From: an uncultured Candidatus Saccharibacteria bacterium
GTDB taxonomy: Bacteria > Patescibacteriota > Dojkabacteria > B142 > OLB20
Length of the DNA: 35,042 nt
Direction: 5' to 3'
Assembly (NCBI GenBank): GCA_964653475.1
Contig: CAZZFI010000002.1
Coordinates: 1 to 35,042 of the forward strand
Shown: positions 1 to 35,042 of the stretch, piece after piece
How positions within the stretch are numbered: position 1 is the stretch's first letter
Layout of the letters: each line of letters opens with the position of its first letter
The notes under the pieces: model-generated
Database searches by the model: none
Told to the model about the DNA's origin: nothing
The model's input: the letters and a program-made list of their open reading frames with translations, nothing else
Made by a program: the position numbers and the translations under genes

Positions 1-89
1 GAATATTAATCCTGCAGAGGTCCAGCAAGAGGGCTGGAAGGCGCGATGCTAGACAAGTTTAACAAGTAGGTATAGACTACAGGTTAATT

Positions 90-593
90 GTGAGCAAAGT
101 CATGAACAAAGCTGTATTAGTTCTCTTATGTGGGCTTCCTGGTTCGGGTAAAACTACTTTAGCAAAAAGACTTGAAGTTGAGCGTAATGGAGTTAGACTA
201 TGTGCTGATGAATGGATATACGATATTTTGGAAGACAAAAACGATATCCCTGAAATGGACAGACTCAGAAATCCTGTGGAAAAGTTGCTATGGATTCTTA
301 CCAAAAGACTACTAATTACCGGAGCTACTGTAATTTTAGAGAACGGGTTCTGGTCAAAATCAGAAAGAGAAGCTTACAGACAATCAGCGGAAAATCTAGG
401 AGCAGAAGTTGAGTTACACTATTTAGAAGTAGAATTAGAAGAACTTAAAAACAGGTTGAGTAAAAGAAACTTACAAAATCTACCCGGAACATTTGAGATC
501 CCTATGGAAAAGATAGAGGAGTGGTATGAGATGTTTGAGGCTCCTGACGAACGCGAGCTGAGTTTATACTCGAATTACAAACAGAGTAACTAG
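90..593 (+). CDS. P-loop NTPase / AAA_33-type (zeta-toxin-like) kinase
   Basis: Walker A motif GLPGSGKTTLAKRL lies near the N-terminus of a ~165-aa ORF. The track start is GTG at 90; ATG at 102 (MNKAVLVLL...) is an equally plausible start. Confidence 0.8.
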   Translation: MSKVMNKAVLVLLCGLPGSGKTTLAKRLEVERNGVRLCADEWIYDILEDKNDIPEMDRLRNPVEKLLWILTKRLLITGATVILENGFWSKSEREAYRQSAENLGAEVELHYLEVELEELKNRLSKRNLQNLPGTFEIPMEKIEEWYEMFEAPDERELSLYSNYKQSN

Positions 594-600
594 TTTGGTG

Positions 601-999
601 TTACAGAGATCCGATAATTAAACCCATCACTGCAAATACAATTGTATTGTATCCTGCATTAATCAACCAAAGCTTGAATGATTTTCCTTCAAACATGTAA
701 TTTACTCCAAAAGCAAGACCAACCCAGCGAAACCCAGCAGCGAGTCCTGCTGTCAATCCAAACTTCCAGTCAGAAGAAGTTCCGATAAAAGCCGCGAGGT
801 TAAAAGCCGTAATAACTTCAAGGATGAATGACCCAAGGAGCATCTTTCCTAGATTCGGAGTTTTTATATCCTCAGCCTTTTTTGAGTCCATCCCGATTTC
901 CTTTTGCCATACTTTTGAAAATACTACCGTGTACCACAAAAAGCCTAGGAAAAATGCCGAAATACTTGCTAATAGGACGGCGAGATAGTTTATGTCCAT
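601..999 (-). CDS. DUF1761-family small membrane protein
   Basis: 132-aa ORF with 4 hydrophobic segments. The N-terminus NYLAVLLASISAFFLGFLWYTVVFSKVW is typical of DUF1761. Confidence 0.7.
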   Translation of the reverse strand: MDINYLAVLLASISAFFLGFLWYTVVFSKVWQKEIGMDSKKAEDIKTPNLGKMLLGSFILEVITAFNLAAFIGTSSDWKFGLTAGLAAGFRWVGLAFGVNYMFEGKSFKLWLINAGYNTIVFAVMGLIIGSL

Positions 1000-1132
1000 A
1001 ATGGAATAGTAACAAAATTATAATTGATTTTATTCCTCTAAATATCTCATGTCAAAGAAAACCTAGGATGTTCGGCTTATCTAATGTAGAATATTAAATA
1101 CTTTCTATTTAATAATTCTTATAACAAAATCT

Positions 1133-1732
1133 ATGAAAGGTGCTGGAAATCCAATCCCAAAAGTTAAAATAGATAAAGATCTTACTACCGAAAGACAAGC
1201 AGAATTACTCAAATCTCTGAAAGAAAGATTTGAACAAAATATGGAAAGACATAAAGACTTAAACTGGTCGAAGATTCAGGAAAAGCTAGAGAAAAATAGA
1301 GACAGACTAATATCTCTATTTGCAATGGAGGAAACAGGAGGAGAACCAGACGTTGTTGGGTATGATGAAAAGGCAGAAGAGTACATTTTTTATGATTGTT
1401 CTCCCGAAACACCTTCAGGGAGAGTGAACACATGTTATGACGGAAAGGGAGAGCAGGAGAGAAACAAAAAAGGAGTATTTCCAGCAGGAAATGCAGTAGA
1501 TGCCGTAAAAGAAATGGGCATAGAACTCCTAACCGAGGAGGAGTATCGAGAGCTACAAGAACTTGGAGAATTTGACTTAAAAACATCGAGCTGGGTAAAA
1601 ACTCCTGATGACATCAGGAAGCTTGGAGGTGCGGTTTTCTGCGATAGGCGTTACGATACAGTTTTTCTTTATCACAATAGCGCCCCATCATTTTACAGCA
1701 ACAGAGGGTTTAGAGGGTTGTTGAGAGTATGA
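1133..1732 (+). CDS. DUF4256 domain protein
   Basis: Recalled family-typical strings are present: ETGGEPDVVGYD, YIFYDCS, TSSWVKTPDDIRKLGGA, GFRGLLRV. Confidence 0.75.
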   Translation: MKGAGNPIPKVKIDKDLTTERQAELLKSLKERFEQNMERHKDLNWSKIQEKLEKNRDRLISLFAMEETGGEPDVVGYDEKAEEYIFYDCSPETPSGRVNTCYDGKGEQERNKKGVFPAGNAVDAVKEMGIELLTEEEYRELQELGEFDLKTSSWVKTPDDIRKLGGAVFCDRRYDTVFLYHNSAPSFYSNRGFRGLLRV

Positions 1733-1859
1733 GGTTAATTATTTTCGTAATAACTTCTTCTTTCATAGAAAATTATAGCAAATATACGAATATTTCGATT
1801 GAATAGGAAAATAAATCAAAAGCTGGCTGTGGAGAAATTTATAAATGAAAACGACTCTC

Positions 1860-1868
1860 TGTTATAAT
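1860..1868 (+). promoter_or_regulatory. Putative extended -10 promoter element (TGnTATAAT)
   Basis: tgttataat lies 26 nt upstream of the ATG at 1894, in an AT-rich spacer. Confidence 0.35.
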
Positions 1869-1893
1869 AATTTATTAATTTAAGTTTATAATT

Positions 1894-2631
1894 ATGGAAT
1901 TAAGAAATAAAGTTGTTGTCATTACAGGATCATCAAGCGGAATCGGTAAGACCACAGCTATTAGATTTGCAAAAGAAGGTGCCAAGGTCGTAATCAACTA
2001 CAATGTGAACGAATCGGGGGGAAATGAAGCTTTAAAAGAAGTTCAGAAATATTCGGAGGGATTGTTGGTTCAGGCAGACGTTTCGAATCCTAAAGATGTG
2101 GAAAGGTTGTTTTCAGAAGTTGAAAAAAAGTTTGGAACAGTTCATATTTTAATTAACAATGCTGCTATCCCGAACGACCAAGTGCCATATCTGGAAGCAA
2201 GTTATGAAGACATCGTGGAGTTAGTGAATACTGATTTAATTGGACCTATGATTTGTACACAGCACGCCATCAAATATATGCAAAAGCAAGGATTTGGCAA
2301 AATTTTAAATACAAGCTCAATCCGAGGTGCGGAGCATGGGGGGAGATCGGTCGTTTATGCTGCTTCAAAAGCCGGGATAAATAGCTTCAGTAAAACGCTC
2401 GCTAAAATGGTCGCCCCCGATATTCAGGTTAATGCGGTGGCTCCGGGATTTGTCAAAACCAGAAATTATGACAACATGACTAAAGAGTTGATGGATACCT
2501 TTCTTGACCAAACTTATCTGAAACGCTGGGTCAGTGAGGAGGAAATCGCCGACGCATTCATTTTCCTGGCTGAAAATGATGCTATGACTGGTCAGGTGAT
2601 TTATGTTGATGCTGGGTTCACTCTAAAATAG
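1894..2631 (+). CDS. Short-chain dehydrogenase/reductase (FabG-like 3-oxoacyl reductase family)
   Basis: Has the TGSSSGIG cofactor motif, NNAA, the YAASK catalytic motif and a PGFV segment. 245 aa. Confidence 0.9.
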   Translation: MELRNKVVVITGSSSGIGKTTAIRFAKEGAKVVINYNVNESGGNEALKEVQKYSEGLLVQADVSNPKDVERLFSEVEKKFGTVHILINNAAIPNDQVPYLEASYEDIVELVNTDLIGPMICTQHAIKYMQKQGFGKILNTSSIRGAEHGGRSVVYAASKAGINSFSKTLAKMVAPDIQVNAVAPGFVKTRNYDNMTKELMDTFLDQTYLKRWVSEEEIADAFIFLAENDAMTGQVIYVDAGFTLK

Positions 2632-2668
2632 GAATAAATAATCTAAATTTATTCTAATCTTATCCACC

Positions 2669-3352
2669 ATGGATCAGAAAACGGCAGTTATCATCGGTGC
2701 AAACGGCGGAATAGGTTCAGCATTGATTGCCAATCTCGAAAAATCAGACTATGAGATAATACCGGTAGATTTGGAAGCAAGTATATCGTGTGATTTAACA
2801 GACTTTGATCAGATAAATCGAGCTGTTTCTGCAATAAAAAATAAAGCTGAGAAGATTGATCTTTTAGTAAATTCTGCAGGAGTTTCGCTATACAAAGACC
2901 TGGTTGATGCCACTGATCAGGATTTGCACAGAGCATTTATGGTAAATGTCATTGCTCCCGCGGTTTTTATCCGAGAACTATCTCCTTTGATGTCTCACGA
3001 TGGATCTTTGGTACTAAATATCGGCTCAGGTATGGGGATAACGCCTACAAAGGGGAGAAGTTTATACTGTTCAAGCAAGTTTGCTTTGCGTGGTCTTTCG
3101 CTAAGCTTGTCAGAAGAATACAAAGACAGATATCCAAAATTTTGTCTAATCACACTCGGTAGTACCATGACTAGTTTCGGAACTATGACAGTGGAAGATA
3201 AAAAGAAAGCATCAGAAGAAGGTAAAGCTTATTTCCCGGTAGAATGGGTTGCAGATAAACTCTTGGAGATAATAAATGATGAGAATCGAGAATCAGAAAT
3301 AACTCTTTTCCCCAGTGACCATGGTTTTGGAAGATGGGAAAAACCAGTTTAA
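2669..3352 (+). CDS. Short-chain dehydrogenase/reductase family protein
   Basis: Has the GANGGIGSA glycine-rich motif, NSAG and YCSSK (YxxxK). 227 aa. Confidence 0.85.
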   Translation: MDQKTAVIIGANGGIGSALIANLEKSDYEIIPVDLEASISCDLTDFDQINRAVSAIKNKAEKIDLLVNSAGVSLYKDLVDATDQDLHRAFMVNVIAPAVFIRELSPLMSHDGSLVLNIGSGMGITPTKGRSLYCSSKFALRGLSLSLSEEYKDRYPKFCLITLGSTMTSFGTMTVEDKKKASEEGKAYFPVEWVADKLLEIINDENRESEITLFPSDHGFGRWEKPV

Positions 3353-3356
3353 CATT

Positions 3357-3719
3357 ATGAATAGATTATCAAGCTGGTTAAAACTTCTTGAAGATGTCTG
3401 GAAGGGTAAAAGTCCAGAAAGGGTTGTCGAACTTTGTGCAGACTCTTTTTCCTGGTACGAGACACCTTTTAGTGAAGCAATTATAACTCGAGAAACCTTA
3501 ATTGAACAGTGGAACGATATTCTTTCCCAGGAAGATATTAGTTTGAATTTTGAAATTCTCGCCTATACAAACGGAACTGGGATCGTTCGCTGGAAAGCAA
3601 GCTTCAAAGATGCGAAATCTCTCGAGCAATATGTCTATGACGGGATTATGCAGATTACCCTTAATGATGAAGGTAAGTGTAAAAATTTCATTCAGTGGTT
3701 TAATAAAAAGGATATCTAG
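3357..3719 (+). CDS. Small NTF2/SnoaL-like fold protein (hypothetical)
   Basis: The ORF track begins at 3315 and overlaps the previous gene, so ATG at 3357 (MNRLSSWLK...) is the likely start. Size and W/Y-rich pattern fit an NTF2-like fold. The family call is tentative. Confidence 0.5.
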   Translation: MNRLSSWLKLLEDVWKGKSPERVVELCADSFSWYETPFSEAIITRETLIEQWNDILSQEDISLNFEILAYTNGTGIVRWKASFKDAKSLEQYVYDGIMQITLNDEGKCKNFIQWFNKKDI

Positions 3720-3827
3720 ATAATATATTGGAATAAACAGTATAATGAAGGCGAACTATTCTAGCCTTTGCTTGAGAGTCTAAACAACTATTTAACAAAA
3801 CCTGAGTATTATTTTTAAATTAATACT

Positions 3828-4403
3828 ATGAAGAATGCACTTATCCTTCACGGAACAAATGGTAGTTCAAAAGATAATTGCTTCCCCTGGCTCGGTATGG
3901 AACTTGAAAAAGAGGGGTGGAAAGTATTGGTTCCCGATCTTCCAGGAGCAGACAAACCTAACATCTCGAGATACAACGAATTCTTGCTAGGCAAGAGTGA
4001 CTGGGAGTTTAACGGTGAGAGCACACTAATCGGTCATTCGTCAGGTGCTGTTGCGATCTTGGGTCTGCTTGAGGCGTTACCCTCTAGTGTTCAAGTAGAT
4101 ACCTGTTATTTCGTCGGCGCTTTTAAAAATAATCTTGAATCGGATGCATTGGACGACCTCTATATTAAACCTTTTGATTTTAAATTAATAAAGAAGAAAG
4201 CAAAAAGGTTTGTATTTATTCATTCTGATAACGACCCCTACTGTCCTCTGGAACATGCAAAATATCTTTCTGAGAAGCTAGAGGGTGAACTGATAGTATT
4301 AGAAGGTCAGAAGCATTTTAGTGTAAGCACTTATGGGGATGAGTATCGAAAATTTCCGTTTTTGTTAGAAATGATTCAGAATATTAATTCGAAAGATTCT
4401 TAA
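3828..4403 (+). CDS. Alpha/beta serine hydrolase (YdeN/RBBP9-like)
   Basis: ILHG near the N-terminus, nucleophile elbow GHSSGA, a downstream DNDP and a distal H. 191 aa. Confidence 0.8.
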   Translation: MKNALILHGTNGSSKDNCFPWLGMELEKEGWKVLVPDLPGADKPNISRYNEFLLGKSDWEFNGESTLIGHSSGAVAILGLLEALPSSVQVDTCYFVGAFKNNLESDALDDLYIKPFDFKLIKKKAKRFVFIHSDNDPYCPLEHAKYLSEKLEGELIVLEGQKHFSVSTYGDEYRKFPFLLEMIQNINSKDS

Positions 4404-4988
4404 ATGAAAATCGAACGACCTCAATCAAAACAACCTATCCCTCCTCATGCAAAGCGGGTTTTTAAAGGTGTCATGTTTGATGTTTACCAGTGGGAACAGA
4501 AAATGTTTGATGGTACTACACAGATTTTTGAGAAGATTAAGCGACCAGATACGGTTATAACTTTTCCAGTGCTAGATAGCGGCAAAATTCTTCTAAATAG
4601 ACAAGAGCAACCGGGAAAGAAAACTTTTATAGGAGGTTTTGGAGGAAGAGTTGAAGAGGGGGAAAACATAATGAAGGCGGCAGAAAGAGAACTTAGAGAA
4701 GAAAGTGGTTATGAAACCGATAATTTTACTTTATGGAAGTCTTTACAACCATTGAGCAAAGTCGAGTGGGCAGTGTTTGTCTTTGTAGCAAGTGGTCTAA
4801 AGAAAGTTAGTGATCTATCCCTTGACTCTGGAGAAAAGATTGAGATCTTGGAAGTGGACTTTGATGAATTTCTGGAAATTGCTCTAAGTCCAGATTTTAG
4901 CGAGGTTGAGATATATCGTGATGTAGTTGACGCCGTAATGGACGAGAAAAAGAAAGAGGATCTGAAGAAATTGTTTGGGGTTAACTAA
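4404..4988 (+). CDS. NUDIX hydrolase
   Basis: Nudix box GGRVEEGENIMKAAERELREESGY. The start abuts the stop of the upstream gene. Confidence 0.9.
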   Translation: MKIERPQSKQPIPPHAKRVFKGVMFDVYQWEQKMFDGTTQIFEKIKRPDTVITFPVLDSGKILLNRQEQPGKKTFIGGFGGRVEEGENIMKAAERELREESGYETDNFTLWKSLQPLSKVEWAVFVFVASGLKKVSDLSLDSGEKIEILEVDFDEFLEIALSPDFSEVEIYRDVVDAVMDEKKKEDLKKLFGVN

Positions 4989-5218
4989 GGAGCTTGCCCG
5001 TATTGGCAAACTTTACCCATCAGGGGGCAATCGCGACAAATCTCTGAAACGATTGTCATAAGATACTCACCTCCCAGTCGTGATTCAGTGATAATTTTGA
5101 CCTTTTCTCCTCCGTCTAACTCACACCCTTTTGGTGTAGTTACATTAAACAGGTCAACGTTTATACGAACACCATTTTCAGTGTGTTCTACTGACTTGAT
5201 AACGCGCTTTTGGTACAT
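4985..5218 (-). CDS. Hypothetical small protein
   Basis: 77-aa ORF with an ATG start, co-oriented with the GreA-like gene. No recognisable motif. Confidence 0.4.
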   Translation of the reverse strand: MYQKRVIKSVEHTENGVRINVDLFNVTTPKGCELDGGEKVKIITESRLGGEYLMTIVSEICRDCPLMGKVCQYGQAP

Positions 5219-5255
5219 AAAGTCATTTTAACAGAAAAATATCGTTATTTTAAAC

Positions 5256-5525
5256 TCAATAAGGTTCCGTAGATAGGATTTTTACCTCATAGGTTACCTC
5301 AGCTTTTACAAGCACAGTGTCTCCTACATGAGCTCCTAACACGGCTTGAGCAAATGGAGTATGCTTAGAAATGGACACAACTCCCTCCGGACCTTTTTCC
5401 CCAAAATCTGATATGAAATAAGCTCCTATAGTAGGCAGCTCTTCTGGGAAATGCACTTCGACATGAACAGTCGATCCTAACTGTACACCTTCCTCTTCAA
5501 TTCCAATTTCAGGTGTCTCCTGCAA
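5256..5525 (-). CDS. GreA/GreB C-terminal-domain-like protein (stand-alone)
   Basis: VSISKHTPFAQAVLGAHVGDTVLVKA resembles the conserved IS..SP.G.AL.G...GD.V segment of the GreA C-terminal domain. At 89 aa there is no coiled-coil N-domain. Confidence 0.6.
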   Translation of the reverse strand: MQETPEIGIEEEGVQLGSTVHVEVHFPEELPTIGAYFISDFGEKGPEGVVSISKHTPFAQAVLGAHVGDTVLVKAEVTYEVKILSTEPY

Positions 5526-5623
5526 TTTTAGATATATTAAATGTGGTAAGTAACTATGGTTTCTTCTTGATTTAGATAACGTCAGTTTGCAAAACCTTCA
5601 CTTTTTTTGTTTATAATAATCTA

Positions 5624-5848
5624 ATGCGGATTAAGGTCAAAGTAAAACCAAACTCAAAACATCGAGAAGAAGTTGTTCTTCAACACGATGGGATCTTGGT
5701 TATCTACACAAAGTCTCCCGCAATTGATAATAAAGCAAATATCTCAGCGATAAGGTTATTGGCGAATTACTTTGGGGTGAGCAAATCACAGGTTGAGTTA
5801 ATCCAGGGAAACAAATCGAAGATTAAGATCTTTGAGATTGAGATGTGA
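5624..5848 (+). CDS. DUF167 (YggU-like) protein
   Basis: 74 aa. IKVKVKPNSK... followed by NKANISAIRLLANYFGVSKSQVELIQGNKSKIK matches the DUF167 pattern. Confidence 0.75.
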   Translation: MRIKVKVKPNSKHREEVVLQHDGILVIYTKSPAIDNKANISAIRLLANYFGVSKSQVELIQGNKSKIKIFEIEM

Positions 5849-5849
5849 A

Positions 5850-6380
5850 TTAACTTTTTCGTTTTTTCTTCAACTTTGAAAGTTTCTCTAACTTCGGTTC
5901 AATCACAAGTCTGCAGTATAGTTGATCTTTATTACGATTAAAGTAGTTTATGTGATAATCTTCCGCCACATAGAAATCTCGATATTCTGAAATCTTCGTA
6001 ACTATAGGAGCTTTAAATTCCTGTTTTTTATATATAGTCTTGATAAAATTCTCCGCTTCTTGTCTTTGATTTTCATCATGATAAAAAATCTCTGATCTAT
6101 ACTGAGTGCCAACATCATTACCCTGCCTGTTTAGTGTGGTTGGATCATGTGTCGCAAAAAAGACTTCAAGTAAATCTTGGTAACTTACTTTTTCGGGGTC
6201 AAACTCTATCCGGATTGCTTCGGCATGATGAGTTTCTCCAGTAGTTACTTGTTCATAGGTAGGGTTTGGAGTATTTCCACCAGAATAGCCAGGTGTGACT
6301 TTTATAACGCCATCTAGTCGTTGAAAAATTGCTTCTGTACACCAAAAACATCCTCCAGCGAAAGTTGCTAAGTCTGTAAT
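5850..6380 (-). CDS. msrA: Peptide-methionine (S)-S-oxide reductase MsrA, no canonical start codon
   Basis: I translated the minus strand by hand. The frame is uninterrupted from 6389 to the TAA stop at 5850-5852 and encodes ...ITDLATFAGGCFWCTEAIFQRLDGVIKVTPGYSGGNTPNPTYEQV..GETHHAEAIRIEFDP...THDPTTLNRQGNDVGTQYRSEIFY. The ORF track misses it because there is no ATG, GTG or TTG near the 5' end. ATT (6378-6380) sits where the ATG is expected. Confidence 0.85.
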   Translation of the reverse strand: MTDLATFAGGCFWCTEAIFQRLDGVIKVTPGYSGGNTPNPTYEQVTTGETHHAEAIRIEFDPEKVSYQDLLEVFFATHDPTTLNRQGNDVGTQYRSEIFYHDENQRQEAENFIKTIYKKQEFKAPIVTKISEYRDFYVAEDYHINYFNRNKDQLYCRLVIEPKLEKLSKLKKKRKS

Positions 6381-6436
6381 ATGAAGAAACTAATAGTTTA
6401 TATATCTATTTTAACAAATTGAGCAAATTCTTGTGT

Positions 6437-6885
6437 TTAAGTTAATGTTGCACTAAGTTCAGTCAAAAATTTATCAATCGTCTCTTGTGTTACATGAGGC
6501 ATAACAACAATGTGAGTGAATCCGTCTAATTTGTGTTTGGATACTTCATATTAAAAGAGAATAGCAGATAAACCATTTCTAGAACCTGAAATAGTGGTGT
6601 CTTTACAACCAATATACTGAACTGGTTGAGAAATCAAATCGACGTATTTCCTCTGTTTGTAATGTAACCCCAAGCCTTAGATGGTTTTATTTGATATAGT
6701 TCACAAAAAAAGTTGATGACTTCAAGTTCTTCTTCTCGTACGTTGATCGGATACTTATAGGACATATAGAGATCACCGATATTATTTATAGAGAGGTTAT
6801 AAAATTCTGTGAGCACAGAGTAATCATAATCAAGGTTTGCCAGCTTGCAGACAAAACTTACTCGAAGGGATTTATATTTTGCCAA
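6437..6885 (-). pseudogene. PLP-dependent (histidine-decarboxylase-like, group II) decarboxylase remnant
   Basis: The 83-aa N-terminal piece ends WGYITNRGNTSI*, close to the W/GY.T.GGTE.N motif. After a frame change the sequence reads ISQPVQYIGCKDTTISGSRNGLSAILF*, then ...HIVVMPHVTQETIDKFLTELSATLT*. The central ~170 aa, including the PLP-binding lysine region, is missing. Confidence 0.65.
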
Positions 6886-6979
6886 CTTGAGTTCTAGGCT
6901 TGTTGAGTTTATAGTTCAACTATAACTACTAAAGAATCGGACTATATACTAAATTTTCCTAGAGTACGAACAACTGCTT

Positions 6980-7855
6980 TTAGATCGTAAGTAAAATCAG
7001 TCCGATAAAACTCAACAAACCACCTATGATTTTCTTCCTGAGATCTTTGTATTCTTTCAAAAATACAACTCCAAGTATGACGACTAATATAGTAGATATT
7101 TGTCCAATTGACGAAACGAGAGAAGCATTGTCTGCCAATACAAATGCGTTGTAGAAAGTTAATGCGGAAACGGTATAGAGAAAAGTAAAAATAAGAATTT
7201 TCCAGATTCGATTATTTCGGAAAAATTCTGAGAATTCTAATACGGTTTTAGGTTTACTAAGCAACAGTAGAGTTCCAGGCAACAAAAATCCTATTGTCAT
7301 ATATGGGACCAACTCAAATGAATTTAAAATATACTTGTCATTAGCATTCCCTAGCCCAAAAACAATAGCCGCCAACAGAACATAAAGTTCTCCTTTCCCG
7401 AACACAAAAATTTCCTTTATCGATTTGGTATTAATTAAGACGATACTTAACAAAATCAATATTGCTCCGATAAACTGTGTGGCGTTTAAACCCTCTTTCA
7501 GGAAAACAGAAGCCACGAAAATTGTTACGACTGTTCTCAGAGAAAAAAGAACAATGAATTTTGAAATATCTACATATTTCAGAGATTTAAAACTGAGATA
7601 AGCATTGGTAGCAAAGCAAACTCCCGACAACAGCATAAATACATAGAGTTTATTCTGGATGATCACTTCAATTGTCGGGAAAGATAGGTTTTGGGTCAAT
7701 ACTGCATAAACTAGCACCATGACTCCTGAAAGTAGTTGCGTGAAAGCGGAGTATGCGAGGGGGTTTTTGTCCTCGTCTCTCATCAGAACTCTTTGAAGCA
7801 AAGCAGCTCCAGAGTAAGTTATGATCGAAATAAAAAGTACGAACATCCAATTCAT
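6980..7855 (-). CDS. EamA/DMT-superfamily transporter
   Basis: 291 aa with ~10 hydrophobic helices in two repeated halves. Confidence 0.8.
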   Translation of the reverse strand: MNWMFVLFISIITYSGAALLQRVLMRDEDKNPLAYSAFTQLLSGVMVLVYAVLTQNLSFPTIEVIIQNKLYVFMLLSGVCFATNAYLSFKSLKYVDISKFIVLFSLRTVVTIFVASVFLKEGLNATQFIGAILILLSIVLINTKSIKEIFVFGKGELYVLLAAIVFGLGNANDKYILNSFELVPYMTIGFLLPGTLLLLSKPKTVLEFSEFFRNNRIWKILIFTFLYTVSALTFYNAFVLADNASLVSSIGQISTILVVILGVVFLKEYKDLRKKIIGGLLSFIGLILLTI

Positions 7856-7919
7856 CTTATTTATGTTAAAAGATGGCTAATTATAGTTAATTATATGTAG
7901 TTTAGCTATAATTTACGAA

Positions 7920-8636
7920 ATGATTAATACTATGCAAACCACGCTTCAGATTCCAACCAAAGACAATCATCTGATCCACGGGACATTAAATAGTGCTGTG
8001 AAAACTGACAAACTCATAATATTTGCTCACGGTCTTAGCGGAAACCAACATGAACATCAGTACTACAACGCACCAGGTTTCTTCAATCCCAAGGGGTACG
8101 ACACTTTTCGGTTTGATTTTTATTCGCCTGCAGAGAAAGGTCGACAGATCAGCGAGTGTTCAATATCAGTCCATGTCGAAGACTTGGAGGAAGTCGTTTT
8201 GTATTTCCGTCACCAATATCCAAAGATTTATTTGATCGGTCACAGTATGGGATGTGCGGTTATCATGAATTCCGATACTACGAGTGTTGAGAAAATCATA
8301 CATTGGGATCCTACTAAAGGCATGAAATCACTACAACAGAAAAACATTACTTTTGATGAAAATGGTGGCTTGTATATCCTACACTGGGGATTAGAGCTTC
8401 AGATGAATCGAGAGTTTATAAATGACTGGAAAGAGGCATCAGATCTTGGAAAGCAAGTTGAGAAACTTACTCCAAACAGCCATTTCGTGTTTGCTGGCAA
8501 CTACAATATTTACCCTGCTTGGAAAGAATATCTTACAGATTATCCGATGGCAATCGTTCCAAATGCAACTCACCGATTTATCGAAGAAGGGACGTTGCAG
8601 AGACTTTATGAAGAGACGCTGAGGTTTCTTGAGTAA
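7920..8636 (+). CDS. Alpha/beta hydrolase
   Basis: Has a HG oxyanion segment (FAHGLSGN), the nucleophile elbow GHSMGC and a C-terminal ATH. 238 aa. An alternative ATG lies at 7932. Confidence 0.8.
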   Translation: MINTMQTTLQIPTKDNHLIHGTLNSAVKTDKLIIFAHGLSGNQHEHQYYNAPGFFNPKGYDTFRFDFYSPAEKGRQISECSISVHVEDLEEVVLYFRHQYPKIYLIGHSMGCAVIMNSDTTSVEKIIHWDPTKGMKSLQQKNITFDENGGLYILHWGLELQMNREFINDWKEASDLGKQVEKLTPNSHFVFAGNYNIYPAWKEYLTDYPMAIVPNATHRFIEEGTLQRLYEETLRFLE

Positions 8637-8650
8637 GTTGAATAAGAAAT

Positions 8651-9814
8651 CTATATCACTATCGAATGTCCAAGAGTCCATAAACTTGCTAGAAAACCTT
8701 GGAGCATAACGCAACATATCAGGTAAGGAAGTTTGTAGTCTTTGTATTTTTCCAGATAAATTGCGAATATCCAATAAATTGGCAAAATAACTAAAACATA
8801 TCTAGGAATTGAATTTATGTGAAATGGAAGGGGGCTGTTTAGCAGAGGGACCATAAAAAGCAGAATCGAAAATACAAAATAGTCTATCCTGATTTTTCTG
8901 AAACCTGATAAGATTACGAAAAATATGCCGACAGTGAAGATAGCGCCAAACTTTACAAGATAACTTTCTCTTAGAATAAAATGAGCGATGACAGTAACAG
9001 GGTTTGTCAGATGTCGTCCCCATGCTCCTTGTATGTCGAAAATAGCAAGCGGATTACCAGTTAAATGATAAATGTAGTATGCAAATACCACAATTCCAAA
9101 CGGTATTGTGAGAAGTAAGATGGTTTTATAGTTGAAATTCTTGAAAAACTTTTTTGGGTTTAATTCTAATCCATTTTTGAACCAAAATTCGTAGAGAACG
9201 GGAATCAACACTAGAAATCCTACAGATCGAGTCATCGAAGTTAAAAAACCCAAAACAGAGGTAAAAACAATTCTATGTTGAGTGGAGTAGTAGAGAGTCA
9301 TGGTCAGTAGCATGAAAAACAACGCCTCTGAAAGAAGTGCTGTGAAGAGAAATGCGGTGGGGAAGCAGATCAATAGTAGAGTCGAGCTGAAAGCTAGTTT
9401 TTTAGCACCATTTCTTCGAGACAAGAAGATCCTTTTAGATAACTTGTAGAAGTAAAGGATCCCGATTAGGGTAAAGGTGTTAGAGAGGAGAACCCCAACT
9501 ATAACATATTCACCACCAAAAATATTACCAAAGAATTTTACTAACATAGGATACAGCGGGAAAAAAGCATAGTTTGCTTGTCCTTCCGCTATGGGAGTTG
9601 CACTGTAACCGTTTTGGATTATGTGCATGTACCAGCCGCCATCCCAATTGACAAACATATTGAATATGTCTCGCCAATCGGTAACTTGAGAAAACCGTCC
9701 TGCGATATATTGAGCAAATCCCATTATCATGAAAATTATCAATCTAGTGGAAAAAAACAATAAAAATAGAAGTCTGTATTCTTTGGAAAATAGTTTATTT
9801 AAAAACTTCCTCAT
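8651..9814 (-). CDS. GT-C fold membrane mannosyltransferase (PIG-V / Mannosyl_trans2-like)
   Basis: 387 aa and polytopic. NWDGGWYMHIIQNGY in the first external loop matches the WD..Y..IA..GY signature of this family. Confidence 0.7.
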   Translation of the reverse strand: MRKFLNKLFSKEYRLLFLLFFSTRLIIFMIMGFAQYIAGRFSQVTDWRDIFNMFVNWDGGWYMHIIQNGYSATPIAEGQANYAFFPLYPMLVKFFGNIFGGEYVIVGVLLSNTFTLIGILYFYKLSKRIFLSRRNGAKKLAFSSTLLLICFPTAFLFTALLSEALFFMLLTMTLYYSTQHRIVFTSVLGFLTSMTRSVGFLVLIPVLYEFWFKNGLELNPKKFFKNFNYKTILLLTIPFGIVVFAYYIYHLTGNPLAIFDIQGAWGRHLTNPVTVIAHFILRESYLVKFGAIFTVGIFFVILSGFRKIRIDYFVFSILLFMVPLLNSPLPFHINSIPRYVLVILPIYWIFAIYLEKYKDYKLPYLICCVMLQGFLASLWTLGHSIVI

Positions 9815-10059
9815 TAGTAATCGCCAAGAAGGTTTATAGTAAGTTCGATCTATATTGGCAGAATTTTAACATCTATAGTTAATTGTTTCTATCGGAAGAT
9901 TAGGTTAGACAGAGATACGTCATAATTAACATAAACTGTAAAATCTTTTCTGAACCTTTACAATATGGAAAACAATACTTGATCTAGAATCATTATACTT
10001 ATAACATCCTCAAAAAATGTCTGCAGATAGAGGACTATATAAATTGTTAAGTTATTCTC

Positions 10060-10221
10060 ATGAATAATAAAAACAGCAATAACCAAGGTCGTAACCAAAG
10101 TAATGACGGTAGATCAGGACAGAGACAAAATAGTTCAGACAACCAAAACAGCGGGAAGGAAAATGATTCAGGTAGAGATAATATGAATCAGAATAGTGGA
10201 AATAGGTCAGACAGATCGTAA
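10060..10221 (+). CDS. 53-aa N/Q/S/G/R-rich hydrophilic (disordered) small protein
   Basis: Hand translation gives MNNKNSNNQGRNQSNDGRSGQRQNSSDNQNSGKENDSGRDNMNQNSGNRSDRS*. It has an ATG start and a TAA stop, and a strong intrinsic terminator follows 21 nt downstream. It falls below the ORF-track size cutoff. Confidence 0.55.
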   Translation: MNNKNSNNQGRNQSNDGRSGQRQNSSDNQNSGKENDSGRDNMNQNSGNRSDRS

Positions 10222-10242
10222 GATAATACGAGGGGAATCATA

Positions 10243-10267
10243 CCGGGGGAGAAATCCCCCGGTTTTT
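10243..10267 (+). terminator. Rho-independent terminator
   Basis: Perfect 8-bp GC-rich stem ccggggga/tcccccgg with a gaaa loop, followed by ttttt. Confidence 0.8.
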
Positions 10268-10448
10268 CATAAATCCTATTGTTTTCGCATAAACACTTGA
10301 GCATATGCTTTTTAAACCAGAAGTAATCCGAAATATACTGGCTTAATCTCGATTAAGCGTAATTACTTTTCCTATTTATTCTGAGTTAGAATGGATCCAT
10401 ATCTCATAGTATTGATTTTTTATAGATAAGGTAATTCCCCTTGAATTA

Positions 10449-10944
10449 ATAGGGATACCAATAATATTTTACTGGGTTCTCTGTTTCACTTTCTATATAA
10501 GTATTGTGGGAAGAAGCTCTGGATGGTTATCTTCAGTCCGGTGAACGAAAGTATATGGGAGCATTTGAAGATCGCTTTCTATCCAGGGATAGTTTTTGCG
10601 ATTATTCAAGTCTTAATTTTAAAAGATAGCCCTTCGAGCATTATTATAACTGAGATTATCTGCTTTTATGTTATGATTTTATTTATCTTGATTGCCGAAA
10701 TGATATACCCGAAGATTCTAAAATGGAATATCTTAATATGAGATTTGGCAGTATTTTTCATCGCTATTACTTTAGGCTAGCATACTTCTTACTATCTGTT
10801 CATTAATACAAATGTTGGCCTACCCTTGTGGACAATACCATTAATTGTATTGGACAAGGCTTTGTTTTCACACTATTAAGTTTCAAGCCTATAAGGTTAC
10901 CTTTGTATAGAGACTCGGTTGATGGGAAGTATGGGATAAAGTAA
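10449..10944 (+). pseudogene. Disrupted small multi-pass membrane protein (DUF6512-like from memory)
   Basis: Coherent hydrophobic pieces lie in three different frames: GIPIIFYWVLCFTFYISIVG.. / ..FSPVNESIWEHLKIAFYPG..(72-aa ORF 10523-10741) / ..FKPIRLPLYRDSVDGKYGIK*. Stops and frameshifts separate them. Confidence 0.5.
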
Positions 10945-11146
10945 AGGGAAAGCAAGGTTGGGAGATAGTCGGCATGCGGATTATATTAATGGATAGAGAT
11001 ATAGCCTCTAATTATCATTAAAGATATTAACTTATTTTCTCGACAAGAAACACGGCAATTTCAAAGAATACCTACTTATAGTAGGTTGCATAACTTCAAA
11101 TCATTCCTTGTTTGAAGTAATATATTGACATATTTAGAAATAACAT

Positions 11147-12724
11147 ATGTCGCGATCAAGGAGTCATATATTCAAAAGAGCATTAAGTATAGTTGTTGTT
11201 GTTGTAATTCTATTTTTTGTCTTTTACAGACTTACAGAAATCCCAAGTAGTTTATTCTGTGATGAGACTGAGTTTGCATTAGTGTCTAAACAATTAATAG
11301 AAGGCGATTACAGTAATTTTTATAATCCTTTTTATTACAAACATTTCTCATACGTTTTACCCACCCTAGTAATCTATCTCAAAGCTCCGTTCATATTTGT
11401 TTTTGGATTAACTGAATTTGCTGTACGATTCGGGAGTTCTTTCTATACGGTTTTGAGTATTTTTATCTGGTACTTCATATACAAAGAACTGGGCTGGAAA
11501 AATAAGCTGATGAGTTTGCTAATCCTTACTTTGTTCCCTATATTTTTACATCAAATGAGGCTCGGTTTCGGGATGGCTGAAACATATGCGGTCTGGTCGT
11601 TGTCAATATTTTTTATGATCAGGATGAGGAAAAACCCTACCTACTTTAGGCAAATGTTAGTAGCTTTTTTAGTAGGGTTCTGTTTTTTTGGTCAAACTTC
11701 TTCAATCTTTATCACTATCCCGGTTTTTGTTGCTTTCCTTTTCACCTCGTATCTTATTGAGGATATAAGTAGGAAACTTTCTTTAAAGACTATCCTAAAG
11801 AGGTATGTAGCATTCGTTGCAACATTGTTGCTTGTTATTAGCCCTGTTTTTATCCAGATGAAATTTTACCCAGGGTACTTTGAAAGGCTTGAGCAAAAGA
11901 ATGTGCAAAACATTGACTTAACTCTAGGAGAACACTTCTATAGGGTATCAGAAAATATTCCTAAATACTTTGATCCTGAATACCTCTTTATTAAGGGTGA
12001 ATATGAAATTCCTAATGCCTTCATATCAAGACACTCATTAACAGGCATGGGTGTTTTAAATCCTATAATAATAGCCTTGGTTCTAATTGGTTTGGTAGGG
12101 TTATTTCTGCAAAATTATGAGCAAAAGTATTTTGTCGTAAGCATGATCGCCTTACTTTTCTATCCATTACCTGACCTTCTCACTACGAAAATAGACCAAG
12201 CGCCGTATACATATTCCGCAACTATGATACTCATAGTTTTACCATTCATTATTGGATATTCTTTGAATGTTATTAATTCTCTGAAATCTCAATCTGTGAA
12301 AATAGCTCTTTTGGGAGGAATTGGGATCTATATGTTATTTTATGGTTATTTATTGTTCACCAAATTAGAAGTCTATCCTATGAAATCTGCTGATTATTGG
12401 GGTTTTCAGGAGGGGATGAAACAGCTGGTTGAAGTATCAGCGGAAAAGCAAGGTATGTATGACGAAATTCTGATAACCGATTTCTTCAATTCTCCTCAAT
12501 CTTTACTTTCATTTTATAATGATGGCGAAAAATGTGAAATTTGTAGCATAGGAGGTGTCACTTCGCACGATCCGGAATTGAAACAGTTATTCTTTATTCG
12601 TAAGGCTGAACTAGAACAAATAGTAGAAGTAATGACGGATTATCAAGTACGGGTGGTCGAAGAAGTTCCAATCGCAAATGGAGAGATTGAGTATTTAGGA
12701 TTTGAGATAACTGAAAAAGAATAA
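11147..12724 (+). CDS. GT-C glycosyltransferase, family 39 / ArnT-PMT_2-like
   Basis: 525 aa with ~11 N-terminal TM helices and a soluble C-terminal domain. An acidic DE motif in the first loop (FCDETEFALVSKQLIEG) is typical of ArnT/PMT enzymes. Confidence 0.75.
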   Translation: MSRSRSHIFKRALSIVVVVVILFFVFYRLTEIPSSLFCDETEFALVSKQLIEGDYSNFYNPFYYKHFSYVLPTLVIYLKAPFIFVFGLTEFAVRFGSSFYTVLSIFIWYFIYKELGWKNKLMSLLILTLFPIFLHQMRLGFGMAETYAVWSLSIFFMIRMRKNPTYFRQMLVAFLVGFCFFGQTSSIFITIPVFVAFLFTSYLIEDISRKLSLKTILKRYVAFVATLLLVISPVFIQMKFYPGYFERLEQKNVQNIDLTLGEHFYRVSENIPKYFDPEYLFIKGEYEIPNAFISRHSLTGMGVLNPIIIALVLIGLVGLFLQNYEQKYFVVSMIALLFYPLPDLLTTKIDQAPYTYSATMILIVLPFIIGYSLNVINSLKSQSVKIALLGGIGIYMLFYGYLLFTKLEVYPMKSADYWGFQEGMKQLVEVSAEKQGMYDEILITDFFNSPQSLLSFYNDGEKCEICSIGGVTSHDPELKQLFFIRKAELEQIVEVMTDYQVRVVEEVPIANGEIEYLGFEITEKE

Positions 12725-12820
12725 GCCTGACCCCTAGTCTTGTCTATAGTGATGAGGAAGTTTCATCGATGGCTCACAATGCGAAAATTTTGCATGATTG
12801 AAAAGTGCTTTAAAGTAGAA

Positions 12821-13783
12821 TTACCGTCGAGTTACCTTTTTAATGAGCCTATTGTACGTTTCCCCTTTGTAAAGTTTTAAATAAGACAAAGTACCTAAAA
12901 AAATATTAGTAATGATTAAAGAGATTATGATAATAACCATGCGAACTTTCTTGGGACTTTCAGTTTGTGATGAGCTCACAATCTGATCGCCGAAAACATC
13001 TTGAGATATTACCATTGTAGGGGTATTGGTAACAGTAGGCTCAGGTAATGGTGTAGGAGTAGAAGTAGAAGTTGGAGACATTGTAATTGTGGGGGTAGGG
13101 GATGGTTTTTTTGTGATAATGGCAGTAGGCTTGGATGTTGGGGTCGAGGTAGGAGAGACAGTTAATTTTTGTTGTGGTACTGTTTGACATGCATATGATG
13201 ACCCTAGTGGTGTTAGGGGGGCAGATTTGTCGACAACTCTGATGTTCATTATATCCAGTCCACTAGTAAATCCAATACTTCTAGCTGTCTGCCACCATAA
13301 ATCTAGAGCTCTCTTTTTTCCTTGATATCCATAACCTCCTGTACCGACATCGAGTTTTTCTGCTATAAGACATCTCCCTTTATATTTAATTTCGACACGT
13401 GTGCCACCAGGAAGCCCTCCTAAGGCTGACCAGTCTGGTTTCCCAGAGTCCGGATTATTGCTTAATTCGGCAAAACTAACTCTATTATGCAATGGAACTC
13501 CACCGTAATAACCTATGCCGTTATCATCATCACATTTATCCCCAAGTCGTGCATTTAGAGATTCGGCTGTGAACTCTCCATTTCTAATGCGAGTACACTG
13601 GTTATCGTTATCAATAACCCAACCATTATCATAATGCCCACCGTAGTATGTAGTAGCCACGTCTACTCCTTCAGGGCTATAGACATTTGCGTGTACCATC
13701 TTGGGGGAGAAGTTAGATAATAAGAGTATTGAAATAGCAGTAGCTACTGAGAAGAGGATTTGTTTAGGCAGTAATTTTTTCAT
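12821..13783 (-). CDS. Surface-tethered DPBB-fold (RlpA/3D/expansin-like) putative glycan-lytic protein
   Basis: Has a signal peptide (MKKLLPKQILFSVATAISILLL...VHA). The domain contains ..GGLPGGTRVEIKYKGRCLIAEKLDVGTGG......ALDLWWQTARSIG, resembling RlpA/3D double-psi beta-barrels. A ~50-aa Pro/Thr/Ser-rich linker and a C-terminal TM anchor followed by basic residues complete it. Confidence 0.65.
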   Translation of the reverse strand: MKKLLPKQILFSVATAISILLLSNFSPKMVHANVYSPEGVDVATTYYGGHYDNGWVIDNDNQCTRIRNGEFTAESLNARLGDKCDDDNGIGYYGGVPLHNRVSFAELSNNPDSGKPDWSALGGLPGGTRVEIKYKGRCLIAEKLDVGTGGYGYQGKKRALDLWWQTARSIGFTSGLDIMNIRVVDKSAPLTPLGSSYACQTVPQQKLTVSPTSTPTSKPTAIITKKPSPTPTITMSPTSTSTPTPLPEPTVTNTPTMVISQDVFGDQIVSSSQTESPKKVRMVIIIISLIITNIFLGTLSYLKLYKGETYNRLIKKVTRR

Positions 13784-13798
13784 AACTTAGCTATCATA

Positions 13799-16700
13799 TC
13801 ACATCTCTAATGCAACATGAGCAGTTCGCTTTATGTGGTTCCAACCTTGTTGAGTCCCTTTGACTGCACGTATGGCCGATATATAAGTTGCGTAGCTCAA
13901 AAAGAATTTATAACCAGTTAGGAAAAAAGGTAGAATTATTAATAATTTCAGCTTATTAAAGAAGCCGTGTTTCTGGAATATTATCACATATAGACATAAG
14001 GCCAATTCCACAATAATAAATATCATCGCAAGTAAACTTAAGAACTCCTGGTCTATATAAGAAACATTTGTGAATATAGGTAACGGGTGGTTATAGAACC
14101 TTGAAACAGAGAGGTATAGAGAGAATAGAAATAGAAATGGATACAAAATGGTCATAGCAATATCAATGTAAAATAGCGGTAATCCTACAAAGCCGAGAGT
14201 ACTATAATGTGGATTAAATACACCTTTTCTATGTTTATATAAAGCTTGCATGTTTCCAAGCTGCCAGCGTGTTCTTTGGCGGAACAAATTTCTAAAATTC
14301 TCCGGTACTTCAGTTTTTGCCCTGGCTTCCGAATTGAAACGAACCTTTTTCCCAATACTGACAATTCTCATGGTTGCGTCTGCATCTTCCGCTAGAGTAT
14401 CGTGAATGAAACCACCTGACTTTATCAGAGCATCTCTTTTCCACATCCCAACTGCGCCTGGTACTACAGTTATAGTATTTATCACATCTTGTGCAGGTTT
14501 AATAAATTGTTGTGAGATGCCGTACTCTATTGTTTGTGAAAGAGTAATTAAATTACGTTGATTTCCAACTAAGATATGTCCAGCAATGGCTCCGACATTA
14601 TCATCTGTAATTAATATATTGTTAGCAAAATTATGAAGTGCCTTCTTTTCAAAAACCGTGTCGGCGTCACAAAAGACAATCCATTTTGTTCGAACCTCCT
14701 TAATTGATCGCTGAAGAGCTTTAGCTTTCCCCATGTTCGTGCTGTTAATTAACTTTATGTTCTTATGCGTGCTACTCATTTCTTTTACTATCTCTGCTGT
14801 CCTGTCGGTAGAACCATCATTAACTACTACAATTTTTAATTTAGGATAATTACATGCTAGGAGTGAATCTATAGTCTTTTTTATGACTAGTTCTTCGTTA
14901 TAACACGCAATTATTACAGCTAAAGGGGGGTATCGGAGTTGTTTTTGATTGATATGAGATAAGAAATATACTTTTAGCACCATTTTAAACTTGTATGTAA
15001 ATGCACCAATTATTAACCAAGTACTTCTCAAAATGGCTAGTAGAAGAGAGAAAGTATTTATCATGAGAATTAAAGTAAACAACTTTTGTCTGCCATAAAG
15101 AGCACGATAAACAGTTGTTGTTGCAGGTATTGCATTAGCTCTAAACTCAGTGTTTTTATCCAACTCGTCTACGCGTACTATTTGGATATCTTTTTTTTGC
15201 AAATATTCAATAATCTGAGGAAGTGCTTCGAGAGTATTATCAATCTTTTCGCTTGTATCATGAAATAATATTTGACTATAGTTCCCTTGCGAATTCTCGA
15301 TAGCCTCGACTACTTTCTGTACACTTTCCTCTGGCGAATCAACTAGCCAATCTTTTGAGTCTATGTCGTATTCGCTTGCACGAAGGTTTAAATCTTTCAA
15401 ATAGTTCAGATACTCAATTGATTCGTCTGTATCGATAACGGATAGATTACTATATGGTTTCCTGAAATATTGGGGTTTTATTCCTGTAACAGTTTCTATA
15501 GCGTTATTGGTAGCCTGTATTTCTTGTATTTGGCTTTGTTGGTCAATCTGGCTGAATATAGGGTGTGTGTGTGAATGATTCTCGATTTCGTGTCCTTTGT
15601 CAATTATCGCTTTTGTCACCTCTGGGTATGCAAGTACGTTTTTTCCTAAGACAAAGAAAGTCCCCTTAACACCATAGCTATCTAATATATCAAGAACCTT
15701 TTTGGTGGTTTCTGGATGGGGTCCATCATCAAACGTTAAAGCAATCTTATTGGAAATATGACCGGTTTTCTCAACGACAGCGGGTTTGTCCTGTGAAATA
15801 ATCTGACTTTGGGTAATGAAAAGTTGGTCATCAAGCTGGATATACCTATCACCAGGCTCTGCTTTGTGATCAATCGAATATACTTCGCCTTCTCCGGTTG
15901 TTTCGATATCTAGTGATGAACGATAGTTCTCTGATAACAGGATTCTGTTTCTAGTATCGTTAAATGGGTCTTCTAGTAAATACCAAGTAGTAAACTCTTC
16001 AAATCCTGGATCAGTAATAGAAAACTTATAATTCGTATTTTCGATAAAGAAGCCACCATTTTTGAGATATCGAAGATAGTTGTATGAGGTAATTGCATCA
16101 GTTGTATTGTATTGAAAATTACCGTTATTTGTTTTAACGGGTTCAATGTCCCTGGAGGTTATCTTCACTTTATCAAAAAATTGTGAAGCATTATGATAAT
16201 CGATACTACTTAGGTAACCTTCTACTACACTAATATCTTTTTGAGTAGATATTGTAGGAACCTCCAAGTACACATTGCTGGGTTGTATATTTGAATATTT
16301 TAAAAGAATATTGAGTTGTTCTAGATAAGTATTCTGTTTATCATTTTTAAAATATATATTATCGACTTTTTTTATTATCGAAGAGTTATAGTCATTGAGA
16401 TATATAGGTGAAATAAGAATTCCAACATTTATATCAGACTCTTCCAGTAATAATTTCGCATCTTCAAACCACCTCTCAAAATTTAATAATTCATCAGAAG
16501 AGGATATCTTGGTATTGTCAAAATCAATATAGATGTCGTCAAAATCGTTTTCTAATAAATCGTTTCTAATCCTTAGAACTTCAGCAATAGTAACGCTTTC
16601 TACATAAGAGACTACTGTTTTGTCAGTTGAACTATTTGTTGTTCTTATTATATTCCTCTCTGTAGGTGGTGCAGAAAAATTAATTCCGCTCAAAATAGCG

Positions 16701-17092
16701 ATTTTCTTACGTTCACCTGGTCTATCTTTTTCTAAGAAGGAAATATCGTTAAGTAGGTTTTGATACTCAATTGGAGTGGAGACTTTCTCTTCACTGACTA
16801 GATATCTAGGAATAAAGATGCTGTATGATGATTCTATTCTGTCGTTTATTACTGAGAATGCACGTGGATGATTCTCGGTATATACCAGTGAAACATTACT
16901 GTTTGTAGTTATTATTTCACTGTGAGGGCTTTGAATAGTATTTATTTGGGTTGCTTTATGAGAATAAACAAAAATAAAAATAAACAAGGCAAGAAATATG
17001 CTAATAAAGACAGGAGAAAGAATATTAAAAAATATTCTACGTTTACCTGACTTATCAAAAAATATTGGTTGTATATTAACTGACTTCTTCAA
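13799..17092 (-). CDS. Fused exopolysaccharide synthase: N-terminal TM + GH18-like domain + CE4 (NodB) polysaccharide deacetylase + processive family-2 glycosyltransferase (PgaC/IcaA/NodC-like) + C-terminal TM bundle
   Basis: 1097 aa with a TTG start. CE4 motifs: TFDDGP, HSHTHP, FRKPYS, DSKDW, ILFHD. GT2 motifs: IIACYNEE, NDGSTD, CDADT, TLAEDAD, QRTRWQLG. The N-terminal region has a DDIYIDFDN string resembling a degenerate GH18 DxxDxDxE motif. Confidence 0.85.
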   Translation of the reverse strand: MKKSVNIQPIFFDKSGKRRIFFNILSPVFISIFLALFIFIFVYSHKATQINTIQSPHSEIITTNSNVSLVYTENHPRAFSVINDRIESSYSIFIPRYLVSEEKVSTPIEYQNLLNDISFLEKDRPGERKKIAILSGINFSAPPTERNIIRTTNSSTDKTVVSYVESVTIAEVLRIRNDLLENDFDDIYIDFDNTKISSSDELLNFERWFEDAKLLLEESDINVGILISPIYLNDYNSSIIKKVDNIYFKNDKQNTYLEQLNILLKYSNIQPSNVYLEVPTISTQKDISVVEGYLSSIDYHNASQFFDKVKITSRDIEPVKTNNGNFQYNTTDAITSYNYLRYLKNGGFFIENTNYKFSITDPGFEEFTTWYLLEDPFNDTRNRILLSENYRSSLDIETTGEGEVYSIDHKAEPGDRYIQLDDQLFITQSQIISQDKPAVVEKTGHISNKIALTFDDGPHPETTKKVLDILDSYGVKGTFFVLGKNVLAYPEVTKAIIDKGHEIENHSHTHPIFSQIDQQSQIQEIQATNNAIETVTGIKPQYFRKPYSNLSVIDTDESIEYLNYLKDLNLRASEYDIDSKDWLVDSPEESVQKVVEAIENSQGNYSQILFHDTSEKIDNTLEALPQIIEYLQKKDIQIVRVDELDKNTEFRANAIPATTTVYRALYGRQKLFTLILMINTFSLLLAILRSTWLIIGAFTYKFKMVLKVYFLSHINQKQLRYPPLAVIIACYNEELVIKKTIDSLLACNYPKLKIVVVNDGSTDRTAEIVKEMSSTHKNIKLINSTNMGKAKALQRSIKEVRTKWIVFCDADTVFEKKALHNFANNILITDDNVGAIAGHILVGNQRNLITLSQTIEYGISQQFIKPAQDVINTITVVPGAVGMWKRDALIKSGGFIHDTLAEDADATMRIVSIGKKVRFNSEARAKTEVPENFRNLFRQRTRWQLGNMQALYKHRKGVFNPHYSTLGFVGLPLFYIDIAMTILYPFLFLFSLYLSVSRFYNHPLPIFTNVSYIDQEFLSLLAMIFIIVELALCLYVIIFQKHGFFNKLKLLIILPFFLTGYKFFLSYATYISAIRAVKGTQQGWNHIKRTAHVALEM

Positions 17093-17675
17093 GCTTTAGA
17101 TGGATAAAGTGATAAAACCATGGTCGAGACCAGATAATTATAAAAGAGTTTATGATGCTTGTATTTTATAGCACAGAGCGTCTAAAAGCAATGGGGGAGG
17201 GGTTTGCGAATAATTTATTGTTGATCAAACTTAATTAGTATATATCTAGAGTAACCTCAGAATTGTTTGTGACTTTGATTACAAGAAGTGGGGATTACTT
17301 TGTTGTAAAAATATCATAATGAGATGTATTCGACATGCTCAGACCAAAGTTTGCCTTGTTTAATATTAGCATGGAACAATTCAAAATCTTCTTCCAAACT
17401 TAGGCATTACTTCCTTAATATTATAAATCAAGCGTTAACAACAGTATATTTTACCCTTATATATATTCTCAAATATCTCACCTGTATCCCTTGCCACTCT
17501 AGTATGGGGATGTTTCCGCGAGCTCGAAAGTTGTGTTAGGGCTAGTGAGAAGTGACTTAAGTAATTCTGAGGTCTGTGGTTGGACTCATCCTTAAACGTA
17601 AGAATCGACTTCAAATATAATATAAAAACCTTCAGAATTTGTTAGGTTCACGAAACTTTGCGTTGAATGTATTAT

Positions 17676-18545
17676 CTATTTCTTCTGCAAAATGTGTTTA
17701 TAATAAACAGCAACTCCTTGCTCAATAAGTTCAGGCATCAAATATCCTGATATAGCGTTTCTTACAAACATATCAGGCAATATCTTGGTCAATAATTTGC
17801 CAAATACACCAAGTTTTATAAATGCCTTTGCTAATTTTTCAAAACGCTTCATTGTAGGTAGTACCTTACTGGAAAGATTCGTTTCTTCAATAATCATAAA
17901 ACCATTTTTTTTAATTATCGTTTGGAAGTCGGGTAGGTATTGAAAATCCTTAACAGCCATGCCAGTAGCTGTAAGTTTTCTTGCTTCTTCTTCTGCTTCA
18001 TCGAGGTTGGCAGGGTTCTTCCCATAATATCCGTCAAAAATAATAAAATACCCATCGGGTTTTAATACTCTTTTGACTTCTGATATTACTTTACTAACGT
18101 CATTGGCGTGGCATAGTGCTTCAATGATAAATACCAAATTAAAACTCGAATCATAGAACTTTTTTAAGTCGTGGTAATCGCCAAAATCAAACTTTGTATT
18201 ATTTAGTTTATAGAATTCCTTTTTAGGCCTAGTTGAATAATCGAGGGCAGTAAAATCGACGTTGATATATTGTTCAGCAAGATAGGTAGTATTTGCACCC
18301 TGTCCGCTGGCAAGTTCAAGAACCGAAAATCCATTTCTATTTCGAATATATTCACCAATTTGTATCAAAGGTTTCAATAAATCATCACTTCTATAGTGAC
18401 CATTATCGCTTAACCCCATATGCAAGAATCCTTGTCTATTATGGAATAGTCTGTATGCAATTTTATTGGTCTGATAATAATCTCGAACGACTTTTCCGCT
18501 GTTTGTTTCGGTTAAATATCTATCAGTATCAAGAACAGTTTTCAA
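17676..18545 (-). CDS. Class I SAM-dependent methyltransferase
   Basis: Motif I VLELASGQGANTTYL, an acidic post-I residue (ALDYS), and motif II-III region LKPDGYFIIFD. 289 aa with a TTG start. Confidence 0.8.
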   Translation of the reverse strand: MKTVLDTDRYLTETNSGKVVRDYYQTNKIAYRLFHNRQGFLHMGLSDNGHYRSDDLLKPLIQIGEYIRNRNGFSVLELASGQGANTTYLAEQYINVDFTALDYSTRPKKEFYKLNNTKFDFGDYHDLKKFYDSSFNLVFIIEALCHANDVSKVISEVKRVLKPDGYFIIFDGYYGKNPANLDEAEEEARKLTATGMAVKDFQYLPDFQTIIKKNGFMIIEETNLSSKVLPTMKRFEKLAKAFIKLGVFGKLLTKILPDMFVRNAISGYLMPELIEQGVAVYYKHILQKK

Positions 18546-19025
18546 AGTATTAAGTTTTTCTGTTAGTTTTGTGTTAATTGCAATAATTCTAGTGAATCAA
18601 GTATATGTGACTGAACCACAAATATCAATGAAAGTATGATTACGATCAAGAGTTACAATGAAAAGTAATACGAAACCAAAAGTAAAGTTATAGCGATTGC
18701 TTTGAGAATGCAGATCATTTTAGCATTCCGGACATAACTGTGAACGACAATAAATCAAACAGAATCGGGTTCGTGGATCTTTGGAGGGTATGAGCAATTG
18801 AACTTCTTATGGGGGCAATTGTTGGATGCTTTATTGAACTTTATCAATATCCACTAGCCTTTATTAATGGAATCTGCCGAAGGAATTTCAAGTAGAATGT
18901 GGAGAGCTGCTATGAAAAAGCTACTAGAGATGCTAATGGTACTACCAGGAAATTTATGTCCATTTTGTAAAGATATTAAATAATCATCTGATTTTAAGTT
19001 TGTGGTGGGAAATTCTCGAAATTAC

Positions 19026-19053
19026 TTGATTCCTTTTATAAAAGGATTATAGT
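19026..19053 (+). promoter_or_regulatory. Putative sigma70-type promoter of the heliorhodopsin gene
   Basis: -35 TTGATT (19026-19031), a 16-nt spacer and -10 TATAGT (19048-19053), about 28 nt upstream of the ATG. No obvious Shine-Dalgarno sequence. Confidence 0.3.
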
Positions 19054-19081
19054 TATATTATTAATACTTATTATTCACCCC

Positions 19082-19849
19082 ATGCAAGATAAGTTTAGAA
19101 AATTACGCAAGTTTAATTTATTTATGTCGCTGCTACATTTCCTTCAAGCTGTTGCGGTATTTATTTTGAGTGACGCAGAAAAGGGAGTTGTGCCAATTAC
19201 AGTAAATTTCTTAAAGTTTGACATAGATGTACAAAAACTTCTTCCTGCAACTGAACAAATAACAGAAGTGAATTTAGCTTGGTTTGTGATCATGTTCTTC
19301 ATGATGAGCTCTCTAGCGCATTTATTCATAGCGACTAGCTATAGAAAAACTTATGAAGATAACCTTCAAAAAGGAATTAATAAAGTGAGATGGTTCGAAT
19401 ACGCTTTGAGTGCGAGTGTAATGATGATTGCAATAAGTTTGCTCTCAGGTATCTATGATTTATCTAGTTTAATTATGATATTCACACTAGATGCATTGAT
19501 GAACTTACTAGGACTTGCAATGGAAGTTCATAACCCGGACAAAAATAAAGTGAATTGGCTAACCTACATCCTTGGCTGTATCGCAGGAATAGTTCCATGG
19601 TTAGTTTTTGGTATCTATGTTTTTGCAGCTAGAGAATATGGTGGTGGCGATATTCCGGATTTTGTTTATTGGATTTATGTTAGTATTTTCATCTTCTTCA
19701 ATAGTTTTGCAGTAAATATGTATTTACAATACAAACGGGTGGGGAAATGGTCAGATTATCTTTATGGAGAAAAAGTTTATATGATTTTGAGCTTAGTAGC
19801 AAAATCCTTGCTTGCTTGGCAAGTATTTGGAGGTACACTAAGACCCTGA
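19082..19849 (+). CDS. Heliorhodopsin (retinal-binding 7-TM photoreceptor, inverted topology)
   Basis: 255 aa with strong similarity to my recollection of HeR 48C12: LLHFLQ (His19), LAHLFI (His80), RWFEYALSASVMM (Glu106, counterion position), GCIAGIVPW, FFNSFAV..YLQYK..GKWSDYLYGEKVYMILSLVAKSLLAWQVFGGTLRP. The Schiff-base lysine is K241 (aaa, 19802-19804). The basic N-terminus MQDKFRKLRK fits a cytoplasmic N-terminus. Confidence 0.9.
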   Translation: MQDKFRKLRKFNLFMSLLHFLQAVAVFILSDAEKGVVPITVNFLKFDIDVQKLLPATEQITEVNLAWFVIMFFMMSSLAHLFIATSYRKTYEDNLQKGINKVRWFEYALSASVMMIAISLLSGIYDLSSLIMIFTLDALMNLLGLAMEVHNPDKNKVNWLTYILGCIAGIVPWLVFGIYVFAAREYGGGDIPDFVYWIYVSIFIFFNSFAVNMYLQYKRVGKWSDYLYGEKVYMILSLVAKSLLAWQVFGGTLRP

Positions 19850-19891
19850 TATCAATTATTTAATTAGATTAATCAATAAGTAAAGGAGCTT

Positions 19892-19900
19892 TGTTATAAT
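19892..19900 (+). promoter_or_regulatory. Putative extended -10 promoter element (TGnTATAAT)
   Basis: tgttataat lies 27 nt upstream of the ATG at 19927. This suggests the gene downstream of the heliorhodopsin has its own promoter. Confidence 0.35.
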
Positions 19901-19926
19901 CCCTCTATACATATTATTATATTAGT

Positions 19927-20448
19927 ATGAAAAATAAGAGAATAATTATTGTTATGTTATTTATCCTTTTACTTGTCATATTGGGTTTTGTTTTTTTTCT
20001 ATTTAATCAGAATGTGTCAACCGGAGATTCAGATAATAAGATGGACGAAAATGTTCCTTCTGCTACAGAGCGTCCAGATTTATTTGGTGAAGATTTGGAT
20101 GAAAATAAACACGATCTGAAACTCACCATAATTAGTCCAGAAGAAGAAACTTTCATCCCGAGACAAGCTAGATATTATAATGCTTTAGCAGAAGGTAATT
20201 ACAAGTGGTCAAATCAAGTAAAGTGTAAATGGGAGTTCTATTTGAATCAAAATAACGAAGAGGCACTTTACGAAACCATGGATAATTCTGGTATTTTATC
20301 AGGAGAGACTAAAGAGGTTTGTGGATTCACACCCACTTTCATTGAAGATGTGGGTGTCTTAAGAGTCAAACTGTCTATGACGGTTTATAATGCGGTGGAT
20401 GATAATTTAGAAACAGTCACGGCAGAGAGAATATACACTGTAAAGTAA
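19927..20448 (+). CDS. Membrane-anchored/secreted hypothetical protein
   Basis: 173 aa with an N-terminal hydrophobic anchor (IIIVMLFILLLVILGFVFFLF), then an acidic linker and a globular region containing two Cys. No recognisable family. Confidence 0.6.
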   Translation: MKNKRIIIVMLFILLLVILGFVFFLFNQNVSTGDSDNKMDENVPSATERPDLFGEDLDENKHDLKLTIISPEEETFIPRQARYYNALAEGNYKWSNQVKCKWEFYLNQNNEEALYETMDNSGILSGETKEVCGFTPTFIEDVGVLRVKLSMTVYNAVDDNLETVTAERIYTVK

Positions 20449-20510
20449 TTGAGTGTGTGAAACTTGAAGGTTCTGTTTTACAAAGGGATAAAAACGTAAA
20501 ATATGTTCAA

Positions 20511-20706
20511 ATTTCCCAGCGTTTGGATTTTTTAGTATCGGGATTGCCTGGATCTGGCAAAACACTTTAGCAAAGGATATAACAACTAAGCGAAATGCAG
20601 TACGTCTATGTGCGGATTAATGGATTTGCGAATTTGAGGATAAATCGGATATAAAAGTTTGGAACAATACAAATCGAGGACAATTATATTGGCGGGAGCT
20701 TTTTAG
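20511..20706 (+). pseudogene. Degraded paralog of the P-loop kinase at 90-593
   Basis: Reads ..LVSGLPGSGKTL* and, after a 1-nt frame change, LAKDITTKRNAVRLCAD*WICEFEDKSDI. This parallels GLPGSGKTTLAKRLEVERNGVRLCADEWIYDILEDKNDI in the intact gene. It has one frameshift and one in-frame TAA, and the C-terminal two-thirds is missing. Confidence 0.7.
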
Positions 20707-20730
20707 AATCAATATAAGTAGTTTAGTTAT

Positions 20731-20937
20731 TTATACAAGTATCTTCGCGCTATAATCTGCAATAAACTTTGCTGTTTTCCAATCTTTTCTAAAGGAATTG
20801 TTAGTAGTTGCATCAGAAGCAATATGCAGTTCATAACACAGCAACCTTTTTCCAAGATTTACTGTATTGGAATTGCTATCTGATTTAAGGTCATCAATTA
20901 ATTGTTGTGCTAAATTTATATCTGTGTCCAAGTCCAT
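20731..20937 (-). CDS. Hypothetical protein (68 aa), possibly the 3' part of a gene interrupted by an in-frame TAG
   Basis: The ORF has an ATG start. The upstream ORF ending at 20947 is in the same frame, separated only by TAG plus 3 codons. No family recognised. Confidence 0.3.
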   Translation of the reverse strand: MDLDTDINLAQQLIDDLKSDSNSNTVNLGKRLLCYELHIASDATTNNSFRKDWKTAKFIADYSAKILV

Positions 20938-21082
20938 TAAGGGTTGCTAGATGAAAGTGATTATTTGATGCAGATTTTTAATGGGGTGACTGGCCGGATA
21001 ATGTTTGAACATTTTTTCACAGAATTTCCAAATTATTTCATCTGAATGTAAAATTGTATCTATAACTTTATATTTGAGATCC

Positions 21083-21517
21083 ATGTCAGAGGCAGAACAT
21101 GTGCAAGTAAAAGTATCCGTTTTAGGTTTTCTGTCTGACGGAAACAAGATTTTATTCCAAAGAAGGTATAACACTGGTTGGGAAGATGGAAAGTACACGA
21201 TCCCCTCGGGACGAATACATGAAGGTGAGTTACCCATAGCTGCTATGATTCGTGAGCTTGAAGAAGAAATTGGGGTAACTGCTAAACCTAAAGATGTTGA
21301 ATTTGTATACTTCGACTATGTTCAAGATAAATATGTGAATATTTTCTTCAGAATTAATGCCTGGGAAGGCACACCTAAAATTATGGAGCATGATAAGTGT
21401 GATGAATTGAAGTGGATCGATTTAAATGATCTACCAGATAACCTAGTTGGTCGTGGGAAACAAATATTAGAAGACATACAGAAGGGCGTGAAATACGCTG
21501 AGTATGACGACTTCTAA
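21083..21517 (+). CDS. NUDIX hydrolase
   Basis: Nudix box GRIHEGELPIAAMIRELEEEIGV. ATG at 21083 (MSEAEHVQVKV...) is preferred over the track start at 21005, which overlaps the divergent ORF. Confidence 0.85.
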   Translation: MSEAEHVQVKVSVLGFLSDGNKILFQRRYNTGWEDGKYTIPSGRIHEGELPIAAMIRELEEEIGVTAKPKDVEFVYFDYVQDKYVNIFFRINAWEGTPKIMEHDKCDELKWIDLNDLPDNLVGRGKQILEDIQKGVKYAEYDDF

Positions 21518-21521
21518 CCAC

Positions 21522-21900
21522 TCATAAGACATCGAGGATTACACAGGATGAATATGACAAAAAACGAAAAGAGTGGACCTCCAAGAAACATGAAATAGAG
21601 TCTCGATTAAGTAGGATAAATAAAGCAGATGAAGAGTACTATATTACACCCTCCTACTTGCTTGAGCTAGCTTCAAGAAGTTATGAATTATTTATAGGTT
21701 CTGAACCTGAACAAAAAAGGCAGCTTATCACATTGACACTTCAGAACCTGAGCAAAAAAGGCAACTTATCACATTGACACTTCAGAACCTTGATATAAAA
21801 GATGGATTACTAAGCTATGAGTGGGTTAAAACCTTTGATAGTGTGTTCGTTCCGCTAAGGGTCACAACTGGGGTCAATGGTTGGATGCCGTTTGGAACTC
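21522..21900 (+). pseudogene. C-terminal remnant of a large serine recombinase (recombinase-family protein)
   Basis: Reads ...TQDEYDKKRKEWTSKKHEIESRLSRINKADEEYYITPSYLLELASRSYELFIGSEPEQKRQLITLTLQNL.. and then, after the duplication-induced frameshift, ..LTLQNLDIKDGLLSYEWVKTFDSVF. This pattern is typical of the C-terminal tail of large serine recombinases. No catalytic N-terminal domain is present. Confidence 0.6.
21703..21790 (+). repeat. 41-bp tandem duplication (2 full copies with 2 mismatches, plus a 6-nt partial third copy)
   Basis: Copy 1 (21703-21743) is gaacctgaAcaaaaaaggcaGcttatcacattgacacttca. Copy 2 (21744-21784) is gaacctgaGcaaaaaaggcaActtatcacattgacacttca. gaacct follows. The 41-nt period is not a multiple of 3. 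Confidence 0.9.
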
Positions 21901-21971
21901 CGTATTTATACGGTATCGTAAGGTTAGTAATTAGCATGTATAATTATATCGAGAAATTTTCAGGTGTAGAA

Positions 21972-22373
21972 ATGGATAATAAACCAAAATCAGTAGCGAT
22001 ATTAATAATTAATAAAAAAGGAGAAGTGTTGCAAATGCTGAGGGATGATAAGCCTACAATCCAGTATCCAAATACCTGGGTAAGCATAGGCGGACAAGTG
22101 GAAGCAGGAGAGTCCTTTGAAGAAGCAATAGTCCGTGAAGTATATGAAGAGCTCGAAATTCAGCTTGATTCGTTTGATTTATTCAAAATCTACGAGTGGC
22201 CTGAAAAAACAGAAGCGATTTTTATCGCACATTCAGATCTTGATCCTAGTTCGATCAATTTACATGAAGGTCAAAAGATTGAGTTTTTTTCAGAGGAAGA
22301 GTTACGCAAGTTGAAATTTGGATTTCATGACGAGGAAATTTTGAATGATTACTTTAGTCAACAAGATAAGTAG
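21972..22373 (+). CDS. NUDIX hydrolase
   Basis: Nudix box GGQVEAGESFEEAIVREVYEELEI. ATG at 21972 (MDNKPKSVAILI...) is the likely start. The track ORF from TTG 21774 fuses recombinase-remnant sequence onto it. Confidence 0.8.
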   Translation: MDNKPKSVAILIINKKGEVLQMLRDDKPTIQYPNTWVSIGGQVEAGESFEEAIVREVYEELEIQLDSFDLFKIYEWPEKTEAIFIAHSDLDPSSINLHEGQKIEFFSEEELRKLKFGFHDEEILNDYFSQQDK

Positions 22374-22583
22374 CCAGAATTCCAGGTATAAATATAAACT
22401 TTACTCTCATACTAAGAATCACACTGTGTCGTACAAACTAAAAATGAGATTTTGCGAAATTTAGGTACAAACGTTGTAACAACAAACCTTAAAATCGATT
22501 TTAGTAATAATCCTAGAAATCACAAACTTCTACTACAGCAAATAAGCTCTCGATAAAATGTAAATTACATGTGACTAGTCCCC

Positions 22584-23516
22584 TTATTCCCCAGATTTCA
22601 TTAATACTAAGTTGTGGGCAACTTCTCGCATTTGATCAACAGTAAAAGGGGTATAATATCCGATCTCCCTTATCCACGAAAATTCACCGAGATATTTGGG
22701 AAGATGGCCTACCACTTCACTATCATCATCCATCGCCTGTTTTGCCCTATCTATTTTTACTCCAGCTTCCGAAAAAGACATGCCTTGTTCATTTATAATT
22801 CTAACAATAAAAAGATAGTCCCTATACCTTTTATTCCTTTGACCCAATAAGGTTTTCAATAAAACCTCTGATTCTTCAGTACCAAGGGCTTTTTCAAGTA
22901 ATTTTCTTGCCCCCATTAATTCCCATGTTTTAGCAATTCCTTCCACAACTATTCCCTCTGCACCTTCTGATATACCAGAGGTTGATAAATCAGACTTTAT
23001 TTCGTCGGATACAAACTTTTGGAAGATTTCAATTCTCCTGTTTCGTTCATATAACTTCTCCTCTTTCAAAGAAGGTTCTTGTATAGAATTTCTCTCTGAT
23101 CTGCTGTAAGAAACTGAATATAAGTAATTTTCAAATAAATGCCCAAACTCATGAAATACAACCATTATAAGAGCCACATCTCTAAATTGTTCGTCATCAA
23201 TGTCTAATCCGCTTCGAATTCGGGCATCTTCTAGTTCCACAAAAAAACCCTCAACGCTTTGTTGAGTAATATGAAATTGTGGTCTCCATTCAAAACTTAA
23301 TCCATCTGTATAGAAATTCGATACTCCTTTCTTACTTACAGTAAGGGTATTGGCATTCACAGATCTTTCCTGCATATCATTTATGGCATCCAAAGACAGT
23401 ATTTCCTCCTTTAATGCAGTATCAACGGCTTCATAGAATGACTGTTGGACTCTGAGCATGAATCTTTTCTTATCATATTTGAGGGTAGTGTCACCCTCTT
23501 CTATATTCCTGCTCAA
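22584..23516 (-). CDS. Orphan putative zincin-type metallopeptidase (HExxH)
   Basis: 310-aa ORF with a TTG start. It contains IMVVFHEFGHLFENYLY (HEFGH), has no signal peptide or TM segment, and shows no other recognisable motifs. An in-frame 54-codon ATG-initiated segment (23693-23532) lies upstream, separated by a single TAA. Confidence 0.55.
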   Translation of the reverse strand: MSRNIEEGDTTLKYDKKRFMLRVQQSFYEAVDTALKEEILSLDAINDMQERSVNANTLTVSKKGVSNFYTDGLSFEWRPQFHITQQSVEGFFVELEDARIRSGLDIDDEQFRDVALIMVVFHEFGHLFENYLYSVSYSRSERNSIQEPSLKEEKLYERNRRIEIFQKFVSDEIKSDLSTSGISEGAEGIVVEGIAKTWELMGARKLLEKALGTEESEVLLKTLLGQRNKRYRDYLFIVRIINEQGMSFSEAGVKIDRAKQAMDDDSEVVGHLPKYLGEFSWIREIGYYTPFTVDQMREVAHNLVLMKSGE

Positions 23517-23816
23517 GGGATAACCAATTTATTGCAAATCTAATTCCACTTGCCTTTCATCCACTCCTAATAGTAATCCAGCCACTGCATTAGTCCTACA
23601 ACTTGCAAATTCCCGTGTATTATATTCTGCATACACATCTCCCGCTAAAGGTAACTGATTTTTAATTTTTTGTTCCTGCTCATTGTCAACCATATACGAA
23701 ATTCAATTGGTTACATTTCTGACTCCTTAAATATTAATCACAATTCTAACTAAAAACAATATCGAGTAGAACCCTAAGCGAAAAGAAAAGTTAAAGTTTG
23801 AAAGGATTAAAAGTAC

Positions 23817-23894
23817 TGGGGTGGCAAATGGGACTCGAACCCACGACCTCCTCTTCCACAGAGAGGCGCTCTAACCAACTGAGCTATTGCCACC
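23817..23894 (-). tRNA. tRNA-His (anticodon GUG) with genome-encoded G-1 and 3' CCA
   Basis: Minus-strand cloverleaf folded by hand: G(-1) GTGGCAA TA GCTC AGTTGGTTA GAGC G CCTCT CT-GTG-GA AGAGG AGGTC GTGGG TTCGAGT CCCAT TTGCCAC C CCA. The extra 5' G opposite C73 is the His identity element. Confidence 0.9.
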
Positions 23895-24105
23895 ATTCTG
23901 TGCTCGTTTCGTTCACAACGAAAATATGGTATTCCGCAATATTCTCTCGCTACGAATGCCAAGCAACGCTATATTATACCTTGTCTTATAAGAAATTCCT
24001 TCATTGAACTGCGGATTTTTAGTATTTTTTAAATACTTTGCCTTTTTATATCTAGTAAAATTCCCCTCCTTGAATGTTTAAAAATAACCTCCTTCCAACC
24101 GAGGA

Positions 24106-24462
24106 TTATCCAGCGTCAAACTCCATTGCAACCTTTATCAATTCTTTTAAGGCAGCATGGTCGATCTTCTCGCCCTCTCGCAAATCAATACTTCGGTGAT
24201 TTTTGGAGTCAAAGCCGGCGTTGAACAGTTTGGTTTTATTTGCAAACTCAGAACCATGAAAAAAGTTGAATTTCACATGAGTTTTGAATCCGCTTGCGGC
24301 ACAGATCATCCTTTTCCCAGTCCATATTGGAGTGTTCCATTTCCATTCTTCTTTCAGTTTGGGATTTACTCCCAACAAAAGCTTGTGGAAAAGCGAAACA
24401 AAGTCTGCCTGCCAAGTGCGAAGTTCAGCGACGTATTTATCAATTTGTTCCGATCCAGACAT
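24106..24462 (-). CDS. DUF1801 (YdhG-like) domain protein
   Basis: 118 aa. The pattern ..EEWKWNTPIWTGKRMICAASGFKTHVKFNFFHG.. is typical of DUF1801. Confidence 0.7.
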   Translation of the reverse strand: MSGSEQIDKYVAELRTWQADFVSLFHKLLLGVNPKLKEEWKWNTPIWTGKRMICAASGFKTHVKFNFFHGSEFANKTKLFNAGFDSKNHRSIDLREGEKIDHAALKELIKVAMEFDAG

Positions 24463-24501
24463 AATTTATTGATTAACAATCTATTATGCTATTTTTGAAC
24501 T

Positions 24502-25686
24502 TTAAATAAAAGTCAAAGCCTTTCCGATGTTGTTTGCTCTGCCTGTTCTACCGATTCTATGCACATAGTCGGTATAGTTTTCCGGAGCCTCAAAGTTGAT
24601 CACGTGTGAGACATTTGGAATGTCGAGTCCTCTAGCTGCGACATCTGTCGCTACAAGAATATTCACTCGTCCTTCTTTGAAACTAGATAGTGATCTTTGT
24701 CTTTGGTGCTGAGATTTATCACCGTGGATTGACTCTGCTTTAAATCCTCGATCGATGAGTTCGTTTGATAATCTGTGAACTCCTCTCTTTGTGCGACCAA
24801 AAATCAGAACTTTCTCGAAGTCTTCTTGGTTGAGTAAGTCGTGTAAAATCTCCATCTTGCTTTCCCCCGGATTTACTCTGATAACATCTTGATCGACATG
24901 ATCAGTAGTCTCTCTTGTTTTAACTGAGACAACAACTGGATCCTGAGAATGACTTTTGATCAAAGCCTCAATACGATCATCCAGAGTGGCTGAGAAAAAC
25001 AAAGATTGTCTAGACTGTGGTAGTTGTCCTAGTACATTTTTGATGTCTTCTACGAAACCCATATCAAACATACGATCTACTTCATCTAGAACAATGTTTG
25101 AGAAACTTGAAAAATTTAAAGCACGTCTTTTTGATAAATCAATCAAACGTCCAGGAGTACCGATAACAAAATGGTTGTTTTTTCGCAGTCTATATATCTG
25201 GTTGTTGATATTTGTTCCTCCGATACAAACTACATTCATGATGCCAAGTCGATAGCTTAAAGCTCGAAGATCCTCCTCGATTTGTACTGCTAGCTCTCTA
25301 GTAGGCGCGATAATCAGAACTTTCTCCTGTTTATTTTGAAACACTTTATTTAACATTGGAACCAAAAAGGCCAATGTTTTCCCTGTTCCTGTATTGGCAA
25401 TACCTATAAGGTCTTTCCCTTCTAGTAGATGGGGGATAGCTTGATCCTGAATCGGCATCGGTTTCTCAAATCCTTTCCAGTTCAAGTTCGCTTTTATTTC
25501 TGAGGTAATAGGGAAGTTCTGGAAAGTGTTTTTTGGTTCGTAAACCTCAGCTTCACCTGAAGTGCTTACTTTGTTAATAAAAAGACTCGGATTAATCCCT
25601 TTACTTGGTCTTCGTCTGTTACTTCGACGACCATTTTGGTAGCGATTACGGCCATGGCGAATTTGCCCAAAACGTTGTGTATACAT
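24502..25686 (-). CDS. DEAD-box ATP-dependent RNA helicase
   Basis: Q-motif region F..PMPIQ, motif I ANTGTGKT, Ia PTRELA, II DEVD (a DEAD variant), III SAT, V ATDVAARGLDI, VI HRIGRTGR. It has an Arg-rich N-terminal tail. Confidence 0.92.
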   Translation of the reverse strand: MYTQRFGQIRHGRNRYQNGRRSNRRRPSKGINPSLFINKVSTSGEAEVYEPKNTFQNFPITSEIKANLNWKGFEKPMPIQDQAIPHLLEGKDLIGIANTGTGKTLAFLVPMLNKVFQNKQEKVLIIAPTRELAVQIEEDLRALSYRLGIMNVVCIGGTNINNQIYRLRKNNHFVIGTPGRLIDLSKRRALNFSSFSNIVLDEVDRMFDMGFVEDIKNVLGQLPQSRQSLFFSATLDDRIEALIKSHSQDPVVVSVKTRETTDHVDQDVIRVNPGESKMEILHDLLNQEDFEKVLIFGRTKRGVHRLSNELIDRGFKAESIHGDKSQHQRQRSLSSFKEGRVNILVATDVAARGLDIPNVSHVINFEAPENYTDYVHRIGRTGRANNIGKALTFI

Positions 25687-25996
25687 TATATAAATGAAAA
25701 AAATTAATTAGCTCCAATAAGAATGAAACTAATTTCTGAGGAGACTGCTATTGCAGGAGTAGTATTACTTCTAAATCCTAAAAACCAGTTATCTATCTAA
25801 GTCGATTGGTTAAATTATTATATCATAGATGATTTTCCAGAAGCAGAGAATATTAATAAAGTATCTGTTACGCAGGAATAATCCCACTAAATGGATGTAT
25901 TCAGGGCGAACGTATTGTTTGCTATGTTTAAAATTAACTATTTTCAACATAAAATGTAGTGACTGGTATATAATCGATATGTATTAATAGTTTAAG

Positions 25997-26365
25997 ATGT
26001 CAGAAGTTTATTATAGAAAGGTAGCCGGGGAAGGAAACAACAATCCTGTTGTCTTCGAATCGTTACCACTCGCAGATCTCGAGCCAGGTGACCTCATAGT
26101 GATCGAATGGCTTAAGATGGGTCGCGCTTTAGATGCTGATGGTGAACTGGTAGGGGATTTACAATTTTTCGGGCCAGGAATATATAGGGTATGCAATAAG
26201 TATTTAATACTAGATGATGGGGTATATATACTAGTTGAAGGTTGGGGACTAAATCAGATCATGAGAGAGGTGGATGATGGAAGAGAAGAGCTTTTGGATA
26301 GGTATTTCGTTAATGCGGACACTTCTATGAATAAAATCATTTACCTTGCTGAGTCGCATATGTAA
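25997..26365 (+). CDS. Hypothetical protein
   Basis: 122-aa ORF with an ATG start, lying between a divergent promoter region and typA. No family recognised. Confidence 0.5.
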   Translation: MSEVYYRKVAGEGNNNPVVFESLPLADLEPGDLIVIEWLKMGRALDADGELVGDLQFFGPGIYRVCNKYLILDDGVYILVEGWGLNQIMREVDDGREELLDRYFVNADTSMNKIIYLAESHM

Positions 26366-26390
26366 GAAACTACCAATACCTTATCTTACC

Positions 26391-26399
26391 TGCTACAAT
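26391..26399 (+). promoter_or_regulatory. Putative extended -10 element (TGnTACAAT) upstream of typA
   Basis: tgctacaat lies 22 nt upstream of the ATG at 26421. Confidence 0.3.
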
Positions 26400-26420
26400 C
26401 ACTAAGCACAAATTTTCATT

Positions 26421-28304
26421 ATGAACCAAGGAAAGATCAGAAATATAGCGATTATCGCTCATGTAGACCATGGGAAGACCACTCTTGTCGATGCTTTTCT
26501 CAAACAATCTCATGTATTCCGAGATAACCAGGAGGAAATGAATCAGAGTATGATCCTAGATACTGGCGATCTAGAAAGAGAAAAAGGGATCACCATCAAA
26601 GCCAAAAATATCTCTGTTGAGTACAATGGCTACCATATAAATATTATTGATACGCCTGGTCATGCTGATTTTGGAGGAGAAGTCGAGAGAACACTAAACA
26701 TGGCTGATGGATGTCTAATAATTGTGGATGCACAGGAAGGGCCTATGCCTCAAACCAGATTCGTATTAAAAAAGGCTCTCGAGTTCAAGCTGAAGCCTAT
26801 CGTTGTGATTAACAAAATTGATAAATCTGCAGCAGATCCAGATAAGGCACTTTCAAAAGTTCAGGATTTATTTTTACAACTTGCTACAGAGGATGAACAG
26901 CTTGAATTTCCTGTCTTTTACGCTATCGCCAGAGACGGGAAAGTGTGGGAAAGCGTTCCTGAAGATATGGGATCACAAGCAGATATCCAAAACCTACTTG
27001 ATAAAATTATCGAATACATTCCAAGTCCTACAGGAAATACGGAAGAACCATTTCAGATGCAGATTACTTCTGTTGAGTACGATCCTCATGTAGGTAATTA
27101 TTTAATAGGAAAAATCAATCGTGGAAAGGTTTCGCTCGATAATGCTGTAGTTGTTGCCTTGCCATCAGAAGAAAAGCCTGAAACCATTGCCAAAGGGAGG
27201 ATTAAACAGATATTGATTAAAAAAGGTCTTAATTTCTCGTCAGTAGATAACGCCAGTGCGGGAGAAATCGTAGCTTTAGTAGGTATAGATTCAAGGGAAA
27301 TCGGTGCTACAGTTTGTGGTCCGGATAATATAGAAGCTTTGCCAGTTATCAAAATATCTGACCCGTCAGTAAGAATCAAAATTGAAGCTAATACCTCACC
27401 CTTCCTGGGAAAGGAAGGTGAATTCGTAACAGCAAAGCAACTTCAGCAACGTCTCGAAAAAGAAGCAGCCCAAAATATTTCTTTAAATATTGAGAAAACT
27501 GACCAAGGTTCTTTTTATGTCTCAGGGCGTGGAGATCTGCAGTTGTCGATTTTGCTTGAAGAGCTACGACGAGAAGGTTTCGAACTTCAAGTAAGACGCC
27601 CCGAAGTTATTTACAAAGAAGTTGACGGTATGAAAATGGAGCCGCTTGAAGAGCTTTTCATCGAAGTCCCGGAAGAATATGGAGGAACAATGTTAAACAT
27701 AGTAAGCGGGAGAAAAGGAGAGATGATTACTATGGAAACAGATCAAGGAAGAACTTACTTCAACTACAAAATCTTGACCTCAAACCTACTCGGACTACGA
27801 AATATCCTACTTACTGAGACCAAGGGAAACCTGATAATGCACAACTCACTTCTTGAGTACGTGGAAGCGTCACCAAAGACTGAGTTTTTCAGAAGAGCTG
27901 CATTGATATCTTCTCATACGGGAGTTGCTGCAGCCTACGCATTAAATACAATTCAAGAAAGAGGAGAGCTCTTTGTAGAGCCAGCGACTGAGGTTTATGA
28001 AGGGATGGTCATAGGAATAAACAAATACGAAGAAGATCTGGAGGTAAACCCTACAAAAGAAAGAGCAAAATCCGGTGTTAGAAGAAATCAAGCTGAGATT
28101 ACTCAGATTCAACTTAAAGCTGTCAAACAACTCACTTTGGAGTTTGCACTGTTTTTCTTGGCTAAAGATGAAATTCTTGAGGTGACACCAAAAAATTTAA
28201 GACTAAGAAAACAATACTTAACAAAGACAGAGCGTATCTGGTCAAAAAGAAAAAAACTCTCCGAAGTGGCTAAGCAAAGTATAAACTCTTCAAATATCCC
28301 CTGA
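26421..28304 (+). CDS. typA: Translational GTPase TypA/BipA
   Basis: IRNIAIIAHVDHGKTTLVD, DTPGHADFGGEVER and NKID G-motifs, with the EF-G-like domain order and a 627-aa length typical of BipA. Confidence 0.93.
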   Translation: MNQGKIRNIAIIAHVDHGKTTLVDAFLKQSHVFRDNQEEMNQSMILDTGDLEREKGITIKAKNISVEYNGYHINIIDTPGHADFGGEVERTLNMADGCLIIVDAQEGPMPQTRFVLKKALEFKLKPIVVINKIDKSAADPDKALSKVQDLFLQLATEDEQLEFPVFYAIARDGKVWESVPEDMGSQADIQNLLDKIIEYIPSPTGNTEEPFQMQITSVEYDPHVGNYLIGKINRGKVSLDNAVVVALPSEEKPETIAKGRIKQILIKKGLNFSSVDNASAGEIVALVGIDSREIGATVCGPDNIEALPVIKISDPSVRIKIEANTSPFLGKEGEFVTAKQLQQRLEKEAAQNISLNIEKTDQGSFYVSGRGDLQLSILLEELRREGFELQVRRPEVIYKEVDGMKMEPLEELFIEVPEEYGGTMLNIVSGRKGEMITMETDQGRTYFNYKILTSNLLGLRNILLTETKGNLIMHNSLLEYVEASPKTEFFRRAALISSHTGVAAAYALNTIQERGELFVEPATEVYEGMVIGINKYEEDLEVNPTKERAKSGVRRNQAEITQIQLKAVKQLTLEFALFFLAKDEILEVTPKNLRLRKQYLTKTERIWSKRKKLSEVAKQSINSSNIP

Positions 28305-28343
28305 CCTGTTGATAATTTGTTGGAGGTCTGATAGTATACATCC

Positions 28344-29499
<1,156 letters not shown>

Positions 29500-29518
29500 T
29501 TATTAATCAAAACACACT

Positions 29519-29878
29519 ATGCAAGCACTAGGATTCAACGTACTCAGTTTTTTGATATACCTGGCTCTTTTTGCAGTCTTGTATTTCGTCCTTAATAAAT
29601 TTCTTGTTCCGCCACTACTTCGACACATCGCAGAAAGGAAAAAGATCCTTAAAGATAATGTAAAACTGAAAGAAGAGATTGAAGAAAGGAAAAAAGAACT
29701 GGAAGAAGAAGCAAAGAAAAAAGAACAAGAAGTTTTGAAAAGAGCCAAAGAACAAGCAGATGAGATAATTGCTCAGGCAAACAATGAAGCAAAAGAAATC
29801 ATCGCGACAGCAAAAGACAAATCAAGAACAATGCTTGATGAGGTAAAAGAACTTATCGCGAAAAAGACAAAAAACTGA
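29519..29878 (+). CDS. atpF: F0F1 ATP synthase subunit b, unusually short (119 aa)
   Basis: One N-terminal TM helix, then a charged K/E/A-rich coiled-coil region (..ERKKILKDNVKLKEEIEERKKELEEEAKKKEQEVLKRAKEQADEIIAQANNEAKEII..). It sits between atpE and atpA. Confidence 0.85.
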   Translation: MQALGFNVLSFLIYLALFAVLYFVLNKFLVPPLLRHIAERKKILKDNVKLKEEIEERKKELEEEAKKKEQEVLKRAKEQADEIIAQANNEAKEIIATAKDKSRTMLDEVKELIAKKTKN

Positions 29879-29901
29879 CGCATAATTTTTAAAGTTCACA
29901 C

Positions 29902-31352
29902 ATGGCAGACACAAAAGGAAAAGTCATCTCGGTAGACGAAGGGGTCGTAACCCTTTCTGGACTTGAATCAGTAGGTGCTGAGGAAATAATCCAAATTCAT
30001 ATCTCTGACATACTGTATGCAGAAGCCTTGGCTTTAAACTTAGAAGAGGATCAAGTTAAAGCAGTTGTGCTCAATCATCCAGATAAAATCAAACAAGGAC
30101 AAGAAGCAACAGCTTTGGGAGAACCCGCGTTAATGAAAGTTGATGAAAATTTGCTAGGAAGAGTAGTCAATGTTTTCGGAGAACCACTGGATAGTAGCAA
30201 AGACATCGAATACGGAAGCGAAGCAAAAATGATGCCAATGGAAAAGCGCGCAGAGGGAGTTATTGCAAGAAAAGATGTCGAACGACCTCTTTCTACTGGC
30301 ATTCTAGTTATCGATTCTCTTGTTCCTGTTGGAAGAGGACAAAGACAATTGATAATTGGAGACAGACAAACTGGAAAAACTGCAATTGCAGTGGATACTA
30401 TAATTAACCAAAAAGGACAGGATTGTTTCTGTGTATACGTGGCAATCGGACAAAAAGCATCATCAGTTGCAAATATTGTCAGAAAACTCAAGGAAAAAGG
30501 TGCAATGGACTATACTGTAGTAGTTTCTGCAACTGCAAATGATCCTGCATCACAGCAATATTTGGCACCTTATGCTGGAACTGCTGTCGCTGAGTATTTC
30601 GCACAAAAGGGAAAAGACACGCTTGTTGTTTTTGACGATCTTACCAAACACGCAAATGCATATCGACAGATGTCTCTTCTTCTAAAAAGACCATCTGGCC
30701 GTGAAGCTTATCCTGGAGACGTATTTTACCTCCACTCAAGACTTTTGGAGAGAGCTTTGCAGTATTCAGATGAACTCGGGGGTGGATCAATCACAGCATT
30801 GCCAATTATCGAAACACAAGCAAATGACTTGTCAGCATACATTCCTACAAACGTTATATCTATTACAGACGGACAAATTTATCTTGATCAAGACCTTTTC
30901 AACTCAGGTCAAAAACCTGCACTTTCAGTAGGTTTGTCGGTATCTAGGGTTGGAGGTGCTGCTCAGACAAAGACTATGAAAAGCGTTGCGGGTAAAGTCA
31001 AACTTGACCTTGCTCAGTTTAGAGAATTAGCAGTTTTTGCTCAACTCGGCTCAGAGCTTGATGAAGCAACCAAAAAGCAACTTATCCGAGGAGAACATAT
31101 TACTGAAGCAGTAAAACAAGCACAGTACCAACCACTTCGAGAGCCAGACCAAGTTGTCGTAATGTTTGCAGCAAGTCAGGGGCTTCTTGATGAGTTACCA
31201 TTGAAAGAGATTGGACCATGGAAAAAACAAGTTTTGGCAACTTTCAAAACAAAATACCCAGAAATATGGGATAGACTTAATACTGGAAAAGAAAAAGTAG
31301 AAGGCGAACTTGCTGAAGAACTGACAAAAATTATTAAAGAATACATAGAATA

Positions 31353-31353
<1 letters not shown>
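29902..31353 (+). CDS. atpA: F0F1 ATP synthase subunit alpha (N-terminally short)
   Basis: GRGQRQLIIGDRQTGKTAIAVDTIINQ (Walker A), VYVAIGQKASSV, VVFDDLTKHANAYRQMSLLLKRPSGREAYPGDVFYLHSRLLERA. An in-frame TAA at 29890-29892 rules out any N-terminal extension. Confidence 0.95.
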
Positions 31354-34010
<2,657 letters not shown>

Positions 34011-34238
34011 TAAAACCACAATTGCATTCGCCATATCTTGACTATGATAAAAGCCTGCATCTACTAAAAAAATGCTGTTATTTTTCATACCAGCCACGAA
34101 AAAAAAATTCTTCAGATGGCAATACAAACAAGGTTCATTAAGAAAAATGATATAAACTGCCATTCTTAATCCCGCCTCTTTTGTACACAATTTACCTTTT
34201 TTGCAAAAGTATGTAGAATATAAAAAATCGTCTACATA

Positions 34239-34759
34239 ATGCTCGCAAATCTACTGCTTATTGTTATAGTCTCTCTGAAATTCCTTTTACCATTCTTTCT
34301 TATTTGGTTCCCCTTCCTAGCCGGCTGGGCGAACTTCGTACTCGATACAGTTGACGGAGATATTTTGATCCCGCTCGGACTGGAGGATTACAACTACCAG
34401 ACGATCGACAAGCTTGCGGACTATGTGACATATATCTTTATGCTGATTGTCGGCTGGAAATGGGAGATAAACAAAGAGATCAAGATCACTTTCGCAATTC
34501 GTACTATTGGACAGATCTTGTTTTTCGTAACCCGAGATGAACTGATGTTTTTTTCTTCCCAAACCTTCTCGAACCGCTATTTTTGATTTACGCGACATTG
34601 CTTTTCTTCAAGAAAAAGCAAGCCTACAAAATTTACAAAAAGTACTTTAAACTAATTTGGGCGTTCATCTTGCTGTACAAGTTCCAGGATGAACTGATCA
34701 CCCACGTGGTGAATGTAGATAGGTCAACGCTTATAAAACAACTGTTCGGAAAAAGCTAA
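34239..34759 (+). pseudogene. Multi-pass membrane protein interrupted by a frameshift at a T7 run (or an assembly/slippage artefact)
   Basis: The 115-aa ORF (34239-34586) leaves its hydrophobic pattern right after ttttttt (34548-34554). The frame entered at 34553 continues coherently as FFPNLLEPLFLIYATLLFFKKKQAYKIYKKYFKLIWAFILLYKFQDELITHVVNVDRSTLIKQLFGKS* and ends at 34759. One extra T would restore a 173-aa protein. Confidence 0.55.
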
Positions 34760-34872
34760 ATCTCCCTTGCGCACTGTTCCCCATGATGTTAAAATCTGAA
34801 CCGCACATTTTTTTGTGCTACTTTTCTCTGTAAAGTGGTATCCCTAGTGCGTTTAGATATTATCTGTATGTT

Positions 34873-35042
34873 ATGCATAAAGTAAAAGCGTGTGTTGTCG
34901 GTTGTATTGATTTTCGATTTCGTGATTATGAGGATGATTTTTTCAAACACCAGGAATGGGGTAATAGTTACGACCTGATTACAGTGGCGGGTGGTAGTAG
35001 AGATTTTGTTTCACCGGTGGAAGAGATTGACGGGAAGTATGT
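34873..35042 (+). CDS. Hypothetical protein, 5' partial (runs off the window)
   Basis: ATG at 34873, open to the window end: MHKVKACVVGCIDFRFRDYEDDFFKHQEWGNSYDLITVAGGSRDFVSPVEEIDGKY... No confident family assignment. Confidence 0.45.
   Translation, partial: MHKVKACVVGCIDFRFRDYEDDFFKHQEWGNSYDLITVAGGSRDFVSPVEEIDGKY

Follow-up and report, generated by a model that had tools for sequence, protein, structure and literature searches.

The closest characterised relatives of the heliorhodopsin (HeR) described here are TaHeR from the Thermoplasmatales archaeon SG8-52-1 (PDB 6is6, 7u55 and 7clj) and 48C12, the freshwater actinobacterial founding member of the family (PDB 6su3, 6uh3 and 9ljj). HeRs bind directly to glutamine synthetase, photolyase and an ABC transporter and so regulate them (PMC11109279), and they have been proposed as switches that sense photo-oxidative stress in monoderms and CPR bacteria (PMC8612252, PMC9166423). 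They serve organisms that have no retinal pathway, the retinal loading quickly through an opening in the apoprotein, and CPR rhodopsins have been proposed to depend on retinal from a host or the environment (PMC9296517). A survey of 1326 CPR genomes found 115 rhodopsins in 86 genomes; 17 of these rhodopsins were predicted proton pumps and 98 were inferred HeRs, 7 of the latter being from Dojkabacteria (PMC9166423). Among 448 HeR genes, 38.6% were predicted to share a transcript with a neighbour (PMC11109279), so that a lone HeR gene is the majority state (∼61%).

We analysed a stretch of DNA of 35,042 nucleotides (hereafter the window) that contains a HeR gene. Its immediate surroundings are as follows.

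17676 to 18545, minus strand: class-I SAM-dependent methyltransferase gene, 289 aa (Pfam families Methyltransf_11, _31, _25, _12 and _23)
18546 to 19081: divergent intergenic spacer of 536 bp, no feature detected
19026 to 19053, plus strand: candidate sigma-70-like promoter, TTGATT-16-TATAGT, a consensus match only, its end 28 nt upstream of the HeR ATG
19082 to 19849, plus strand: HeR ORF, ATG to TGA, 255 aa
19892 to 19900: extended -10 element, TGTTATAAT, before the gene of the 173-aa protein
19927 to 20448, plus strand: gene of a 173-aa protein with an N-terminal membrane helix and no Pfam hit

In a Pfam scan, the HeR ORF matched the Heliorhodopsin family (PF18761) with 312.9 bits (E 1.7e-93; cut-off 26.7 bits), residues 8–253 spanning profile positions 1–242 of 242; judged by this profile, the score is far above chance level. 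When all PDB sequences were searched with the protein, heliorhodopsins were the only matches, with TaHeR (6is6, E 8e-74) as the best solved structure and 48C12 (E ∼1e-52) next, and K241, E106 and H19 aligned with functional residues of TaHeR and 48C12. The earlier note, made from the sequence of the window, had singled out H19, H80, E106 (in RWFEYALSAS) and K241 (in LSLVAKSLLAWQ), all of which have the residue numbers given there; the motifs GCIAGIVPW, FFNSFA and GTLRP that it listed were found at residues 165, 205 and 251. K241 and E106 both fall on homologous functional positions in known HeRs. The full-length family match, the PDB search, the residues and the predicted fold agree with its reading of the gene as intact, and the ORF encodes a genuine, intact heliorhodopsin, a member of the retinal-binding light sensor family.

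Mapping of the 45 residues of 48C12 singled out in PMC7049168, with the numbering taken from the 9ljj chain, showed that 39 of them are identical in the window HeR, the overall identity to 48C12 being 43%. The chromophore site comprises K241 as the Schiff-base lysine, E106 as the counterion and S237, S110 and S76 as Schiff-base stabilisers, and the residues of the water-filled Schiff-base cavity (H19, H80, N100, Y107, N12, E230, R103 and Y91) are all identical to those of 48C12. E106 corresponds to E107 of 48C12, and S237 stands where bR has D212 (roles from PMC7049168); helix C thus supplies Glu as the sole counterion, and Ser replaces the second carboxylate of type-1 rhodopsins. The SxxxK motif of helix G, S237-L-V-A-K241, matches S237 and K241 of 48C12 and the lysine of TaHeR, and SLVAK is also the most common helix-7 motif in the CPR HeR survey (PMC9166423). 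W173, M140, F206, F72 and M114 line the retinal pocket. N207, I170 and F203 are present at the positions that form the lipid-facing opening between helices E and F in the 48C12 paper (PMC7049168). Comparison of 195 HeRs showed that H80, K241 and S237 are invariant (195/195); position 19 is His in 194 of them, and E106 is also kept in 194, the remaining one having an alignment gap.

TaHeR has the same length as the window HeR and shares its layout of helices and AB hairpin, the Schiff-base lysine, the Glu counterion and the two His, with 49% identity in the structural alignment. Both proteins have Met at the Q213 position of 48C12 and Asn at the I142 position, a pattern of bacterial subfamily 3 (PMC7049168). 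They differ in host (an archaeon versus a CPR bacterium), in the EF loop, which is five residues longer in the window HeR, and at D137, where TaHeR has Thr; I170 and F203 of the window HeR occupy the positions that make the opening of 48C12 tighter than that of TaHeR (PMC7049168). Among the residues identical to those of 48C12 are all of the Schiff-base cavity and of the hydrophobic barrier, all but one of the five in the E149 polar region, the surface polar clusters, P40 in the AB loop and the dimer residues Y179 and D127. The changes from 48C12 are N138 to D137, S112 to A111, I142 to N141 and Q213 to M213 in the pocket and R91 to T90 and R231 to K231 in the loops.

An AlphaFold2 model built on 32 clade members (mean pLDDT 73.5, moderate confidence) predicts seven helices and an AB-loop beta-hairpin with strands at residues 36–47 and 52–64. 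It matches 6is6 with a TM score of 0.79–0.80, and its top ten PDB matches are all heliorhodopsins (TM 0.75–0.80). Only heliorhodopsins match the model at E ≤ 1e-11; type-1 rhodopsins appear at E ≥ 5e-3. The structure prediction that the note had called for, with a check of the retinal pocket, thus returned a heliorhodopsin fold with a complete predicted chromophore site. The inverted topology proposed from the basic N-terminus also fits: the N-terminus and the BC, DE and FG loops contain 16 Lys and Arg residues, whereas the AB, CD and EF loops together with the C-terminus have 5, and Asp and Glu show the reverse bias, with 6 in the predicted cytoplasmic segments and 10 in the outer ones, so that these counts predict an N-terminus inside the cell.

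The one pocket residue that sets the clade apart is D137 (codon 19490–19492), which occupies the position of N138 in 48C12 and is accompanied in the Dojkabacteria HeR clade by A111 in place of S112. Asp was found at this position in 119 of 119 close homologues and in 14 of the 15 Dojkabacteria-type loci; in other lineages the residue is N, T, V or S, although 7 of 32 other CPR HeRs have Asp as well. N138 of 48C12 has been equated with D115 of bR and D156 of ChR2 (PMC7049168). In the literature on this position we found the structural description in PMC7049168 only and no study of an Asp variant, so that D137 is one small new point, a clade-specific feature for which we found no published discussion.

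A carboxylate in this region could be taken to indicate that the window HeR is a light-gated proton transporter, like V2HeR3 of a giant virus, and not a regulator. Proton transport by a viral HeR has been reported (cited in PMC11109279 and PMC12873467), the clade has the extra carboxylate D137 in the retinal pocket region, and the window HeR stands alone, as do the viral HeRs. However, its closest characterised relatives, TaHeR (49%) and 48C12 (40–41% in the structural alignment), are of the non-pumping type, and all listed positions of the Schiff-base cavity and the E148 polar region agree with 48C12 except Q213M, a variant that the structure paper calls frequent. The proton-transporting viral HeR also belongs to a distant subgroup, and we consider transport by the window HeR highly improbable. 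The pocket carboxylate in a user of external retinal could instead alter retinal uptake, colour or photocycle lifetime. There is perhaps a slim chance that D137 marks the Dojkabacteria HeRs as a spectrally or kinetically distinct subtype, in which case the lack of a fixed neighbour would mean a housekeeping partner encoded elsewhere.

Analysis of the relatives of three genes in the window pointed to a single host group. Leaving aside the window's own copy, the best 120 HeR matches include more than 100 homologues (clusters) that are full length and 71–82% identical, and every one of these 120 that is attributed to an organism is a 'heliorhodopsin HeR [Candidatus Dojkabacteria bacterium]'; the top-ranking genome loci belong to Dojkabacteria MAGs or to MAGs loosely labelled Saccharibacteria. 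The AtpD matches that name an organism (69–71% identity) are likewise all from Dojkabacteria (the others read 'bacterium' only), and the only named members of the 173-aa neighbour family are also from Dojkabacteria. By sequence comparison, HeR, AtpD and the 173-aa family all place the window in Candidatus Dojkabacteria (CPR/Patescibacteria), a group with tiny cells. The earlier note had made its interest in the gene depend on a reduced, host-dependent genome, and since three independent genes point to this CPR group, such a genome can be assumed. Annotated Dojkabacteria HeRs thus belong to the same clade and organism class as the window HeR. The exact HeR sequence is not on record in public assemblies, its nearest relative being 82% identical; the sequence itself is new, whereas its kind and host group, like the lack of a retinal pathway and of a partner, have already been described.

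Between the same organisms, HeR appears about as conserved as AtpD (about 70–73% identity to the named Dojkabacteria proteins), which suggests purifying selection, and 105 columns are invariant across 32 clade members. Compared with these named proteins, HeR and AtpD show parallel levels of identity, which fits vertical inheritance under selection. Composition gave no evidence of recent transfer: the GC content (z -1.35) and GC3 (z -0.53) of the HeR gene are typical of the window, as are those of the flanking genes. The gene might also be regarded as a recently acquired or decaying passenger that has no current function, for instance an apo-opsin that never meets retinal, since there is gene wreckage in the window (an AAA_33 remnant at 20532–20653, decarboxylase-like fragments at ∼6360–6885 and the featureless 536-bp spacer) and the genomic context of HeR differs in every relative. 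Against this, the ORF is intact and of full length with all functional residues kept, and the invariant columns, the ordinary GC and GC3 and the parallel with AtpD also speak for a gene in use; we find it very hard to credit that HeR is such a passenger. As for the changing context, loss of synteny is to be expected at an AtpD divergence of this degree (identity about 70–73%) and is not in itself a sign of mobility.

In all, 32 ORFs were scanned with Pfam: HeR and 31 of the 37 others listed with a length of 100 aa or more, the six left over lying across annotated genes in other frames. The families found were an AAA_33 kinase, DUF1761, DUF4256, two SDRs, a SnoaL-like protein, hydrolases, four NUDIX proteins, an EamA transporter, a PMT_2-like protein, the methyltransferase, a polysaccharide deacetylase-GT2 fusion of 1097 aa, DUF1801, a DEAD-box helicase, BipA and the F1Fo ATP synthase operon, whose atpD lies 12.4 kb from HeR. 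The only RNA gene detected in the window was one tRNA-His. There were no carotenoid or retinal-synthesis genes (blh, crt or beta-carotene dioxygenase) in the 32 scanned ORFs of the 35-kb window, and no histidine kinase, response regulator, MCP-type transducer, glutamine synthetase or photolyase. DUF2177 is absent from the window, the SDR and hydrolase genes are more than 10 kb from HeR, and no gene of a known HeR partner type adjoins HeR on the same strand in a putative operon. The earlier statement that the window offers neither retinal synthesis nor a signalling partner therefore holds for recognisable families in these 32 ORFs over 35 kb, since six of the scanned ORFs had no Pfam hit at all; these six proteins could include an unrecognised HeR partner. 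Further features of the window are listed below.

90 to 593: intact AAA_33 kinase gene
4404 to 4988, 21005 to 21517 and 21774 to 22373, plus strand: three NUDIX hydrolase genes within 18 kb
5850 to 6389, minus strand: intact-looking MsrA reading frame of ∼175 aa with a GCFWC motif
∼6360 to 6885, minus strand: decarboxylase-like fragments in three frames ('WGYITNRGNTSI', 'TISGSRNG' and 'HIVVMPHVT')
13799 to 17092, minus strand: polysaccharide deacetylase-glycosyltransferase fusion, 1097 aa, TTG start, a single ORF
20532 to 20653, plus strand: frameshifted remnant of an AAA_33 P-loop kinase, with GLPGSGKTL in one frame and AKDITTKRNAVRLCADEWI in another

The AAA_33 remnant shares 51% identity over 39 aa with the intact gene at 90–593 and sits in the 556-bp gap immediately 3' of the gene of the 173-aa protein. 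The MsrA frame begins TTT CTT CAT ATT ACA GAC and has no ATG, GTG or TTG start and therefore escaped the ORF lister; an ATT at ∼6378–6380 is the one plausible start, and the frame is either a gene that initiates at ATT or a pseudogene with a mutated start codon. The fragments at ∼6360–6885, judged by eye, look like a truncated and decayed pseudogene of a PLP-dependent (histidine-type) decarboxylase. The 1097-aa fusion combines a polysaccharide deacetylase domain (residues 448–550), a family-2 glycosyltransferase or chitin-synthase-like domain (722–993) and several membrane segments. Two of the three NUDIX genes lie just downstream of the HeR region, and such a number is unusually high for a reduced genome.

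The -35/-10 pair upstream of HeR and the extended -10 before the next gene, from which monocistronic expression with a promoter of its own had been proposed, both exist as sequences. The region contains 11 promoter-like matches as against 13.8 ± 4.1 in shuffled sequences, that is, no enrichment, and the 77-bp gap between HeR and the gene of the 173-aa protein contains no terminator-like site. With promoter matches at chance level and no such site between the genes, the proposal is unproven, and monocistronic expression is possible. The spacer upstream of HeR has the 536 bp ascribed to it; it has stops in all six frames, and the 'broken small ORFs' described there have no detectable homology and belong to no detectable RNA family. 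tblastx of the spacer against the fetched loci gave no match and only one marginal self-match in the window (29 aa, E 0.003), blastn gave chance-level matches only and Rfam gave none at E ≤ 1. A pseudogene or an RNA was rejected on these results, and the spacer is just a long stretch between two divergent genes or a gene decayed past recognition.

Both flanking genes turned out to be of the kinds expected, the Pfam families bearing out the divergent SAM methyltransferase and the predicted N-terminal helix the membrane anchor of the 173-aa protein. The latter consists of this helix, a disordered acidic linker and a beta-sandwich of ∼110 aa with two invariant Cys (C100 and C132). We found 22 homologues; the model (pLDDT 79) has generic fold matches only (Ig-like, macroglobulin and arrestin-type).

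The position of this gene raises the question of a two-gene operon in which the 173-aa protein would be the signalling or retinal-handling partner of HeR. Both genes are read from the same strand, separated by 77 bp that contain no terminator-like site, the only homologue of the 173-aa protein among 80 HeR loci (locus L007) directly adjoins HeR, and its named family members come from Dojkabacteria, like the HeR clade. In L007, however, the gene is convergent with HeR and thus not co-transcribed with it. Homologues of 64–79% identity in four other contexts (L081/82, L083, L084/85 and L086/87) have no HeR within 6 kb, so that the family is found beside HeR in two of six distinct contexts (the window and L007). 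The other 14 Dojkabacteria-type HeR loci and the three closest HeR homologues have unrelated downstream genes, and the extended -10 element precedes the 173-aa gene. Furthermore, the conserved domain of the protein would be extracellular, whereas the characterised HeR partners bind cytoplasmic loops (PMC11109279). An operon of this kind is accordingly quite improbable. As a HeR partner, the 173-aa protein was rejected on the four homologue look-ups with no HeR nearby and on its generic beta-sandwich fold.

The same lack of conservation was seen in the rest of the neighbourhood. When all 31 window proteins were compared by BLAST with the ORFs of the 80 HeR loci, which came from species-representative genomes, only HeR and the one homologue of the 173-aa protein in L007 were recovered; no methyltransferase homologue was found near HeR in these 80 loci or in the ten additional ones (L081–L090). 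Clustering of the neighbours revealed no family that recurs among the Dojkabacteria-type loci. A hidden family of small downstream partners was considered and rejected, the downstream ORFs of the 15 loci L001–L015 being mutually unrelated; these genes include DUF2177-like proteins, a histidine kinase (L014), methyltransferases and others. The three closest HeR homologues that we looked up (77–81% identity) lie in three further contexts, with an M28 peptidase in L088, a DEAD-box helicase and, nearby, a superoxide dismutase in L089 and a DUF2177 gene in L090. Single Dojkabacteria-type HeR loci thus carry known partner types:

L014, 8835 to 10511, minus strand: multi-TM histidine kinase, convergent with HeR
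L090, 8786 to 9184, plus strand: DUF2177 gene, 18 bp downstream of HeR

The flanking genes of the annotated Dojkabacteria HeRs differ from those of the window in every related locus examined, and the comparison of neighbourhoods that had been suggested for the two flanking genes shows that neither is a conserved HeR neighbour. A weak vestige of synteny, involving HeR, the gene of the 173-aa protein and a DEAD-box helicase, can be seen across the window, L083 and L089.

The HeRs of Saccharimonadia, which are also from CPR hosts and are 53–62% identical to the window HeR, are found in a different setting. Their conserved gene block, absent from the window, comprises an ABC ATPase, an FtsX-like permease, a ∼100-aa protein (c5), MsrA and sometimes an opposite-strand sortase-like gene upstream, followed by HeR, an RsmE or RumA-like methyltransferase, a ∼260-aa protein (c1) and SerRS. 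It was delineated in ∼20 loci (L016–L050) from ∼3.5 kb upstream to 2.5 kb downstream of HeR (at about 10001), with the genes otherwise on the same strand and their names read by eye from the sequences. MsrA is directly upstream of HeR in ∼19 other CPR loci, mostly of Saccharimonadia, whereas in the window it is 12.7 kb from HeR and on the other strand. The paper on HeR gene contexts (PMC8612252) makes no mention of MsrA in its main text, and the MsrA-containing block may reflect lineage synteny as much as function. Thus, unlike in Saccharimonadia, the gene neighbourhood in Dojkabacteria is no guide to the HeR partner.

Taken together, the window very probably encodes a functional HeR of the Dojkabacteria clade that uses external retinal and acts as a light-dependent regulator of a partner encoded elsewhere, and not as a pump. 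By analogy with the characterised HeRs, it would bind all-trans retinal that its own cell does not make; the retinal would be supplied by the community or the host and would enter through the lateral E/F opening. Illumination would lead to a long-lived photointermediate in a slow photocycle, in which the basic cytoplasmic loops could contact a partner protein and regulate it in a light-dependent manner without pumping. Because nothing adjacent to HeR is conserved, the partner is probably encoded elsewhere in the genome. A response to light or to photo-oxidative stress would be the most likely physiological theme, as proposed for the HeRs of monoderms and CPR bacteria; the oxidative-stress part of it would be carried over from other lineages, MsrA being distant from HeR here and adjacent to it in Saccharimonadia.

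The retention of a photoreceptor in a reduced genome, which the earlier note had considered worthy of attention, is no longer a novelty: CPR HeRs, their use of external retinal and lone HeR genes have all been published (PMC9166423, PMC9296517, PMC11109279). Since the HeR, the absent retinal pathway and the absent fixed partner have already been described for the group, the window HeR is an ordinary new member of it, and its locus makes the question of HeR function no more testable than many similar published loci. D137 would be a cheap target for mutagenesis and spectroscopy should any Dojkabacteria HeR be expressed. For the family, the window adds one sequence and bears out that a strongly conserved light sensor is retained by CPR bacteria whose genomes are minimal.

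What the first reader, a model, noticed from the sequence alone, without database searches (positions are those of the whole stretch)
29519..31353. F-type ATP synthase operon lacking the delta (OSCP) subunit, with matching truncations of b and alpha
The operon order is a-c-b-alpha-gamma-beta-epsilon. Only 23 nt separate atpF (stop at 29878) from atpA (ATG at 29902), so there is no atpH. Two other changes fit the same picture. First, subunit b is only 119 aa, against roughly 155-175 aa in typical bacteria. It ends soon after the membrane-proximal coiled coil and so lacks the C-terminal delta-binding region. Second, alpha begins MADTKGKVISVDEGVVTLSGL. The equivalent EGTIVSVSDGVIRIHGL segment in E. 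coli alpha starts near residue 28. The ~20 N-terminal residues that form the delta/OSCP-binding helix are therefore absent, and an in-frame TAA at 29890-29892 rules out a longer alpha. Three partners of one interface missing together argues against an annotation artefact. It implies a reduced or re-engineered peripheral stalk, or a stator component encoded elsewhere or replaced by something unrecognised.
Basis: partly seen in the sequence, partly recalled or inferred. Interest (0 to 1): 0.7.

Follow-up and report, generated by a model that had tools for sequence, protein, structure and literature searches.

The report
ATP synthase without its delta subunit
A group of tiny uncultured bacteria (Candidatus Dojkabacteria and relatives) encodes an otherwise normal, well-conserved rotary ATP synthase with no delta/OSCP subunit, the part thought to clamp the stator to the catalytic head in all F-type enzymes. 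In the lineage of this window the stator arm (subunit b) is also cut to 119-121 residues.

Summary
The operon is a-c-b-alpha-gamma-beta-epsilon. Subunit b is 119 aa, 23 nt separate atpF from atpA, and no atpH/OSCP reading frame exists anywhere in the 35-kb window. Alpha lacks the roughly 23-residue N-terminal helix.

It is not an assembly artefact. Eight independently assembled relatives, named Candidatus Dojkabacteria by NCBI, share the same architecture, with saturated synonymous change and dN/dS of about 0.1 or less.

Related contigs show a stepwise reduction:
- Many CPR bacteria already have a short delta of 117-135 aa.
- One clade then lost the alpha N-helix while keeping that delta (L094, L095).
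- Its sister clade lost delta. All 7 lineages tested lack it, and most keep a b of about 160 aa.
- Only the window's subclade and one sister lineage also lost the last ~42 residues of b.

My best reading is a working proton F-ATPase whose stator is a b2 dimer alone, bound directly to F1 through the conserved C-terminal end of b. I could not exclude a delta gene, or an unrecognised substitute, elsewhere in the genome. I found no published report. I class it as a new variant of a known kind, interest about 0.7.

The parts
28344..29237 (+). atpB, Fo subunit a (297 aa from TTG; relatives suggest the GTG at 28362 may be the real start). It carries the essential Arg ([13 protein letters not shown]) and a roughly 55-aa insertion in an outward-facing loop.
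   Evidence: Pfam PF00119, 126.6 bits. NCBIfam TIGR01131, 111 bits against a cut-off of 102.6. Alignment of a subunits.
29272..29499 (+). atpE, Fo subunit c (75 aa from the ATG shared with relatives). The carboxylate is in FAEAIAIY. There is no Q...ES/T sodium-binding motif, so it is probably proton-specific.
   Evidence: Pfam PF00137. TIGR01260, 57.7 bits against a cut-off of 43.95. Start chosen by comparison with L002 and L005-L008.
29519..29878 (+). atpF, subunit b, 119 aa: one transmembrane segment plus a single long helix. It lacks the C-terminal ~42 residues (the delta-binding region) of ordinary b. Its last ~35 residues (...QANxEAKxI...KS[RK]TMLDEV[KR]ELIAKK) are the best-conserved soluble part.
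   Evidence: Pfam PF00430, 49.7 bits, profile positions 2-98 of 132. TIGR01144, 38.6 bits, below its 65.5 cut-off. b profile positions 4-111 of 165. AlphaFold2 gives one helix over residues 2-118, pLDDT 89. Alignments.
29879..29901 (.). The 23-nt atpF-atpA spacer, where atpH lies in ordinary operons. It has an in-frame TAA (29890-29892) ahead of the atpA ATG.
   Evidence: Sequence. Relatives have 0-27 nt, or an 8-nt overlap, at this junction.
29902..31353 (+). atpA, F1 alpha, 483 aa. The beta-barrel crown starts at residue 5. The ~23-residue N-terminal helix that binds delta/OSCP in other F-ATPases is absent. The P-loop GDRQTGKT is intact.
   Evidence: TIGR00962, 657 bits against a cut-off of 484, profile positions 26-498 of 503. 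PDB alignments. N-terminal alignment. AlphaFold2 pTM 0.84, first strand at residues 5-12.
31353..32210 (+). atpG, F1 gamma, 285 aa.
   Evidence: Pfam PF00231, 199 bits. TIGR01146, 186.9 bits, just under its 194.45 cut-off.
32212..33606 (+). atpD, F1 beta, 464 aa, with P-loop GGAGVGKT and a DELSxED-type loop.
   Evidence: TIGR01039, 758 bits against a cut-off of 463. Pfam.
33603..34010 (+). atpC, F1 epsilon, 135 aa.
   Evidence: Pfam PF02823. TIGR01216, 72.6 bits against a cut-off of 67.25.

Best explanation
The window carries the only recognisable F1Fo operon of a Candidatus Dojkabacteria (CPR/Patescibacteria) genome. It encodes a functional proton-translocating F-type ATPase made of seven subunit types (a, c, b, alpha, beta, gamma, epsilon) with no delta/OSCP.

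Proposed mechanism (inferred): the stator is a homodimer of the 119-aa b alone. Each b is a transmembrane anchor beside subunit a plus about 90 residues of continuous helix, roughly 135-140 A long. That is long enough to run up the outside of alpha3beta3 to the level of the crown, but not over its top. The conserved C-terminal segment of b holds F1 directly, instead of through a delta cap bound to alpha N-termini.

Shown here: this is the end state of a stepwise reduction of the peripheral stalk.
1. CPR-wide shortening of delta to 117-135 aa.
2. Loss of the alpha N-terminal helix.
3. Loss of delta.
4. Loss of the delta-binding C-terminus of b.

The organism is probably fermentative, so the enzyme may run mainly as an ATP-driven proton pump. 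A stator is needed in either direction.
For: Shown:
- All seven genes are intact and carry their catalytic or ion-binding motifs.
- Eight independent assemblies of the same clade (alpha 79-100% identical where measured) have the identical a-c-b(120-121)-alpha(484)-gamma-beta-epsilon layout. NCBI names members of this clade Candidatus Dojkabacteria.
- Synonymous sites are saturated, while pN is 0.11-0.20 for b and 0.10-0.14 for alpha. dN/dS is 0.03-0.11.
- No delta-like frame exists in the window or in about 21 kb around the operon of relatives. The same profile detects even 117-aa deltas as positive controls.
- There is no delta-like C-terminus on b, so this is not a b-delta fusion.
- In an NJ tree of alpha built without the N-terminal columns, all delta-less operons fall in one clade, group B. 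All 7 of its lineages that were tested lack atpH: the window clade, L098, L099, L085, L088, L090 and L100.
- The sister clade keeps a short delta.
- An exhaustive profile search of 1.84 billion representative proteins finds the 120-aa b type as a single 50% cluster. Its nearest relatives are 158-164-aa b subunits, which align over residues 1-110/119 and extend beyond.
- b is predicted to be one uninterrupted helix.
- The alpha crown is predicted intact, starting at residue 5.

Inferred: direct b-F1 attachment, from the strong conservation of the last ~35 residues of b and from helix length. The review PMC6131620 gives about 95 A for E. coli b residues 62-122.
Against: - No whole genome could be searched. 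Only about 35 kb (the window) and about 21 kb (relatives) around the operon were read, so a relocated or unrecognisably divergent delta, or a new protein doing its job, is not excluded.
- In E. coli delta is essential for assembly of b2 with F1 (PMC6131620). A delta-less stator therefore needs a compensating interface, which I could not identify. Only one alpha residue (C175) is specifically conserved in the delta-less clade.
- Alpha N-helix loss coexists with delta in L094 and L095, so that truncation does not argue for delta absence.
- Delta-less lineages with a ~160-aa b retain a normal-looking delta-binding region. This would also fit a delta encoded elsewhere in those lineages.
- There is no expression or biochemical data.
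Confidence: 0.6

Rival explanations
1. Delta, or a non-homologous functional substitute, is encoded outside the operon. The stalk is then b2 plus an unrecognised cap protein, and the operon only looks delta-less.
For: - Only a small part of each genome was visible.
- CPR deltas are already very divergent and short. Several score below the NCBIfam cut-off, for example L095 delta at 50 bits against a cut-off of 57.5, matching only profile positions 98-168 of 172. Further divergence could escape detection.
- Five delta-less lineages keep the C-terminal region of b that normally binds delta.
- Mitochondrial F-ATPases of ciliates, apicomplexans and euglenozoans replaced stalk subunits with unrelated proteins (titles and abstracts).
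Against: - When atp operons are split, atpH stays with atpA. The alphaproteobacterial loci L041, L078 and L082 show delta directly upstream of alpha. Relocation of atpH alone would be unusual.
- In 7 of 7 group-B lineages atpF abuts or overlaps atpA.
- In the window's subclade both known docking sites for delta are gone.
- No conserved soluble gene of unknown function accompanies the operon across lineages.
Confidence: 0.3
2. The atpF-atpA junction is an assembly or sequencing deletion, or the operon is a decaying pseudogene cluster.
For: The window assembly contains at least one homopolymer indel. The T7 run at 34546-34552 splits a conserved 172-aa membrane protein into 115-aa and 58-aa pieces, and one extra T restores it.
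Against: - The same junction and the same gene lengths occur in contigs from different samples and assemblers: SRR9016298, SRR29092742, SRR8427161, SRR8427159 and four GTDB MAGs.
- They also occur in far more divergent lineages whose alpha is only 54-58% identical.
- All genes are under strong purifying selection.
Confidence: 0.02
3. This is an accessory, laterally acquired ATPase of the N-ATPase or Mycoplasma F1-like kind, not the cell's main F1Fo.
For: N-ATPase operons also lack atpH (PMC2881411). The best alpha matches outside the clade are only about 59% identical.
Against: - The gene order is the standard atpBEF-AGDC, not atpDCQRBEFAG.
- There is no AtpQ or AtpR.
- NCBIfam alt_F1F0 models score below their cut-offs (alpha 566.6 against 750.5; beta 603.7 against 752). 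So do the Mycoplasma F1-like and gliding models.
- N-ATPase b is unusually long and has a delta-like C-terminus. Here b is short or normal with no delta similarity.
- Subunit c lacks the sodium-binding motif.
- Alpha groups with other CPR alphas in the NJ tree.
Confidence: 0.05

Closest known systems
Canonical bacterial F1Fo ATP synthase (E. coli, Bacillus PS3; operon atpBEFHAGDC)
   Same: Same gene order apart from atpH. The a, c, alpha, beta and epsilon subunits reach NCBIfam equivalog cut-offs, and gamma is just below. There is a single b gene, which implies a b2 homodimer. Alpha matches solved F1 alphas at E = 1e-140 to 1e-170.
   Different: No delta/OSCP. Alpha lacks its N-terminal delta-binding helix. 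b is 119 aa and lacks the C-terminal delta-binding domain. In E. coli delta is essential for joining b2 to F1 (PMC6131620).
Other CPR/Patescibacteria F1Fo operons (Saccharibacteria, Parcubacteria, Microgenomates) and the sister clade (L094, L095, L096)
   Same: Same operon. Alpha groups with them in the NJ tree. The sister clade shares the outward-loop insertion in subunit a, and L094 and L095 also share the N-truncated alpha; L096 has a full-length alpha N-terminus.
   Different: They keep a delta, though a short one of 117-148 aa. It matches the Pfam OSCP profile only from about position 55, or the TIGR01145 profile only over positions 98-168. Their b is 146-187 aa.
N-ATPase (atpDCQRBEFAG; Dibrova et al. 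2010, PMC2881411)
   Same: An F-type operon with no separate atpH.
   Different: N-ATPase b is unusually long and its C-terminus aligns with delta, so part of delta is retained. It has a different gene order, extra AtpQ and AtpR, and a sodium-binding c. It is always a second enzyme in the genome. None of these features is present here.
Mycobacterial b-delta fusion stalk (e.g. PDB 7jg5 chain d)
   Same: A remodelled peripheral stalk within a standard operon.
   Different: There delta is fused to a b-like chain, not lost. Here the b/delta model NF009961 scores 33 bits against a cut-off of 328, and the delta profile finds nothing.
A/V-type ATPase EG peripheral stalks
   Same: A functional analogy only: coiled-coil stalks that hold the catalytic hexamer directly, with no OSCP-like cap sitting on N-terminal helices (PMC6131620).
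   Different: Not homologous in architecture. EG stalks are not membrane-anchored, they end in a globular domain, and there are two or three of them per enzyme. The catalytic subunits here are clearly F-type.

Membership tests
Bacterial F-type (F1Fo) ATP synthase | Alpha and beta catalytic subunits of the F-type equivalog families | tested here: met
   TIGR00962, 657 bits (cut-off 484). TIGR01039, 758 bits (cut-off 463).
Bacterial F-type (F1Fo) ATP synthase | Rotor and ion path: gamma, epsilon, c with a membrane carboxylate, a with the essential arginine | tested here: met
   Pfam hits are all above their cut-offs. NCBIfam a, c and epsilon are above cut-off, and gamma scores 186.9 against 194.45. 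Motifs FAEAIAIY (c) and FSFRLFGN (a) were read.
Bacterial F-type (F1Fo) ATP synthase | Membrane-anchored b subunit with a C-terminal delta-binding domain | tested here: not met
   b is present (PF00430, 49.7 bits), but it covers only profile positions 2-98 of 132 and 4-111 of 165. TIGR01144 scores 38.6, below its 65.5 cut-off.
Bacterial F-type (F1Fo) ATP synthase | Delta/OSCP subunit (PF00213 / TIGR01145) | tested here: not met
   No hit in any frame of the window or of the operon loci of relatives. Whole genomes were not searchable.
Bacterial F-type (F1Fo) ATP synthase | Alpha N-terminal helix (about residues 1-22) that docks into delta/OSCP | tested here: not met
   Alignments start at residue 26-28 of reference alphas. 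The AlphaFold2 model begins with a beta-strand at residue 5.
N-ATPase | Operon order atpDCQRBEFAG with AtpQ and AtpR | tested here: not met
   The order is a-c-b-alpha-gamma-beta-epsilon, with no extra small membrane genes inside the operon.
N-ATPase | Subunits reach the NCBIfam alt_F1F0 exception models; long b with a delta-like C-terminus | tested here: not met
   alt alpha 566.6 against 750.5, alt beta 603.7 against 752, alt gamma 49 against 282. b is 119 aa with no delta similarity.
Mycoplasma F1-like X0 / gliding ATPases | Alpha- and beta-like subunits reach the MSC_0618/0619 or MMOB1660/1670 models | tested here: not met
   Scores of 341-529 bits against cut-offs of 520-850. A full Fo (a, c, b) is present.
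b-delta fusion stalk (Actinobacteria) | One chain carrying both b and OSCP regions | tested here: not met
   NF009961 scores 33 bits against a cut-off of 328. The delta profile does not hit the b frame.

The most novel reading that the evidence does not exclude
A natural F-type rotary ATPase that works with the smallest stator known: a homodimer of a 119-aa single-helix b subunit, with no delta/OSCP and no replacement, bound to the catalytic head through a new lateral interface. It would be the end point of a stepwise reduction that can be followed through living CPR lineages. It would show that OSCP/delta, regarded as universal in F-type enzymes, is dispensable.
Probability: 0.45. Interest if true: 0.85.

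Novelty: new variant of a known kind. Interest (0 to 1): 0.7.

Why it matters
Delta/OSCP is treated as an obligatory part of every F-type ATP synthase. It caps F1, binds the alpha N-termini and couples the b stalk to the head. It is also a regulatory and drug-binding hub in mitochondria.

A clade that has dispensed with it, while every other subunit stays under strong selection, offers three things:
- A natural experiment on the minimum stator needed to resist rotor torque.
- A graded series of intermediates for structural work: short delta, then no alpha N-helix, then no delta, then short b.
- A very compact seven-gene F1Fo for synthetic biology.

It also matters for annotation. Pathway-completeness tools will score these CPR genomes as having an incomplete ATP synthase, and that may be wrong.

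Tried and rejected
- **Hidden delta in another frame or strand.** A six-frame search with a delta profile built from 68 operons found nothing. Rejected for the DNA available.
- **Stop-codon read-through of atpF** (TGA recoded, as in some CPR). This adds only 18 residues before a TAG, and TGA ends other genes here. Rejected.
- **b-delta fusion or N-ATPase.** Rejected.
- **The conserved 172-aa protein downstream of epsilon as a new stalk subunit.** It is a multi-pass membrane protein with no Pfam hit. It is syntenic only within the window's subclade and is not adjacent in L088, L090 or L100. Not supported.
- **Compensating surface on alpha.** Only one residue (C175) is specifically conserved in delta-less alphas, so there is no lead.
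- **Word-indexed search with b.** It returned only 3 hits. The exhaustive profile search was needed to find the ~160-aa relatives.
- **Literature.** Seven full-text searches (CPR, Patescibacteria, Dojkabacteria or WS6 combined with ATP synthase, delta, atpH or peripheral stalk) found no description of this.
- **Metagenome scan for orphan delta genes.** Not run. An alignment of the nearest deltas has only one invariant column, so pattern-based scanning would not be meaningful.
- **AlphaFold on a b-alpha complex.** Not possible. The tool folds single chains only.
- **Taxonomy of the delta-less lineages with a ~160-aa b.** Could not be established, because the collection gives them no names.
Full report
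**1. What is in the window**

ORF listing and the raw sequence confirm the finding to the base. atpB runs 28344-29237. atpE runs 29272-29499 (75 aa from the ATG that relatives use). atpF runs 29519-29878 (119 aa, stop TGA). A 23-nt spacer follows, containing an in-frame TAA at 29890-29892. Then come atpA 29902-31353 (483 aa), atpG 31353-32210, atpD 32212-33606 and atpC 33603-34010.

Pfam identifies each gene and finds no OSCP. NCBIfam places alpha, beta, a, c and epsilon above the curated equivalog cut-offs of the ordinary F-type families. Gamma is just under its cut-off. Subunit b is well under (38.6 against 65.5 bits) because only the first two thirds of the profile are matched.

Catalytic and ion-path motifs are intact: the P-loops, the arginine of a, and the carboxylate of c (read). 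Subunit c has no sodium-binding signature.

**2. The three truncations, measured**

- *Alpha.* Against solved structures, alpha residue 3-6 aligns with residue 26-30 of E. coli, Bacillus PS3, Thermotoga and other alphas. The atpA profile is matched from position 26 of 503. An AlphaFold2 model (pTM 0.84) begins directly with the first strand of the beta-barrel crown at residue 5.
- *Subunit b.* It aligns with solved b subunits only as far as their residue 94-110 of 156-168. It covers positions 4-111 of a 165-position profile that I built from 66 b subunits of related operons. AlphaFold2 predicts a single uninterrupted helix over residues 2-118, with pLDDT 89.
- *Delta.* A delta profile built from 68 operons finds nothing in six-frame translations of the window (best E = 1.9).
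- *Read-through.* Reading through the atpF TGA would add only 18 residues.

**3. Not an artefact, and who it is**

The identical alpha is on an independent short contig from another run. The closest b (72% identical, 120 aa) lies on three contigs, one of them 90 kb. All three have a-c-b(120)-alpha(484)-gamma-beta-epsilon.

A scan of one genome per GTDB species returned four relatives with alpha 79-85% identical. Two of them are labelled Candidatus Dojkabacteria. All four have the same layout. NCBI names members of this alpha cluster Candidatus Dojkabacteria.

Between these lineages synonymous sites are saturated (pS 0.69-0.81). Meanwhile pN is 0.11-0.20 for b and 0.10-0.14 for alpha, which gives dN/dS of 0.03-0.11. 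The genes are therefore maintained by selection.

The last ~35 residues of b, ending KS[RK]TMLDEV[KR]ELIAKK, are the most conserved soluble stretch.

The window assembly does contain a homopolymer indel elsewhere (a T7 run at 34546-34552). The atpF-atpA junction cannot be such an error, given its conservation.

**4. Comparison with other operons**

Of the 76 loci outside this clade fetched, 75 have a delta immediately upstream of alpha. The exception has no upstream DNA. All of them have the alpha N-terminal helix.

In most CPR lineages (Saccharibacteria, Parcubacteria, Daviesbacteria, Moranbacteria) delta is only 124-135 aa. It matches the Pfam OSCP profile only from about position 55 of 172. 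The N-terminal domain that normally grips the alpha helix is thus already reduced across CPR.

**5. The phenomenon is wider and stepwise**

An exhaustive profile search with the 120-aa b against 1.84 billion representative proteins found that type as a single 50%-identity cluster. Its nearest relatives are 158-164-aa b subunits that align over residues 1-110/119 and continue beyond.

The contigs of three of these (L085, L088, L090; one contig is 368 kb) carry a-c-b(159-163)-alpha(488-495)-gamma-beta-epsilon. Only 2-27 nt separate b and alpha. There is no delta in any frame, and alpha is N-truncated.

A profile search with delta-less alphas listed about 27 further 90%-identity clusters of N-truncated alpha, 483-499 aa long.

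I built an NJ tree of alpha with the N-terminal columns excluded. It gives two sister clades.

- *Group A* contains L094 (b 163 aa, delta 126 aa, N-truncated alpha), L095 (b 157 aa, delta 117 aa, N-truncated alpha) and L096 (b 173 aa, delta 148 aa, full-length alpha).
- *Group B* contains the window clade and every delta-less operon. Three more of its lineages that I looked up also lack delta: L098 (b 120 aa, alpha 484 aa), L099 (b 161 aa, overlapping alpha) and L100 (b 166 aa, overlapping alpha).

The delta profile detected the 117-148-aa deltas of group A as positive controls and found nothing in group B.

A 30-70-aa insertion in an outward-facing loop of subunit a is shared by groups A and B and is absent from other CPR. 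It is an independent marker of their common ancestry. Two conserved cysteines in the insertion are present in all group-B sequences and L095.

The most parsimonious order of events is therefore:
1. Short delta (CPR-wide).
2. Loss of the alpha N-helix (groups A and B, with L096 and P0282 as exceptions or reversals in this rough tree).
3. Loss of delta (group B).
4. Loss of the last ~42 residues of b (the window clade plus the L098 lineage, which share the same truncation point).

**6.

The three features are real. However, they were not lost together, and they are not mutually diagnostic. An alpha without the helix can coexist with delta. Most delta-less lineages keep a b whose C-terminal region still looks like an ordinary delta-binding region.

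The window's lineage is the extreme case, in which delta and both of its known docking sites are all missing. That is where true absence of delta is most credible.

**7. Mechanism**

Established knowledge (review PMC6131620):
- E. coli b has membrane, tether, dimerisation (residues 62-122, about 95 A) and C-terminal delta-binding domains.
- Delta binds alpha at the top of F1.
- Delta is essential for assembling b2 with F1.

In the window protein, about 90 soluble helical residues give roughly 135-140 A. By alignment the chain ends near E. coli b residue 111. That is alongside the upper part of alpha3beta3 rather than over its top.

I therefore propose (inference) that b2 alone forms the stator and binds the outer surface of alpha/beta directly through its conserved C-terminal segment. 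This is functionally comparable to the way A/V-type EG stalks hold the hexamer without an OSCP-like cap.

I could not find a compensating surface. Only one alpha residue (C175) is specifically conserved in the delta-less clade.

The main rival is a delta, or a non-homologous substitute, encoded elsewhere. No tool here could read whole genomes of the clade.

**8. Comparison with known systems and novelty**

- N-ATPases also lack atpH. They keep a delta-like C-terminus on an unusually long b, have a different gene order, carry AtpQ and AtpR, and are second enzymes (PMC2881411). None of this applies here.
- Mycobacterial b-delta fusions and Mycoplasma F1-like ATPases are excluded by profile scores.
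- Seven literature searches found no description of delta-less or short-delta F-ATPases in CPR bacteria.

I class this as a new variant of a known kind. If the seven-subunit enzyme is shown to be complete and coupled, it would be a notable result for the ATP synthase field.

**9. Limits**

- The trees are NJ on BLOSUM distances, without support values.
- The taxonomy of the ~160-aa-b lineages is unknown.
- Genome-wide absence of delta is untested.

Noticed in passing
window 34239-34759 (T7 run at 34546-34552): A conserved 172-aa multi-pass membrane protein of unknown function (no Pfam hit) lies just downstream of atpC in the window and in L002-L004, and within a few kb in L005-L007. In the window it is split into 115-aa and 58-aa ORFs by a frameshift in a T7 run. 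One extra T restores the sequence ...DELMFFFFPNLLEPLFLIYATLL of relatives. L002 has a different split (53 + 106 aa). These are probably homopolymer sequencing errors, or possibly real frameshifts.
   Followed up: partly
window 28680-28870 (within atpB); L002, L006, L088, L090, L095, L099, L100: Subunit a carries a 30-70-aa acidic insertion in the loop between the second and third membrane helices. By analogy with E. coli a this loop faces outward. The insertion has two conserved cysteines ([14 protein letters not shown]) in the delta-less clade and in L095. It is present in the delta-less clade and its sister clade and absent from other CPR and from Propionispira. Its function is unknown.
   Followed up: partly
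L009, L011, L014, L021, L023, L038, L059, L071 and about 55 other loci (gene directly upstream of alpha): Most CPR/Patescibacteria operons have a delta of only 124-135 aa. It matches the OSCP profile only from about position 55 of 172, so it lacks roughly the first three helices of the alpha-binding N-domain. Their alphas still have the N-terminal helix. I found no published mention.
   Followed up: partly
L094 5628-7479; L095 5648-7476: Two lineages combine an N-truncated alpha (in-frame stops just upstream of the start) with a retained very short delta (126 and 117 aa). The 117-aa delta matches only the C-terminal domain of the delta model (profile positions 98-168 of 172). In these organisms delta cannot be using the canonical alpha-helix docking.
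   Followed up: partly
L005 (CAYQRB010000003.1); L009, L014, L015, L020, L022, L024, L025, L077: The record labels look unreliable. L005 is titled 'uncultured Candidatus Saccharibacteria', but its alpha is 85% identical to the window's and it shares the Dojkabacteria-type operon and synteny (TypA upstream). Several MAGs titled 'uncultured Gammaproteobacteria' have CPR-type operons (short delta) and group with Daviesbacteria in the alpha tree.
   Followed up: no
window 4988-6980: A 2-kb stretch has no ORF of 90 aa or longer. It holds only short ORFs (40-89 aa) on both strands, and two adjacent minus-strand fragments (6551-6673 and 6634-6885) look like pieces of one gene. Possible explanations are gene remnants or more frameshift errors. 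Rfam finds no RNA there.
   Followed up: no
window 25997-26365; L006 7278-8307; L007 8047-8295; L008 1010-1294: Small (82-122 aa) proteins of unknown function lie just upstream of the atp operon or of typA in the window clade. They vary in number and sequence between relatives. No Pfam hit for the window copy.
   Followed up: no
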